Below, piece after piece: positions 1 to 64,000 of a DNA stretch of 64,000 nucleotides. Each line of letters starts with the position of its first letter. Positions within the stretch are counted from its first letter, which is position 1. The translations under genes were made by a program, and so were the position numbers. The notes beneath the pieces are model-generated. The model searched no databases, was not told where the DNA came from, and saw only the letters and a program-made list of their open reading frames with translations. This stretch comes from Candidatus Latescibacterota bacterium (GTDB taxonomy: Bacteria > Latescibacterota > UBA2968 > GCA-2709665), in assembly GCA_965248435.1 (NCBI GenBank), contig OZ252100.1:5184001-5248000 (forward strand), read 5' to 3'.

Positions 1-348
1 GTGGTCGTGGACGGGATTGCACATCAAGTACATGAGCTTTATGGCGATGTTCCGCCCTCGCAGCAGGGCCCGGTTGACGGACATGATGTTTTCGTGGAGG
101 AAGATCTCCACCGTCTCCGCCGTGTCCGGCTCGACGTTGTCCGCAATCGCAGGCCGGGGCAGTTGGCTGGTCTCCCAGACCCCCCCAGGGGGGTCCCCGG
201 GCTTTCGATTTTTTGCCCAGACGACCTTCTGGCGCTCCAGAATGACTTCGAACCGGGCGCGCAGATCTTCCAGCCGGTCCAGGGGAATGACCTGAGGCAC
301 GATCACAAAGCCGTCTTCCTTGAACTGTTTCAGAAGCTCAGATCCCAT
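1..348 (-). CDS. Phytanoyl-CoA dioxygenase (PhyH) family protein, 5' part (runs off window start); paralogue of 3767-4951
   Basis: ATG at 348 with GGAGG RBS. It translates MGSELLKQFKEDGFVIVPQVIP..., nearly colinear with 3767-4951. Not in the ORF track because it is open at the edge. Confidence 0.85.
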   Translation of the reverse strand, partial: MGSELLKQFKEDGFVIVPQVIPLDRLEDLRARFEVILERQKVVWAKNRKPGDPPGGVWETSQLPRPAIADNVEPDTAETVEIFLHENIMSVNRALLRGRNIAIKLMYLMCNPVHDH

Positions 349-792
349 GAGGAACCCTCCCTGAATCGATGTTGCGGCAAGGCGTTTCTGCAAGTTCCTC
401 CGTAAGATACGACAGCGCTTTCAATTTTACGATGATCATTTCAGCTGAAGCCTCGAGGTTGGAGAAGGGGCCGAAGAGGGGGTGCTCGAGAAGGGACGAT
501 TTCTGAATCGCGAGTTCGTGACGGCGGGGTTGATCAGGAGAGTCTAGCCCTGGAGAGCAGGACGATCGCTCAGGGCGGGTCGACGTTAGAGGTTACGTCA
601 TTTCACGTAGCCCCTTTTTGTTTCTTTGGGTGCGGTCGATTCCGATCTGTTTCCAAGATCGGTCTTTGTGTAAATTACCACTCGGGAACGAACGAGGGTA
701 GAGAAACCGTCACCTTTCCATCGCGGACAGTGGTCCCTGTGCAGGGACACCGCAGCTGCTATCTTGGGAAATCATCTTCAGGAGGACAGAAC

Positions 793-1812
793 GTGGCATC
801 CGACATTACGACCACCGTCATCGGCAGCCTGCCCAGGCCCAAATGGCTGGTCCAGGACGACAACATCCGGCTCTGGCGGCTCAGCGGCGAGGCCCTGCAG
901 GAGGGGAAGGACGACGCGGCCCGATTGGCCATCCGCGATCAGGAAGACGCGGGCATCGACGTGATCACCGACGGTGAACAGCGCCGCATGCACTACATCA
1001 GCCGCTTCATTTCCTCGCTGTCGGGGATAGACGCCCAGCAATCGAACTACGCCGACGTGGAGGAGGGGACCGTGAACAGGGCGGCTCCCGTCGTCATCGG
1101 CGAGGTAAAACGCGAGCACGCTTACGCGATCGAAGATCTGCGCTTTTTGAAAGCACACACCGATCGGCGAATAAAGATGACCATGCCCGGCCCGATGACC
1201 GCGATGTACTGGCTCGAAAACGAGCACTACGACAACGAGGCCGACCTGGGCATGGCGTTGGCTGCGGCGCTGAACGAGGAGATGCGGGACCTTCAGGCGG
1301 GAGGATGCGACGTCATCCAGCTGGATGAACCGCAGGCTATCGGGCGTCCTGACGCCTTTCGGGAGTGGGGACGCGCGGCGCTCGACCTCGCCTTCGAGGG
1401 GATCGAGACGACGACCTGCGTTCACTTCTGTTTCGGCTTTCGGGTTGAAGTCAGCGAAACCCCGGTAATACGGGAACCGGAGCGGATCGAAACCCTGGCC
1501 AGTCTGCTTCCCGATATCGGTTCGTGTCGGTCCCGACAGTTCGCCTTCGAATGCGCGTGCAGCCGCATCGAGCCGGAGTTCTTTTTGGGACTCCCGGATG
1601 AAAAACAGGTCCTCTTCGGTCTCCTCGACATCGGGTGCACCGTTGTCGAAGAAGCCGAGCGTATCGCAGAAAAGATCAGACACGCAGCCAATGTCCTGGG
1701 TCGGGACAGGGTGTGGGCGGCGCCCGACTGTGGACTCGTCTGGCTGTCAATGCAGACGGCCAGAGCAAAGCTCCGCGCCCTGGTGGAGGGCGCCAGGATG
1801 GCATCTCGATGA
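793..1812 (+). CDS. Cobalamin-independent methionine synthase II family protein (single-barrel, half-MetE)
   Basis: Motifs TTVIGSLPRP, QEDAGIDVITDGEQRR, PGPMT, IQLDEP; Zn ligands in HFC and PDCG. GGAGG RBS before GTG at 793. Confidence 0.85.
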   Translation: MASDITTTVIGSLPRPKWLVQDDNIRLWRLSGEALQEGKDDAARLAIRDQEDAGIDVITDGEQRRMHYISRFISSLSGIDAQQSNYADVEEGTVNRAAPVVIGEVKREHAYAIEDLRFLKAHTDRRIKMTMPGPMTAMYWLENEHYDNEADLGMALAAALNEEMRDLQAGGCDVIQLDEPQAIGRPDAFREWGRAALDLAFEGIETTTCVHFCFGFRVEVSETPVIREPERIETLASLLPDIGSCRSRQFAFECACSRIEPEFFLGLPDEKQVLFGLLDIGCTVVEEAERIAEKIRHAANVLGRDRVWAAPDCGLVWLSMQTARAKLRALVEGARMASR

Positions 1813-1843
1813 CCTGCCTTGCTTGCCTGCACTTGACTGCCCT

Positions 1844-2698
1844 ATGGAATTGAATGTCAACCGGCTGTGCCCTGCTCTAGGGGCCGAGATCACCGGTCTG
1901 AACGTCGCCCGGCCGATGAGCGACGAGCGGTTCGCCGAACTTCGCCGGATCCTGTGCGAGAACGACGGCGTAGTCGTGTTGCGCGATCAACACCTGACAC
2001 CGGATCAGCACATCACTTTCAGTCGTCGCTTCGGCGAGCTGTTCGGCGACAGGGAACAATTGCAGGATACGGTCACCAAGTACCTGCTGCCCGGCTATCC
2101 GCAAATCTTTCGGGCGTCAAACAAAGTCGTTGATGGACAGCCGCAGGGCCGGACGCGGGCAGGCAACTACTGGCATTCGGACGTGTCATTCAGACCCCAA
2201 CCGGCCATGGTATCCTTGCTTTATGCGATCGAGATTCCGCCGCTGGGTGGAGACACCCTGTTCTGCAATATGTATTCAGCCTACGAGCAGCTTTCCGAAA
2301 CCATGCAGCGGTTTCTCGGCGGTCTGCGCGCTCGGCACGATTTCGCCGTCAACACCGTTGGATTTTCTCACGAAACCATCGCACAGCAGGACCTTGCCGG
2401 CGGCAACGCGTGCGAGCATCCGGTGGTGCGCACCCACGCAGAGTCCGGGCGCAAATGCCTCTTCGTCAACCCGGGTAATACCTCCCACCTTATAGGCTTG
2501 CACCCCCAGGAGAGCAAGAGACTGTTGGATTTTCTCTACGAGCACTGCACCCGGCCCGAATTCATCTTCCGGCACCGCTGGGAAAAAGACGATCTCGTTA
2601 TCTGGGACAATCGCTGTACCATGCACTATGCGATCGTGGACTACGACGACGACCGGTATATGCACCGCACAACAGTGATCGGCGAGCGGCCGGTCTGA
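1844..2698 (+). CDS. TauD/TfdA family Fe(II)/2-oxoglutarate dioxygenase
   Basis: LGAEITG, WHSD facial-triad motif, GGDTLF, HPVVRTH, WDNRCTMH, MHR. Confidence 0.9.
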   Translation: MELNVNRLCPALGAEITGLNVARPMSDERFAELRRILCENDGVVVLRDQHLTPDQHITFSRRFGELFGDREQLQDTVTKYLLPGYPQIFRASNKVVDGQPQGRTRAGNYWHSDVSFRPQPAMVSLLYAIEIPPLGGDTLFCNMYSAYEQLSETMQRFLGGLRARHDFAVNTVGFSHETIAQQDLAGGNACEHPVVRTHAESGRKCLFVNPGNTSHLIGLHPQESKRLLDFLYEHCTRPEFIFRHRWEKDDLVIWDNRCTMHYAIVDYDDDRYMHRTTVIGERPV

Positions 2699-2753
2699 GC
2701 TCACGCCTCAGTGGAAAAGGGTGCATCAAGGACCTGGATTGGAACAGACCTCT

Positions 2754-3713
2754 ATGGCCGACCACAGAGTCCTGGTCACCGACCACAACATCCACCCTCA
2801 GGGCCTCGATCTCCTCGAAGCGCACGGCGTCGAACTCACCGTCCTGCAAGCCTACTCATCCCCCGAAACCGTCCTGAAGGCCGCAGCAGACGTCGATGCC
2901 ATTCTTGCCCGTGTGTCCCGCATCACGGCGGACGTCGTCCAGGCATCCCCCAACCTCAAAATCGTCTCCCGCCACGGCGTGGGCTACGACAACGTCGACG
3001 CGTGCACCCGCCTGGGCATTGCCGTCACCATTTCCGGAGACGCCAACTCCGAGGCCGTCAGCGAATATGCCTTCACCAACCTCATGGCCGTCGCCCGCAA
3101 GCTCACGCAGGCCAACGCCGAGGTAAAATCCGGCCTCTGGAACCGCGACGGCATCGTCGGTGTCGAATTTCGCAGAAAAACCCTCGGCATCATCGGCCTC
3201 GGCCGTATAGGCTCCCGCCTGGCCAAACATGCCGGGGGCTTCGACATGGACGTCCTCGTCTTTGACCCGTATGCCGATCCAGGTGTTGTAGACGAACTCG
3301 GCGCCGAGCTGGTTGACCTCAAAAACCTGCTCCAACGCGCCGACTTCATCTCCCTGCACACGCCCCTCACCGACGAGACCCGGCACCTCATCGGCAAATC
3401 CGAACTCGACCTCATGAAACCCTCCGCCATTCTGGTCAACACAGCCAGGGGCGGCCTCATCGACGAAGAGGCGCTCTACGACGCGCTGCCCGGAAACCAC
3501 CCCCTCACCCGGCTTGACAACCTCATCTGTTCCCCCCACATCGCCGGCCAGACCGCCGAATCCCTCGTAAACATGTCCATCGCTGCGGCCCAAAACATCC
3601 TCACTATCTTCCGGGGCGACCTCCCCGACGTCCTCATCAACCGTGAAGTCCTGCAAAACACGACTCGGATTTCCTGGAAGGTTGCGCTCGAAAAGGACGA
3701 ATCCGGGAGTTGA
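2754..3713 (+). CDS. D-isomer 2-hydroxyacid dehydrogenase (SerA-like) with internal in-frame deletions; possibly inactive
   Basis: GVGYDNVD, GIIGLGRIG, ISLHTPLT, NTARGGLIDE and SPHIAG are present. The GAALDVFxxEP segment is absent. Confidence 0.8.
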   Translation: MADHRVLVTDHNIHPQGLDLLEAHGVELTVLQAYSSPETVLKAAADVDAILARVSRITADVVQASPNLKIVSRHGVGYDNVDACTRLGIAVTISGDANSEAVSEYAFTNLMAVARKLTQANAEVKSGLWNRDGIVGVEFRRKTLGIIGLGRIGSRLAKHAGGFDMDVLVFDPYADPGVVDELGAELVDLKNLLQRADFISLHTPLTDETRHLIGKSELDLMKPSAILVNTARGGLIDEEALYDALPGNHPLTRLDNLICSPHIAGQTAESLVNMSIAAAQNILTIFRGDLPDVLINREVLQNTTRISWKVALEKDESGS

Positions 3714-3766
3714 AGGCGGTGCGCTTCTGTAAAACCAGAGCCGCGTTGGGTAGTCTCTTTCCCGTT

Positions 3767-4951
3767 TCAGTTTTTCCAACCCGCGATGAAATCCTCGACG
3801 TCATAATCGGCTGGCATATCATAGGGGCAGAGGCGCGCAGGTTCGCTTTGGAAGCCCGACACGTATTGTTTCGCACCTGATTGAAGCTTTTCGTCAAGGG
3901 TCTCGAACCGCTGCCACATCGTCTCTATCTCGGAAAGGGTGAATCGGCCCGCGATTTCCTCGAACTGAGACCAGACCTGGCACGGTCCGTTGGGATCGAA
4001 TCGGATCTTCTTTGCCAGCCTCTCCAGGAGGGCTACGCAGACGATCTGTTCCTCTTTCGCCGGATGGAGGGCATCCAGACCCTCCCGGAAGGCGGGTTCG
4101 TCTCTTGCGATGAGTGCCCTGTAAGTAGAAGTCACTCGATCCAGTTCATCTTCCAGGAGTTCACGGGATCGCTTGAATGCGTTTCGAGATCCGGGTGACA
4201 GGTGCTCTGTGAAATCAAGATTCCATATCCGGGTTTGGGGATTGAGGGCATAGGCGGATCCGCCGAAGCTCCGATAATTCACGAGCAGGGTTCGTCTTAG
4301 CCTTGAGCTGTAGTCGCTTCCCCAGTGCTGGATGGTATTCGTATACACGACGCCATCGCCCGCCTTGAGATCCACCGGTGTACCGGTAGGGAGGGGTTCA
4401 CGCAGGCTTTCCAGAAGGCAGTGGTTCTCCTCATCCGTCATCGGCCTCCGGTGGCTTCCGGGGACCACCCAGAAGACACTGTCGTCGTAGAGGGCGATGT
4501 TCCACTGGACGTTGGCCGGGCCGTTGACCTGGAGGTCTTTCTGAAGGCCGCCGATCGGAGGCTGTTTGTCCGGGTGAATGTCGAAATGCCACCTGTCCGG
4601 ACCCCGGTCGCGGACGGGATTGCACATCATGTACATGATCTTTGGGGCGATGCCCTGCCCTCCCAGCAGTTCCCGATTGACGGACATGATGTTTCCGTGG
4701 AAGAAGAACTCCACCGTCTCTGCCGTGTCCGGCTCGACGACATCCTGAATCGCGGGCCGGGGCTGGACGCTGGTCTCCCAGACCCCGCCGGGGGGGTCCT
4801 CCGGCCCTCGATTCTTTGCCCAGACGACCTTCTGGCGCTCCAGACTGACTTCGAACTGAGTGCGCAGATCTTCCAACCGGTCAGGAGGAATGACCTGTGG
4901 CACGATCACAAAGCCGTCTTCTTTGAATTGCTTCAGAAGTTCGGATTCCAC
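3767..4951 (-). CDS. Phytanoyl-CoA dioxygenase (PhyH) family protein, long form
   Basis: FKEDGFVIV, WHFD, VVPGSH, LKAGDGV, distal His in QHWG. Confidence 0.85.
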   Translation of the reverse strand: MESELLKQFKEDGFVIVPQVIPPDRLEDLRTQFEVSLERQKVVWAKNRGPEDPPGGVWETSVQPRPAIQDVVEPDTAETVEFFFHGNIMSVNRELLGGQGIAPKIMYMMCNPVRDRGPDRWHFDIHPDKQPPIGGLQKDLQVNGPANVQWNIALYDDSVFWVVPGSHRRPMTDEENHCLLESLREPLPTGTPVDLKAGDGVVYTNTIQHWGSDYSSRLRRTLLVNYRSFGGSAYALNPQTRIWNLDFTEHLSPGSRNAFKRSRELLEDELDRVTSTYRALIARDEPAFREGLDALHPAKEEQIVCVALLERLAKKIRFDPNGPCQVWSQFEEIAGRFTLSEIETMWQRFETLDEKLQSGAKQYVSGFQSEPARLCPYDMPADYDVEDFIAGWKN

Positions 4952-5137
4952 GGGGAACCTCCCTGAGTTGATGTTGGAACAAGGCGGATCTGCCAGTCCT
5001 TCGTAAGGTACAAAAAAGCTTTCGATTTCACGAAGATCATTTCATCGGGGAGCCCTGGACGGGGTTTGCGTAGCGTCTCGTCACTGCGGGTTGCGCAACA
5101 GATGAGGTTAGGAAAAATATCTCGAGAGGCTTTACAT

Positions 5138-5175
5138 TAATAGTGAGACACAACCGTAATAGTGAGACACAACCG
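5138..5175. repeat. Perfect 19-bp tandem duplication (TAATAGTGAGACACAACCG x2)
   Basis: Read directly at 5138-5156 and 5157-5175. Confidence 0.95.
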
Positions 5176-5318
5176 TGTCATTCGCATAATGCATGTGTCA
5201 CGCTGGCCGGCGACGAGCCACGCTAAGCGCCGGTCAGCTTTCGGGGGCCGGACGATCGAGGTGTTCTGCCTTAATTACCCTGACTACCTGTTGTTTTCAT
5301 CCAGGGAGGTAATGTCAA

Positions 5319-6848
5319 ATGGGTTCGATCAAGCTGGGGAACCGGGACCACCATCACCTCATGTTTCAGGTGGATGAGGGTTTTCCGTTCACGACGCTCG
5401 AGGTTCCGGCATCCGTAGAGGAGTTCATCGAGCGTTCCGTCGGCTGGTGCGCGGACACGCACGTGAACATACTGGACTATCACATGCAGGGCGATGAGAC
5501 AAAGGATGAAGTCGGGGAGGGTGCCAAACCGCCTTACAACGACCTTTCAAAGTGGAGGCACGAGAAGCACAGTGAGCATTTTCAAGCGCAGGGTGTGGAC
5601 ACGACCGAGGAAACCATCAAAGCGACACGCAAGGCGGAGATGGCCTTTTTCGCCGGCATCCGCGTGAATGACGTCCACCACTGTGCCCGTGATCGACACC
5701 CGAGGTTCTGGGCCGAACACCCGGAGTTTCACATCGGTGAGGATTGTCCGATCGATGCGAGGTGGAAGGGCGCCCTGAACTTCGCCCACGCAGAGGTCCG
5801 GGACTACCGGAAGGAGGTCATTCGCGAGATCCTGGATCGGTGGGACGTGGACGGCGTGGAGCTGGACTTCAACCGCATGCCCACGCTGTTCAAGGCGGCG
5901 GAGGTGGACGCGAATCGAGACACGATGACCGCGTGGATCGGTGAAATCCAGGACCTGGTCCGTGAGGCGGGAGAACGTCGTGGCCATCCTATCCCGCTGG
6001 AGGTTCGCGTGCCCTCGGTCGCAGAGGTCTGTCACGGCATCGGCATTGACATCTTGAGATGGATCCGCGATGGGCTGGTGGATATCGCGACGTTTTCAGG
6101 CATTCGATACGCCGAGTTCGAGATGCCGATCGAGGAATGCGTCAAGGCTGCGGAGGGGTCTGAAACGCTCGTGTTCGCGGGCTTCGAGCCCCGCTCGCCG
6201 TCGCTCCTGGAGGTCGATATGTGGCGGGCCGTGGCGACACACTACTGGAAGGCGGGAGTAGACGGCCTTCACATCTTCAACGCGGGCAACTATTACTACA
6301 TCGAAGGCATCGAGATGCCTCACTTGAAGGAGATAGCCGATCCGGAGATGATGGCGCGGAGAGACAAGAAATACCAGGTGACGCGCCGTTTGGAGTGGTC
6401 GGGAAGAGAACTGCCGCAGTTCACCTATCCGAAGCAGCTCCCGTGTTCGTTGAAACTTTCACAGGGTGCAACGATCCGAATCCAGGTGAATGACGACATC
6501 GGCGCCGCCCGGCGGGACGGGAGTCTGACCCGGCTCACACTCCGGCTCAGAATCAACAACATTTCACCCCCCGACGAGCTGGAGGTGAAACTGAACGGCG
6601 AAAGTCTGCCGCAGGGTCAAACCGAGTTCAACATTTGGGGGCACGTCGCGCACGGGGCGGGGAGCTACACGAGAGGGCACTCGACGAGCGGGTGGAGAAG
6701 CGCCAAATGGATCGAGTATGACGTAACGGAGGGCCCCGAGATCCAGACGGGGGAGAACGAGGTGGAGGTGATCCTCAAGAAGAAGAATGAGGAAGTGACT
6801 GTCGAACTGGTAATCGACAATGTTGAGGTCCTGGTAACCTACGTGTAA
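5319..6848 (+). CDS. Glycoside hydrolase-like family 10 (GHL10/DUF187-like) TIM-barrel protein
   Basis: RVNDVHH, LNFAHAEVR, DVDGVELDF and GVDGLHIFN are typical of this family. GGAGG RBS. Confidence 0.6.
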   Translation: MGSIKLGNRDHHHLMFQVDEGFPFTTLEVPASVEEFIERSVGWCADTHVNILDYHMQGDETKDEVGEGAKPPYNDLSKWRHEKHSEHFQAQGVDTTEETIKATRKAEMAFFAGIRVNDVHHCARDRHPRFWAEHPEFHIGEDCPIDARWKGALNFAHAEVRDYRKEVIREILDRWDVDGVELDFNRMPTLFKAAEVDANRDTMTAWIGEIQDLVREAGERRGHPIPLEVRVPSVAEVCHGIGIDILRWIRDGLVDIATFSGIRYAEFEMPIEECVKAAEGSETLVFAGFEPRSPSLLEVDMWRAVATHYWKAGVDGLHIFNAGNYYYIEGIEMPHLKEIADPEMMARRDKKYQVTRRLEWSGRELPQFTYPKQLPCSLKLSQGATIRIQVNDDIGAARRDGSLTRLTLRLRINNISPPDELEVKLNGESLPQGQTEFNIWGHVAHGAGSYTRGHSTSGWRSAKWIEYDVTEGPEIQTGENEVEVILKKKNEEVTVELVIDNVEVLVTYV

Positions 6849-6884
6849 AGTCAGTCGAGCACATCACAGCCACAGGAGACGGAC

Positions 6885-8063
6885 ATGAGCATAGAGTCGA
6901 CACACTGGTCGAAGGACAGGAAATCGTTCGGTTACAACATTCCTGACGATCTCAAGTGCGATACCCTGGAAGATGTGCAGGACCCGCTTGCCAGAGCAGG
7001 CCTGGAGGTGGAGCGCGGTGAGACCCAGGTCATCATCTCCAAGGAAGACACGGGCAGGTTTGCCACAGGGAGCATCGTGAAGTTCCCCAATGGCGACTGC
7101 ATCGTCTCCAGCCAGAATACGCAGGTGCGTTCCAGCGACGGCGGCAAGACCTGGAGCAAAGTCAAGTCCCTGTTTTGTGACTATGCCTGCAACCTGTCCA
7201 GCGGTGAAACGGTCCATTTCGTCAGGCGCGACGGACTTTTCTGCGAGGCCGCACCGCCGGATGAGAAGAGCGAGGTGGACGGTTTCACAAAATCATTCGG
7301 GTGGCTGCTCCGTTCCAGCGACAACGGCCTGACGGAAGAGAGGGAGAGGGTCTCAATCCACGTGCCCGAGAAGCTCAAACTGAGCGCGATGAGCCACGCG
7401 AGGATACTGGAGCTGCGTGACGGCAGCCTGCTCGGGATCGACTACGGCAGTTTTGAGGGTGACGGCGCAGCGACGCTTGAAACGTGGTGCACGAAGGAGG
7501 GCGTCATATGGTCCCGGGAAGTCGACAAATCCCGGTGCTTTGCCATCCGCTCCACCGACCGGGGAAAGACCTGGCACTATCTCTCCACCGTGGCCTTCGA
7601 CCTCAGCAAAACCAACACGCTAACCGTAGGCGGCTTCACTGAGCCGGATGCGGTGCTCCTTCCCAACGGAGAGATCCTCTGCTTCATGCGATGCGTAGCC
7701 GGCGGTACCATCCGCCCGCTCAGAATGAGCATATCAAACGACAGTGGGAAATCCTGGAGCATGCCCCTCCCCGTCGCGGACCGCGGCGTGATGCCCTATG
7801 CAACCGTGATGCAGAACGGCGTCGTGGCCGTCATCTACGGCCGACCCTACAACTGGTTGATGTTTAGCCTGGACGAAGGACACACCTGGGTCGGCCACTT
7901 TCAGTTCTACCACGGTCCGAAGGCCTGGGACGCGTGGAACTACTGTGCCGTCGAGGAGGTTGCGCCAGACACCCTGCTGGCTGTCTACGGAAATGCCGAC
8001 CCCGACAACACGAAAGAGGGCGAACTGGTAGGTACCTTTTTCACGGTCAAACGAAAGGGCTGA
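6885..8063 (+). CDS. BNR/Asp-box repeat sialidase-family protein
   Basis: Five Asp-boxes: SSDGGKTW, SSDNGLT, STDRGKTW, SNDSGKSW, SLDEGHTW. Confidence 0.8.
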   Translation: MSIESTHWSKDRKSFGYNIPDDLKCDTLEDVQDPLARAGLEVERGETQVIISKEDTGRFATGSIVKFPNGDCIVSSQNTQVRSSDGGKTWSKVKSLFCDYACNLSSGETVHFVRRDGLFCEAAPPDEKSEVDGFTKSFGWLLRSSDNGLTEERERVSIHVPEKLKLSAMSHARILELRDGSLLGIDYGSFEGDGAATLETWCTKEGVIWSREVDKSRCFAIRSTDRGKTWHYLSTVAFDLSKTNTLTVGGFTEPDAVLLPNGEILCFMRCVAGGTIRPLRMSISNDSGKSWSMPLPVADRGVMPYATVMQNGVVAVIYGRPYNWLMFSLDEGHTWVGHFQFYHGPKAWDAWNYCAVEEVAPDTLLAVYGNADPDNTKEGELVGTFFTVKRKG

Positions 8064-8099
8064 CGAGAACAAGGAATGACTGGAGAAAGCGGACGCTCC

Positions 8100-8960
8100 A
8101 TGACAAAGCGCAGGGTCGTGCTTACAGGCGCAGCGGGGTATCTCGCCGACCGAATGCTGCCGGTCCTCCGGGAGCGCTACGATCTCGTCCTGCTCGACTT
8201 GCGAACGAGGAACCAGGAAGGGTGGGAGGTGGAGGGGATCGTCGAGGCCGATCTCCTCAGCCGCGACCGGGACACCTACCGGGAACATTTCCGAGGCGCA
8301 GATGCCGTGATCCACTGTGCGTTCATCCGCTGGGACCGATCGGACGTCGACTCCTACTTTTCGAGTGAGATGGGCAACGTGACGATGGCCTATAACATCT
8401 ACCAGGTCTGCGTCGAAGAGGACGTGAGGCGGGCCGTGATCTTTAGCTCCAATCACGCGGCGGACTACTACGAACAGTTGATCTGGACGGACCGGATGGA
8501 GCTTGTGACCCCCGATATGCGCCCGCTTTCCGACAACCTTTACGGTTGGGCGAAAGCCACCTACGAACACCTGGGCTTTGCCTTCGCGACCGGCGGCGTT
8601 ACCGGTGGTAGGAAACTGGAGAATGTTCAGCTGCGCATCGGGCACCCTCGCGAGATCGTCATAGAAGAAGCGGGAAGCCCGCCCGATCTGAAGAAACTCC
8701 ATCGTATACTGGGCGCCTATCTGAGTGTGCGGGACCAGCAGCAGTTGGTCATCAAGAGCCTTGAAACGGAAAACATAGAAGATGAACAGGGCGTGCCGTT
8801 TCAGATCTTTTATGGAATCAGCAGAAACACGCACAGATTCTGGAGCATTGCCAATGCGCGGAAAGTGATCGGCTACGCGCCCGAAGACGACAGCCAGATC
8901 CTGTTTGCTGAAGGGATTGCGAAGTTCATAAAGGCGGCCGGGGAAAGTGCTACTTCATAG
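8100..8960 (+). CDS. NAD-dependent epimerase/dehydratase (uronate dehydrogenase-like)
   Basis: VVLTGAAG, SSNHA, YGWAK, LRIG, YGIS, IGYAPED. Alternative start at 8076. Confidence 0.8.
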   Translation: MTKRRVVLTGAAGYLADRMLPVLRERYDLVLLDLRTRNQEGWEVEGIVEADLLSRDRDTYREHFRGADAVIHCAFIRWDRSDVDSYFSSEMGNVTMAYNIYQVCVEEDVRRAVIFSSNHAADYYEQLIWTDRMELVTPDMRPLSDNLYGWAKATYEHLGFAFATGGVTGGRKLENVQLRIGHPREIVIEEAGSPPDLKKLHRILGAYLSVRDQQQLVIKSLETENIEDEQGVPFQIFYGISRNTHRFWSIANARKVIGYAPEDDSQILFAEGIAKFIKAAGESATS

Positions 8961-9137
8961 ATAAATATCGTTACGAAGGACTTCTGCACAGCACTATGGT
9001 GGGGATCAGGGAAAATGGCGCTACTGGGCGTAGAGGAACAGCCTGCTGAAACAAGTTGACCGAGCCAGATAATGGGCGTAAGTTTCAAATGGCACCCTGT
9101 CGGGGGGTGTTTCCACACATCCATTTCCGTTGATGTC

Positions 9138-9210
9138 GGGGCTCAATGGTCCTTAGACCGGTTCACTATCTGGGAATCGGCAATGTGCTCTTGAGCCTTT
9201 TTTGTTTTTT
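9138..9210 (+). terminator. Multi-branched hairpin with long U-tract upstream of the Kelch gene (attenuator or terminator)
   Basis: GGGGCTCAA (9138-9146) pairs with TTGAGCCTT (9191-9199) around internal hairpins, and runs into the T-tract at 9198-9210. Confidence 0.5.
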
Positions 9211-9275
9211 GTTATGTAAACTGTCCAAGGACAGGCCAGCCACCGTGTTGGAAACATCTATAGGAGGAGGTCTCC

Positions 9276-10343
9276 ATGAAAGCCCTGATCCCCGTTGTTG
9301 CTGCCGCCCTTTTCGTTTCTGCCTGTGCGGATAGCCCCACCTCACCGATTTTAGAACCAGCTTCAAAGAAGGCTGCCCCTCAGGCGACTGCAACTGGCGT
9401 CTGGGACACTAATGCACCCATGCCAAGTGCCCGGGGCGCCCTCGTTGCCGGGACGGTTGGAGACAGGATCTATGTAGTAGGTGGGGCCGAGAGATGGTGT
9501 TGCGAGCCCACAGTACCGGTGACGGAGGTTTACGACCCAGATGCCGACACATGGACAGTGGCAAGTCCGCCACCTGACGATGATATGTGGGGTCCATCTT
9601 CAGCTGTCGTAGACGGCAATCTCTATGTGATCGGAGGATGGCCATCTGGCTCCACCAACACACGCGTCTACGATCCGCTGACGGATGACTGGGATTACTT
9701 GGCGACGTTACCTGAGGCCTATAGTTGGGGTCACACGTCTGCCGTCGTGAACGATGAGATCTATGTAATTGGCGGAAGCCACGGTCCGCACGTCACGAAA
9801 TACTCACCTGATACCGATACCTGGACTACAGGCCTTGCCCCTCTTCCAGTAAACAGTTCCTCAGTTGCCGGAGCCACGATAGATGGGCTGATATACGTAG
9901 TTGGTGTGGACGATAACCTCCAGATTTACGATCCTGTGGCAGATTCCTGGAGCCTCGGAGCAGCTGTGCCCAAGAGGACCTGGAGGCCAAGCGTTAGTGC
10001 CATCTCTGGCCTTTTGTATCTATTCGGCGGAAGCACCGCCAGTATTAGCGGCGGCGGGGACCTGCCGGACGCACAGGTCTATGACCCCAACACTGATAGC
10101 TGGGATTCCATCCCTGACATGCCCACGAATCGATACTGGTCCGCGGCTGCCGTAAATGATGGGACTGTGTATGTTTTCGGAGGATGGGGGATCAATAACG
10201 ACGTGCCATTGGCCCTCAACGAATCTTTCTCGTTTGATCCGCCGCACAAGGAAGCGTGCAAGAATGGCGGCTGGGAAGCGTTTGGGTTCAAGAATCAAGG
10301 GCAGTGCGTACGCTTCGTCGAGACGGGTAAGGACAGCAGGTAG
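9276..10343 (+). CDS. Kelch-repeat lipoprotein
   Basis: Lipobox VSAC; six IYVxGG...YDP...W repeats; C-terminal CKNGGW-x4-FKNQGQCV motif; AGGAGG RBS. Confidence 0.85.
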   Translation: MKALIPVVAAALFVSACADSPTSPILEPASKKAAPQATATGVWDTNAPMPSARGALVAGTVGDRIYVVGGAERWCCEPTVPVTEVYDPDADTWTVASPPPDDDMWGPSSAVVDGNLYVIGGWPSGSTNTRVYDPLTDDWDYLATLPEAYSWGHTSAVVNDEIYVIGGSHGPHVTKYSPDTDTWTTGLAPLPVNSSSVAGATIDGLIYVVGVDDNLQIYDPVADSWSLGAAVPKRTWRPSVSAISGLLYLFGGSTASISGGGDLPDAQVYDPNTDSWDSIPDMPTNRYWSAAAVNDGTVYVFGGWGINNDVPLALNESFSFDPPHKEACKNGGWEAFGFKNQGQCVRFVETGKDSR

Positions 10344-10369
10344 CGGCTTCCCATAGACCCTTAGACACT

Positions 10370-10404
10370 GGCCTCGGAGTCATACTCCGGGGCCCTTTTA
10401 TTTT
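10370..10404 (+). terminator. Rho-independent terminator
   Basis: GGCCTCGGAGT-CAT-ACTCCGGGGCC followed by CTTTTATTTT. Confidence 0.8.
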
Positions 10405-10498
10405 AGGCCTGGCCCGCCCAGGTGAAGATGGCCCCGCGGGCCAGCAGCCTCATTTACCCGTTGATGCGGTTTCACGAAATCATTACAATTTAGCCGTG

Positions 10499-11236
10499 AT
10501 GAAGGGTGAAAAACTAGCCGACAAGATAGCCCTGGTAACCGGTGGCGGCCGCGGGATCGGCCGGGCCATCTGTCAGGCCTTCGCGCGCGAGGGCGCGCGC
10601 CTGGTCGTGGCGGACATCGATCCGGATACGGCGGAGCAGACCGCCGCAGCCCTGCCGACTGAGAGTCTGGCCGTCGAAATGGACGTGGCCTCCAGAGCGG
10701 CGGTCCAGGCCGGGTTCGACCGGGCGCTTGACCGGTTCGGACAGATCGACATCCTGGTCAACAACGCCGGCATCCTGACCTTCTCCACCTTCCAGGACTG
10801 CAGCGAGGAGCTGTGGGACCGGACCGTGGATGTCAACATGAAGGGCCCGTTCCTGTGCGTCCGGGCGATCCTGCCGCACATGAAGGAGCGCCGCCAGGGC
10901 GTCATCATCAACCTGACCTCCGTGGCCGTCAAGACCGGCGGTCTGGCGGCCGGGCCCCACTACACGGCGTCCAAGGCCGGGGTCCTCGCGATGACCATCG
11001 GTCTGGCGCGTGAGTGCGCCCCGCACCGCATCCGGGTCAACGGCATCGCCCCCGGAGTCATCCACACAGACATGACCAACACCCCCCAACACGATGAGTT
11101 CGTCAAGCAGATCCCCCTGGGCGAGAAGGGGCAGCCCGAGGACGTCGCCAACTGCGCGCTCTTCCTGGCCTCGGACGACTCACGCCACATCACGGGCGAG
11201 ATCATCGATGTGAACGCGGGCCTGTTCATGGATTGA
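10499..11236 (+). CDS. Short-chain dehydrogenase/reductase (FabG-like)
   Basis: TGGGRGIG, NNAG, YTASK, VNGIAPG. Confidence 0.9.
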   Translation: MKGEKLADKIALVTGGGRGIGRAICQAFAREGARLVVADIDPDTAEQTAAALPTESLAVEMDVASRAAVQAGFDRALDRFGQIDILVNNAGILTFSTFQDCSEELWDRTVDVNMKGPFLCVRAILPHMKERRQGVIINLTSVAVKTGGLAAGPHYTASKAGVLAMTIGLARECAPHRIRVNGIAPGVIHTDMTNTPQHDEFVKQIPLGEKGQPEDVANCALFLASDDSRHITGEIIDVNAGLFMD

Positions 11237-11291
11237 GTCCAGCTGGATCTTTTTCGCTTTGACCGAAACACAATCGGAGGACAGCCTCAGC

Positions 11292-12158
11292 GTGAAGGAA
11301 CCGGATCCCAAACCGGCTGCGCTCGTGTCCGTACACGGTGGACACAGTGGGCAATTCTGTAATCACGCATCGGATGCCCTTGAAGAGATCGTCCGTGCGT
11401 ATGTCGACAGGGGCTTCGAATGGGTGGGCATTACCGAACACATCCCGCCTGTCTCGGAGGAGTTTCTGTTTCCCGAGGAGACTGAGGATGGACTCACGCC
11501 CGAGTTGATGTATGATCGGTTCGCCGAGTATATCTCCGTAGCACGTGAGTTGCAGATCGAGTATCGAGATTCTGTTCGGCTCCTGGTTGGATTCGAAACG
11601 GAGTGCTATACTGGCTATGAAGCTCACGTCGCCAGTCTGCGGAGTCGTTTCCAACCGGACTACATCGTGGGCTCCGTTCATCACGTCAGAGATATCGTCA
11701 TCGATGGTTCGCCAGAGTCGTATGCCCACGCCATCGAGGTGGTCGGGGGGATCGATGCGCTGTTCTGTGAATACTTCGACCAGCAGTACGAGCTGCTGGA
11801 GATACTCGAGCCGGAAGTCGTCGGGCACTTCGATCTGATTCGGATGCACGACAAGGACTATCACGGGCGGCTGCAGAGTCCTGAGGTCAGAGAGAGAATT
11901 CGGAGGAATCTTCAGAGGATCAAGGAACTTGGGGCGGTTCTGGATTTCAACGTCAGGGCATTCGAAAAGGGAGGGACGGAACCCTATGTCTCCGGATCCA
12001 TTCTGAAGATGGCCCTGGATCTCGGGGTTCCTTGTGTTCCGGGAGATGACTCACACGGCGTTGCCGGAGTCGGCCTGAACGTGGAGAGAGGGATCGAAAT
12101 ACTGGAGCAACACGGGTTCAGCACAAACTGGCCTGTCCCGGGTGGCTGCGGCACATGA
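11292..12158 (+). CDS. Histidinol-phosphatase, PHP (HisJ) family
   Basis: VHGGHS..FCNHA, ITEH, VGSVH, GHFDL, GDDSH. Start uncertain (11259 or 11292). Confidence 0.85.
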   Translation: MKEPDPKPAALVSVHGGHSGQFCNHASDALEEIVRAYVDRGFEWVGITEHIPPVSEEFLFPEETEDGLTPELMYDRFAEYISVARELQIEYRDSVRLLVGFETECYTGYEAHVASLRSRFQPDYIVGSVHHVRDIVIDGSPESYAHAIEVVGGIDALFCEYFDQQYELLEILEPEVVGHFDLIRMHDKDYHGRLQSPEVRERIRRNLQRIKELGAVLDFNVRAFEKGGTEPYVSGSILKMALDLGVPCVPGDDSHGVAGVGLNVERGIEILEQHGFSTNWPVPGGCGT

Positions 12159-12290
12159 CGAGACCAATCATTACAGTTGTGGGCAGTTTTGCCTTGGGCA
12201 TGACCCTGCGGACCCAGCGCATGCCGATCTTCGGCGAGACGCTTGTCGGATCCGATTTCGACATGGGCCCTGGTCGCAAGGGATCCAAAA
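12155..12290 (+). pseudogene. N-terminal fragment of a ribokinase (PfkB family), truncated next to a repeat element
   Basis: MTRPIITVVGSFALG...RMPIFGETLVGSDFDMGPGRKGS matches the ribokinase N-terminus up to PGGKG, then homology stops. ATGA-coupled to the upstream gene. Confidence 0.75.
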
Positions 12291-12312
12291 GTGTCCTCGC
12301 ATTGCTTAAACT

Positions 12313-12566
12313 CATCAGGGCCGCGGTGTGCGACTCCGATGCAATCAGCCCCTTTCACCTCCCAGCGGTTTGACTCCTCAGTGATCGTGAGTGAGTGGTG
12401 AGGATTTGGCCTTCCTGCCGTGGACTGTTTATGCCACTGAGGGTGAGGTGCCGCGGCCAAAGCCCCCGCGGCGCCTGAGCGGAGCCTTTCTTTTGTCCAA
12501 CTTTTCTTGGGCGAGCAAGAAAAGTTGGCCGCTGGAGGCAGGGGTTGGGTGGTGTGGGCGAATGGC
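12313..12566. mobile_element. Structured ~250-bp non-coding repeat (MITE-like), copy 1
   Basis: Colinear with 32618-32983; contains several inverted repeats and no credible ORF. Confidence 0.7.
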
Positions 12567-12635
12567 ACAACCATGAGCGCAGAATGTCTTACTTCCAGAG
12601 GTATGGGATCTGTTCGAGGAGGTATAGATGATGCT

Positions 12636-13073
12636 ATGACCAGATCAAAGCTCAGGGTTCCTGTTGCGGTCCATCTCTTTCTTCAACGCGAAGGCAAGGT
12701 CCTTCTTCTCCGACGGTGCAACACGGGATACGAAGATGGTAATTACAGCGTCATCGCCGGCCATTTGGATGGTGGCGAAGAGATCAAGGCGGCGATGATC
12801 AGGGAGGCAGAAGAAGAAGCCGGCATATCGGTCCGGCCGGACGAGCTCGAGGTTGTGGGCGTAATGCATCGCAAATCGGAAGAAGAGCGAGTCGATTTCT
12901 TCTTCACCGCGCGATCGTGGAGCGGTGAAATCGTCAACTGCGAACCCCGAAAATGCGACGAGCTCGCCTGGTTTCCGTTAGATGACCTTCCCGAAAACAT
13001 GGTTCCATACGTCCGCCGTGCGCTGACGAATCACCGCGATGGCCGATGGTTCGACAGTTTCGGGTGGACATAA
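12636..13073 (+). CDS. NUDIX hydrolase
   Basis: Nudix box GHLDGGEEIKAAMIREAEEEAGI. Confidence 0.9.
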   Translation: MTRSKLRVPVAVHLFLQREGKVLLLRRCNTGYEDGNYSVIAGHLDGGEEIKAAMIREAEEEAGISVRPDELEVVGVMHRKSEEERVDFFFTARSWSGEIVNCEPRKCDELAWFPLDDLPENMVPYVRRALTNHRDGRWFDSFGWT

Positions 13074-13085
13074 GGACGGCCTGGA

Positions 13086-13958
13086 ATGAGATCCGAAACA
13101 GAAATGATGGACTTGATCAATAACTTCATCGCGACCGACCCGAACATCAGGGCAGCGATACTCAACGGCTCCCGAGCAAATCCGAATGCCGAGCGCGATT
13201 TTTTTCAGGATTATGATGTCTGCTGCTTTGTGAAAGACGTCGCACCCTACAGGACCGACAGGACATTTATCGAGCAGTTTGGCGAATTGATGATCGTTCA
13301 GACACCAGAGGACATGGATGATCCGCCACCATCGAAGGATGGAGCCTATGGCTACCTTATGCAGTTCACGGACGGAACCCGAATCGATCTGGGATTTCGC
13401 CCGGCCGAATCACTCCGTGGGATGACGCACGAATCACTCACCGTAGTCCTTGTCGACAAGGATGGGATTCTCCCGGACCTGCCGCCTTCGAGCGACAGGG
13501 ACTTCCTTCTAAAGGAACCGACGCGAAAGTCTTTCGATGACTGCTGCAATGAGTTTTGGTGGGTGAGCCCATACGTCGCGAAGGCGCTCTGGCGGGAGGA
13601 GTTGGTGAATGCCAAGTCTCTGATTGAGAAAGAGACCCGTGCCCAACTGATGAAGATGGTAAACTGGTATTTCGGGATCAAGACGGGGTTCAAAAGGAGC
13701 CCGGGTAAAGAGTCCAAACAGGTCAAGTCTGTTATCGAGCCCCACCTCTGGATGAAACTGGAAGCGACCTACGCCGGGCCCGATTTCGAGGCGACCTGGG
13801 ATTCGATATTGACGATGGGAGATCTCTTCAGGATGACTGCGAAGCACGTGGCAGAGTCCTATGGCTTCGAATATCCGGAAGGGGATGATCGCAGGGTGAC
13901 TGAGCACCTCCGGCACGTTCGCCAGCTGCCTAAAGACGCGAAGGAGATCTACCCCTAG
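13086..13958 (+). CDS. Aminoglycoside 6-adenylyltransferase (AadK/ANT(6)) family protein
   Basis: LNGSRANP..DFFQDYDV, YLMQFTDGTRIDL, CCNEFWWVSPYVAKALWR. Confidence 0.85.
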   Translation: MRSETEMMDLINNFIATDPNIRAAILNGSRANPNAERDFFQDYDVCCFVKDVAPYRTDRTFIEQFGELMIVQTPEDMDDPPPSKDGAYGYLMQFTDGTRIDLGFRPAESLRGMTHESLTVVLVDKDGILPDLPPSSDRDFLLKEPTRKSFDDCCNEFWWVSPYVAKALWREELVNAKSLIEKETRAQLMKMVNWYFGIKTGFKRSPGKESKQVKSVIEPHLWMKLEATYAGPDFEATWDSILTMGDLFRMTAKHVAESYGFEYPEGDDRRVTEHLRHVRQLPKDAKEIYP

Positions 13959-13974
13959 CAGAAGTGAGTCCCCA

Positions 13975-15549
13975 ATGAGCAAAGTAAAGTGCGTCAACAG
14001 CACGGACATCACGGATGCGATTCGGCTGGGTTGCCGGACCATGCAGAACGTTTTCAACGCCGATGACAACCAGGTTCCCTTCTTCCGCTCGGCCGTGCGA
14101 CCGAGTGCGGCTTTGAGTTTCAATGCGTACGCCAGTGAATCCCACGTGCCGGGAAGGCATCTCAACGCGCTGTTGAATGCCGAGGATGCGGCGGGCGTTG
14201 AGCTCGATGAAAGCGCCGTAGAGAATCATCGACGCGCTGCCTTTCTCTCATACAGTGGCCCGGCCGCGCTTCCGCTCAACCGCCAAACGACCGACGGTCC
14301 CCCGGTCAATTTTTGCCCGCACAACCTTCGCGAGGGTTTCCACGCGCTGTGTGCCCTGGCAAGGTATCGCAATGACGATGAGGCATCAGCCCTGGCGGAG
14401 AGGAGCATCGCGGACATCGTCGACCTCTGGAGCGCGGAGGGCGGCTGGGACCTGAACCGTCTGGCTGCCCTCGGACTTCACTACCAGGAATGCCAGGGAT
14501 TTCTGCACGGTGAAGCGAGGATGCTGGGGCCGCTCGTCAAGCTCTACCGCACCACGGGTTGTGGTCCGGCCCTCGAGCTGGCGCTCGTCCTGAAGGAAAA
14601 GGCCATCGGCGAGTTCTTCCTCCCCGACGGGGGATTCGATTCGAAGCGCTTCGCCACCCGTCACATCCATTCCATCACCTGCGTCCTTTCGTCCCTCGCT
14701 CAGCTCGCGGATCTGGTCGGAGACGGGTCCCTCATGATGCGAGTGAAGGCGTTTTACGACGACGGACTCTGGGAAATGCGCGACGAGATCGGTTGGTCGC
14801 CGGAGAGGACGACGCAGGAGGACAGCGACCATGGAGAGGCCAACAACACCGGCGATATTCTGGAGACCGCGCTGATTCTTGGGCGGCGGGGATATCCGGA
14901 GTGTTATCACGACGCCGAACGCATCCTGCGCTGCCATCTCCTGCCCTCACAGCTTCGCGATGTATCTTTCATCAGTGATCCGCCCAATCCAGACGGCGTG
15001 GATGGATTGCGTGATGTCGCGAACCGGCATCTGGGTGCCTTCGGTTTCCCGGCGCCCTACGGCCACACATCCATCGGTAAGGGGCGCGGCACGTTCTCCT
15101 TCAACATGGACATTGTGGGGGGTGCTGTGGGCTCGCTTTGCGAGGCACTTCGAGAGGTGGAGAGGTCCGAGCCGACGGGTCGACGGATCAATCTGCTGTT
15201 CGACCACGAGACGAGTGCGACCCGCGTGCAGTCCCCTTATACGCACGACTGCCTTCGGGTCGAGTTGAAGCAGGTTGGACCGCTGTTCGTCCGCATTCCT
15301 CCCTGGCTCAACCGCGAGGAGGTCGATGTCGAGGGCAACGAGAGCCCGCCGATCTGGACGAACGGCTATCTCTTCTTCAACAAGGTCTCCGCAGGGAAGA
15401 CGATCCAACTGCGCTTCCCATTGAAAGAATCACAGATCATGCTTTCTGATCGCCTGCACATCCATCCGATTCGAGTGAAGATGCGGGGAGATGCCGTCGC
15501 GGCGATGGATCATTTCGATGCGGATTTGACGTTCTTCGATCCGTACTGA
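13975..15549 (+). CDS. Hypothetical protein, possibly GH127 (beta-L-arabinofuranosidase)-like fold
   Basis: 524-aa ORF. HIHS, GEANNTGD, AERILR and the C-terminal VRIPPW beta-sandwich resemble GH127-like proteins. Confidence 0.5.
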   Translation: MSKVKCVNSTDITDAIRLGCRTMQNVFNADDNQVPFFRSAVRPSAALSFNAYASESHVPGRHLNALLNAEDAAGVELDESAVENHRRAAFLSYSGPAALPLNRQTTDGPPVNFCPHNLREGFHALCALARYRNDDEASALAERSIADIVDLWSAEGGWDLNRLAALGLHYQECQGFLHGEARMLGPLVKLYRTTGCGPALELALVLKEKAIGEFFLPDGGFDSKRFATRHIHSITCVLSSLAQLADLVGDGSLMMRVKAFYDDGLWEMRDEIGWSPERTTQEDSDHGEANNTGDILETALILGRRGYPECYHDAERILRCHLLPSQLRDVSFISDPPNPDGVDGLRDVANRHLGAFGFPAPYGHTSIGKGRGTFSFNMDIVGGAVGSLCEALREVERSEPTGRRINLLFDHETSATRVQSPYTHDCLRVELKQVGPLFVRIPPWLNREEVDVEGNESPPIWTNGYLFFNKVSAGKTIQLRFPLKESQIMLSDRLHIHPIRVKMRGDAVAAMDHFDADLTFFDPY

Positions 15550-15606
15550 TTGCCGCCCAAGCAGAGGGTTCTGCGTCGGTGTATTGGTGAAGCGAGGTTC
15601 GTCATC

Positions 15607-16440
15607 GTGTCTGATTCGAATGAATCGACTGTCAACAAGGACCTGATCGTTCAGGGGCTGCGATCGCTGGGTTTGCAACGGGGCGATGTGGTGATGGTGC
15701 ACTCGTCCTTGAGCAGCTTTGGCCGCGTGGATGGCGGAGCCGACGCTGTAATCGATGCGCTGTTGGAGACGCTGGGTGAGGCAGGGACGCTGCTCATGCC
15801 GTCACACACAGACGTCCCGTCGAACAGTGCGGAATACGACCCGGAGACCACGCCGGTCCGAAAAAACATCGGCCGCATTCCAGCCACGTTCTGGCGCCGT
15901 CCCGATGTGCTGAGGGGCGCCCATCCACCCCGTCATCCCTGGGCTGCCAAGGGGCGGCTGGCGGCCGGATTGATTCGGCTGAGTGAAAGCCGCGCCATCG
16001 GCTCGCACCACGTGGCCGGAATTCTGAACGCGCTGGCGGCGCTGGATGGCTACATTATGACGATCGGGTGCAGCAACGAGGAAAACACGAGCATCCACAC
16101 GGCGCAGGTGGCTGCCTACAACGCTGTCGAGGGCGCGAACACGCAGAGGGCGGAGTTCCTGAAAGTAGAGGACCGCAACAGGGTGGACAAGCCGATGCTG
16201 GAAGCAGGCACGATGCGTATGGGGCAGATCGGCGACGCAAAGATCCGGCTGATGAAGTCACAAGGTTTTTTCGACGCGGTCAGGATGCTCTATGAAACGA
16301 AGTACCGGGGCAAGCTGATCGAAGTCCAGGACTACAGCGACGACCCGGACTATCCCAGTCGCGCAGAGTGTGAGGCGATGATCGAGGCGTTGAAGGACGA
16401 GGCGGCTGCGGAGATGTCAGACGAGACAACAACATTCTAG
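15607..16440 (+). CDS. AAC(3) family N-acetyltransferase
   Basis: LGLQRGDVVMVHSSLSSFG, GTLLMP, GRIP, NTSIH. Start approximate. Confidence 0.8.
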   Translation: MSDSNESTVNKDLIVQGLRSLGLQRGDVVMVHSSLSSFGRVDGGADAVIDALLETLGEAGTLLMPSHTDVPSNSAEYDPETTPVRKNIGRIPATFWRRPDVLRGAHPPRHPWAAKGRLAAGLIRLSESRAIGSHHVAGILNALAALDGYIMTIGCSNEENTSIHTAQVAAYNAVEGANTQRAEFLKVEDRNRVDKPMLEAGTMRMGQIGDAKIRLMKSQGFFDAVRMLYETKYRGKLIEVQDYSDDPDYPSRAECEAMIEALKDEAAAEMSDETTTF

Positions 16441-16454
16441 ACGGAGGAGGATAA

Positions 16455-17363
16455 ATGTCAAAAGTGATCTGTTTCTTCATGGCAGTGGTAGGCATTTTCC
16501 CGATGCTGCTATCAGTAAGTGTCGCTTCTGCTGAGGACCAGCACCTTTGGAAAGCGGCAGATGGCGTTTACAGATACGGCCCAGGCGACCACTATTATTC
16601 CATGTTTGTCGTGACCGATGAAGGGGTCGTTGCGATCGAACCCGTCACAACCGAGCATTCTGAGGGGTTGTTGAAAGCAATCAAAGGCGTGACCGATAAA
16701 CCCGTTCGTTATCTACTGCACAGTCACAACCACTGGGATCACTCGAAAGGAGGGCAAGTCTTTCGCGACGCAGGCGCGAAGATCGTAGCGCACGTGGAGG
16801 CCTATGAGTGGATGAAAGCCAATCCCCATCCAGATCTCGCGCTGCCGGACGAAGCCTGGGCCGGAAACCGAAGAGACCTTGTCTTGGGCGACAGAACGAT
16901 CGAGCTGCACTATCTGGGAATGAGTCACGGACTTGGCATGACCGTATTCCGGCTGCCGAAGGAGGGAATCGTCTATATTTCTGATATCGTGACCCCCAAT
17001 CGCGTCCTTTTTTCTATCGTGCCCGATTTCAACATCAAGGAGTGGGTGCGGACGTTGGCAGAAATTGAGAAGATGGATTTCCAAACCGCGATATACGCCC
17101 ATTCTAATGCTGAAGCGCCTTTCGGTAGCAAGCGAGACGTGACTCAAACGCGTGAGTTCATACAAGACTTGCAGGCAGCTATCGTGGCCGAATTCAAGAA
17201 GGGAACCCCTTTCGGAAAAATCGCCACCACTGTAAAGCTTCCAAAGTACGAGCACTGGGCGATGTACAACGAGTGGCTTCCCCTGAATGTTCTGAGAGTA
17301 ATGCTGGATATGCACATGGGGCCTTTTCCGTGGCGGCCCGACCACGCCTATGAGGCGAGGTAG
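16455..17363 (+). CDS. Secreted metallo-beta-lactamase-fold hydrolase
   Basis: Signal peptide ending ASA; SHNHWDH motif; GGAGG RBS. Confidence 0.85.
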   Translation: MSKVICFFMAVVGIFPMLLSVSVASAEDQHLWKAADGVYRYGPGDHYYSMFVVTDEGVVAIEPVTTEHSEGLLKAIKGVTDKPVRYLLHSHNHWDHSKGGQVFRDAGAKIVAHVEAYEWMKANPHPDLALPDEAWAGNRRDLVLGDRTIELHYLGMSHGLGMTVFRLPKEGIVYISDIVTPNRVLFSIVPDFNIKEWVRTLAEIEKMDFQTAIYAHSNAEAPFGSKRDVTQTREFIQDLQAAIVAEFKKGTPFGKIATTVKLPKYEHWAMYNEWLPLNVLRVMLDMHMGPFPWRPDHAYEAR

Positions 17364-17471
17364 TTGATCTTCCGCGTCCAGCGATTTAACCGATGCCGGA
17401 AGGCTGGCTGGTCTCGTAATGGCAAGGCTTGATGCCGGAAGAGAGGCACAACAAGGGAGCCTGGCCCAGTC

Positions 17472-17918
17472 ATGAACGATAGAGATGACCTCTTTGACTT
17501 AGGTCGCTTTACGAGCGCACAAGAAAGTGTGTATGATCGTGCCCTCGAAGAGTTGAGAAGCGGCCGGAAGCGCACGCACTGGATGTGGTACATATTCCCG
17601 CAGATCGATGGGTTGGGGCACAGCTCGACTGCAAAACGGTATGCCATTAAGGGCATCGAAGAAGCACGAGGATACTTGGAGCATCCTGTTCTCGGACCAA
17701 GACTGCTGGAAAGTGCAGAAGCGGTTTTTGCCATCGAGGGGCGATCAGTTTCAGAAGTCCTTGGTTACCCGGATGATTTGAAGCTCAAATCGTCCATGAC
17801 ACTGTTCGCGTCTGTCACAGATCCGGACTCCGTGTTTGTTCGCGTCCTCGATAAATACTTCCAGGGCGAGCGCGATGACAGGACGTTGCAGTTGTTGGAG
17901 GGCCGCAACGAAGAATAG
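17472..17918 (+). CDS. DUF1810 family protein
   Basis: GRKRTHWMWYIFPQ, HPVLGPRL, PDDLKLKSSMTLF. Confidence 0.9.
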   Translation: MNDRDDLFDLGRFTSAQESVYDRALEELRSGRKRTHWMWYIFPQIDGLGHSSTAKRYAIKGIEEARGYLEHPVLGPRLLESAEAVFAIEGRSVSEVLGYPDDLKLKSSMTLFASVTDPDSVFVRVLDKYFQGERDDRTLQLLEGRNEE

Positions 17919-17919
17919 A

Positions 17920-17983
17920 CGGGTAACAAGATACGCTCGGCGGACGAGCCACCCCACGCGGCGAGCGCCAAGCCGCTAGCCCG
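17920..17983 (+). mobile_element. Degenerate integron attC-like site
   Basis: CGGGTAAC right after the stop codon, CGCTCG...CGAGCG inner arms, and terminal GCTAGCCCG (GTTAGCC-like). Confidence 0.5.
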
Positions 17984-17997
17984 CAAGAGGGATACAG

Positions 17998-18414
17998 ATG
18001 GAACTAAAGGATATTGCGGATCTCTTCATAGCTGCAACGGGTAAGGTTGAGTTCTACTGGAACTTCTATACGGTTACCTTGCTCGCCCTTATCGGCTGGT
18101 TTGCCTCTATCAAGAAGGGGATCGCACTACGTCTAAAATTATTGATCACAGTTGGTTACCTACTTTTCGTGTTCATGAATCTTATCGGGCTGTTGAGCTC
18201 CTATACCTTCGCAGAAGCCCTCCGCCTAGATTTATTGTCGGCGTCGAAAACCATGCCAGGCACACTAGAGAACGCACGAGCCGTTCTTTCACAGAGATCG
18301 CTTGAGAGCCAGAAGACTTTTGCGATTTTCATCCACGCCATACTTGCGATATCGGTCCTTTATGTGGTTTGGTTTGGTCGGTTGGGGGAACAGAGGACCA
18401 ATAGAGGTGAATGA
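17998..18414 (+). CDS. Hypothetical membrane protein (about 3 TM), lower GC, cassette-like
   Basis: Three hydrophobic stretches; AT-richer codons; lies between two attC-like palindromes. Confidence 0.7.
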   Translation: MELKDIADLFIAATGKVEFYWNFYTVTLLALIGWFASIKKGIALRLKLLITVGYLLFVFMNLIGLLSSYTFAEALRLDLLSASKTMPGTLENARAVLSQRSLESQKTFAIFIHAILAISVLYVVWFGRLGEQRTNRGE

Positions 18415-18422
18415 TCCGAACG

Positions 18423-18464
18423 GTGGCAGACCTGCAGAAGCACTTAATTCTGCGCGTTTGCCAC
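18423..18464 (+). repeat. Imperfect palindrome, possible shortened attC remnant
   Basis: GTGGCAGAC-CT-GCAGAA...TTCTGC-GC-GTTTGCCAC. Confidence 0.4.
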
Positions 18465-18482
18465 AACGAAAGGAGAGCACCC

Positions 18483-18866
18483 ATGAATATCCGCGGAACC
18501 GACTTTGTCTACTATCAGACCGCTGACATCGACCGGGCGATCGAGTTTTACCGCGACACGCTCGGGCTGGAGCTGCTGGGCCACTTCGAGGAGGTCAAAT
18601 GGGCGGAGTTCTCCGCGGGGAACGCGACCTTCGCCGTCAACGACCCCACGGCCTTCGACCCCAACGCCAAGCCGGCAGCGGGGGGCGCGGCGGTGGCCTT
18701 CGCGGTGGAGGACGTGGAGGCGGCGATCGCCGAGCTCCAGGGGAAAGGGGTCAAAGTCACGATTCCTACGCAGGAGACGCCTGTCTGCCATTTCGCCTGC
18801 ATCACTGACCCGGATGGTAACATGGTCTGGATCCACGAACGCAAGGATGGGACATACGGCGACTGA
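18483..18866 (+). CDS. VOC (glyoxalase/bleomycin resistance) family protein
   Basis: DIDRAIEFYRDTLGL, FAVEDVEAA, DPDGN; AAGGAG RBS. Confidence 0.9.
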   Translation: MNIRGTDFVYYQTADIDRAIEFYRDTLGLELLGHFEEVKWAEFSAGNATFAVNDPTAFDPNAKPAAGGAAVAFAVEDVEAAIAELQGKGVKVTIPTQETPVCHFACITDPDGNMVWIHERKDGTYGD

Positions 18867-19033
18867 TCGGGCTCAATCACTTGGTCCGTGAAAACAAAGG
18901 CTTATATCCTCCAGATATAGGCCTTTTGTTGTGTGGATTCTCCCTTGTGAAAGGATTTGCAGGTGGGAAGATCCTTCTACATTTTCTTGTCTACTTAGGG
19001 GACTGCTTTTCTTGTGTCCAAAAAGGAGGAAGC

Positions 19034-19744
19034 TTGGCCAAGACAACCGTGATATCCGGCGTTGGCGCCGGACTTGGTGCATCTTTAGTCCGGAAATTCG
19101 CGAGAGAGGGTCACCAGGTGGGGATGCTCGCCCGTTCTCCCGGCTATATTCAGAGTCTGGAGGAGGAGCTGAAACGGGAGGGCCTGGCTGGGTTGGCTGT
19201 GCCGACGGATATCACCGACCCCGACCAGGTGAAGCGCGGGTTCGCGAACGTGCGAGAACAGTTCGGTCCTGTCGATATATTGATCAATCACGCCGGCAAC
19301 GCGGCCTGGGGAGATTTTTCAGGACTGACAGCGGAAGGTTTTGAACTATCGTGGCGAGTCTGTGCCCTGGGATCGTTCCTTTGCAGTAAGGAAGCGGTGC
19401 CTGACATGCTCACCAGCGGGGGCGGTGCGATGCTGTTCACGGGCGCGACGTCGTCGATTCGCGGCAGGGGAGGTGCGTCGGCCTTCAGCAGCGCGAAGTT
19501 CGCTGTGCGCGGCCTGGCGGAGGCGCTCGCCCGCGAGCTGTGGCCGAAAGGGATACACGTTGCGCACGTGATTATCGACGGCGTTCTGGATACGCCCTCA
19601 CTGCGGGAAGGGGGCGATGCAGAAGGCCCCCTGCTCGACACGGACGCCGTCGCCCAGGCCTACTGGGACCTGACTCAGCAGGGCAAAGGGGCGTGGACAC
19701 TCGAGATCGATGTGCGTCCCAACGAAGAGGATTTTTTCGTCTAG
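19034..19744 (+). CDS. Short-chain dehydrogenase/reductase
   Basis: GVGAGLG, FTGATSS, FSSAK, HVAHVIIDG; AGGAGG before TTG at 19034. Confidence 0.9.
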   Translation: MAKTTVISGVGAGLGASLVRKFAREGHQVGMLARSPGYIQSLEEELKREGLAGLAVPTDITDPDQVKRGFANVREQFGPVDILINHAGNAAWGDFSGLTAEGFELSWRVCALGSFLCSKEAVPDMLTSGGGAMLFTGATSSIRGRGGASAFSSAKFAVRGLAEALARELWPKGIHVAHVIIDGVLDTPSLREGGDAEGPLLDTDAVAQAYWDLTQQGKGAWTLEIDVRPNEEDFFV

Positions 19745-19768
19745 GGCGATTCAAGACAGGAGGACGAC

Positions 19769-20167
19769 ATGGCAAACGAACTGTTTCGCGACGAGTTCGG
19801 GGCCGTTATTCATCACGTCGAAACAGACGTACTGGAACTCCACTGGCTGGAAGGAACGGCCGGAATGAGCGACGAAGATTTCAGGCGATGGTTGACGCTC
19901 TTCGCAGCGCACGGAGAGCAGGTCAAGCCGACGAACATGCTCATCGACGCGACGAAGTTTCAGTTCGCGGTCGACGGGGCCAGTACCGGTCCGTGGAGAG
20001 ATGAAAACATCATTCCACGTTACAACAGTGCCGGTGTTCAGAAAATGGCCTTTCTTCTGCCGGAGGGGGCGGCGCCGGGCAGTGAGCCAGCACCGGAAGG
20101 ACCCGCGAATTTTCCGACGGCCTATTTCGACACCGCGGCGGACGTCCAAGCCTGGTTTGCATCTTAG
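19769..20167 (+). CDS. Hypothetical protein (STAS/SpoIIAA-like)
   Basis: AGGAGG RBS; C-terminal YFD....A.AW pattern. Confidence 0.65.
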   Translation: MANELFRDEFGAVIHHVETDVLELHWLEGTAGMSDEDFRRWLTLFAAHGEQVKPTNMLIDATKFQFAVDGASTGPWRDENIIPRYNSAGVQKMAFLLPEGAAPGSEPAPEGPANFPTAYFDTAADVQAWFAS

Positions 20168-20180
20168 GGAGGACAGAAAT

Positions 20181-20627
20181 ATGGCGGTCAAGCCGGTCCC
20201 GGACGGATATCGTACGGTGACGCCGTATCTGGTCGTCCGTGGGGTTGCGGATTTGATCGACTTCTTGAAGCAGGCATTCGACGCTGAGGAGACGGAGCGC
20301 ATCACGCGACCTGACGGAGTTGTCGGCCATGCGGAGGTCCGGATCGGCGACTCGATCGTGATGATGGGCGAACCCCCCGGAGAGTTTGAACCCATGCCTG
20401 GAAGGATCTACCTCTATGTTTTCGACGTGGACGAAACCTACCGGCGCGCGCTGAATGCCGGTGCGACTTCAGAGACAGAGCCCGAGGACCGGTTCTACGG
20501 CGACCGCAACGGCGGGGTGAAGGACCCGTTTGGGAACATCTGGTGGATCGCTACCCGGGTAGAGAACCTGTCTTCCGAGGAGATCGCGAGACGAGCAGAG
20601 GAGGCGATGAAAGCGCAGTCGAACTAA
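20181..20627 (+). CDS. VOC family protein (PhnB-like)
   Basis: PDGYRTVTPYL, HAEVRIGDS, FYGDR.GGVKDPFGNIWWIAT. Confidence 0.9.
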   Translation: MAVKPVPDGYRTVTPYLVVRGVADLIDFLKQAFDAEETERITRPDGVVGHAEVRIGDSIVMMGEPPGEFEPMPGRIYLYVFDVDETYRRALNAGATSETEPEDRFYGDRNGGVKDPFGNIWWIATRVENLSSEEIARRAEEAMKAQSN

Positions 20628-20657
20628 GATGGCAAAGCATTCACGGGGATAAACATT

Positions 20658-21197
20658 ATGACCGGATCAACAGAGCACGAGATGGATGTCGCACGTTGGA
20701 CTCCGGACCACCCCAGGTGGTCCGAGCTGCTCCAGGCGTGTGAGGATCTGGATCAAGGTGGGCTGGAACAAAAGCAGAATGATGACCATTTGGGTTTCTA
20801 TACGGTGGTCGCGTATACAGAGGACGAAGTGATCGGGTTCCTGCGGTTCTGGACCCAGCAGATTGGCGTGGACGAAGAAAAGCCGCCGCTTTTCGCGAAC
20901 GGCGCGCAGGTCATCGAGGCCAAGAGTGTCGCCTTCGGCGTTCGCCCGCCGTTTCGACGGCGGGGGATCGTGCGCCGTCTGCAGGAGGCGGCGATCTCCT
21001 GGGCGCGTGAGCTGGGCTGTTACCAGCTCCGGTCCCGGAGCAGTTACTCCTGTGCGGAGAATCACGCCCTCAAGCTGTCGATGGGCTTCTGTATACAGCC
21101 GTTTGTCGGTGAAGAGCGGGATGAAAGTGCGTACTTTGTGCTGCCCCTAAAGATACAGACCGCGGACAGCAGACCACAGACCGCGGCTGTGAGATGA
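20658..21197 (+). CDS. GNAT family N-acetyltransferase
   Basis: VRPPFRRRGI acetyl-CoA motif A; N..LKLSMGF. Confidence 0.8.
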   Translation: MTGSTEHEMDVARWTPDHPRWSELLQACEDLDQGGLEQKQNDDHLGFYTVVAYTEDEVIGFLRFWTQQIGVDEEKPPLFANGAQVIEAKSVAFGVRPPFRRRGIVRRLQEAAISWARELGCYQLRSRSSYSCAENHALKLSMGFCIQPFVGEERDESAYFVLPLKIQTADSRPQTAAVR

Positions 21198-21291
21198 GGA
21201 ATGTTATTCCAGACCACAGACCACGGACCGCAGACCGCCAAGGTCAAGAGGCAATTCATCTCGCGGTCCGCCGTCCGTCGTCCGCCGTCAG
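21156..21291. repeat. Heptamer tandem arrays: 4+4 direct CRGACMR units and 4 inverted units
   Basis: Direct units at 21156-21183 and 21210-21237; inverted units at 21264-21291. Confidence 0.85.
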
Positions 21292-21309
21292 CTTCTAGAG
21301 GAGAACGAT

Positions 21310-22632
21310 ATGCCTAGAGGACGACCGAATGCAAACATTACTGACGTACGACACATCCACGTCTGCGGAACCAAGAACACCTACTGTGGACACCCGAGAC
21401 AGGGCGGCATCTTCAATTTCGGAAACGGCGAGATCGCCCTGATCCACAACCACGGCTCGTCCGAATACAAAGGCCCTGAGGATGTCCACCACGGACACGT
21501 GGGATATCATGGAAGGGCGGTCTCGCTGCTGCAGCGATCGACGGACAATGGGGAGACGTGGCCGGAAGAGAACAACATCGTGGTCTTCGACGAGACGGCA
21601 GACATTGAAACCCGCCGGGAGTTCATCATTCGTGGGTCGGCCGAGCTGAAAGATCGAGCGCAAATCGACCTGACGGCGCCCGACGCGATCGTACATTTCG
21701 GAAACACGTGGGCGGGGCCGCCCGACGAAAAAGGGCATCCCCTGCAGGTACCGTTTGCCCTTCGCTCGGCCGACAAGGGCCATACGTGGGAGTCGACCCC
21801 GACGGTTCTCGTGCCGCCGCCCGGCCGCCAGCATCTCCACCGGGACAACACGCCGTTGATGCAGTTTCCGGACGGGACCTTGATGGGGACAGCGATGATC
21901 TGGCCGCACAGCGCGATCGCCGTCTACGGATCGGACGACAACGGGCTGACGTGGGAGTTCGTGTCCGAGGCCGTCAGCCCGGTTCCGCCTCTGCCGGCCT
22001 CCGGCAAGGCCGCGGTCGGCTATTCCGGACTGGTTCTGCTTCCGAGCGGTCGGTTGCAGTGCTATTCCGTGGAAGTCTCGGACAAGCGCAACGCCATTCT
22101 GATGTGCCATTCCGACGACGGCTACGACTGGAGCTCACCACGGTCGATCGTCGCCTGGGGACGTTCTCCCTGGGCCCCCCGACTCCGGTCCACAGGGGAC
22201 TTTGGGCGCGCGTCCTACACGTTCACCAAGCCGGACGGCTCTACGGGTACGGTCCTTTGGGACGATGGCCGGGCCGACCCCCACCTGGCCTGGATGCGGC
22301 CGGCCAGCACCGCTGATTTCATCTATCCTTCGCAGAAGCTGTATCGTTCCCAATGGCCGATGCTGCTCAGCGACGGACGGATCCTCGTCACGTTCGCCCG
22401 GCGCAAGGCGCCGTTCGGCATCGGGGGGATCGTGAGCCTGGACGGGGGCGAGACCTGGAGCGATGAGTTCATCATCCGGGACGACGCCAGCGGTCCGGAC
22501 ATCGGCTACCAGGTGGCCACCGAGCTGGACGATGGACAGATTTTCACCGCCTACTATTTCATGGTGGATGACGGCAACAACTTTGGCGGCTCCCGCTTCA
22601 TCGGCGGGAGTTTCTTCAGGCTGGAGACGTAA
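21310..22632 (+). CDS. BNR/Asp-box repeat sialidase-family protein
   Basis: STDNGETW, SADKGHTW, SDDNGLTW, SDDGYDW, SLDGGETW; DIGY near the C-terminus. Confidence 0.8.
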   Translation: MPRGRPNANITDVRHIHVCGTKNTYCGHPRQGGIFNFGNGEIALIHNHGSSEYKGPEDVHHGHVGYHGRAVSLLQRSTDNGETWPEENNIVVFDETADIETRREFIIRGSAELKDRAQIDLTAPDAIVHFGNTWAGPPDEKGHPLQVPFALRSADKGHTWESTPTVLVPPPGRQHLHRDNTPLMQFPDGTLMGTAMIWPHSAIAVYGSDDNGLTWEFVSEAVSPVPPLPASGKAAVGYSGLVLLPSGRLQCYSVEVSDKRNAILMCHSDDGYDWSSPRSIVAWGRSPWAPRLRSTGDFGRASYTFTKPDGSTGTVLWDDGRADPHLAWMRPASTADFIYPSQKLYRSQWPMLLSDGRILVTFARRKAPFGIGGIVSLDGGETWSDEFIIRDDASGPDIGYQVATELDDGQIFTAYYFMVDDGNNFGGSRFIGGSFFRLET

Positions 22633-22635
22633 GCC

Positions 22636-23478
22636 TTGACCGAGAAAGTTGACTTGACGGAGCAGGTCGCATTCGTAACGGGCAGCGGACGAGGCATCGG
22701 GCGGGCAGCGGCGCTCGCGCTCGCGGAGGCGGGGGCTCCGGTCGCCGTAATCGCCCGGACCCGGGAACAGGTCCTGGAAACGGCAGCGCTCATCGAGTCC
22801 CGGGGCGGCAGGGCGCTCCCGATTTCCGCGGATGTAACGGACCCTGAGGCCGTTCAGGCCGCGGTGGATCAGACCTGTCAGAACCTCGGTCCGATAGACC
22901 TGCTCGTGAACAACGCCGCGATCGGTACGATTTCCGGTCCAATATGGGAAACCGACCCTGAGGAGTGGTGGGCCTGTCTGGAGGTGAATCTGCGCGGGCC
23001 GTTCCTTTGTGTCAGAGCAGTGGTTCCCCAGATGATATCCAGGGGAAGTGGCCGCGTGGTCAACCTCGCGAGTGGCGCCGGGACGATTCCGATCAAGTAT
23101 TTTTCGGCCTACGGAATCAGCAAGACCGCTCTGTTGAGGCTTACGGAGAACCTGGCCAGAGAAGCGGCCGAGAGTGGGGTGTGCGCGTTCTCCGTCGATC
23201 CAGGTAGCGTAAACACCGCCATGGCGGAGGGAATTTTGCATACCGAGCAGGGAAAACGCTGGCTGCCCTGGTTCTCCGGTATCTTCGAGAGTGGTGAGGA
23301 TTTCCCACCCGAAGCGGCCGCACACCTCATCAAGCTGCTGGCTTCCGGCCAGGCGGACTCTCTTTCCGGCCGGATGATCCGCGTCTCTGACGACCTTGAG
23401 AAGATGATCGCGTCGGCCGACAAGATCGAGCAGGATGCGCTCTACGCGCTGCGGATGCGAAAGCTGGACTCCGAGTAG
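22636..23478 (+). CDS. Short-chain dehydrogenase/reductase
   Basis: TGSGRGIG, NNAA, YGISK. Confidence 0.9.
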   Translation: MTEKVDLTEQVAFVTGSGRGIGRAAALALAEAGAPVAVIARTREQVLETAALIESRGGRALPISADVTDPEAVQAAVDQTCQNLGPIDLLVNNAAIGTISGPIWETDPEEWWACLEVNLRGPFLCVRAVVPQMISRGSGRVVNLASGAGTIPIKYFSAYGISKTALLRLTENLAREAAESGVCAFSVDPGSVNTAMAEGILHTEQGKRWLPWFSGIFESGEDFPPEAAAHLIKLLASGQADSLSGRMIRVSDDLEKMIASADKIEQDALYALRMRKLDSE

Positions 23479-23521
23479 AGGCATGCCCAATCAGACGCGA
23501 ATCACCAAAAGAGGAGGCGTT

Positions 23522-23941
23522 ATGAATGTGCAGCGTTTCATCATCTCAGCGATCGTTGTGTTCGCGTTTGTGTTTTTGTTCGAAATGCTGGTCCACGCCG
23601 TGATCCTCGCGGGCATCTATGAGCAGACTTCGAGCATATGGCGGTCTCATGAAGAGAGCCAGGGATATTTCGCGTATCTCGTGCTGAGTCAGCTTCTGTT
23701 CTCCATCGCGCTTGTTTTCCTCTTTACCCGCAACTACGAGGGCAAGGGGATTGGCGAAGGGGCGCGTTTTGGTTTGTATGTTGGACTCATCCTGGGGGCT
23801 GTGCAGGTCGGGGCCTACTGCTATCTGCCGATCCCATTCGTGCTTATGGTGGGCTGGGTTGTTGCCGGAGTTTTGAAGGGCCTCGGCGGCGGGATCGTTG
23901 CCTCGCTCGTCTACAAAGCCAAAGAGTCGCCAGTCGGATAG
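23522..23941 (+). CDS. Hypothetical 4-TM membrane protein
   Basis: GAGGAGG RBS; four hydrophobic segments; G.RFG motif. Confidence 0.75.
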   Translation: MNVQRFIISAIVVFAFVFLFEMLVHAVILAGIYEQTSSIWRSHEESQGYFAYLVLSQLLFSIALVFLFTRNYEGKGIGEGARFGLYVGLILGAVQVGAYCYLPIPFVLMVGWVVAGVLKGLGGGIVASLVYKAKESPVG

Positions 23942-23957
23942 GAGGGGACGTTTCAAC

Positions 23958-24938
23958 TTGGATGCCAAACAATTACACGCGGATGTGCTGCTTTTCGACG
24001 GATTGGTCGTCTCGAACTGGGGGCCTGCCGTGTTCGAGGACATGCATCGCGGTGGGCTCACGGCCGCGAACTGCACATGCTCCATCTGGGAGAATTTCAG
24101 CGGCTCGATGGACAACATCTCACAATTCAAGCGGTGGTTTGAGGAATACGACGACTTGATGATGCAGGTCTACACCGCGGAGGACATACGGCGCGCGAAA
24201 GCAGCCGGAAAGGTCGGGATTTGCCTCGGCTGGCAGAACACGTGCGGCATCGAGGATAGACTCGAACGTCTCGAGCTGTTCAAAGAACTGGGTGTCGGCA
24301 TCATGCAGGTGACCTACAACACGCAGAACTATGTGGGGTCGGGCTGCTACGAGTCGAACGACGGAGGTCTGTCAGACTTCGGCAAGGAGGTCGTGAGCGA
24401 GATGAATCGCGTCGGGATTCTGTGCGATCTCTCGCACGTCGGTCCGAACACCAGCCGCGACGTGATCCTGCATTCCAAAAAGCCGGTGGCCTACTCGCAC
24501 GTCCTGCCGGCGAACCTCAAGGCCCACCCGCGCAACAAGTCGGACGATCAGCTCAAGTTTATCATCGACCAGGGTGGATTCGTGGGCGTGACGATGTTCG
24601 CCCCCTTCCTCGCACGCGGTGCCGATTCCACGATCGAGGATTTCGTCGAGGCCATCGAGTACGTGATCGATTTGATCGGTGAAGAGCGCGTGGGAATAGG
24701 CACCGACTTCACCCAGGGCCACGGACTCGACTTTTTCGACTGGATCGCCCGGGACAAAGGCACGCGACGAAAAGTCGTCGATGTCGGCGAAGTTTTCACG
24801 CCCAAAGGGCTTGAGACCCTGAGTGACTACCCGAATCTCACGGACGCACTCGTCAAGGCCGGGTGGGACGAGCCGCGCATCCGGAAAGTGCTTGGCGAAA
24901 ACTGGCTGAACCTGTTGAGCGAGGTCTGGGGGAGCTGA
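23958..24938 (+). CDS. Membrane dipeptidase (peptidase M19) family protein
   Basis: QVTYN, GGLSDFG, MNRVGILCDLSH, YSH, HPRNKSD, VGIGTDF, LGENW. Confidence 0.9.
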   Translation: MDAKQLHADVLLFDGLVVSNWGPAVFEDMHRGGLTAANCTCSIWENFSGSMDNISQFKRWFEEYDDLMMQVYTAEDIRRAKAAGKVGICLGWQNTCGIEDRLERLELFKELGVGIMQVTYNTQNYVGSGCYESNDGGLSDFGKEVVSEMNRVGILCDLSHVGPNTSRDVILHSKKPVAYSHVLPANLKAHPRNKSDDQLKFIIDQGGFVGVTMFAPFLARGADSTIEDFVEAIEYVIDLIGEERVGIGTDFTQGHGLDFFDWIARDKGTRRKVVDVGEVFTPKGLETLSDYPNLTDALVKAGWDEPRIRKVLGENWLNLLSEVWGS

Positions 24939-24940
24939 AG

Positions 24941-25120
24941 ATGATCGAAGTGGCGAACGGCGTTGAGATCTGGTGCGGTGAAGGCGGATACGACGTCCAG
25001 CTAACCGAAGACCTGGAAGCGAACATCTTCGCGTTCCTCGACAGGTGTGTGGAGTATGGTGTGACGCGCCTGTTTCCGGCGTTGAAAAGACTTCGATGCA
25101 ACGAGAAGAGGGCCACATGA
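24941..25120 (+). pseudogene. Short ORF, possible truncated N-terminus of a TIM-barrel (GHL10-like) protein
   Basis: GGAG RBS; protein-like to FLDRCVEYGVTRLFP, then ends overlapping the next gene. Confidence 0.35.
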
Positions 25121-25935
25121 ATCGTCTTGCACAGCTCGGGGTCGCCGCGGGCGCTTTCCTTATCGCAGGAATGGGGCCAGCGGTGTGTCGCGGCGCGGAC
25201 CCTGTCGGGAAAGACTGGCGTTCCGAGGAATTTGGAAAGATGGTCGCTCTGGGGGAAAGCACGACCGCAGGAGGATGGAGCACTTCACCCGACCGCTGCT
25301 GGGTTTCCGTTCTGGCGAACCTGATCAACGAGTTCCAGTCGGCCCCGATGGCGTTTGTCAACTCCGGGATCGGGGCGAACGTGGTCTCGACAAAGAGCCC
25401 CGCTTACGAGCGAAGCGGAAAACCCGCGGCGAGCGAGCGTCTCGACAAACACGTGATCGCCCACCAGCCAGACCTCCTGATCATCTCCTACGGCCTCAAC
25501 GACGCAAGGGGGGGCACGCCTCTCGAGCGCTTTCGAGAAGAGCTCGTCGATCTCGTGCGCCGAGTGCGTGAGCGTATTCAGCCGGTCATCGTGCTCCTCG
25601 GTCCATACTACATGACAGATTTCACGCAGGGAGGACCGCGGTGGAGTCACGCAGACCTTTCACTGTTCAAGCGTTTCAACGAGGTCATCCGTCAAGTCGC
25701 TTCCACGGAGAGCTGCCTCTACGTAGACCTGCTCGCCGCGAGCGGTGAAACGGATTGGATGGTCCACTATGACGGCGTGCATCAGAACGACCTCGGCCAC
25801 CGGATCGTCGCGAATCGCATTTTCGAAGTCCTGGCCCAGAACTGCTCTGGACTGGCGAAGAAGACCAGGGAAGCCGAGAAGACGAGTCCAAGGTGGAGGG
25901 ACGAATCGACGCTGAAGGGAGAGTTCGGATTCTGA
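25117..25935 (+). CDS. SGNH/GDSL hydrolase with signal peptide
   Basis: Block I ALGEST, block II NSGIG, block III YGLND, block V DGVH. Confidence 0.85.
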   Translation: MNRLAQLGVAAGAFLIAGMGPAVCRGADPVGKDWRSEEFGKMVALGESTTAGGWSTSPDRCWVSVLANLINEFQSAPMAFVNSGIGANVVSTKSPAYERSGKPAASERLDKHVIAHQPDLLIISYGLNDARGGTPLERFREELVDLVRRVRERIQPVIVLLGPYYMTDFTQGGPRWSHADLSLFKRFNEVIRQVASTESCLYVDLLAASGETDWMVHYDGVHQNDLGHRIVANRIFEVLAQNCSGLAKKTREAEKTSPRWRDESTLKGEFGF

Positions 25936-26030
25936 GGCAGTTGCACGAGTGAGGGTTGAATCCGAGCTCGTGATCTTGCAGCGTAACTATTTTACAGGGG
26001 ATTAAAACTCATCCCGCCAGTCCACAATCA

Positions 26031-26064
26031 AAGGAGGCCGCACCTGAAAAGGTGCGGCCTCCTT
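26031..26064. terminator. Bidirectional terminator hairpin between convergent genes
   Basis: Perfect 15-bp stem AAGGAGGCCGCACCT-GAAA-AGGTGCGGCCTCCTT. Confidence 0.8.
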
Positions 26065-26090
26065 ATTGGATGGTGACCCGAATCGGAATG

Positions 26091-26453
26091 TTAGTTTTCG
26101 AACACCTTATGGATGTGCTCCCGAAGCGTCGACAGGTCGAACGGTTTCTTGAGGACCGCGACCGGATTCAGTTTCTCCAACCCCGCCTGGAACTCTTTCG
26201 AGTGCAGGTAGCCGGATATGATGATGACCGGGATCTCTCTGGGGAGGTCTTTGATCATCTCCAGTCCGTCGCTTATCGGCATGTTCAGGTCGGTGATGAT
26301 CAGATCGACGTGCTGATCACTCAGCATCACCTCCAACACTCCGTCGAGACCATCGGCCCCTTCCAGGATGTTGTAGTCCTCAGACAGGGTGTCCTTCAGC
26401 ACCCCCCGCAACTCTTCCTCGTCATCTACGATCAGAATCACGTTTTTCATCAT
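26091..26453 (-). CDS. Single-domain response regulator (CheY-like)
   Basis: ILIVDDE, IITDLNMP..DG, IISG, KKPF. Confidence 0.9.
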   Translation of the reverse strand: MMKNVILIVDDEEELRGVLKDTLSEDYNILEGADGLDGVLEVMLSDQHVDLIITDLNMPISDGLEMIKDLPREIPVIIISGYLHSKEFQAGLEKLNPVAVLKKPFDLSTLREHIHKVFEN

Positions 26454-26494
26454 TCCGCCTATCTGTTAAATCGGATTACAGGAGAGGACCATCA

Positions 26495-28129
26495 TTAGAA
26501 TTTGGAAATGGCAACTTCCTTCGAGGTGATGAACTCCAGAAGGGCCGGTGTACCCCCTTCTGTCTTTTGGATGCCGCGTTTGATCGCCGGGACGATCTCG
26601 CCGGGGGATTCCACTCGCTCGCCATAGCCCCCGAACGCCTTCGCCATGTCGGCGTAGTTCCCGGATATGTCCGTGCTCCGGTATTTTTCCGTGGAGACGG
26701 GCATCACGCCCAACTCGATCGCCATGGAAAAGTTATTCAAGAGGATCGAAAGGATGGGGATGCGTTCTCGAACCGCCGTTTCGAAGTCCATGCCGGTAAA
26801 TCCGATGGCCGCGTCTCCCCAGATGTTGACGCAGAGCTTTTCCGGTCTGGCGAGCTTCGCCCCCATGGCCAGGCCGAGCCCGTACCCGAGCTGCGTGCTC
26901 TTGCCCCACCCGATGTAGGAAAGCGGCGTCGTCGATTCCCAAAACGGCGACGTCTGGTCCCGAGGACTTCCGGCATCGTGCGTGACGATCGAGTTCTCAA
27001 CATCCACGGTATGCATCAGGTCCCAGATCACACGATAGGGCGTGAGAGGCGTTTCCTGAGACGTGAGCTTCGGCATCCACTGGGCCTGCCATGCTTGCTT
27101 GATTGTTCTAATCTCCTTCGCAACCTTGTCCGCTCTACCCCGAGGCCTGCCGCCGAGTCGTTCAGAGATTTCAGCGTTGAGCGCCTCCAGCGTCAATCCT
27201 GCGTCTCCGACGAGTGCCTGGTCGACGACGGCGTTCCTGTTGATGTCGGCCGGATCGAGGGTCGAGTGGATGATCGTCTTCCCCTCAGGGATCTGGATGC
27301 CGAAATGGGTCTCCGCAAAGCTGCAGCCGATTCCGAAAATGACGTCGGCGTTCTGGACGAACTCATGAACGGTCCCGGGAATCGCCGCCCCGGCGGAGCC
27401 GAGTGCCAGGGGATGGGTTTCAGGGAAGGCGCTCTTGCCGTTCAGCGTGGTGACAACAGGCGCCTCCAGAGTCTCAGCCAGTGTTCTGAGGCTGTCCCAG
27501 GCCTCGGCGTAGTGGACGCCCTGGCCGGCGTGGATCACCGGTCGCTCCGCTTCAAGCAAGGTTTCGGCCGCTTTTTGCACATCGCCCGGATCCGGCGCAG
27601 ACCGATAGACGGCAACGGGACGGTAATTCAGGTCGTCGGGGATGTCGGCATCCATCACATCTGTTGGAATCTCAACGAGCGTCGGTCCGGGTCGTCCATT
27701 CCTGGCTAGGCTGAACGCCCGTCGCAAGGCGTCGGACGTCGCACTCGGGTCCGTGAGCAGCTCGCAGGATTTCGTGATGTTCCGGAAATTCAACGAAGAG
27801 GTGAAATGGGGTGGGACGCTGGTAAGCGCGCGCGGTTGGCCCATGGGCAAGACGACAACGGGCACGGAATCGGCAAAGGCCTGGGCGACCCCTCCAAACA
27901 CGTTTTCCGAGCCGGGGCCGTGCTGCATACAGAAGACACCAATCTTCTTGCCTGAGTTCAACCTGCTCAGGGCGTCGGCCATGTGCATACCGATGCGTTC
28001 CTGGCGCACGATGATCGGTCGGATGTCTACTTTGGCTGCTGCCTCGATCAGGTGATTAACGGGATATGCGAAGAGGTACTCTACGCCCTCGGCTTTCAGG
28101 ATGTGAGCGACGGCATCGGCGACCTTCAA
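26495..28129 (-). CDS. Thiamine pyrophosphate-dependent enzyme (acetolactate synthase-like)
   Basis: RQE, GPG, GRPGP, GDAA...NN TPP motif; AGGAGG RBS before TTG. Confidence 0.9.
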   Translation of the reverse strand: MKVADAVAHILKAEGVEYLFAYPVNHLIEAAAKVDIRPIIVRQERIGMHMADALSRLNSGKKIGVFCMQHGPGSENVFGGVAQAFADSVPVVVLPMGQPRALTSVPPHFTSSLNFRNITKSCELLTDPSATSDALRRAFSLARNGRPGPTLVEIPTDVMDADIPDDLNYRPVAVYRSAPDPGDVQKAAETLLEAERPVIHAGQGVHYAEAWDSLRTLAETLEAPVVTTLNGKSAFPETHPLALGSAGAAIPGTVHEFVQNADVIFGIGCSFAETHFGIQIPEGKTIIHSTLDPADINRNAVVDQALVGDAGLTLEALNAEISERLGGRPRGRADKVAKEIRTIKQAWQAQWMPKLTSQETPLTPYRVIWDLMHTVDVENSIVTHDAGSPRDQTSPFWESTTPLSYIGWGKSTQLGYGLGLAMGAKLARPEKLCVNIWGDAAIGFTGMDFETAVRERIPILSILLNNFSMAIELGVMPVSTEKYRSTDISGNYADMAKAFGGYGERVESPGEIVPAIKRGIQKTEGGTPALLEFITSKEVAISKF

Positions 28130-28233
28130 AGAACCTCCTGCAAGTGTGGGTAGAATGTTTCGTTAATTCGGGGATCATTTCTTTACAGCTGACCCGACCC
28201 CGACGCGCTTTCAGTCGGTGTGGGCTATAGAAC

Positions 28234-28246
28234 TATCAGTATGTTA
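28234..28246 (+). promoter_or_regulatory. IHF-binding site candidate
   Basis: TATCAG-TATG-TTA matches WATCAR-N4-TTR, about 40 bp upstream of a sigma54 motif. Confidence 0.5.
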
Positions 28247-28285
28247 TTTCAGTACATATGTACGATTTTACATTTGGGGCAATTC

Positions 28286-28301
28286 TGGCATATCGATTGC
28301 A
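28286..28301 (+). promoter_or_regulatory. Sigma54 (-24/-12) promoter
   Basis: TGGCAT-ATCGA-TTGCA with exact GG-N10-GC spacing. Confidence 0.75.
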
Positions 28302-28311
28302 TTCAAAGAAT

Positions 28312-28400
28312 CATCAGCGGGGCGCAGGCCGGTCCAGCGACCCGCAACTTGCCCGGTGTGACGTTTGTTGTAGTCGGGGGGCGTCATATCGGGCTTTTCT
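28312..28400 (+). ncRNA. Putative sigma54-dependent small RNA (~90 nt)
   Basis: Follows the sigma54 motif. Hairpin 1 at 28317-28345, hairpin 2 at 28351-28394 with G-U pairs, then TTTTCT. Both flanking genes are on the minus strand. Confidence 0.6.
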
Positions 28401-28481
28401 ATGCCCAGGACAAAAGGGACACCGGCTTGGGATGAATGAAACTACACAAAACCTGTCAAGTCAAGCTTGAACCGAATCCGT

Positions 28482-28862
28482 TCAGATCGCGGCCGTGGCC
28501 TCGATCTCCACGTGCGCACCCGCAGGCAGGGCGGAAACCTGGACACACGAGCGCCCTGGAGGATCTTCGGTAAAGTAGCCGGCGTAGACCGCGTTCATCT
28601 CGGCGAAGTCGGCGATATCCGTAAGGTATACGACGGTACGGACCACGTTTCCCATGCCCGCCCCAGCGGCCTCGAGGATGGCGTGGATGTTTTCCAGTGT
28701 CTGACGGGTCTCCGCCGCGATGCCGCCGTCCACGATTTTTCCCGTTTGGGGATCGATGCCCTTCTCCCCCGCAACGAAGATGAAGTTGCCCACCTTGATG
28801 CCCTGTGAATAAGGACCTACCGGCAGGGCGGCCTTTTCGCTGGTGATGACTTCCTTTTTCAC
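28482..28862 (-). CDS. ridA: RidA family reactive intermediate/imine deaminase
   Basis: GPYSQG, DFAEMNAVYA.YF, PGRSCV, LP.GA.VEIE. Confidence 0.85.
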   Translation of the reverse strand: MKKEVITSEKAALPVGPYSQGIKVGNFIFVAGEKGIDPQTGKIVDGGIAAETRQTLENIHAILEAAGAGMGNVVRTVVYLTDIADFAEMNAVYAGYFTEDPPGRSCVQVSALPAGAHVEIEATAAI

Positions 28863-28932
28863 TTAGCTTTCTCCTCCTCAACACATTTTTGGACGATTCG
28901 AAACCTTGTTTGACTCTACCCAGGAGCCCGCC

Positions 28933-29328
28933 GTGGCTGTGGCCAAGCATCTCGCGTTTCTCGATCAGGGTGCGGAAGCCTGGAACCGATGGCGGGAGGA
29001 GTTTCCGAAACTGAGGCCAGGCCTTACCGGGGCCAAGCTGGCGGGTCGAGAATTCGGAAAAATGGATCTCAAGAAGGTGAACCTGAGCGGTGCCGACCTG
29101 AGTGGCAGCGACTTCACCGGATCCGATCTGGGTTGGGCCGACTTGAGCGGTGCCGATTTGAGGCGGGCAGATTTGAGTGGAGCCCGGCTTATCTTCGCCG
29201 ACCTCACCGGCGCCGATCTAAGGGAGGCTAGAGGATTGAACCGGATGCAGGTGGGAGAAGCGATTACGGACAAAGCAACCCGCCTTCCGGGTGATCTTGA
29301 CCGACCGGCTGAAGCGCAGCGATCATGA
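28933..29328 (+). CDS. Pentapeptide repeat protein
   Basis: WNRWR N-terminus; tandem A(D/N)LxG repeats. Confidence 0.85.
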   Translation: MAVAKHLAFLDQGAEAWNRWREEFPKLRPGLTGAKLAGREFGKMDLKKVNLSGADLSGSDFTGSDLGWADLSGADLRRADLSGARLIFADLTGADLREARGLNRMQVGEAITDKATRLPGDLDRPAEAQRS

Positions 29329-30480
29329 TCGACTGATGTCAAGGACCCTGCTTCCGCCTGCCCCCTTTTCGAATGTAGAATTGTCGATCTTTTCCTTCAG
29401 CTTCTCCAAATAAAGGTCCTCATCCACGGGGATCTCTACCCAGCCGTCGGTCCACGCGGAGAGGAGCATGGCATTCGATAGCTCGAGGCTGTGGATGCCC
29501 TCTTCGCCTGGAGCGATCAGCGGCGTTCCTTCCAAGATCGACTCCACCCAGTTTTTCGTGAGAACGTGGTGTCCCTCTTCGACATCCGGGATCGGGATAT
29601 CGCATTCCCAGGTTTCAGGCATCCCGAACCCGCCCGTGTGTTCACGTGTAAACTGGCGGACCGGCACTCGCGTTCGCCAGAAGGTGATCCGCCCGTTCTC
29701 CGCCACGACCTTTCCCCGGTCCGCCGCGATCTCGAACCGGTCCGTGCCGGGGGCCTCGCCCGTCGTTGCCACGAACAGGCCGGTGGCGCCGTTTTCGTAC
29801 TCGACAAAGGCGGTCACGTCGTCCTCCACCTCGATGTCGTGGTACTTCCCGAACTGGCAGAAGGCTCGAACCCGTTTCGGCATTCCACATATCCACTGCA
29901 ATAGATCCAGGTTGTGGGGACACTGATTCATCAGGACCCCTCCGCCTTCACCTGACCACGTTGCCCGCCAGCCCCCGGAATCATAGTAGCTTTGCGCCCG
30001 GAACCAATGCGTGACGACATAGTTGATTCGGAGGATTTCTCCCAGTTCCCCCGAGGAGACAATCTCTTTCAGTTTTCGACTCTGAGAAACGGCCCGCCTC
30101 TGGAACATGATACTGAAGACGCGGTCGCTCTTTGCCGCCGCTTCGTTCATTTTTCGAACCTGCTTCGTATAGACACCCGCGGGCTTTTCTACCATCACGT
30201 GGAGGCCGTTCCCGAAAGCTTCGATCGCCAGCGAAGAATGGTCGTAGTGGGGCGTGCAAATGATGACGCCGTCCGTCGTGCCCGAGGAGAGGAGCGCCGC
30301 GGCGTCGCTGAACGTGTGGATTCCCTCCCCGAACCTCTCGCTCGCACCTTCGGTTCGTCGCGGGTCGCTGTCGCAGATCGCCGTCAATTCTGCGTGAGGC
30401 ACCCTGCCGGCGGAGATGTGGGCAGCGTGTCCGCTTCCCATGTTCCCTGCACCGATGATGCCGATTCGAACCTTGCCCAT
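29323..30480 (-). CDS. Gfo/Idh/MocA family oxidoreductase
   Basis: GIIGAGNMG, CTPHYDH, VEKP, GGGVLMNQCPHNLD. Confidence 0.9.
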   Translation of the reverse strand: MGKVRIGIIGAGNMGSGHAAHISAGRVPHAELTAICDSDPRRTEGASERFGEGIHTFSDAAALLSSGTTDGVIICTPHYDHSSLAIEAFGNGLHVMVEKPAGVYTKQVRKMNEAAAKSDRVFSIMFQRRAVSQSRKLKEIVSSGELGEILRINYVVTHWFRAQSYYDSGGWRATWSGEGGGVLMNQCPHNLDLLQWICGMPKRVRAFCQFGKYHDIEVEDDVTAFVEYENGATGLFVATTGEAPGTDRFEIAADRGKVVAENGRITFWRTRVPVRQFTREHTGGFGMPETWECDIPIPDVEEGHHVLTKNWVESILEGTPLIAPGEEGIHSLELSNAMLLSAWTDGWVEIPVDEDLYLEKLKEKIDNSTFEKGAGGSRVLDISRS

Positions 30481-30696
30481 CCCTTTTCCCTGATTTCGAA
30501 GATGAAAGAAATTGTTTGCAGAAGATACAAACGCCCCGTTGCTTCGACAACAAAAACAGGAAGTGTGGAGGCAGGGTGAGACGCGATGGGGTCCCTGACC
30601 CTTGACGTCCTCTCCCACAGGAATATATTCTCGAGGTTTCGCATACTCCAGATCGAGATTTCACATCCGACGGCATAAGCCGGGAGGGTTTCCCTA

Positions 30697-32517
30697 TTGG
30701 ATTCGAACTGGTTTGAGATCAAACTGCCGCGCAACCTGGACCGATTGACGGACCCGGATCGCGATTTGGTGCGTGATGAGCAGATGGTCTCGATAGGCGG
30801 CGGCGTATGGCTTCTCCTTCTTCGAGGCTCGGAGAAGGGGCCGCTCTGGATTCTGAAACCGAGGTGGAAGCGGCCCAGGCCGATCGGAAATTTTGAAACC
30901 GTCCAGGCCATTGCCCCTGCGGGTGGGGAGGCGGCCCTCGTGCAGTCCGACGACGCCCTCTGGAAGATCAAGGAAAGCGGGAGAAGGAGGAAGCTGATCG
31001 ACCTGCCGAAAGGGTTGACCTCGGTCGACTTCCAATGGCAGGGCGGACGTGTGATTGTGGCCGGGTTCGTGGACCGAGCACAGGCCCCTGACGCTTCAGC
31101 GCCGAAATTCCAACCTGCTCCCAGGGGAGAGATCACGCTTTGCCGCTATGCAAAGAAGGGCGGGTGGGCCGATTTGGCGGAGGTAGCAGCGGGATGCGGC
31201 GGGCTCAGTCTTTCCGGCGACGGAAGCAGGATGGTCTGGAGAGAGCCGGTGAACACGGTGCCGGAGGAGGCGCAGAGGGCGGAGTTCAGGGGATTCGATC
31301 TGACCGATAAAGGGACTCGGTCGCTCACCGAAGGGGCGGGCAGGGCCGGAAAAGCGCTGATGGCTCCCGATGGTTCTGGCTTGATCTACGAGGCCAATCA
31401 CCAAACGAGCCTCCCGATCACGACCCATACAGACGTATGGTGGATGTCGTGGGACGGAGACAAGAGGCGGAGACTGACAAGAGGTGAGCGGCAAATCGAG
31501 GACTTCGGATGGGGTCCTGGCGGGAACTCTGTGTGGGTTTCGAATACCGATGGCGTGAATCGGTCGACAGAAGTCTTGTGTATGGATGGTTCGGTCGGCG
31601 AGGTTCTTGAGCCGGCCGCCACATCCCCCGTCGTTTGGTCGGATGAGGGGAAGCCGGCATACGAGACTGAGGATCGGGCAGAGCTCCCGAAGATCCGAAT
31701 CGACGGCCGAACTGTGGAGATCCCTCAGATCGAAGCCTTCGAGGACCTGCATGTTATGCCCGTCCGATGGTCTGCGCCGGATGGTCTGGATCTGCACGGT
31801 GTCGTATACGAGGCCGCAGAGACGCCTGGGGATGCGCCGCTCCTCGTCAAGGCCCACGGGGGTCCGGCCGGTACGGTGGAGGCGCTGAAAAGCGAGGCCG
31901 TGCGCTACCAGTATCTTCTACGGGCCGGGTATCGCGTGTTCAACCCGGCCTTTCGAGGATCTCTCGGATTTGGAGACGCCTTTTTGCGGGGAAATATCGG
32001 CTGCCAGGGAGAGGCAGACCTGGATGACATCCTGTCGGGGGTCGATCATCTGGCTTCGTCGGGCAAGGCCTCGCCCGATCGTGTGGGGATCTTCGGGGGG
32101 TCCTACGGGGGCTACATGACACTGCGGGCCCTGGCCGTGACGGATCGATTTCGGGCAGGGGTTGCGCTCTACGGTTTCGTTTTAAATCGATGGATGACTC
32201 TGGAGACAGGGGACTTTACGTATGAACGCGAATATGTTGCCCCGCTCTCGTGGCCTCCGTCCGAAGCTGCGGTCAGGAGCGATGTCTTCAGTCACCTGGG
32301 TTCGATCGACGCTCCGCTGCTTCTGCTTCACGGCGACCGCGATCCGATCTGCTCACTCTCACAATCGGTTGTCACGTGTCGAGCGCTGGAAGCGAGAGGC
32401 GTCCGGGTCGGTCTTGTGATCTATCCGGGAGAGGGGCACGGATTTCGGAAGAAGATGAACGTGAGGGATTGTGCGCGTCGAACGCTCGCCTGGTTTTTGG
32501 AGCATCTGCCACCCTAG
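30697..32517 (+). CDS. S9 (prolyl oligopeptidase) family peptidase
   Basis: HGGP, RGSLGFG, GGSYGG nucleophile, HGDRD, YPGEGHGF. Confidence 0.85.
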   Translation: MDSNWFEIKLPRNLDRLTDPDRDLVRDEQMVSIGGGVWLLLLRGSEKGPLWILKPRWKRPRPIGNFETVQAIAPAGGEAALVQSDDALWKIKESGRRRKLIDLPKGLTSVDFQWQGGRVIVAGFVDRAQAPDASAPKFQPAPRGEITLCRYAKKGGWADLAEVAAGCGGLSLSGDGSRMVWREPVNTVPEEAQRAEFRGFDLTDKGTRSLTEGAGRAGKALMAPDGSGLIYEANHQTSLPITTHTDVWWMSWDGDKRRRLTRGERQIEDFGWGPGGNSVWVSNTDGVNRSTEVLCMDGSVGEVLEPAATSPVVWSDEGKPAYETEDRAELPKIRIDGRTVEIPQIEAFEDLHVMPVRWSAPDGLDLHGVVYEAAETPGDAPLLVKAHGGPAGTVEALKSEAVRYQYLLRAGYRVFNPAFRGSLGFGDAFLRGNIGCQGEADLDDILSGVDHLASSGKASPDRVGIFGGSYGGYMTLRALAVTDRFRAGVALYGFVLNRWMTLETGDFTYEREYVAPLSWPPSEAAVRSDVFSHLGSIDAPLLLLHGDRDPICSLSQSVVTCRALEARGVRVGLVIYPGEGHGFRKKMNVRDCARRTLAWFLEHLPP

Positions 32518-32617
32518 GGATGCGATGAGCAAGTCGGTCATCCCTGGCAGTTGCTGATTCTTTAGACTCGCCAGGTGAGCGGCAGTCCTAAAACTCGCTG
32601 GATGCACCGCTCAATGC

Positions 32618-32983
32618 CATCAGGGCCGCGGTGTGCGACTTACCGTGCAGAGAGTGGATTTCTCCACCCAGCGGTTTGGTTTCTCAGTGATCGTGAGCGC
32701 GTGGAGAGGATTTGGCCGTCCTGCCGTGATCATTTTTTCCACTGAGGGTAAGGTGCCGCGGCCTAAGCCTCCCCGGCGTTTGAGGGGCGTCTTTCTTTTG
32801 CCTTCGGGCGCGGCACGCCGCGCCCCTACGGCGAAATCTTGGAGTGTAGGGGCACAGCCGCGCTGTGCCCAAGGGTGGCGGTTGCGGTAGCCCTTTTCTT
32901 GTGGCGAGACAAGAAAAGCATGCCCTGAGCTTGCCGAAGGGTTGGCCGCCGGAGGCACGGGGCTGTGGGGTGGGGCGAATGGC
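32618..32983. mobile_element. Structured non-coding repeat (MITE-like), copy 2, with nested insertions
   Basis: Colinear with 12313-12566 apart from inserts at about 32801-32892 and 32919-32941. Confidence 0.7.
32806..32870. repeat. Inverted doublet of GTAG-family REP sequences
   Basis: GTAGGGGCGCGGCGTGCCGCGCCC on the minus strand (32806-32829) and GTAGGGGCACAGCCGCGCTGTGCCC on the plus strand (32846-32870). Confidence 0.75.
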
Positions 32984-33011
32984 TTCAGGGTCTAATAAAC
33001 ACGAGTGTCTT

Positions 33012-34280
33012 TTACTCGGAAACCGACACACCTTCCACGGAATCGAGTGAAGGCGGTCTTCCGCCGGGGAAATATTCATACCCACGGAGGTCGATAGGCG
33101 ATGCGGTCCCGGCCCACTCTACGCCCAGTTCAGAGAAGAGTTTTCCCTCCTCGAACGTCTGATCGAGCAGGTCCGAAATGCCCTCGATGGTCTGAAACCG
33201 GTCTACGACCCCATCCCGATTCGTTTCTGAGACCTCTTCGACGTGCGAGGCAGGTATTTGAGCGATTTCAGGACAGCTTTCGTGGGCGCCGTTAGCGCAG
33301 AGGGTCTGTGAGTTGCTGTTTTCAGGGATGCAGAGGAGCTCGGCCCCTTCGCGAATACCCTGGATCACATTGCGGAAGGGGAGGGTCGCGAGGTCGACGT
33401 CACCGTTGTCGAGTCTCTCTTCCTTCCCGTCTTCGTGGTCGATCCGGGTTTCTCCCTCCTCGAACTTCCAGTTGGCGATCGCGTTCTCACAGAAAAGTCG
33501 CATCCGCGGATGTTTAGTCTCCATCGTCGCGTGTGAGAACGCGAGAACGATCTCCACGCCGCTCGTGGTCAGCACGCGCATGCTTACGGTATCGGCAGTC
33601 TCGATATCACGAGCGTGATAGAGTTCGGCCTCTACCGACGCCACACCTGCTGTCTCGTTCTGATCGGCGCCGCAGAGGAAGAGGGCGTTGTTGAGATAGT
33701 GCGAAAACGCATTGTTGAACAGGCTGTCGATCACCCACCTGTCGCCAAGCTTGAGCTTTCCCGCCCATTCGTTTCGTGTGTAGTAGACATCCCCCCTCGG
33801 CCATCCGGACTTGACGTGGATCATCTTTGGTAGACCCAGAGCCCCTTCCAGAAGTCGCGATTTCAGAGTCTGAATCGATCGGCTGTAGATATTCTGATAG
33901 CCGATGGCGACGTGTCTTCCGGTCTTCCGCTTTGCGGCGATGACCCGATCTGCCTCCTGTACGACAGAGGTGAGCGGTTTTTCGCAGACGACGTCGCAGC
34001 CGCTCTCGATACAGGCTACGGTCTGCGGGACGTGGTCGTGCATGCCCGTGGCCAGCGTCACGACGTCGACCCCACCTGCGCTCAAGAGGTCTTCGAGCGA
34101 TTCGAAGGTCCGGATCCCTCTCTGAGAAAGCACCGCGAGCTGGTCGGCAACTCGATCTGGACGATGATCCACGACGGCCTCCAGCCGGGCGATCCCTTCG
34201 GCTTCGAGCGTGTTGATGACGTCGATGTGCGTGTCGCCATATCCGCCGATTCCAACGACAGCGAACCTCACAGGCTCCAT
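33012..34280 (-). CDS. Gfo/Idh/MocA family oxidoreductase
   Basis: AVVGIGGYG, CEKP, NNAFSHY. Confidence 0.9.
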   Translation of the reverse strand: MEPVRFAVVGIGGYGDTHIDVINTLEAEGIARLEAVVDHRPDRVADQLAVLSQRGIRTFESLEDLLSAGGVDVVTLATGMHDHVPQTVACIESGCDVVCEKPLTSVVQEADRVIAAKRKTGRHVAIGYQNIYSRSIQTLKSRLLEGALGLPKMIHVKSGWPRGDVYYTRNEWAGKLKLGDRWVIDSLFNNAFSHYLNNALFLCGADQNETAGVASVEAELYHARDIETADTVSMRVLTTSGVEIVLAFSHATMETKHPRMRLFCENAIANWKFEEGETRIDHEDGKEERLDNGDVDLATLPFRNVIQGIREGAELLCIPENSNSQTLCANGAHESCPEIAQIPASHVEEVSETNRDGVVDRFQTIEGISDLLDQTFEEGKLFSELGVEWAGTASPIDLRGYEYFPGGRPPSLDSVEGVSVSE

Positions 34281-34539
34281 AAGACTCCTCTTCGAACTGT
34301 TCCGTGGGAATTAAAGCGTTTCGGCAAAGGAAGAAAAGCAAACCGATAAGATGAGGCAAGGGGCAATGTCACCACTCAGCGAAGAAGGCATGGATCCTCG
34401 GAAGGGCCTCTCCGAGTGACTGGAATCGGTTCGAAGCATACTTCGCTTATTTTCCCCTTGACACAGTTCGGGTCGATGGCGTTATTGTTTTTGAGTTGAA
34501 AGAACCGCTTTTTCTGACACGTAACTATTGTATAAACAA

Positions 34540-35391
34540 ATGGATACAAGCTGCCTTCAGTACTGTCTCACCGCCGAAGAGCGGACACAGTTCGAAGAAC
34601 GGGGTTACTTCATCCTCGATCAAGTCCTGTCTCCTGAGATGGTGACCAAACTGACCGCCGCGTCGGACCGAGTCGACGCAGCTTTTCGCGCGAAGGAGGG
34701 GTTGGGCCCTCACGACCGATCCAACGTCATGGGGTTTGCCGGCGAAGACGAGCTCTTCCTGGAGCTCGTCGACTGGCCCAGGACCTTTCCCAAGGTCTGG
34801 GGAATCCTGGGGTGGAACATCCAACTGTATCACGCGCACATGACCATCACCCCTCCGAACGATCCTGGTCTGCCGCGTGTCAAGCAGCGGCTTCACTGGC
34901 ACCAGGACAGCGGTCGTCTGAACAAAGACATCGAGTCGATCCCAAGACCCCGCATTTCTCTGAAGGTCGCCTATTTCTTGTCCGACACCACCGAAGAGGG
35001 CCGGGCGAATTTTTACGTCATACCGGGAAGCCATCTCTCTGGCAGGCTGGACTTACCTGGCGATGGCGTTTCGGACCCCGATGCGGCCGTTCCGGTTCGC
35101 GTTCCGCCAGGAACGGCCGTCTTGTTCGATCGGAGGCTCTGGCACTCAGCGAGTGAAAACTTTTCGGACGTGACACGGAAGGTTCTGTTCTATGGTTACA
35201 GCTATCGGTGGCTGCGTCCGAGGGATGACATGTCAATCGTTCGATTCATGGATCGTTGCGATCCGATTCGGCAGCAGCTTCTCGGAGCAAGTGCTACGGG
35301 AGGCCGTGGATTCACCAGCCCGGAAGATGTGGACGTGCCCTTGCGCGCCTGGCTTGGGGAGCATCTGGGCGAAGAAGCCGTCGTCGCGTGA
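34540..35391 (+). CDS. Phytanoyl-CoA dioxygenase (PhyH) family protein
   Basis: FEERGY, WHQD, VIPGSH, FDRRLWH. Confidence 0.9.
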   Translation: MDTSCLQYCLTAEERTQFEERGYFILDQVLSPEMVTKLTAASDRVDAAFRAKEGLGPHDRSNVMGFAGEDELFLELVDWPRTFPKVWGILGWNIQLYHAHMTITPPNDPGLPRVKQRLHWHQDSGRLNKDIESIPRPRISLKVAYFLSDTTEEGRANFYVIPGSHLSGRLDLPGDGVSDPDAAVPVRVPPGTAVLFDRRLWHSASENFSDVTRKVLFYGYSYRWLRPRDDMSIVRFMDRCDPIRQQLLGASATGGRGFTSPEDVDVPLRAWLGEHLGEEAVVA

Positions 35392-35406
35392 GAAAGTGAG
35401 GAAGAA

Positions 35407-36483
35407 ATGAAATTAGGCCTCTTCATGATGTCGCTTCATCCGCCCGAGAAAGATCGGACGACCTGCTTCGATGAAGATCTCGAGCTGGTCGTTCTGGCGG
35501 ACAAATTGGGGTTCACGGAGGCCTGGGTCGGTCAGCACCATACGGCCGGGTGGGAGCCGATCCCCTCGAACGACGTGTTTATCGCCCACGCGCTGCCACA
35601 GACGAAGAACATCCGCTTTGGTACCGGGGTGACGATCATCACCCAGCACCATCCCGCCAACGTCGCGGTCAGACTGGCCTATCTCGACCACCTGGCCAAA
35701 GGTCGGCTCAACGTCGGCTTCGGACAGGGCGGCGTGCCGAGCGATTGGGCGCTCTTCGATCTGCCGGACCCGAGGGAGCAGGGTCTGATGAGCCTGGAGG
35801 CGATGGACATTGTGCTCAAGCTCTGGAAAGAAGAGGCGCCGTTCGAATACAAGGGCAAGTACTGGAACCTGAGGATGGAGGAAAAGGTCCCGGAACTTGG
35901 TTTGGGACAGCTGTTGAAACCTTATCAAAAGCCGCATCCGCCAATCGCGATGAGCATCGTAAAGGAGGAGTCGATGGCCGCAAAGACGGGCGGTCAACGA
36001 GGGTTTCTGCCGATCAGCATCAACATGGCCCCGGCCCACAAGGTGAAGCGGCAGTGGGAGCTCTACAACGAAGGCGCTGCAGAAGGGGGACAGCCGGAGC
36101 CCCAGCGTTCCAACTGGCGGATCTCGCGATCTATCTTCGTGGGCGAATCGGATGAAGCGGCCAGGGAACACGCACTGAACAGTCCGTTCATGGGGTCGCT
36201 CCTCTACCTCAGAGGGATGCTCACCCTTGCTGGCATGCTGGACCTGTTGAAGCGAGACCCCGATATGCCGGATGAAGCCGTCACCGCAGAGTATATCGTC
36301 GACAACATCGCCGTCGTCGGCAGCGTGGATACGGTGACGCGAAAGCTCCAGGATATCTACGACCTGACCGGAGGGTTTGGTACCGTGCTGATGATTGCTC
36401 ACGATTGGCACGACAGGGAGAAGTCGATGCGGTCGATTGAGCTGCTTGCAAAGGAAGTTGTGCCTGCTCTACCGGCTGTCTGA
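35407..36483 (+). CDS. Luciferase-like (LLM class) flavin-dependent monooxygenase
   Basis: MKLGLFM, ADKLGFTEAWVGQHH, LDHLAKGRL, PYQKPHPPI, ELLAKEV. Confidence 0.9.
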   Translation: MKLGLFMMSLHPPEKDRTTCFDEDLELVVLADKLGFTEAWVGQHHTAGWEPIPSNDVFIAHALPQTKNIRFGTGVTIITQHHPANVAVRLAYLDHLAKGRLNVGFGQGGVPSDWALFDLPDPREQGLMSLEAMDIVLKLWKEEAPFEYKGKYWNLRMEEKVPELGLGQLLKPYQKPHPPIAMSIVKEESMAAKTGGQRGFLPISINMAPAHKVKRQWELYNEGAAEGGQPEPQRSNWRISRSIFVGESDEAAREHALNSPFMGSLLYLRGMLTLAGMLDLLKRDPDMPDEAVTAEYIVDNIAVVGSVDTVTRKLQDIYDLTGGFGTVLMIAHDWHDREKSMRSIELLAKEVVPALPAV

Positions 36484-36495
36484 AGAGGGGAACGC

Positions 36496-36972
36496 ATGCC
36501 GTTTGATTCCACTTTGCAGCGACAGATCATGGGGCACTTCGCGACCGGTGTCACTGTTGTTACAACTCGCCTGGGTGACGAACTGTGGGGGATGACGGCG
36601 AACTCGGTCCTGTCTGTCTCGCTCGATCCTCCCCTGATGCTGGTTTCAGTCGATCTGCGCAACCGGATTCACAAGTTCCTGACAGAGAGCAAGTGTTTCG
36701 CGATCAACATCCTCACGGCGGAACAGGAATCCATCTCGAACCGGTTTGCGTCTCCGGGACCCAAAGATTTCTCCGGGATAGAGCTGACGACGGCAGAGAC
36801 GGGCGCGCCAATTTTCGCGGACGCCCTGGCATACCTGGACTGCAGACTCGTCGAAGTTGTCTCTGGCGGTGATCACGATATGTTTATGGGAGAACCTGTG
36901 GCGGGCAAGACGAGTGAGGGCCAGCCTTTGATCTTCTATCAGGGGAACTACACCGGGCTGGCGACTTCGTAG
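36496..36972 (+). CDS. Flavin reductase (HpaC/DszD-like)
   Basis: FATGVTVVT, GMTANS..SVSLDPP, GGDH. Confidence 0.9.
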   Translation: MPFDSTLQRQIMGHFATGVTVVTTRLGDELWGMTANSVLSVSLDPPLMLVSVDLRNRIHKFLTESKCFAINILTAEQESISNRFASPGPKDFSGIELTTAETGAPIFADALAYLDCRLVEVVSGGDHDMFMGEPVAGKTSEGQPLIFYQGNYTGLATS

Positions 36973-36989
36973 CCAGCGGAGGAGGAAGT

Positions 36990-37844
36990 GTGGCGGGATT
37001 GGATCCACAGCAGCTTTCGTTCTACAAGGACCAGGGATACCTCATCGTCGAAGATGCGTTCCCTCGAGGGAGTCTCGATCCTGTCATCAACGATCTGAGT
37101 CAGGAAATCGATCTTGCAGCTCAGGAAGCTCATTCAGAAGGCCGCCTCAGAGAGCTGTTCGAACAGGAGCCGTTCGAGCGGCGACTCCTCCGGATCAGCG
37201 AGGCCGTAAAAGATCCCACCGACATCCTGCGCAGAGTAAAGGGCAAGCGGAAGACACAGGGAACGTTCGATTTGATCACACACCCCGCGATCCTGGATAT
37301 CGTGGAGTCTGTGATCGGGTCCGAGATCCTGGCGCATCCCCAGTTCAACGTGCGGGCGAAGCTCCCTGGTGAGGACGAAACGGTCGTCCCGTGGCATCAG
37401 GACCTGGCCTACCTGCGGTCGGACGCCGAAGAGACCTTTATGGTCAACTTTTGGATCCCGCTCGTCGACACCACGCTTGAGAACGGGGGGATGGAGGTGA
37501 TTCCCGGCAGTCATAAAGTCGGGCTCATCGAGCACGAACACGACATGGGCCCTGCCGGAAATTTTTCCGGGATTCCGGACGAGAGGCTGCCGGAAGGGGC
37601 ACCGGTGGCCTGTCCCATCCGAAAAGGGGGACTGCTCATCATCCAGCACAGGACGGCACATCGTTCGGTCCCCAATCGGTCCGACCATATCCGCTGGAGT
37701 CTGGATCTGCGCTACAGCGATCCCTCCTTTCCCACCGGACGCGACGGCACACCCGGATTCATCGCCCGGAGTCGAAAACACCCCGAAGCGGTGGCCAAGA
37801 ACCATCTGGATTGGCTGGAATTATTCGAATCGCGTTCTGGATAG
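36990..37844 (+). CDS. PhyH family dioxygenase (tandem copy 1)
   Basis: PWHQD, VIPGSH, HRS.PN, RWSLDLRY. Confidence 0.9.
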   Translation: MAGLDPQQLSFYKDQGYLIVEDAFPRGSLDPVINDLSQEIDLAAQEAHSEGRLRELFEQEPFERRLLRISEAVKDPTDILRRVKGKRKTQGTFDLITHPAILDIVESVIGSEILAHPQFNVRAKLPGEDETVVPWHQDLAYLRSDAEETFMVNFWIPLVDTTLENGGMEVIPGSHKVGLIEHEHDMGPAGNFSGIPDERLPEGAPVACPIRKGGLLIIQHRTAHRSVPNRSDHIRWSLDLRYSDPSFPTGRDGTPGFIARSRKHPEAVAKNHLDWLELFESRSG

Positions 37845-37848
37845 AACT

Positions 37849-38697
37849 GTGCCCAAAGGTCTGACAACCGAGCAGTGCTCTGAGTTTCTGGAGAAGGGAC
37901 ATCTTCTGGTTGAAGACGTGATCCCGTCCGAAGACCTCGACCCCGTTATCAGCGACATCGGCGAGAAGATCAGTGAGAAAGCGCGTGATGCGTTCGAAGC
38001 AGGGCGGCTTGATGATCCATACGAGGATGAGCCGTTCGACCGGCAACTGGCGATGATCTGCGAGGCGATGGAGGACTACTCGGACGTCTGGCGTGCGGTG
38101 ATGGACAAGAAGCTGAAATCGCCAGGGATGTTCGCCGTCATCACGAATCCTGGAATTCTGGATATCGTGGAGTCGCTCATCGGTTCGGAGATCCTCGCCC
38201 ATCCGCAGTGGAACTGCCAGGCGAAGCTGCCGCAGGAAGAGAAGTCCAAAGTGCCCTGGCATCAGGATCAGGCCCTTCTGAAGCCGGAGGCCGATCAGAC
38301 GTTCATGGTAAACCTCTGGACACCCCTGGTAGACGCCACCGTGGAGAATGGATGTTTAGAGGTAATTACGGGGAGTCACAAAACGGGATTGAGGCCACAT
38401 CAAAGGTTTCCCGGAGATGAAAGCGGGATCCTCGACGAAGATTTGCCCGATGGGGAGGCGGTCGCATGCCCCATCCTGAAAGGCGGTATCGTTCTGTTCA
38501 ACGGCAAGACGATTCACCGCTCGTTCGCGAACCGCACCGACCGGATCCGCTGGAGTCTGGACCTGCGCTACAGTGATCCAGCGCAGCCGACGGGCAGGGC
38601 CCACGTACCGGGATTCATCGCCCGTAGTAGAAAGCGACCCGAAGCGGTGGCAAAAAGCAATTTGGACTGGCTGGAATTGTTCGATTCTCGGGCATAG
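37849..38697 (+). CDS. PhyH family dioxygenase (tandem copy 2)
   Basis: PWHQD, ITGSH, HRS, RWSLDLRY. Confidence 0.9.
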   Translation: MPKGLTTEQCSEFLEKGHLLVEDVIPSEDLDPVISDIGEKISEKARDAFEAGRLDDPYEDEPFDRQLAMICEAMEDYSDVWRAVMDKKLKSPGMFAVITNPGILDIVESLIGSEILAHPQWNCQAKLPQEEKSKVPWHQDQALLKPEADQTFMVNLWTPLVDATVENGCLEVITGSHKTGLRPHQRFPGDESGILDEDLPDGEAVACPILKGGIVLFNGKTIHRSFANRTDRIRWSLDLRYSDPAQPTGRAHVPGFIARSRKRPEAVAKSNLDWLELFDSRA

Positions 38698-38709
38698 AGG
38701 AAGAGAAAC

Positions 38710-39564
38710 ATGGCAGGAGGGCTGACGCCAGAGCAACTCGCTCAGTATTTGGAGAACGGACATCTTCTGGTTGAAGACGTGTTCCCGCCCGAAGACCTTG
38801 AGCCCCTTATCAGCGACATCACCGAAAGGATCGCCGAGAAGGCGCGCGAGGCGTTCGAGGCGGGACGCCTGGATGACCTCTATGAGGATGAGCCTTTCGA
38901 GCGGCGACTCGGCAGGATCTGTGACGCGATGGAGGACTACTCGGACATATGGAAAGCGGTGATGTACAAGAAGCTGAAGTCGCCGGGGATGTTCGCCGTC
39001 ATCTCGAATCCTGGGATTCTGGATGTCGTGGAGTCGATCATCGGTCCGGAGATCCTCGCCCATCCGCAGTGGAACTGTCAGGCGAAACTGCCGCGCGAGA
39101 GCCTATCCAAAGTGCCCTGGCATCAGGACCTCGCCTTCTTGAGTCCCGAGGCGGCGGAGACGTTCATGGTGAATGTCTGGACGCCGCTGGTGGATGTCGC
39201 GGTTCAGAATGGGTGCCTGGAGGTGATTACCGGAAGTCATAAAACTGGATTGAAACCCCACGGCGAAGTTCACAAGGAACAGACTCCCGGGATCCGTGAC
39301 GAACACCTGCCGGATGGGGAGGCCGTGGCCTGTCCCGTTCGAAGAGGGGGCGTGGTCCTGTTTCAGAGCAGGACGATGCACCGCTCGTTCGCGAACCGCT
39401 CCGACGGCCTCCGCTGGAGTCTGGACCTGCGCTACACCGATCCTGCTCAGCCGACGGGCCGTGAACACACCCCCGGGTTCATCGCTCGGAGCCGGAAGCA
39501 TCCCGAGTCGGTCGCCAAGAGCCATCTGGATTGGATCGATCTGGTGGAGAGATCTGAAGCGTGA
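38710..39564 (+). CDS. PhyH family dioxygenase (tandem copy 3)
   Basis: PWHQD, ITGSH, HRS, RWSLDLRY. Confidence 0.9.
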   Translation: MAGGLTPEQLAQYLENGHLLVEDVFPPEDLEPLISDITERIAEKAREAFEAGRLDDLYEDEPFERRLGRICDAMEDYSDIWKAVMYKKLKSPGMFAVISNPGILDVVESIIGPEILAHPQWNCQAKLPRESLSKVPWHQDLAFLSPEAAETFMVNVWTPLVDVAVQNGCLEVITGSHKTGLKPHGEVHKEQTPGIRDEHLPDGEAVACPVRRGGVVLFQSRTMHRSFANRSDGLRWSLDLRYTDPAQPTGREHTPGFIARSRKHPESVAKSHLDWIDLVERSEA

Positions 39565-39616
39565 ATCTGGATTGTGCCGGGGAGGCGGGAGGATCCGTGA
39601 CGGGTGAAACGGGCGA

Positions 39617-40765
39617 TCAGCCGATCCCTTCGTTCGGGATGATCGTGGCTTTGACACAGCGCATGGCCATCGCGCTCTGTATGGCGTCGGAAACGCCCGC
39701 TTCGGTGAACGGGAACGTCGTCTGCATCAGGTGCCACGGGTAGCGATCCCGGGCGCGATCCAGCATGTCGATCGCCAGCGGGATGTCGTTCGCGGTGAAG
39801 CCCCAGCTGCCCAGGAGGTTGATGTCTTTCGTGCAGATCCGGTGCCAGTTCGTTTCGACCGATCCGGCATCCGTGAACTGGCCCATTTCGACGTAGGTTC
39901 CCCCGTCCCGAAGCATCTCGATTCCCTCAGGACCTGAAGAAGGGTGACCCGTGCACTCCATAACAAGGTCGGCCCCGAAGCCGCCGACGATCTCCCGGAC
40001 CGCTCCCACACGCGCCTCCGGCGTCCTGTGTTCATCGATGGAGACCGTTGCGTCTGCCCCGAATTCGCGGCAGAGGGCCAGCCTGGGCTCTTCCGGGGCG
40101 CCTACGGCCACGACCTTTCCGGCACCCATCTCCTGGGCGGCGACGATGGCCAGGACGCCGATCGGCCCCGATCCCTGTACCACGACCGTGTCTCCGTTCT
40201 TGAAGCCTCCTGCCGAAACGGCCCGATTGATGCCTCGAACGCACGAGGTCAGTGGCTCTGAGAGCGACCCGAGCATCAGCGACATATCATCCGGCAGTCG
40301 GTAGATCTTGGTCGCCGGCAGCATGTCCAGATCCACATAGACCATTTCTGCCCAGCCCCCCCAGAGATGGGGCGGTTTTTCAAATGGCAGGTAGCGGCCA
40401 TAGTAGGTGGGGTTGAGACACTTGTTGGCGTTGAGGGGGTAGTGCACGCAGTAGTAGCACACCCCGCAGGGCATCAGGGGCGGAAGCATGACTTTGCTTC
40501 CTTCGGATAAGGGCTGGTCCATGAAGTCGGCTTCCAGAGCCGGCCCCTTTTCCACGATCACGCCGGAAAGCTCGTGTCCGAGCGTAAACGGCCACGGCAG
40601 CGGTTTGGGCCAGTGACCCTTCAGGATGTGAAGGTCGGTGCCGCAAACGCCACACGCCCCGATCTGGATGAGGGCGGCCCGGTCGGGGACCTCCGGCCTG
40701 GGCACCGTCTGGATCTTCGGCTCGGTGCCTGGACCATCGAACGTTGCGACCTGCACATCTGGCAT
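39617..40765 (-). CDS. Zinc-binding alcohol dehydrogenase family protein
   Basis: CGTD, GHE, CGVCYYC..C, GSGPIG. Confidence 0.9.
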
Positions 40766-40820
40766 GTTAAGCTCCACTTCTGAGATTCACACGATTTCAC
40801 TTCAAACAAGGAGGTGTCAC

Positions 40821-41402
40821 GTGGCTTTCACGGTGCAAATCGGCGATACTGCGCCTGACTTCGAGTTGCAAGCGACCGACGGCAAGACCTACACACTTTC
40901 TGATTTCGATGAGGCAGAGGCCCTCGTGGTTTTCTTCACGTGCAATCACTGCCCCTACGTGATCGGATCGGACGAGGTGACGCGCGAGACCGCCGATCGA
41001 TTCGCCAACAAAGGTGTCAGGTTTGTCGGCATCAACTCGAACAGCGAGACCACCCATCCGGACGACAGCTTTGAGCACATGGTCGAGCGGATGGAGACCC
41101 ACAACTTTCCCTGGGTCTATCTCCACGACAAATCGCAGGAGGTCGCCAAGGCCTACGGCGCGCTCAGGACGCCCCATTTCTACATCTTCGACGGAGATCG
41201 AAAGCTCGTGTATACGGGGCGGGCGGTCGACAATCCGAAAGAGACTTCCCAGATGACGGTCAACGATCTCGAAAATGCACTGAACGATCAGTTACAGGGC
41301 CACGCCGTCGGCACTCCGCTTACGAATCCGCTTGGATGTAACGTGAAGTGGGAAGGCCAGGACGGTCACTGGATGCCTGCTGAGGCCTGCGACCTGGTGT
41401 AG
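40821..41402 (+). CDS. Thioredoxin-like AhpC/TSA family protein
   Basis: APDFEL, CNHCPYV, GCNVKW; AAGGAGGT RBS. Confidence 0.9.
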
Positions 41403-41406
41403 GCCC

Positions 41407-42183
41407 TCAAAGGCCTGCGATCTTTTTTACGAGATCTCTGCTTCTCTTTACCGACTCGATCGGTTCAGAGAGGTTCGGGTTTAGTTCAATGCTGACGGGT
41501 CCAGCGTAGCCGGTTTCATTCAGGGCCTCGAGGGTTCCGCCGAGTAATTCCTCGGTCAGAACTCCGTCTGTCAGTTCCAGGTGGAGGTCGCCTTCCCCAT
41601 CGTTGTCATCCAGGTGAACGTAGGCCAGGCGATCGCCGGCCTGTCTGATCGTGTTCGCAGGATCCTCTCCCGAGATCTGGATATGACCGATATCGAACAA
41701 GAGGTAGAGGTTCGGGTGCCCGATCCCGTGGATGAATTCAAGCGTGCCTGAAGCGGTGAAGAGGGCCGTGTTCGGAAAGTGTTCGATGCAGAGTTTGAGG
41801 CCCAGAGAGCCGGCCGTTTCGGCCAGGGATTCGAGCGACCGAGCGTAGCGCGCCATCGATTCCGAGTCATCGCCTTTACCTGGGAGTACGTAGACCACGT
41901 CGGCACCCAGATCTTTCGAGGTACGCAGACCCTCTTCGATGTGGCGCATCGCTCGTGAGACTTCATCGGGGTCGGGATCGTCCAGCGCCGCGCCCTCCGG
42001 AATGCCAAACGATGCCCCGACGCTGGAGACGCGCAGCCCCAGTCCCACAGCTTTCTCCCTCGATGCCTCGGGAGTCAAGGTGTCGGGTTTCACGTCGATC
42101 AAATCGAATCCCGCCCCGGCGATCTCGTCAAGGACCCGATCGGTCGAGCCGGGAAGAGACCACACACAACAGGAGAGGGTCAC
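41407..42183 (-). CDS. Sugar phosphate isomerase/epimerase (xylose isomerase-like TIM barrel)
   Basis: LCIEH, FDIGH, VHLDD..G..D.H, SIEL. Confidence 0.85.
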   Translation of the reverse strand: MTLSCCVWSLPGSTDRVLDEIAGAGFDLIDVKPDTLTPEASREKAVGLGLRVSSVGASFGIPEGAALDDPDPDEVSRAMRHIEEGLRTSKDLGADVVYVLPGKGDDSESMARYARSLESLAETAGSLGLKLCIEHFPNTALFTASGTLEFIHGIGHPNLYLLFDIGHIQISGEDPANTIRQAGDRLAYVHLDDNDGEGDLHLELTDGVLTEELLGGTLEALNETGYAGPVSIELNPNLSEPIESVKRSRDLVKKIAGL

Positions 42184-42319
42184 TACAGGCCTCCTTCTTG
42201 TCTTCGGGTGCGATAGTTTGGAAAGGTGCCAAAAAGATAGTCGGCTGCTGACAGCTATGCAAGGTGGTAATTTAGGACGAGAATTCATTATTTGAATCAG
42301 AACCGGAGGGAGCTTATTC

Positions 42320-43405
42320 ATGAAAACCTACAGGGCCGCACTCGTGGGCTGCAGTCGGATGGGGGCCTTCATCGACAATGAAGTCGTTGGATCGCCCAGA
42401 ATCATCCCCCCTTATTCACACGCGGCGGGATACACCGCGTGTGAGCGAACAGACCTCGTTGCCTGCTCCGACGTTCGGCCGGAGATGATGGAGGCGGTCG
42501 GCGAACGGTATGATGTGCCCAAGGAGCGGCACTACACGGATTACAAGGAGCTGATCGAGAAAGAGCGTCCAGACATCGTAAGCGTGGCCACCCAACCGGA
42601 GCAGCGGGCCGAGATCGTGATCCACGCCGTAGAGAACGGCGTGAAGGCCATCTACGCGGAAAAGGCCATGGCCGCTTCGCTTGAAGAATGCGACCGAATG
42701 GTCGAGGCCGTGGAACGGCACGGCGTCGCGTTCAACCTGGGGACGAACCGGAGATGGAACGCTGGCTACGATACGATGAAAGGCGTGATCGACAGCGGGG
42801 AGCTGGGAGATCTCAAAAGCCTCATCATTTACAACAGTGCCACGCTCTTCAACTCGGCGAGCCACTCGTTCGATCTTATCCTGAGGCTGAATGACGACGT
42901 GGCTGTGTCCTGGGTCCAGGCCCACCTTCCCGACGGGGACGCAGCGCTCGACGGAGATATTTTACGGGAGGATCCCACCGCCGAGGGCATCATCCAGTTC
43001 GAGAACGGCGTGAAGGGCTATGCCCTGCTGAGCGGGCGGGGCTACGAACTGGAGGCGATTTGTGAGGAAGGCACCATAACCGCCTATAATGACGGGCTGG
43101 ATTGGCGGCTCAGGCGCAGCGTATCCCTCGATCCCCAGGGAAGGAAGGGGACCCAAGAAGACCGTTTTCCAGATTATGAGAAGGCCAGCTCGACCTTGAG
43201 ACTCGTAGAGGACCTGGTTCACGCCCTCGATACCGGAGAGCCGACGCGGGGCGGCGTACGCGTGGCCCGGGCCAGCACGGAGATGATCTTCGCGTTCATC
43301 GAATCGCACCGCCGAGGGGGTGCCAGGGTTACGCTGCCTCTGCAGGATTGCCGACTGCAGCTCCAACGGAATAGGCAGCCCAGGCAACCCAAGTTCAATG
43401 CGTAA
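42320..43405 (+). CDS. Gfo/Idh/MocA family oxidoreductase
   Basis: ALVGC, PDIVSVAT, AEKAMA, SHSFD. Confidence 0.9.
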   Translation: MKTYRAALVGCSRMGAFIDNEVVGSPRIIPPYSHAAGYTACERTDLVACSDVRPEMMEAVGERYDVPKERHYTDYKELIEKERPDIVSVATQPEQRAEIVIHAVENGVKAIYAEKAMAASLEECDRMVEAVERHGVAFNLGTNRRWNAGYDTMKGVIDSGELGDLKSLIIYNSATLFNSASHSFDLILRLNDDVAVSWVQAHLPDGDAALDGDILREDPTAEGIIQFENGVKGYALLSGRGYELEAICEEGTITAYNDGLDWRLRRSVSLDPQGRKGTQEDRFPDYEKASSTLRLVEDLVHALDTGEPTRGGVRVARASTEMIFAFIESHRRGGARVTLPLQDCRLQLQRNRQPRQPKFNA

Positions 43406-43440
43406 GGGGAGACGAACGTGTTGGGAAACGTACCTGGGCC

Positions 43441-45231
43441 ATGAATCCACCGACCGTTCTACTTGAGTCGTATTCGGCTGAGAGAGATACGGATTCCTTT
43501 GCCTTTTCCGGTTACAGGGGGGAATTGGCCGCGTATCGGCCTGAAGAGGTGATCCAAGTCCTGGAGGAGGTGGAGCGAGAGGTCGAGCAGGGTCGCCACG
43601 CGGCCGGATTTCTGTCCTATGAAGCGGCGTCCGGACTTGATTCAGTATTGAAGACCCGTGAGGGCGGCGTGCTCCCGCTCGCCTGGTTTTCGATGTTCGA
43701 TGAGCGATCGAAAACGGCTCCGGAGACTGCTAGGGAAAGTTCCTCATTCTCGCTTTCAGAGTGGCGACCTTCCATCACTCGCAGTTCGTTCGATCGCAGC
43801 ATACAGCGCGTTAGAGACTACATCACCGCGGGGGACACCTATCAGGTCAACTTCACGTTCCGGATGCAGGCCGATTTCGATGGGGATGCCTACGGACTGT
43901 ATCAGGATCTCTGTCGCGCGCTCAGGCCCTCGTATTGTGCTTACATCGATACCGGCAGATTCCAGATTCTATCAGCTTCGCCCGAGCAGTTCTTCTCTTT
44001 AAGAGGAGACAGACTGTCTGCGCGTCCGATGAAGGGGACAGGGCGCAGAGGCAGATGGACGGGGGAGGATGACGCAAACTCTGACCTGCTTCAGAAATCA
44101 ACGAAGGATCGTGCTGAGAACGTTATGATCGTTGATCTTCTGAGGAATGACCTGGGCCGCGTCTCCGACGTTGGCAGCGTGACCGTCCGGAATCTGTGGG
44201 AGGTAGAGAGATACGAGACGGTGCTGCAGATGACCTCTACTTTGGAGTCTCGTTTGAAACCGAAGACCGGCATCGTCGAAGTTCTGAAGTCGACCTTTCC
44301 GTGCGGTTCTGTAACCGGTGCGCCCAAGGTGAGGACGATGGAGATCATCTCTGAGCTGGAAGACCGGCCGAGGGGGATCTACACGGGATGTATCGGGTTC
44401 ATCTCGCCCGGACCCGATGTCCGATTCAACGTTCCGATTCGAACCGTCTGGATCGACGGGGAGCGTGGGCTGGCGGAATTCGGGGTTGGCTGTGGGGTAA
44501 CGCACGATTCCAGACCGGATGAAGAGTACGAGGAGTGCCGGCTGAAGGCCAGGTTTCTGGCGACCCGGAAACCCGAATTCGACCTTCTGGAGACGTTGCG
44601 ATTCGACGAAGACAAAGGATATTTCTTGCTGGACAGACACCTCGAGCGCCTCCGGGACTCAGCTAGGTACTTCGGGTTTCGGTGTGACACGGGGCAGGTT
44701 GAAACGGCGCTGAGAGAGGAGGTGGACGGCCGGGAGAGGGGAAGCTACCGGATTCGATTGACCCTGAGTCGGTTCGGAGATATCAGCGTGAGCAGGGAGC
44801 CGCTTCACGAGCGTGACCGCGAAGTGCGGCTCCGTACGGGGATTTCAGATCTGCCCGTCGATAGCGGTGATGTAATGCTGTTCCACAAAACGACCCATCG
44901 GCGGCCTTATGATGAGCGGCTTTCGCGCAGAGAGCATTGTGACGAGGTTATTCTGGTAAACGAGCGAGGCGAGGTCACGGAGTGCTCCATTGGGAATCTT
45001 GTGGCCGAAATCGAGGGTCGGGCAGTCACCCCACCCCTGCGCTGTGGCGTCCTGCCCGGGACGTTTCGATCAGAATTGCTCGAGACCGAGAGAATCGAAG
45101 AGCGGCTCCTCAGCGTGGACGATCTATGTGGAGCAGAGGCACTTTATCTGATCAATTCGGTTCAGGGGTGGGTCCCTCTGGAACTGGTAGATTCGACATC
45201 GCAAACCACCCGTGAAAACTTGAGGGTCTGA
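43441..45231 (+). CDS. pabB: Aminodeoxychorismate synthase component I fused to class IV aminotransferase/ADC lyase
   Basis: GDTYQVN, PMKGT, AENVMIVDLLRNDL, FPCGSVTGAPK; C-terminal HLERL, HKTT, LPGTFR. Confidence 0.9.
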   Translation: MNPPTVLLESYSAERDTDSFAFSGYRGELAAYRPEEVIQVLEEVEREVEQGRHAAGFLSYEAASGLDSVLKTREGGVLPLAWFSMFDERSKTAPETARESSSFSLSEWRPSITRSSFDRSIQRVRDYITAGDTYQVNFTFRMQADFDGDAYGLYQDLCRALRPSYCAYIDTGRFQILSASPEQFFSLRGDRLSARPMKGTGRRGRWTGEDDANSDLLQKSTKDRAENVMIVDLLRNDLGRVSDVGSVTVRNLWEVERYETVLQMTSTLESRLKPKTGIVEVLKSTFPCGSVTGAPKVRTMEIISELEDRPRGIYTGCIGFISPGPDVRFNVPIRTVWIDGERGLAEFGVGCGVTHDSRPDEEYEECRLKARFLATRKPEFDLLETLRFDEDKGYFLLDRHLERLRDSARYFGFRCDTGQVETALREEVDGRERGSYRIRLTLSRFGDISVSREPLHERDREVRLRTGISDLPVDSGDVMLFHKTTHRRPYDERLSRREHCDEVILVNERGEVTECSIGNLVAEIEGRAVTPPLRCGVLPGTFRSELLETERIEERLLSVDDLCGAEALYLINSVQGWVPLELVDSTSQTTRENLRV

Positions 45232-45232
45232 C

Positions 45233-45979
45233 ATGAACGGTTCCGCAAAAATCGGAGCGATCTACCCGAACGATGCTTGGGTGGACGCAGATGTTCAGCG
45301 GATGATCGACGACTTTGGGTGTTTCTTGCCGGAAGACGTCAAGCTGATCACGGCAGGGACGATGGTACCGCACAAATCGCAGAGTCAAGACATGGGTGTT
45401 TGGCTGGCTGAGAATGGGGACATCGAGGAGGCAGCTAGGCGCTTGATGCGGTATTCGCCCGACTGCTTTGCCTACTTTTGTACGACCGTGAGTTTCATAC
45501 GAGGGGTGGGCGGTGACGAGGAGATCAGCAATAGAATCACCGAGGCCACGGGGCTGCCGGCCACCACGACCAGCACGGCGATGGTGAAGGCGCTCAAGTC
45601 GATGGGCGTCGAACGGCTGGCACTGGCCTCACCCTACATGCCCGATGTTGAGGCCGCTTTTGTTTCCTTTCTGGAAGGACATGGTTTCAAGATAGTCAAC
45701 AGCGTCGCGCTGAACCTCCCGGATGGGCACGCAATCGTCCCACAGGAACGCGTCCGGAGTGCCGCCGAAGGGGCGGACAGGCCGGAGGCCGATGCCGTTT
45801 TCATCGGCTGTACCGGTCAGAGGTTGGGGCGATTCTTGGACGACATGGAAGCCGGCCTGGGAAAGCCCGTGCTGACCGCGAATCAGGCTACGGTCTGGCA
45901 CGCCCTGCAGCTTATCGGTCGCGAACCGGTGGTCCCTGAACGGGGTTCCTTGTTCGCGCAGGATCGTTCGCCAAAATAG
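45233..45979 (+). CDS. Maleate cis-trans isomerase / arylmalonate decarboxylase (Asp/Glu racemase) family protein
   Basis: YFCTT and IGCT catalytic Cys pair, SPY, GKPVLTANQA. Confidence 0.85.
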   Translation: MNGSAKIGAIYPNDAWVDADVQRMIDDFGCFLPEDVKLITAGTMVPHKSQSQDMGVWLAENGDIEEAARRLMRYSPDCFAYFCTTVSFIRGVGGDEEISNRITEATGLPATTTSTAMVKALKSMGVERLALASPYMPDVEAAFVSFLEGHGFKIVNSVALNLPDGHAIVPQERVRSAAEGADRPEADAVFIGCTGQRLGRFLDDMEAGLGKPVLTANQATVWHALQLIGREPVVPERGSLFAQDRSPK

Positions 45980-46003
45980 CGGAATAAACGGGAGGAGACC
46001 GAA

Positions 46004-46489
46004 ATGGCTCGTCAGATCCAGATCATCCTTGAAAAACGGGGCGTGACCTGCACGGCAGAGCTGCTGGATGACCTCGCGCCAAAGACCTGCCAGGCGCTTT
46101 GGAACGCACTGCCCCAGGGGGGGGATGCCTATCACGCGAAGTATGCGAACAACGAGGTCTACACCCTGGTCCCCCCGTTCGCGGATGAAGAGCCCGGGTT
46201 GGAGAACCCCACGATGATGCCGACCTCCGGTGACCTCCTCTATTTTTTCTTTTCCGGTACGCAGATATCGCAGTCGGCGTTCAACGAGAAGTCAGGCGCC
46301 TCAGATGCGGTCGATCTGGCCATTTTCTATGGACGAGACAATTATCTCCTTTCCCCGACGCTGGGACCGGTCCCTGGGAATCGGTTTGGAACGGTCACGG
46401 AGAATTTCGAGGCGATGGCGAAGGCGTGCGACAACATCTGGCGAGAGGGATTCAAGGGAGAGAGGCTCGTCTTCACCCGAAAGGAATGA
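46004..46489 (+). CDS. DUF3830 family protein (cyclophilin-like fold)
   Basis: APKTC, HAKYANNEVY, ENPT..P..GD, DLAIFYGR. Confidence 0.8.
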   Translation: MARQIQIILEKRGVTCTAELLDDLAPKTCQALWNALPQGGDAYHAKYANNEVYTLVPPFADEEPGLENPTMMPTSGDLLYFFFSGTQISQSAFNEKSGASDAVDLAIFYGRDNYLLSPTLGPVPGNRFGTVTENFEAMAKACDNIWREGFKGERLVFTRKE

Positions 46490-46490
46490 C

Positions 46491-47156
46491 ATGCGTGTGA
46501 CGGCCGCGAATCTTGCGTTGATGACATTATTGGTACTCTGTCCGCATCAAGCTTGCGCACTCGGCGGATCGTCCAAATCGGAGTCCGATGACAAAGACCG
46601 CCTCCAGAAGGAGGCGGTCAAACTTTATAACAAGGGGCTCAAACACCGGGACAAGGCCTGGAAGAAGGAGAAGCAGGCCGCCGAGACCAAGAGTGCAAAG
46701 AAGCGTGCAAAGCATCAGACGTCCGCACAGAAGGAGTACAAAAGGGCGATCAAGGCATTCTCTGTCGCGACCCAAAAGAACCCGCAATTTCACGAGGCTT
46801 TTGGGAGTCTGGGGTATGCCTATAGAAAAACGGGTGACTACAAGGCGGCGCTCGAGGCCTACGATCGGGCGCTCACCTTGAGTCCGGACTATACCGAGGC
46901 CATCGAGTACCGCGGTGAGGCCTACCTCGGCTTGAATCGAATCGACGATGCCAGGGTTGCCTACTACCAGCTGCTCAACCTGAGCCCCAAGCAGGCCGTA
47001 GAACTGCTTCGGGCGACGAAACGATGGGTGAAGCGCCAGCGGGAGGCCGAAGCGACCTCGGTCAGTCAGGAAGTTCTAGACCTGACCCAGAAATGGATTA
47101 GCGAGAAAGAGGAGGCGGGCTCGGCAGATGAGCCCGAGGAAAGCGATTCCTGGTGA
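46491..47156 (+). CDS. Secreted tetratricopeptide repeat protein
   Basis: Signal-like N-terminus; TPR pattern LGYAYRKTGDYKAALEAYDRAL.L.P. Confidence 0.85.
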   Translation: MRVTAANLALMTLLVLCPHQACALGGSSKSESDDKDRLQKEAVKLYNKGLKHRDKAWKKEKQAAETKSAKKRAKHQTSAQKEYKRAIKAFSVATQKNPQFHEAFGSLGYAYRKTGDYKAALEAYDRALTLSPDYTEAIEYRGEAYLGLNRIDDARVAYYQLLNLSPKQAVELLRATKRWVKRQREAEATSVSQEVLDLTQKWISEKEEAGSADEPEESDSW

Positions 47157-47168
47157 GCTTGCTGCCTG

Positions 47169-48992
47169 CTACTTCAGAGCGACCGGGCCGAGGTAAACCC
47201 CTTTGTGTTCCCGCTTCCACCAGATCCCCAGCTCTGCCCTTTCCTGGTATGTCGTAAACCTGTAGTTGTAGAGTTGCGCACGCAGAAAATTGGGCGGATC
47301 ATCTTCGGGAAAGGGAGAGTGGGCAAGGAGGTCCAGAACCGGAGGTGAACCTTCCAGCAGGCGGGCGGCGAGGCTATGAAACCAGCGTTTCTGGCGAGCC
47401 CCCCCGAGGGCCGCAAACCACATCTGCCAGTCCAGGCGAGGCTGGTGTGGGGCCACGAATGCAGGGGCCTTCGTCAAGTCTACAGGTTTGTAGCGGAAGT
47501 GGTATTGTTGCCAGGTGCTGCCGTCCATGCTGCCCTCGATGATGATTTCCGGCCTTTCCTTCGTCATCACCTGAAATAGACCGTAGGTGTTGATCATTCG
47601 GAACGGGGCCAGTGCAGCAGACAGAGAATTAATCGGTTCGGGCCAATCCGTTCGATGCCGGAGGGTATACTTGGAAAAGAGGTTGGCGCTCGTGAGAAGG
47701 ACGACCGTGAGATACCCCAGGATGACGCTCCGAGGCCACGGGAGAGATTCGGCGTATGGCCGAGAGAAGAACTTGCTCATGGATCGTGGCCAGCTGGCGT
47801 CGTCGACAAGCCAGAGGCAGAGCGCCATCGTCAAGAGATTGAGGTAGTTGTAATTACCGGTAAGGGCGATGTTGATCTGAAACCCGATGAAGAGGAAGAA
47901 GGCGATCAGGCGGGGTCTTCGTGGCCCGAAGATGAGAAACGGGACGGCCAGCTCGATCACGAACATGGCGGCCGTTGACGCGATGTGAATGACGTCTGGG
48001 AGCTGGTGTACGTACCAGCCGATCCACGTGGGCAGCGGCTGGGTTTCATAGTGGAACGTCAGCGCAGAAAGGTTTCGCCAGGTGGCATCGCCGCTCGTCA
48101 GCTTGACGACCCCCGACGCGAACATGAATCTAAACAGGAGCCAGCGGTAGAGCCAGGAGATGGAACGTGGAGGCGCGTTTAGAGCTGCGCCTCTCAGCCT
48201 GGGCACAAAAGGTAGGGCGAAGAGGGTCAGAAATCCTACTTCCAGAAGAAGGACATCCCACTGAAAGGAGAGGAAGGGTCCGCCTACCGTTACGAGCGAG
48301 AGGTAGGAGGCCCAGAGCAGAAACCAAACGGGCCAGGACGCGGCAAGGAAGATGCTGAGCAGGGAGAGGACGGTGCCCCCCCCGCACACGAGATGGAGGA
48401 GCAGATCCTCCTGGCCGAACCAGAAGAGGGTGGGGTAGCGGAAGATCCCGCTCGGTCCCAGCCGCTCTAAAACCGAGCTGACCGTCTCCTGGACAGGCCA
48501 GATGCCGCTGCTGCCGATCAGACCATCGATTTGAGCCCAGAGCGAAGCGAAGGCGAAGAGATAGATCGCGGCGAGGAATCTGGGGAAGATGTTCGCGGAA
48601 AGCCGGTAGGTCGGACGCTTGAGGGAAGGGCCCCACAACCAGCCGGTGATTCTGGAGACCGTGCGTCGTCTCTGAGCGATCTGGTGGTAGACCGCTTCGG
48701 AAACGACGGCGAAGGGAGGGAAATTCCGGTAGAGCCACCAGCTCAGGCGTCCGCCATTCCCGGTGAAACTGAGAAGCCGGAAGGCGGCCTTTGCTCCACT
48801 GTAAACCTCTCTGTCCTGCTCGATCCACTGAACTGCGTTTTCAAACGCCTGGATCGAGATATTCGGGAAGCGATGGGCAACCTCTTGGTAGGGTGCGAAT
48901 CCAACGCGGCCGCCCGTAGCTTCTTTGATCCGTTCGACCCAGCGCTCACAAAATCGACAATCCGCGTCATAGATGAGGAGGGGAAGCGTCAT
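47169..48992 (-). CDS. DCC1-like thiol-disulfide oxidoreductase domain fused to lipase maturation factor (LMF) family membrane protein
   Basis: N-terminal YDADCRFC; FQWD.LLLE.GF, HYETQPLP, APHQPRLDWQMWFAAL. Confidence 0.85.
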   Translation of the reverse strand: MTLPLLIYDADCRFCERWVERIKEATGGRVGFAPYQEVAHRFPNISIQAFENAVQWIEQDREVYSGAKAAFRLLSFTGNGGRLSWWLYRNFPPFAVVSEAVYHQIAQRRRTVSRITGWLWGPSLKRPTYRLSANIFPRFLAAIYLFAFASLWAQIDGLIGSSGIWPVQETVSSVLERLGPSGIFRYPTLFWFGQEDLLLHLVCGGGTVLSLLSIFLAASWPVWFLLWASYLSLVTVGGPFLSFQWDVLLLEVGFLTLFALPFVPRLRGAALNAPPRSISWLYRWLLFRFMFASGVVKLTSGDATWRNLSALTFHYETQPLPTWIGWYVHQLPDVIHIASTAAMFVIELAVPFLIFGPRRPRLIAFFLFIGFQINIALTGNYNYLNLLTMALCLWLVDDASWPRSMSKFFSRPYAESLPWPRSVILGYLTVVLLTSANLFSKYTLRHRTDWPEPINSLSAALAPFRMINTYGLFQVMTKERPEIIIEGSMDGSTWQQYHFRYKPVDLTKAPAFVAPHQPRLDWQMWFAALGGARQKRWFHSLAARLLEGSPPVLDLLAHSPFPEDDPPNFLRAQLYNYRFTTYQERAELGIWWKREHKGVYLGPVALK

Positions 48993-49031
48993 GGATGGCG
49001 GGTAGACCGATCGAATCCTGGGGTGATCAAC

Positions 49032-49745
49032 CTAAGGAAGGAAACTCGCCGCGAGTCCGATAAGCGCCCCAAAAACGCCCCCCCAGACAACCAGCCATTC
49101 CAAATGATCCCGGATAATATTCTTGATGATCAGCTTGATCATTTCCGGAGTCAGACCGTCCAGGCGCTGGCTGACAATATGGTCTACGTGGTCGACCACC
49201 TCTTTGGAAACGTCAGATTCTTCGAGACCTGTCTGGACTGCCTCGGCAAAAGAATCTGAAGCCAGAAGAGTTCGAACCTCGTCTTTCATTCTGGTCTTGA
49301 ACGGATCTTTCAGGGGATTGAAGACGATGGATCCACCTACCAGCCTGAGCACGCCTCCAAACGGTGTGGAGAGCAGCACATCCACGAAGCCTGCGAAAAC
49401 CCGATCGTAGTCGATTGCCTCCACGATCGGTTCGGTGTTGAAGAACTTCCTTTCTCCAGGAACGCTTGACGCGAGCAGATCCTGGACATTGTCCCGGCTG
49501 AAGAACTCTTCCATGATAAGGAACTGAATCTTTGCTTTGAGCTCTTCGAAACGGTTAGGTATGACACCCGAGCCGTAGATGCCTGGGATCTTTTCGAATA
49601 GCATATGGATCGCCAGCCAGTTTGTAAACGCTCCTGAAGTGGCGAACAGGCCGATGGTCAAGACCTGATCGCCATACAGCGGCACCGTATAACCAAGGCC
49701 GATGAGTGCGATTCCGATCAGATTTGTGGTTAGACTTTTGTTCAT
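49032..49745 (-). CDS. DUF445 family membrane protein
   Basis: GAFTNWLAIHMLFEKIPG.YGSGVIP, WLVVWGGVFGALIG. Confidence 0.85.
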   Translation of the reverse strand: MNKSLTTNLIGIALIGLGYTVPLYGDQVLTIGLFATSGAFTNWLAIHMLFEKIPGIYGSGVIPNRFEELKAKIQFLIMEEFFSRDNVQDLLASSVPGERKFFNTEPIVEAIDYDRVFAGFVDVLLSTPFGGVLRLVGGSIVFNPLKDPFKTRMKDEVRTLLASDSFAEAVQTGLEESDVSKEVVDHVDHIVSQRLDGLTPEMIKLIIKNIIRDHLEWLVVWGGVFGALIGLAASFLP

Positions 49746-49876
49746 TTTCCCGTTCTTGAGATATCTCTCCTGACTCTGGTCCGGGTGGTCTGAAGATAAA
49801 GATTTTGCCCATCGGATTCAAGCACCGGGATCCGATGACTGAACTCTTTCGCAGATAAGCTAAGTAGGACAATGCA

Positions 49877-49908
49877 AAAGGCCCCCTTTTTGTCGAAAGG
49901 GGGCCTTT
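49877..49908 (-). terminator. Rho-independent terminator after the dual-receiver gene
   Basis: AAAGGCCCCCTTT-TTGTCG-AAAGGGGGCCTTT perfect stem. Confidence 0.75.
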
Positions 49909-49926
49909 GATGGTCAACTGATCGGT

Positions 49927-50844
49927 CTAGCTTGCCGGGACCGCTTTCTTGACGAACGAGAGCAGTGCATCCGAATGGACCGGTTTGACGAAAATCTTGT
50001 TTACTCGCCAGGCCAACAATTCTTTCACCATATCCCGCGTTATGTAGGCCGTCTGAACGGCAATGGGACAGGTCACGCCGCTCTTCCTGACCGCCTCAAT
50101 CACCTCAAACCCGTCCATGCCGACCAGCCACAGGTCGGTTAAGATCATATCGTAATCGTTTAGAAGCATCTCCTCATACGCTTCCTGACCTGATTTGGTC
50201 AACGCGACATCGTACCCCGCCTTTTGTAGCAGCCCACCCAACTTTGTGCGTACGGCCTCATCGGTGTCCGCAATCAGGATCTTTGAATTGCCTTTCTTCG
50301 CTACGGAAGTCTGCGCCTGCCTGAACGAACCGTCGACAGGTTCTGCGGGACGCCTCACGGCATCCTTCTGTTTATCAGCGGGTGGCGGGATGTTTGCCGC
50401 AGGTGGAACAGGGGGTCCTGGCACCGATGGAGGAGGCTCAGGTTGGATCTCGAGATCCTGGGGCAGGTTTCGGGCCGATCTTCTGTTGAGGAGCTGTTCA
50501 ACCGCGCTGATCAGATCGCCGTAGCCGAATGGAGCCGAAAGGAAGAGGTCGACATCCCCGTTCGCGGAATCGGTCGGAGCATCCCATCCCGTCTCGGGAG
50601 ACGTCCCTACGATGGGTGCGCGAACCCCGTATCTCCGAAGGCGCTCGACGAAACCCAGACCGTCAAGATCTTCAGTTAAATCTCGGTCCACAATGATGAG
50701 ATGAAAGTGTTCGGACATTGCTTTGGCCAGGGCCCGCTGCCCATCGGTCGCCATCGTCACGCTGCATCCGATCGTCTGCAACATCTCCTGAATCACCTCC
50801 AGGACGAGCTCGTTCGGATGCACAACCAGTACTTTCCCCTCCAT
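49927..50844 (-). CDS. Dual receiver-domain protein with Pro-rich linker
   Basis: REC1 is degenerate (VLVVHPN, FLSAP); REC2 is near-canonical (LTDLWLVGMDG, QTA, VKP). No output domain. Confidence 0.85.
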   Translation of the reverse strand: MEGKVLVVHPNELVLEVIQEMLQTIGCSVTMATDGQRALAKAMSEHFHLIIVDRDLTEDLDGLGFVERLRRYGVRAPIVGTSPETGWDAPTDSANGDVDLFLSAPFGYGDLISAVEQLLNRRSARNLPQDLEIQPEPPPSVPGPPVPPAANIPPPADKQKDAVRRPAEPVDGSFRQAQTSVAKKGNSKILIADTDEAVRTKLGGLLQKAGYDVALTKSGQEAYEEMLLNDYDMILTDLWLVGMDGFEVIEAVRKSGVTCPIAVQTAYITRDMVKELLAWRVNKIFVKPVHSDALLSFVKKAVPAS

Positions 50845-50869
50845 CTCTCTCTCCTTTTATCTGCGCAGC

Positions 50870-51292
50870 TCAGTATCCCGGGGCCCCTGCTTCGCCCTTA
50901 AAACTATCAAGGACCTGACTCAACTTCCTAAAATCTGTCTCAACACCAGGATTTTTTCGGACAAGAATCTTTGATGCCGGTCGAGAGATCCATTTCGCCT
51001 TCAAAGAAAACAGACGCTGCTTGAGGCCGGACATCATGCCCAGCACCGGTTCATCGTTGAAGGTCTTCTCTTCCTGGGTCCCGCCGGTCGCCCCGTAGAT
51101 CGTAGACGGCCCAATTTGATAAGGATAACCGATCGGTGCCGTGGGTGTGGGCGGTTTGACTTGATTGGGCGCTTTCGTACCTCCACCCCCCCTAGAGCGG
51201 TGCAGGCCCATGAGGGCGAAGTAGACAATGGCCCCACAGATGTCCAGGATGATGATAATTTCCAGGGCTGTACTCAGAAATCCGGTTAGCAT
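50870..51292 (-). CDS. Small single-TM hypothetical protein, paralogue of 52294-52587
   Basis: N-terminal FLS..L.....LDI hydrophobic helix; C-terminal L..VL..F..E. Confidence 0.7.
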   Translation of the reverse strand: MLTGFLSTALEIIIILDICGAIVYFALMGLHRSRGGGGTKAPNQVKPPTPTAPIGYPYQIGPSTIYGATGGTQEEKTFNDEPVLGMMSGLKQRLFSLKAKWISRPASKILVRKNPGVETDFRKLSQVLDSFKGEAGAPGY

Positions 51293-51410
51293 ACCAGGGA
51301 GCCTTCCTTCGCAGTACCGATGGGTCCTCTACGCATGACTACAAAGCGGAATTCAGTGACTCGGAGAGTTGCGGTGCTGCTGGGGGTGGGGGATTAGCTC
51401 GAAACGATGC

Positions 51411-52043
51411 CTATCGATGCACTCGGCGAAGAATCATTCGTACGCGTGCACCGAGTACGTCCAGATCGACCGGCTTGTTCAAATAGTCGTCGGCGCCGTA
51501 TTCGATTCCGCGAACGGTGTCCGATGCATCGGTAAGGAACGCAGTGATCATGATGATTGGGATGTGGGATGTCATCGGATCACTCTTCAACCTCTGACAG
51601 ACTTGATACCCGTCCATCCTCGGCAGCCGGACATCTAACAGGAGCAAGTCGGGACGTTCGTGTCGGACCGATTCCAGGGCCTCCTGTCCATCGGACGCCT
51701 GAAGGACTTCGTAGCCGGCGTTCTGGAAGTATTCGGCCCATGTTTCGCGCGTGGCCGACTCGTCCTCTACGATCAGGAGTCTTTCGGGACGGTCCACGAC
51801 TTGAGATTCCAGGCTTTCCAGTTGAACAGCAATCTGGGAGAGAGAAAGCCCTTGCTGAACCTGCATCTCCTTCACGAGTTGCTTCTTTGAAACGACGTCT
51901 TCCTTGTCGAAAAGGTCCTTGTTGCCGACCTTGTCCGCAACCTTCAGGATTCCGTAATTCTTGTACTTTCTGATCGATTCAACCGATTTGTCAAAGATCT
52001 CCGCGACTTCCTCGATTCCGACAAGCTCGTTTCCTTCTGCCAT
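51411..52043 (-). CDS. Response regulator with N-terminal MerR-type HTH and C-terminal receiver
   Basis: IEEVAEIF..SVESIRKY...GIL...GLSLSQI; REC with LIVEDE, LLDVRLP.MDG, ITA, NKP. Confidence 0.85.
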   Translation of the reverse strand: MAEGNELVGIEEVAEIFDKSVESIRKYKNYGILKVADKVGNKDLFDKEDVVSKKQLVKEMQVQQGLSLSQIAVQLESLESQVVDRPERLLIVEDESATRETWAEYFQNAGYEVLQASDGQEALESVRHERPDLLLLDVRLPRMDGYQVCQRLKSDPMTSHIPIIMITAFLTDASDTVRGIEYGADDYLNKPVDLDVLGARVRMILRRVHR

Positions 52044-52103
52044 TTATGCATCTCCTCGCATTATGGGAAAGGGGTCGAGAACACTCCCTCTGCTGTCGGA
52101 TTC

Positions 52104-52133
52104 AATATACAATATCATACCAATTAGTGTCAA
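52104..52133 (-). promoter_or_regulatory. Sigma70-type promoter of the MerR-REC gene
   Basis: TTGACA-N18-TATATT on the minus strand. Confidence 0.6.
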
Positions 52134-52293
52134 GTACTTTTTCAAAGGACATGGTCGCCCATTTTAATATAGTATCGGAACAACAGTACAATGCCTATAG
52201 GGAAATCTTCCAGGTTTCGCAAATGGAGGCAAAGTGCCACGGGAATACCTGTTTGGTTTTAATTGGGTTACGTAGGTTATAGGGTCATCGGGC

Positions 52294-52587
52294 CTAAATC
52301 TCCTCCCCGAAGTCGGAAAGCACCTCACGGAGCGGCCTGCTACCCTGCCGCGCAGGACAGCCACGATTGGCGAGGATCCCGCTCAGCCCAGAGGGCCCGG
52401 ATCGGCTGATTGCAGCGGCGTAAGTCGGCCCGTTGGGCGACCCAGACAGGTAGGAAGGAGGTGATGCTTGTTTGGGTTTGTCGGGTGAACCGACGAGGGA
52501 AGTGAGGACGATGTAGATGACGAATGCGCCGATGTCCAGCACGAGGACGAGCTGGAGCAGCTCGGACAGAAAGGTATCGATTGGCAC
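52294..52587 (-). CDS. Small single-TM hypothetical protein, paralogue of 50870-51292
   Basis: FLSELLQLVLVLDIG helix; C-terminal LREVLSDFGEE; preceded by a sigma54 motif. Confidence 0.7.
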   Translation of the reverse strand: MPIDTFLSELLQLVLVLDIGAFVIYIVLTSLVGSPDKPKQASPPSYLSGSPNGPTYAAAISRSGPSGLSGILANRGCPARQGSRPLREVLSDFGEEI

Positions 52588-52631
52588 GCAGCACCCCTGA
52601 CTCTGAAGTGGGACGTCTGACGACCCACAAT

Positions 52632-52647
52632 CGCAGAATCTGTGCCA
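52632..52647 (-). promoter_or_regulatory. Sigma54 (-24/-12) promoter
   Basis: TGGCAC-AGATT-CTGCG with GG-N10-GC spacing; AT-rich IHF-like site at 52676-52688. Confidence 0.65.
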
Positions 52648-52810
52648 CGGGCTTCCCGTGCAGGTAGATATAAACTAAGCAATTGTTTTTTATGAATATA
52701 TTCGGAAGCAGGGACGCGAGTCCGGCTTTCGGGCTTTCGACCGTGTTGGGGTAATCTTGCTCAGGAGTGAGAGAACGTGACCCCAGCCTGAAGCAGGCCC
52801 AGGGGATTGA

Positions 52811-53230
52811 TCATTTACGCGAGTCGGACGGATTTGCCAGAAGTTGTCTGAGGTATTCGTTTTCGAGGCCGAGTTGCTTTCCGCGTAAGGCCCGCGATAC
52901 GACGAGCGAGAGCTCTGGCGGGAAGACGGGCTTCAGGACATACCCGTAGGCGCCCATTTGCATGGCTGTAATCGCCCGATCCACCATTTCGAAAGGGGTT
53001 ATCGCGATCAGAGAGACGTCGTCCTCAAAAGCATACCTGGACACGGTTCGAAGATCCAGACCCTCTGTCTCCAGGTCGCAAAGGAGCAGATCTGTGGCCA
53101 TAGTTTGGCGCTCGTCTGGATTTGCAGCGACAGAGATGTCATAGCCCTGTTCAGTGAGAAGCGGGAGGCATTCACGAATGATTTCTGCTGAATCGGTGAT
53201 GAGCAGGATGGAGTCCATAGGTGCCTTCAT
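52811..53230 (-). CDS. Stand-alone atypical receiver domain with NtrC-type coiled-coil tail
   Basis: LLLCDL, AMQMGAYGYVLKP, ELSLVVSRAL...ENEYLRQLL. Confidence 0.8.
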   Translation of the reverse strand: MKAPMDSILLITDSAEIIRECLPLLTEQGYDISVAANPDERQTMATDLLLCDLETEGLDLRTVSRYAFEDDVSLIAITPFEMVDRAITAMQMGAYGYVLKPVFPPELSLVVSRALRGKQLGLENEYLRQLLANPSDSRK

Positions 53231-53270
53231 AGGATATCGTATTTCTTAGTATTACATAGTTTTTGTATAC

Positions 53271-53297
53271 ATATCGGTAGAAATCGAGGAAGCTTGA
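53271..53297 (-). promoter_or_regulatory. Sigma28 (FliA/WhiG)-like promoter
   Basis: TCAA-N15-ACCGATAT versus consensus TAAA-N15-GCCGATAA. Confidence 0.6.
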
Positions 53298-53369
53298 GGA
53301 GTTCCGCGTGGATTACTGGAAGTCGGAAAGGCTTAGGTCTGGCTGGAGGGGTCGAAACGGGGTCGGTGT

Positions 53370-54674
53370 TCAGAGTTCGTAACGTCTGATCTTTTCGTAG
53401 AGTGTGCGCCGATTGATCTGCAGGATCCTGGCAGCTCTGCCACGATGTCCGGCGGTGTTTTCGAGGGTTTGCCTGATATGATCTCGCTCCACCTCTCTGA
53501 GACTCCGGGGCCCGTCGGGTGTCGAGGACACCATCTCATCCGGCAAGCGAATCTCCTCGGGTAGCTCGTTCAAGGAGACCGAGGGTCTTTCCGCCAGCAC
53601 AACACACCGCTCGACGATGTTTTTTAGTTCCCTGACGTTGCCCGGATAGTCATACAGAAGCAGGCATTCGAGCGCTTCTTCCGAAAACCGCACAGGGAAA
53701 CTCCCGTTTTGCCGGCTGTAGTGGAAAAGGTAGTAGTCGAGCAGAAGTGCGATATCCTGCCTACGGGTGCGAAGTGGAGCGACGTTGATCGTCAACACGT
53801 TGAGCCGATAGTAGAGGTCCTCTCGGAAGTCGCCTGACTTGACGGCTTCGCGCAGATTGCGGTTTGTGGCCGCGATGAATCGGACGTCGGCGCAGGCTGG
53901 GACGGTCGCGCCGACCCGGAAAAACTGTGAATCTTCCAGGATTCTGAGGAGTTTTACCTGGATGGCCGGGCTGACATCTCCGATCTCGTCCAGGAATATC
54001 GTCCCGCCCCGCGCGACTTCGACAAGGCCGGCCTTGGATTTGTAGGCTCCGGTAAAGGCCCCCTTGGCGTGGCCGAACAGCTCGCTTTCGAGCAGAGGCT
54101 CTGGAAGGCCGCCGCAGTTGATCGGAATGAAAAGTCTTTCTGCCCTGAGACTCTGTTTATGCAGGGACTGCGCCACCAGTTCTTTACCCGTGCCGCTTTC
54201 TCCCTGTATGAGTACGGTGCTGTGGGAGGGCGCGATCTTGCCGATCATCCTCCTCAGGCGGCCCATTTCAGGGCTTTTTCCGACAAAAGGGTCTTGACTG
54301 GAGCCAAGGGCCGTCTTTAGAGAGTGGTTCTCTTCCTTGACTCTCCGGTCCCCAAGGGTGCGCTTGACGATAAGCAGAAGCTCATCGGGCGTTATCGGGC
54401 TCAGAATATACCCCTGAGCCCCCTTTTCCATCACGTGAACAGCCTCAGCAACCCTTTGAGGCTTCGAGATCAGGAGCAAGTTCTCGGCGGGGAAGTCATC
54501 CAGGGCTGCACTCGGACAGGGCTTCTCGAGGTCGTAGAGGACGAGGTCGGCCGAAGCATAACGCCCTGGTGCAGATTCAACCGTAGAGACGGCGTAGCCG
54601 CCGCGCTTCAGAACCTGAAGGCAGCTTTGCCGGATCTGTGGATCGGATGTAGATACAAGGATACAAGCAGCCAC
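53370..54674 (-). CDS. Sigma54-dependent transcriptional activator (bEBP) with degenerate receiver domain
   Basis: GESGTGKE, GAFTGA, FLDEIG, AATN, FREDLYYRL, PGNVREL; C-terminal Fis-type HTH. Confidence 0.92.
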   Translation of the reverse strand: MAACILVSTSDPQIRQSCLQVLKRGGYAVSTVESAPGRYASADLVLYDLEKPCPSAALDDFPAENLLLISKPQRVAEAVHVMEKGAQGYILSPITPDELLLIVKRTLGDRRVKEENHSLKTALGSSQDPFVGKSPEMGRLRRMIGKIAPSHSTVLIQGESGTGKELVAQSLHKQSLRAERLFIPINCGGLPEPLLESELFGHAKGAFTGAYKSKAGLVEVARGGTIFLDEIGDVSPAIQVKLLRILEDSQFFRVGATVPACADVRFIAATNRNLREAVKSGDFREDLYYRLNVLTINVAPLRTRRQDIALLLDYYLFHYSRQNGSFPVRFSEEALECLLLYDYPGNVRELKNIVERCVVLAERPSVSLNELPEEIRLPDEMVSSTPDGPRSLREVERDHIRQTLENTAGHRGRAARILQINRRTLYEKIRRYEL

Positions 54675-54789
54675 GGATGAACCTCGCTGGGAGCCGGCGA
54701 GTCGATGAGTCGGCCGCTAAGCTCTTATGGATAGATACGATTCGGGGAGCAGAGGACGTTCACCCCGCGATCATACCTTTATGTGCGGG

Positions 54790-54835
54790 CGGGGTCCCTT
54801 GCGTGGGTAGTGAAACGGGGGTCCCTCCCGGGTAG
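54790..54835. repeat. Direct repeat pair CGGGG(G)TCCCT-N3/5-GGGTAG
   Basis: Read directly at 54790-54810 and 54816-54835. Confidence 0.6.
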
Positions 54836-54910
54836 ACCAGTTTAACGGATGGGTGGAATTGCTACTGGTGGGATTTGTGGATGGAAAGTAGCCAAGTGGT
54901 ATCTGTGTGA

Positions 54911-54938
54911 ATATCGGCAGTTCTCAAAAAAGGATTAG
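54911..54938 (-). promoter_or_regulatory. Sigma28 (FliA/WhiG)-like promoter
   Basis: CTAAT-N15-GCCGATAT on the minus strand, upstream of the bEBP gene. Confidence 0.6.
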
Positions 54939-54958
54939 CCCTTTTTTATTGGGTATGC

Positions 54959-54987
54959 TTGACGAATCAAATAAGATATCTTATACT
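54959..54987 (+). promoter_or_regulatory. Sigma70-type promoter overlapped by a perfect 14-bp palindrome
   Basis: TTGACG-N17-TATACT; ATAAGATATCTTAT at 54971-54984. Confidence 0.7.
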
Positions 54988-55407
54988 TTAAGTCCTTAGC
55001 GATATAAGTTTAGAGACTGATTCCCCTCCCTTGAATTCTCCTTTTGGCCGACATTCCTCGGCAAATATTTCCTTCTTTTTCCCCTTTTTCCCCTTTTTGC
55101 GCCTTGCTCCCCTGAAGTCTGCCCAGGCTTCTGAAGCGTGCGATCACCCATTTATGGCGTTAACCCTTGGCCAGGTTTTGTCGATTCTAGAAAGGAGGGG
55201 AGGGATGGGGAACACTACCCTTGGCTTTCAGGACCGTTGCAAACAGGGACTTCATCTGTGTGGCGATTGTGCTCTTTTCTGATGCATATCGGTCACTAAG
55301 GAATGATCCAAGAGAGTTTGCTTCACTTTATTGCGAGTCGTGATCAAGTGTGTAGTCCTGTTTATTCTAGTAGTTTAACTGTTGACCAACATCAGTTTGT
55401 TTTATGC

Positions 55408-55423
55408 TGGCACACCTTTTGCT
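55408..55423 (+). promoter_or_regulatory. Sigma54 (-24/-12) promoter of the XRE-prkA-yeaH-spoVR operon
   Basis: TGGCAC-ACCTT-TTGCT, a consensus match. Confidence 0.8.
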
Positions 55424-55553
55424 ATGAAACTTGGTAGATGAAATATCAGGTTTCCGATATATTTTAATAAGGTGTTAAAAAGGCGAAGGTAAGCCCACTT
55501 TGCCGCGCTGGCGCCACAGACATGAGGAACTTTGGGAGCTGGAGGTTGTTCAA

Positions 55554-55772
55554 ATGATTAGAACGCGGTTGCACGAACTCTTAGGTGAGCGGCGGATGAA
55601 GGTTGCAGGCTTGGCCCAGATTTCAGGCGTTTCCTATCCACAACTGCACCGTCTCTACCACGGTCAAACAAAGAGGATCGATTTGAATACCTTGAACTCG
55701 CTCTGCAATGCCCTTCGCATCACCCCAAACGATCTTTTAGACTTCAGTCCCGACAAAAAGGATGAGTTCTAA
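55554..55772 (+). CDS. XRE/Cro-C1 family HTH transcriptional regulator
   Basis: LAQISGVSY..L..LY.G....I.L.TL..LC.AL...P.DLL; GGAGG RBS. Confidence 0.9.
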   Translation: MIRTRLHELLGERRMKVAGLAQISGVSYPQLHRLYHGQTKRIDLNTLNSLCNALRITPNDLLDFSPDKKDEF

Positions 55773-55829
55773 CCTCAGGATTGTGTCCTTGAGTCAGGGG
55801 ACGTGAGCTGTAGGAAAGGGGAGATGACC

Positions 55830-57878
55830 ATGATCGCCACTAACGACATCATCTCGATCGTCACACAGGCGCAGGATCTCGACGACTATCGGAAGCTGCA
55901 TTGGGAGGGGAGCTTTTCCCAGTACCTATCTGTTGTAAGGGAACGGCCTGCTGTGACCCGTACGGCCTTTCAGCGCATCTACGACATGATCGTGTCCTAC
56001 GGTGTGGATAAGGTTGATGACAACAAAGAAAAGATGATCCACTACCGGTTCTTTGACGATCCAAGTGGCCATGGAAAGGATGCCGTCTATGGACTGGATC
56101 GGTCCATGATGAATCTTGTGAACGTCTTCAAGGCAGCCGCTGAGGGATACGGTGTAGACAGGCGCGTGCTGTTGCTGCACGGTCCCGTGGGAAGTTCCAA
56201 GAGTACGGTTGCCAGGCTTCTGAAGCGGGGCCTGGAGGCGTATTCCAGAAAGGACGAAGGCGCACTTTACACCTTCTACTGGCTTCCGATATCGGGAGAA
56301 GGGGAGAACGAGCCCTGCCCGATGCACGAGGAACCGCTGCACTTGATTCCGGAAGAATCTCGACCCGCCGTGGAGGTCGAGTTGAACAACGGCAGCGCAA
56401 CCGGCTGGCCGCTCAAGGTTACAGGAGAACTCTGCCCGTTTTGCAGGCATTCGTATCGGGAAAGGATGCAGGCGTACGGGGGAGACTGGTCCCGCGTGGT
56501 TCAGGACATCAGGGTTCGCCGGCTGCTGCTTTCCGAACGCGATCGGATCGGGATCGGCACGTTTCAGCCGAAAGATGAAAAGAACCAGGACTCCACCGAG
56601 CTGACAGGCGACATCAACTACCGGAAGATTGCGGAATTTGGGACCGACTCCGACCCCAGGGCATTCAACTTCGACGGCGAGCTCAACATCGCCAACAGGG
56701 GGATGGTCGAACTGATCGAGGCCTTGAAGCTTGACGTTGCCTTCCTCTACGATCTACTGGGCGCCTCGCAGGAACACGTTATAAAACCCAAGAAGTTTGC
56801 TCAAGTCTACATCGACGAGGTGCTGCTTGCGCATACGAATGAACCGGAGTATCGCAGACTTCAGAACAATGAGTTCATGGAGGCGCTTAGAGACAGGACG
56901 GTCAAGATCGACATTCCGTACGTGACCCGTCTGGCAGATGAGATCCAGATCTACGAGAAGGACTACAATTCGGAAAAGGTAACGAGCAAGCACCTTGCCC
57001 CTCACACGCTCGATATAGCTGCGATGTGGGCGGTTTTGACTCGGCTGGAAGATCCCAAACACGCAGGTTTGACCCTGCTCCAGAAGCTGAAACTCTATGA
57101 TGGCAAACGACTTCCTGGTTTTACCGAGGACAACGTCAAGGAGCTCATGGATGAGTCGGAGCGAGAGGGGATGGACGGGATCTCACCTCGCTACGTCCAG
57201 GACAAGGTTTCGAATTCTCTGGTCGCCCATCCTGATGAGACCTGCGTCAATCCATTCATGGTGATGAACGAGCTTGAGGCAGGGCTTAAGCATCATTCGC
57301 TGATTACGAGCGAGGACCAAAAAAAACGATATCGGGAACTTCTGTCTGTGGTTAAGGGGGAATACGAAGATATCGTAAAAAATGAGGTCCAGCGGGCTAT
57401 TGCCGCCGATGAAGAAGGCTTGAGCCGGCTGTGCGGAAACTACATCGACAACGTAAAGGCTTACACTCAGAAGGAGAAGGTGAAAAACCGATTTACGGGT
57501 CAGCCTGAGGAGCCGGATGAGAAGCAGATGCGGTCTATCGAAGAAAAGATCGGAATCGAAGATGCCAGGAAGGACGACTTCAGACAGGAGATCATGAACT
57601 ACATCGGCGCCCTGGCCCTTGACGGCAAAACGTTCGACTACAAGGCGAATGAGCGTCTTCTAAAGGCGCTGGAAATGAAGCTCTTCGAAGACCAGAAGGA
57701 CACGATAAAGCTCACGAGCCTGGTATCGAATGTTGTGGACAAGGAGACGCAGGAGAAGATCGATGTAGTCAAGAGCCGGATGATCAGGAACTACTCATAC
57801 TGCGATGTATGCGCGACTGACGTGCTCCACTTTGTGGCGAGCATCTTCGCCCGAGGCGATACGAAGAAGGAGTCGTGA
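55830..57878 (+). CDS. prkA: PrkA/YeaG family AAA+ serine protein kinase
   Basis: [10 protein letters not shown] Walker [41 protein letters not shown]. Confidence 0.95.
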
Positions 57879-57884
57879 GGCGAT

Positions 57885-58985
57885 ATGACCAACAAAATCG
57901 AACAGGACAACAGCCGTTTCAGGCAGATTGTCCGGGGTCAGATCAAGCGGGACCTCAAAAAATACATCACGCACGGCGAAATGATCGGTCGTAAGGGCAA
58001 AGACCTCATCAGTATCCCCGTGCCCCAGATAGAGATACCCCATTTCCGGTACGGCGAGCGGAAGGCAGGTGGGGTAGGGCAAGGGGAGGGGGAGGTGGGT
58101 GTGCCCTTAGGTCCCGGAACCGGAGGAAAGGGACCCGGAGCCGGCGACCAACCCGGAGAGCATATCCTGGAGGTCGAAGTCACGCTGGATGAGCTTGCCA
58201 AGATTTTGGGGGAGGAATTGGAGCTTCCCAGGATCGAGCCCAAAGGCAAGAGCAACGTGGTTGAGCAAAAAGACAAGTATACGGGCATCAGTCAGACGGG
58301 TCCTGAATCCCTCCGACATTTTAAGCGCACCTACAAACGTGCGTTGAAGCGACAAATTCTTGCTGGGCAATACGATTTTGTTCGGCCGAAGGTCGTCCCG
58401 ATGAGGAGGGACCAGCAGTATCGATCCTGGAAGACGGTTCGCAATCCGGAGACGAATGCAGTCGTTTTCTACATGATGGACATATCGGGGTCCATGGGCG
58501 AGGAGCAGAAGGAAGTCGTGAGGACGGAGGCCTTCTGGATCGATACGTGGCTTCAATCTCAATATGACGGCGTTGAGACCTGCTACATAGTGCACGACGT
58601 CAATGCAAGAGAAGTGGACCAAGAGGCTTTTTACCGAACCCGTGAGAGCGGGGGGACAATGATCTCTTCGGCCTACTCGTTGTGTAGACAGACCATCGAG
58701 TCGCGCTTCCCTCCCGCGGATTGGAATATTTATAGTTTTCACTTCACCGATGGAGACAACTGGGGTGAGGACAACAGCCGATGCAAGGCGGTTTTACGGG
58801 ATGATCTGTTGCCAACGGTGAACCTTTTTTGCTATGGTCAGGTCTACAGCCCCTATGGGAGCGGTTCTTTTGTGAACGATATTAAGGCATTGGCGGAAGG
58901 TCGGGACAATCTGGTCTGGTCTGAGATCCGCGGGCGGGAGAGCATCATGGATTCGATCAAACTGTTTCTCGGAAGGGGCAAATAG
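57885..58985 (+). CDS. yeaH: YeaH/YhbH (DUF444) family vWA-like protein
   Basis: [36 protein letters not shown]; follows prkA. Confidence 0.9.
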
Positions 58986-60284
58986 GTGGTCTGGTTCAAT
59001 AAGTTTCCCAGCCCCCTCAAGGAACTTAAGTACGAGATAGAGGGCTACGCCCAGGAATGCGAGCTCGATTATTTTGAGGTCATCTTCGAGGTGGTCGATT
59101 ATACGGGGATGAACGAAATCGCCGCCTACGGGGGGTTCCCCGTTCGATATCCTCATTGGCATTTCGGCATGGAATACGCCAGGCTTTCTAAGGGATATGC
59201 TTACGGGCTTCAAAAGATTTATGAGATGGTAGAGTCCTTTCTTGACACGTGCCTTTCGATCGAAGATTTGATCGACCCGCACACGCCATTTATGAAGCGC
59301 AGAGAGGAAGACAAGCGATCTGTGCTACGAGAGGAAGAGCGTGAGGAGCGAACCGTTCAGCGGCTGAAAAGCAAGCCCTATATGGACAGTTACGTGAATC
59401 CTGAGGAATATCTGACCGAGCAGAAAGAAGAGATCAAAGCAGAGAAAGAAAGGGAGCGTCAATTCCCGGAGTCACCTGAAAAGGACACGTTGTTGTTCCT
59501 TAGAGAACACGCTCCGCTGGAGAACTGGCAGTCTGACATCCTTTCAATGGTCAGGGAAGAAGCATATTACTTCGCTCCGCAGCGGCAGACGAAGGTGATG
59601 AACGAAGGATGGGCCTCTTTCTGGCATTCAAGAATCATGACCCAGATGGCGCTTAAGGATTCAGAACTGATCGACTATGCAGAGCACCATTCCGGAACAA
59701 TGGGGATGCGTCCCGGTAGAATCAACCCCTACAAGCTGGGTTTGGAGCTCTTCAGGGATATCGAAGATAGATGGAACAAAGGAAAGTTCGGGCCGGAGTA
59801 CGAAGCATGTGAGGATTTTGTGGAGCGTAAATCGTGGGACAAGGAAACCGGGCTGGGGCTGGAGAAGATCTTTGAAGTGAGGCGGATCTACAACGACATC
59901 GGATTTATCGATGCGTTTTTAACGGAAGATTTCTGCAGGGACCAGAAACTGTTCACCTACCAATTTGATAATAAACAGGATCACTATAAGATTGAGAGCC
60001 GAGAATTCGAGAAGGTCAAGCGACAGATGCTTCTCGGACTGACGAACTTTGGAAGACCGTCTATTTACGTTGTCGAAGGGAACTATCGCAATCGCGGCGA
60101 GCTGCTCCTGTCTCACCAATACGATGGTGTCGGATTGGACATGGGATATGCAAAAGATACGCTAAGAAACGTTCGGAAGATCTGGGGCCGGCCAGTGCAC
60201 TTGAGCACGAAGGAGGACGAGAAGGAGACTCTGCTCACGTGCGAGGAAGAGGGGGATGAGGTGAAAACGGAAAGGACTAAGTAG
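58986..60284 (+). CDS. spoVR: SpoVR/YcgB family protein with an apparent in-frame internal deletion
   Basis: P.RYPHW.FG, KIYEMV, REEAYYF.PQ.QTKVMNEGWASFWH, NPYKLG. The INxDP...HVxGHxDFFKNN block is missing. Confidence 0.9.
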   Translation: MVWFNKFPSPLKELKYEIEGYAQECELDYFEVIFEVVDYTGMNEIAAYGGFPVRYPHWHFGMEYARLSKGYAYGLQKIYEMVESFLDTCLSIEDLIDPHTPFMKRREEDKRSVLREEEREERTVQRLKSKPYMDSYVNPEEYLTEQKEEIKAEKERERQFPESPEKDTLLFLREHAPLENWQSDILSMVREEAYYFAPQRQTKVMNEGWASFWHSRIMTQMALKDSELIDYAEHHSGTMGMRPGRINPYKLGLELFRDIEDRWNKGKFGPEYEACEDFVERKSWDKETGLGLEKIFEVRRIYNDIGFIDAFLTEDFCRDQKLFTYQFDNKQDHYKIESREFEKVKRQMLLGLTNFGRPSIYVVEGNYRNRGELLLSHQYDGVGLDMGYAKDTLRNVRKIWGRPVHLSTKEDEKETLLTCEEEGDEVKTERTK

Positions 60285-60321
60285 GCCGGAGAGGAAATTC
60301 TTGTTAGATGTGAATCACCGG

Positions 60322-60351
60322 GGCTCGAATTGGACGTTCGGGCCTTTTCTT
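60322..60351 (+). terminator. Rho-independent terminator of the prkA operon
   Basis: GGCTCGAAT-TGGAC-GTTCGGGCC followed by TTTTCTT. Confidence 0.65.
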
Positions 60352-61375
60352 ATGGTTTCAGAACGATCTTTCCAAACAGGCCTCCCTGCTCCATCAACCG
60401 GTAGGCCTCCACGCCTTCTTCCAAAGGCATTTCACGATCGATGACCGGCCTCAGTTTGCCCGCCCACACCAGTTTCATCACCTCGCGGAATTCTTGTGGT
60501 GAGCCCAGGGTCGATCCGATGATCTGGAGCTGCTTGATGAAGACGTAGCGAATGTCGATCTCTGGCTTGGGGCCGCTTGTCCCGCCAACGGTGACCAGTC
60601 GCCCGCCTCTGCGGAGGGCCATAATGCTCTGTTGAAACGTCGCCTGGCCCACGTTGTCCACGACCAGGTCTACGCCCCGTTTGCCGGTCATTTTCTGTAT
60701 CGTCTTCAGCCAGTCGCCCGTTTTGTAGCTCAAAACGTGATCTGCTCCGAGCTCTGCCGCACGGTCCATCTTTTCCTGAGAACTCGTTAACATATACACA
60801 ACTGCGCCGGCCAGCTTTGCGACCTGGAGCGCGGCCGTGTTGACCCCGCCTGCTCCGACAAACAGCACGGTTTCACCTGCACGGAGCTCCCCGCGCGTGA
60901 TGAGCATGCGCCAGGCGGTGAGAAAAACGAGCTGTACGGCCGCTGTATCTTCGAAAGTCGCATCCTCAGGCATCTTCACCAGGTTTTTGGTCGGTACCAC
61001 GACGTAGTCTGCGAATGCCCCGCGACAGCCCTCACCTATTATGTAAAAGCTTGGGCTTTGGGAATGGTCTCCCCTGAGCGTAAACTCATCTTCAACCGGG
61101 AGGATCCCGGGATAGATGGCTACCCTGTCTCCGGTGCGGAAATCGGTTTGCCCGGGCCCGATCCGTTCGACAATGCCCGCGCCGTCGGCACCCCCAATGT
61201 GCGGCATGGGCAATCTTAGCCCCGGCCATCCGCGACGGACAAAGACATCCAGGTGGTTCAACGCCGAGGCCGATACCCTCACGAGGGCCTCACCCGCATG
61301 CGGCTCGGGCGTTGGCAATTCTTCATAGCTGAGGACATCTTCCTCGCCGTGTTGATGAAATAGGAGCGCTTTCAT
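60350..61375 (-). CDS. MDR superfamily (quinone oxidoreductase-like) dehydrogenase
   Basis: ALNHLD, GADGAG, FLTAWRML, GVDLVVDNVG, GKIVL. Structural Zn cysteines are absent. Confidence 0.85.
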   Translation of the reverse strand: MKALLFHQHGEEDVLSYEELPTPEPHAGEALVRVSASALNHLDVFVRRGWPGLRLPMPHIGGADGAGIVERIGPGQTDFRTGDRVAIYPGILPVEDEFTLRGDHSQSPSFYIIGEGCRGAFADYVVVPTKNLVKMPEDATFEDTAAVQLVFLTAWRMLITRGELRAGETVLFVGAGGVNTAALQVAKLAGAVVYMLTSSQEKMDRAAELGADHVLSYKTGDWLKTIQKMTGKRGVDLVVDNVGQATFQQSIMALRRGGRLVTVGGTSGPKPEIDIRYVFIKQLQIIGSTLGSPQEFREVMKLVWAGKLRPVIDREMPLEEGVEAYRLMEQGGLFGKIVLKP

Positions 61376-61412
61376 TCTGGCTTCTGTGTCGCCTTTCTAT
61401 CGATGGCCGGCA

Positions 61413-64000
61413 TCACATCGCCCGCCGGTATTGACCGCCCACTTCATAGAGGGCTTGCGTTATCTGACCGAGGCTGGCTACCCTGACCGTGTTCATCAGC
61501 TCTGCGAACACGTTGTCACCTTTCGATGTTACCTGCCTTAAACGCTCGAGCGCTGCAGGTGCCTGCTTGCAGTGCTGCGCCTGGAACGCTCTGAGTCGAT
61601 CGATTTGATGCCGCTTCTCTTCGGGAGTGGCGCGAGCGAGCTTCATGGCATCGGACTCCGCCTCGTCAATGGATTCTTCTCCGAGAAAGGCATTGACGCC
61701 CACGATCGGGAGTTCGCCGCTGTCCTTCTTGCGCTCGTAGAAAATAGATTCTTCCTGGATGCGGCCTCGTTGATACTGGAGTTCCATGGCCCCGAGGACG
61801 CCGCCACGCTGGTTGATTCGGTCGAACTCCGCCAATACGGCCTCCTCTACAAGGTCTGTCAGCTCTTCGAAGATGTAGGAGCCCTGAAGAGGATTCTCAT
61901 TTTGCGTAAGGCCGAATTCGTGGTGGATGATCTGCTGAATCGCAACAGCTCGGCGCACGGACGCCTCTGTCGGAATCGTGATCGCCTCGTCGAACGCATT
62001 GGTGTGCAGCGAGTTACTCTGGTCGTAGACGGCGGTTAGCGCTTCGAGTGTGGTCCGGATATCGTTGAGTTGGATTTCGCGGGCCTGGAGTGATCGACCG
62101 GATGTCTGGGAGTGGTACTTGAACTTCTGGCTCCGCGCATTGCCGCCATATCGCTCGTTGATGGCTCTGGCCCAGATGCGACGCCCCACTCTCCCGATCA
62201 CGGAGTACTCAGGATCGAGCCCGATGCTGAAGAAGAATGAGAGATTTGACGCGAAATCATCGATTTGCATGCCTCTGGCCAAATAGTATTCCACGTAGGT
62301 GAACCCGTTAGCAAGTGTGAGCGCGAGCTGAGTAATCGGGTTGGCGCCGGCTTCGGCGATGTGATACCCCGACACGGAAACGGAGTAATAGTTGCGGATA
62401 TCGTGGTCTACAAAGTACTGCTGCATATCCCCCATCATCCGTAGACCAAACTCCGTTGAGAAGATGCACTCGTTTTGAGCCTGATCCTCTTTGAGAATGT
62501 CCGCCTGTACCGTTCCCCTGATTGCTTTCAAGGTCTCGCGCTTGATGCGTTCTCGCTCTTCGGGATTTGGATCGTGTGCGTGGTCTCGGGCAAACTTGCT
62601 CACGACCTGATCGATAGCGGCATTAAAGAACATCGCAAGCATCGCCGGCGCCGGGCCGTTGATCGTCATCGATACGCTTGTCATCGGATCTGTCAGGTCG
62701 AATCCTTCAAACAATTGGCTTGTGTCGTCCAAAGTCGCGATCGATACGCCTCCCTCGCCGATACGTCCGAAGATGTCCGGCCGCTCGTCCGGATCCTCGC
62801 CGTAGAGCGTTACACTGTCGAATGCGGTCGAAAGTCTCTTTGCCCGATCGTTACGACATAGATCGTGGAAGCGCCGATTCGTGCGTTCAGGTCCGCCTTC
62901 TCCGGCGAACTGTCGTCGCGGATCCTCCTCCCTGCGTGTGAATGGATAGACCCCTGCCGTGTATGGGTAAAATCCTGGGAGATTCTCTTTCAGTCGAAAT
63001 TTGAGAATTTCGCCCCAGTCTTCGAAGTTCGGAACGGCCACTCTCGGAATCCGTGTGCCGGATAGCGTCGTGTGCGTCGTGTCGACGGAAACGGACCGCC
63101 CCCGAACTTCGAAACTCTGTCGATCCTCGGAATACACCTTCTTGATGTCGCCCCAGCCCTGGATGAGCCCCCAGCACTCCGAATCCATTTCGTTCCGTAG
63201 CTCTTCGAGGCGTTTCCCGATCGCGCTCCTGGCTTCCGGGTCTTCGCATTCGCGTTTCGCACCATCGAGCTGATACAGCCGCCGAGCCAGGGAGACCTGG
63301 TGTTCCACCCATGCACGCCGGTCTCGGATGATCGAAGCGATCTCGCCCAGATAGGCACTCCGGTTTTCGGGAATGATGATGTGTCGCTTCCCGGTCACGG
63401 TTCCCTGAGGGAGCTCGAGTGAAGATTGGATGTCTTTCTTTAAACGCCCGAGCAAAGCGAGATAAAGGGCCGTCACGCCAGCATCTCCGTACTGGCTCGC
63501 GATCGTGCCAAACACGGGAAGCTCGGGGTCTGGAACGTCGTGGAACGTCTGCCCGTTTCGCCGAATCTGCCGACGCACTTCACGCAGGGCGTCCTCCCCG
63601 CCGTGTCGATCGTACTTGTTCACGGCAGTCAGGTCAGCGTAATCCAGCATGTCTATCTTTTCAAGCTGAGAGGCGGCCCCATACTCCGGAGTCATCACAT
63701 AGAGACTCACGTCAGAAATGTCGACGACGGCCGAGCTCCCCTGACCGATGCCAGCTGTCTCGACGAAGATGAGATCAAAGCCTGACGCCTGAAGTATCTG
63801 AATGGCCTGCTCCGTGACTTTTGACAACTCGGAAAGGGAGCCGCGGGTTGCGAGGGAGCGCACGTAGACTCGCGGTGATTTGGAGGGCTCCCGGTCCTGG
63901 TCAAAGACCGAGTTCATCCTGATCCGGTCACCAAGCATCGCGCCCCCGGTCTTTCGCTTACTGGGATCGACAGACAAATAAGCGATCTGCAGCTCCGGAA
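61413..64000 (-). CDS. icmF: Fused isobutyryl-CoA mutase/MeaB-like GTPase (IcmF); 5' end beyond the window
   Basis: GTPase motifs VDPS...GGA.LGDRIRMN, ETAGIGQ, NKYD. Mutase motifs FAGEG, RLSTAFDSVTLYG, QADILKEDQAQN, SGYHIAEAGANP, GGQYRR.M. Confidence 0.9.
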   Translation of the reverse strand, partial: PELQIAYLSVDPSKRKTGGAMLGDRIRMNSVFDQDREPSKSPRVYVRSLATRGSLSELSKVTEQAIQILQASGFDLIFVETAGIGQGSSAVVDISDVSLYVMTPEYGAASQLEKIDMLDYADLTAVNKYDRHGGEDALREVRRQIRRNGQTFHDVPDPELPVFGTIASQYGDAGVTALYLALLGRLKKDIQSSLELPQGTVTGKRHIIIPENRSAYLGEIASIIRDRRAWVEHQVSLARRLYQLDGAKRECEDPEARSAIGKRLEELRNEMDSECWGLIQGWGDIKKVYSEDRQSFEVRGRSVSVDTTHTTLSGTRIPRVAVPNFEDWGEILKFRLKENLPGFYPYTAGVYPFTRREEDPRRQFAGEGGPERTNRRFHDLCRNDRAKRLSTAFDSVTLYGEDPDERPDIFGRIGEGGVSIATLDDTSQLFEGFDLTDPMTSVSMTINGPAPAMLAMFFNAAIDQVVSKFARDHAHDPNPEERERIKRETLKAIRGTVQADILKEDQAQNECIFSTEFGLRMMGDMQQYFVDHDIRNYYSVSVSGYHIAEAGANPITQLALTLANGFTYVEYYLARGMQIDDFASNLSFFFSIGLDPEYSVIGRVGRRIWARAINERYGGNARSQKFKYHSQTSGRSLQAREIQLNDIRTTLEALTAVYDQSNSLHTNAFDEAITIPTEASVRRAVAIQQIIHHEFGLTQNENPLQGSYIFEELTDLVEEAVLAEFDRINQRGGVLGAMELQYQRGRIQEESIFYERKKDSGELPIVGVNAFLGEESIDEAESDAMKLARATPEEKRHQIDRLRAFQAQHCKQAPAALERLRQVTSKGDNVFAELMNTVRVASLGQITQALYEVGGQYRRAM

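Follow-up and report, generated by a model that had tools for sequence, protein, structure and literature searches.

The segment from position 28286 to 28400 of the window (the whole 64,000-nucleotide stretch of DNA that was analysed) carries on its plus strand a sigma-54-type promoter, two hairpins, and a short U-tract, and on balance we read it as a small non-coding, sigma-54-dependent RNA gene of its own species and of a near-identical strain. Judged from the sequence, a lineage-specific, sigma-54-dependent RNA of about 85 to 90 nt is plausible. The first-pass annotation of this DNA had put forward a new regulatory RNA of about 90 nt; what stands of that proposal is one coherent promoter-to-terminator unit in which no ORF looks coding and to which no Rfam family corresponds, whereas the IHF site and the link to a particular activator gene that came with it are not supported. 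Transcription of the unit, both ends of the RNA, and its function are what we infer from these features.

The unit lies in the spacer between genes for a thiamine pyrophosphate (TPP)-requiring enzyme and for the deaminase RidA (Table 1). Both neighbours are read on the minus strand, as the annotation had it, and direct reading of the sequence located every element that it had listed. The TPP enzyme scored 884 bits against NF004807 (cut-off, 607 bits), and ridA matched Pfam PF01042 at 3.6e-41 and TIGR00004 at 154 bits. A terminator scan of the locus found no minus-strand terminator between the ridA stop codon and the element. The host is a marine bacterium, probably one of the Latescibacterota; its genome of 5.67 Mb is estimated to be 97.5% complete, and our own crude gene caller returned 4471 genes (86% coding).

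Table 1. Features of the locus, of the rest of the window, and of the sibling units elsewhere in the genome
Feature	Position	Strand	Remarks
Receiver-only response regulator gene	26453 to 26091	minus	after the TPP-enzyme gene
TPP-requiring enzyme gene (NF004807/PRK06154 type)	28129 to 26495	minus	TTG start, AGGAGG ahead; divergent from candidate RNA
Spacer between TPP-enzyme and ridA genes	28130-28481		352 nt
Open reading frame	28220-28435	plus	71 codons
IHF-like motif TATCAGTATGTTA	28234-28246	plus	centred at about -72 from predicted start
Perfect 12-nt palindrome GTACATATGTAC	28252-28263	none	centred at about -55
Open reading frame	28258-28470	plus	70 codons
Sigma-54 -24/-12 promoter TGGCAT-ATCGA-TTGCA (TGGCATATCGATTGCA)	28286-28301	plus	GG at 28287-28288, GC at 28299-28300
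Predicted transcription start	28309-28313	plus	from usual sigma-54 promoter spacing
Hairpin 1	28317-28345	plus	GC-rich, all Watson-Crick
Open reading frame	28349-28435	plus	28 codons
Hairpin 2, predicted terminator stem	28351-28394	plus	arms 28351-28363/28382-28394; 13 bp; G-U at 28356/28389 and 28358/28387
U-tract TTTTCT, predicted 3' end	28395-28400	plus	
ridA (Rid family deaminase)	28862 to 28482	minus	convergent with candidate RNA
Pentapeptide-repeat gene	28906/28933 to 29328	plus	beyond ridA
NtrC-type response regulator (activator) gene	53370-54674		nearest PF00158 gene, about 25 kb from candidate RNA
Second sigma-54 promoter of the window	55408-55423		77 nt before an ORF; adjoins the 53370-54674 activator gene divergently
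Sibling unit C1:2309318	C1:2309318		about 85 nt; two hairpins, U6 tail; minus-strand genes on both sides, like the 28286 unit
Sibling unit C1:2730674	C1:2730674		about 137 nt; follows an activator gene (461 aa) at a distance of 248 nt
Sibling unit C1:1930777	C1:1930777		relaxed promoter-to-terminator
Sibling unit C1:2950934	C1:2950934		relaxed promoter-to-terminator

The box at 28286 to 28301 is a perfect -24/-12 box with its GG and GC dinucleotides 10 nt apart, as in the TGGCAC-N5-TTGCW pattern, and sigma-54 promoters usually give transcripts that begin some 12 nt beyond the C in the -12 GC. The genome encodes one rpoN gene (PF04552, 199.5 bits) and has 24 PF00158 matches, about 21 of them strong activator genes. 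Within the window the pattern TGGCAY-N5-TTGCW occurs twice against 0.14 expected, a count that none of 100 shuffles reached. Genome-wide, this strict motif has 34 matches, 27 or 28 of which fall between genes, in 0.80 Mb of sequence (14% of the genome), and only 6 or 7 in the 4.87 Mb of genic DNA; a first-order Markov simulation of 40 runs predicted 1.1 intergenic matches, with a maximum of 3, so that the intergenic excess over chance is about 25-fold. Because of this census, the box at 28286 to 28301 is very probably a functional sigma-54 promoter. A co-directional gene lies downstream of 22 of the 27 intergenic matches and is absent behind the other five, although in two of these cases (C1:2390308 and C1:3412745) our caller had missed a small downstream ORF that has a ribosome-binding site. 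The true orphans thus number three, including the present one, against about 0.5 by chance, a figure that is a rough estimate and not a computed one.

These counts bear on an unlikely alternative, in which the -24/-12 match is a non-functional product of chance and the hairpins belong to the structure of the ridA/TPP spacer, with a role on the minus strand or as DNA; hairpin 1 with the U-rich UGAUGAUUCUUUG behind it might then terminate ridA transcription, and hairpin 2, an imperfect inverted repeat, might be a relic or a site for a protein. About one chance match is indeed expected in intergenic DNA and would concentrate among the gene-less ones, a point in favour of this explanation. It has to be set against the 25-fold excess of the motif, and against a probability of only about 1.5% (our own estimate from counts) that a census-grade terminator falls within about 100 nt of a given point on an orphan strand side.

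The terminators were counted in a genome-wide census of hairpin-plus-T-tail sites with stems of at least 9 bp, which counted 437 on the 2670 strand sides that follow a co-directional gene and 100 on the remaining 2816 (815 kb), the amounts of sequence being similar. Because of this split, we conclude that the organism uses hairpin-plus-T-tract terminators. Hairpin 2 entered the census with 16 bp, among the strongest terminator stems; in its predicted fold, additional G-U pairs lengthen the outer stem to 16 + 3 bp. Its stem lies about 50 nt downstream of the -24/-12 box, and among the 34 strict promoters only this one has a census terminator within 300 nt downstream. A separate terminator scanner, which apparently requires an ungapped stem and a loop of 3 to 8 nt, returned no sites on either strand. 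No alternative pairing to hairpin 2 was seen upstream of it, the only competing one lying downstream of the stem.

Folding energies separate the two hairpins. Hairpin 1 folds at -16.4 kcal/mol on the plus strand (z = -1.9; 9 of 200 shuffles as good) and at -17.4 kcal/mol on the minus strand (z = -2.0; 7 of 200), the two being equal because its stem is all Watson-Crick; it is strand-neutral, marginal, and not clearly above chance. Hairpin 2 folds at -30.1 kcal/mol on the plus strand (z = -7.3) and at -14.3 kcal/mol on the minus strand (z = -3.5), and the 93-nt unit as a whole at -46.5 kcal/mol (z = -4.6) and -31.7 kcal/mol (z = -2.2), respectively. The signal is confined to the unit, since extension to 28481 brings the z score to -1.6. 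In the annotation, the G-U pairs and the U-tract work on the plus strand only, and the plus-strand fold is indeed far better. Three points count against the candidate: the minus-strand form of hairpin 2 also beats its shuffles, G/U-rich strands generally fold better than their C/A-rich complements, and the predicted RNA is almost fully paired and leaves very little single-stranded, which is atypical of seed-pairing small RNAs.

For the explanation by chance match and minus-strand or DNA structures, the equal stability of hairpin 1 on the minus strand is welcome, as is the U-rich stretch that follows it there; hairpin 1 and UGAUGAUUCUUUG could end minus-strand ridA transcripts, and ridA has no other terminator. 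The remainder of the fold fits it poorly, in that the minus-strand form of hairpin 2 is interrupted by two C-A mismatches, carries a loop of 18 nt, and lacks a U-tract, that the whole spacer is not unusually structured on that strand (z = +0.85), and that the element is single-copy and not REP-like.

Coding potential in the segment is slight. That a small plus-strand protein is made from one of the three open reading frames of 71, 70, and 28 codons is extremely unlikely: the frames are there, but in coding score they do not rise above background (per codon, -0.12 to +0.05 for the plus-strand ORFs, compared with 0.17 +/- 0.07 for called small genes), no Pfam match was found in the plus-strand ORFs of the spacer, the two long frames start upstream of the promoter, and all three cross the terminator hairpin. 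The 28-codon frame scores 0.14, but no Shine-Dalgarno or other ribosome-binding site precedes it. The annotation had not recognised the sequence as a known RNA, and Rfam at gathering thresholds likewise gave no match anywhere in the window. A permissive Rfam search of 421 nt returned only naRNA4 (RF02564), a REP-derived hairpin pair that resembles the element in having two adjacent GC-rich hairpins; the score of 23.9 bits (E = 0.034) is below the gathering threshold of 59.5 bits and the element is single-copy (other matches, E > 4), and a REP/naRNA4 repeat was rejected on these grounds.

The conservation of the element was examined in related genomes and in metagenomes. BLASTN of the spacer gave no matches in 40 relatives. 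In the same 40 relatives, a covariance model, which was built from the single sequence entered twice and so carries no covariation information, gave two chance-level matches (E = 0.06 and 0.8 per genome), both lacking the GG and GC boxes. The TPP enzyme itself is widespread, being present in 39 of 41 genomes including that of the host (G000), with identities of 87% (same genus) and about 72% (family); the gene ahead of it differs outside the genus, and gene order differs in the other relatives. No sigma-54 motif lies within 1.5 kb upstream of the TPP gene in 23 orthologous loci or, over 1 kb, in 73 TPP loci from metagenomes; seven more of the 80 such loci were dropped, as their upstream sequence was shorter than 200 nt. 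With a best relative of only 73% identity, the metagenomes offered no same-genus contigs. The closest RidA relatives, at 74 to 80% identity, come from Candidatus Latescibacterota MAGs, three of which are the same-family genomes G020, G013, and G003, and this points to the same phylum for the host. The element was not found beside ridA in four related MAGs.

G001, the only congeneric genome, retains synteny, yet in a BLAST alignment about 5 nt stand in place of window positions 28129 to 28722; by eye, ridA-derived homology can be followed back to about 28716. The deletion has taken the spacer and the 3' two-thirds of ridA and has left a truncated ridA that abuts the equally oriented TPP gene, and the response-regulator gene is also missing. 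Because the deletion removes the spacer together with much of ridA, we read the absence of the element from this genome as a secondary loss and not as evidence against function. The candidate RNA is thus seen in its own species and a near-identical seawater strain only, with zero covariation support, and this want of a homolog among relatives counts for the chance-match explanation. Two of the sibling candidates described below also gave almost nothing by BLASTN in 22 relatives, and the intergenic RNAs of this clade apparently lie mostly beyond the reach of BLAST at the available sampling.

Four public runs were mapped over positions 26000 to 31000. Three of undeclared kind (X2 to X4) cover the whole 5 kb evenly and are taken as most likely DNA. 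The fourth (X1), a seawater metatranscriptome, contains the near-identical strain at low depth and yielded a 151-nt contig of depth 2, unstranded, that covers 28281 to 28428. As it extends past both predicted ends, this contig cannot derive from the predicted short RNA alone and may be a read-through transcript or DNA carry-over; being unstranded, it gives no plus-strand support, which again favours the reading of the promoter match as chance. The single internal difference of the contig, C>T at 28390, turns the 28355/28390 pair from G-C to G-U on the plus strand, whereas the minus strand acquires a C-A mismatch. This variant, taken with the two G-U pairs already present, leans weakly to the plus strand; that all three wobble sites should favour one named strand has a chance of about 1 in 8 under neutrality.

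The X1 contig also touches a further alternative, which we regard as quite improbable, that the promoter is real and the terminator leaky or regulated, so that a long antisense RNA would run across ridA with hairpin 2 as an attenuator; in a variant of this, the long transcript might be the leader of the pentapeptide-repeat gene. The U-tract is short, with four U, and the contig passes the terminator to 28428, while the next plus-strand gene begins about 500 nt past the terminator and is parted from the divergent ridA by only about 43 to 70 nt, all of which would suit such a transcript. Against it stand the strength of the 16-bp stem and the lack of an upstream anti-terminator pairing, and, for the variant, the congeneric genome, which has lost the promoter and yet retains the pentapeptide gene (84% identity) together with a ribosome-binding site of its own. 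Because of this retention in a promoter-less congener, the candidate promoter probably does not lead the pentapeptide gene. The earlier statement that the promoter serves no protein gene thus holds in that no ORF behind it looks coding, but it had passed over this plus-strand gene beyond ridA, which is probably not dependent on it.

If the segment is a short sigma-54-dependent RNA gene, as we favour, it may have counterparts in the same genome. A relaxed form of the promoter motif, which keeps GG and GC invariant and asks for 10 of 11 positions, has 182 matches genome-wide, 89 of them intergenic, and a census terminator follows at 30 to 150 nt in six cases in the right orientation, compared with none in the reversed orientation in the same windows. 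The unit at C1:2309318 has a homolog in another genus (G004) that keeps a TGGCAC...TTGAG box and shows CCCCGAC in three hairpin loops, and the stem differences between the two are, by eye, wobble or compensatory. No sibling unit matched an Rfam family. Because six units are rightly oriented and one is homologous in another genus, short sigma-54 units appear to form a class in this host, which is supportive of the candidate RNA and no proof of it.

In another reading, which we consider very improbable, the functional RNA is on the minus strand, derived from the ridA 3' UTR or from read-through, and displays a C-rich loop beginning CCCCCCGACU, with hairpin 1 terminating it; it would then be similar to the C1:2309318 candidate with its C-rich-loop hairpins. 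In favour of this, CCCCCGACU is common to the minus-strand loop and the terminator loop at C1:2309318, whose homolog repeats CCCCGAC, and minus-strand hairpin 2 does beat its own shuffles. Yet CCCCCGACT occurs only three times in intergenic DNA, about the chance level if roughly estimated from 4^9, and there is no enrichment of CCCCGAC; by BLAST the similarity goes no further, the C1:2309318 sibling matching only itself in its own genome; and the stem mismatches and the variant at 28390 favour the plus strand, the minus-strand U-tract being poor.

The sequence upstream of the promoter contributes less than had been thought. The IHF site that had been described at 28234 to 28246 is present as a motif, but at the frequency of chance: WATCARNNNNTTR occurs twice in the window against 1.73 expected, and 51 of 100 shuffles contain at least two. 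The genome has nine HU/IHF-family genes. The 60 nt ahead of the promoter are 67% A+T, compared with a mean of 53% over the 34 strict motif matches, and the IHF-like motif is probably just part of this AT-rich tract. The palindrome at 28252 to 28263 is a candidate protein-binding site, either for an activator or as an operator of the divergent TPP-enzyme promoter. It has one exact copy and four copies at up to one mismatch in the 5.67-Mb genome, a uniqueness that alone is no sign of function. No palindrome or enhancer-like motif was found in common with other sigma-54 promoters, whether those of the genome or the other one in the window. The order here, with an IHF-like site followed by the palindrome and the promoter, is the reverse of the classical order of enhancer, IHF site, and promoter. 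The activator encoded at 53370 to 54674 had been proposed to control the unit, a link that loses its footing in that this gene lies 25 kb off, adjoins another sigma-54 promoter, and shares no upstream motif with ours: the regions ahead of the 28286 and 55408 promoters have three 8-mers in common, about as many as chance would give by our own estimate.

In the mechanism that we propose, some enhancer-binding protein would activate sigma-54 RNA polymerase bound at 28286 to 28301, and transcription would start near 28312. Hairpin 1 would fold first and hairpin 2 next, and hairpin 2 with the following UUUUCU would serve as an intrinsic terminator, ending the RNA at 28396 to 28400 and releasing about 85 to 90 nt. 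Neither Hfq (PF17209) nor CsrA was found in the genome, so the RNA would act without them. We favour action in cis, because no ridA terminator precedes the element and because the deletion in G001 puts the TPP gene behind the ridA promoter. Minus-strand ridA transcripts would run into or through the element. There, antisense pairing by the plus-strand RNA, or the collision brought about by convergent transcription, would affect the ridA 3' region or read-through from ridA to the TPP gene; with the activator on, the genes for the TPP enzyme and the response regulator would be uncoupled from ridA.

Action in trans is the alternative mode and would proceed through the G-rich top of hairpin 2. This segment (AGUCGGGGGGCGUC) could base-pair over 16 contiguous positions with the sibling at C1:2309318, in the C-rich loop GCGUCCCCCGACU, at -34.4 kcal/mol, which 186 of 54,456 intergenic 27-nt windows (0.34%) equal or better, in a comparison that is post hoc and suggestive. 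That the unit is the first Latescibacterota riboregulator of its sort, an Hfq-independent anti-sRNA in mutual titration with the C1:2309318 RNA family, is a long shot. Target prediction over 4470 start regions (ViennaRNA duplexfold plus opening energies) produced only unrealistically long GC-rich duplexes and was discarded.

Sigma-54-dependent small RNAs are well documented in Proteobacteria, whereas the Latescibacterota are known almost only from metagenomes, and a full-text search found no literature joining that phylum with sigma-54. If transcribed, the candidate and its four or five sibling units would show enhancer-gated riboregulation without Hfq or CsrA in the Latescibacterota, and the promoter-to-terminator pattern would offer a simple handle for such genes in uncultured lineages. 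The position between ridA and the TPP enzyme would make a small test case for control by convergent transcription, with no principle changed.

Among known sigma-54 (RpoN)-dependent small RNAs are Qrr of Vibrio, CrcZ and CrcY of Pseudomonas, Pxr of Myxococcus, and one of Campylobacter jejuni. Riboregulators of the Qrr, CrcZ/CrcY, and Pxr type are about 100 nt or longer and conserved, with a terminal hairpin and U-tail and with exposed seed or protein-binding motifs. The candidate resembles Qrr, CrcZ, and Pxr in its sigma-54-type promoter, terminal hairpin, and U-tail and differs in having no sequence or covariance-model similarity to them, in being almost fully paired, and in its observed occurrence, so far, in a single species. 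The GlmY and GlmZ genes of Enterobacteriaceae offer a second comparison, being small RNA genes with a sigma-54 promoter, upstream activator and IHF sites, and an intrinsic terminator (PMC3045617). The candidate is likewise predicted to run from a sigma-54 promoter to an intrinsic terminator. Unlike GlmY and GlmZ, it has no Rfam match, no recognised GlrR-type triple sites, an IHF-like motif only at chance frequency, and no adjacent activator gene, and its host belongs to another phylum and lacks Hfq.

The sigma-54 regulome of Desulfovibrio vulgaris Hildenborough includes four ncRNAs, such as the "ncRNA downstream of DVU0653," two of which are named, in the table of that study (Kazakov et al. 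2015, PMC4641369), by their place downstream of the gene for their activator. They and the candidate are alike as predicted sigma-54 promoter-to-terminator units in free-living hosts with many enhancer-binding proteins, but their sequences are unrelated, and the activator gene nearest to the candidate is about 25 kb off. The sibling at C1:2730674, behind its activator gene, has the very arrangement catalogued there for the Desulfovibrio ncRNAs (Kazakov et al. 2015). In its predicted architecture the candidate RNA is of the same kind as the documented sigma-54-dependent sRNA genes, and by sequence and structure it falls into none of their families.

Alignment of window positions 28129-28722 with the corresponding region of the only same-genus genome (G001:C1:3512000-3530000) revealed a deletion that takes the spacer holding the candidate sRNA and its promoter (28286-28400) together with the 3' two-thirds of ridA, leaving a truncated ridA fused directly to the gene for the TPP-requiring enzyme, with a new, ridA-derived ribosome-binding site for the latter (GGAGGG). 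Also absent from this genome (window 26086-26492 compared) is the gene for the receiver-only response regulator that follows the TPP gene. Within the window itself, a 9-nt repeat, TTCAAAGAA, occurs once across the TPP start codon region (28125-28133) and once after the -12 box, ahead of the predicted transcription start of the candidate sRNA (28302-28310); if transcription began a few nucleotides earlier than predicted, the RNA would carry at its 5' end complementarity to the site where TPP translation starts. The repeat is nonetheless probably due to chance, since by a rough estimate ∼0.3 such repeats are expected per 400 nt.

The window holds a second sigma-54 promoter, which lies divergent from the NtrC-type activator gene (53370-54674, minus strand) in an 826-nt spacer that separates this gene from an ORF at 55500-55772 and contains no called gene. 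The ORF begins 77 nt downstream of the promoter, which is the more likely target of the activator.

Sigma-54 and sigma-54-like promoters and predicted units in the source genome (G000), with a homolog in a genome of another genus (G004)
Feature	Location	Strand	Description
Second promoter in window, perfect, TGGCACACCTTTTGCT	window 55408-55423	+	
Orphan strict promoter	G000:C1:4494883	-	next gene on opposite strand
Second orphan promoter, sigma-54-like, TGGCATACCATTTGCG (L205)	G000:C1:2309200-2309480		heads two-hairpin unit
Homolog of L205 unit (L210)	G004:C1:3685167-3688227, about 1405-1610	-	different genus
Sigma-54-like promoter TGGCACAAGGCTTGCG with 15-bp terminator (L206)	G000:C1:2730560-2730900		predicted ∼137 nt

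Elsewhere in the genome (positions on G000:C1), two promoters (2390308 and 3412745) were rejected as orphans because unannotated small ORFs with ribosome-binding sites come next, in one case for a hydrophobic peptide (∼46 aa) and in the other for a protein (∼62 aa). The orphan at 4494883 has neither an ORF nor a terminator from our genome-wide hairpin-plus-T-tail census within 330 nt. Two promoter pairs (2818011/4735209 and 1730575/1738400) have near-identical flanks and are therefore paralogous promoter regions; from 4735209 it is 1,143 nt to the next called gene. A search for GTAC palindromes also encountered an intergenic tandem 8-nt repeat, GTACTCCA, in at least five copies (1143196-1143239).

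The predicted L205 unit comprises two hairpins with C-rich loops (CCCGAC and GUCCCCCGACU) in ∼85 nt, ending in a U6 tail, and matches no family in Rfam. Its hairpin pair is duplicated in the G004 homolog, where the loops read CCCCGAC and the stem differences, on visual inspection, are wobble or compensatory. The L205 unit is a putative sRNA with better conservation than the candidate in the window.

The L206 unit lies 248 nt downstream of a gene for an enhancer-binding protein (461 aa), and a 72-nt segment of it shares 77% identity with a paralogous piece in the same genome (G000:C1:2953827-2953900). Its position behind an activator gene is an arrangement catalogued for sigma-54 noncoding RNAs of Desulfovibrio (Kazakov et al. 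2015, PMC4641369).
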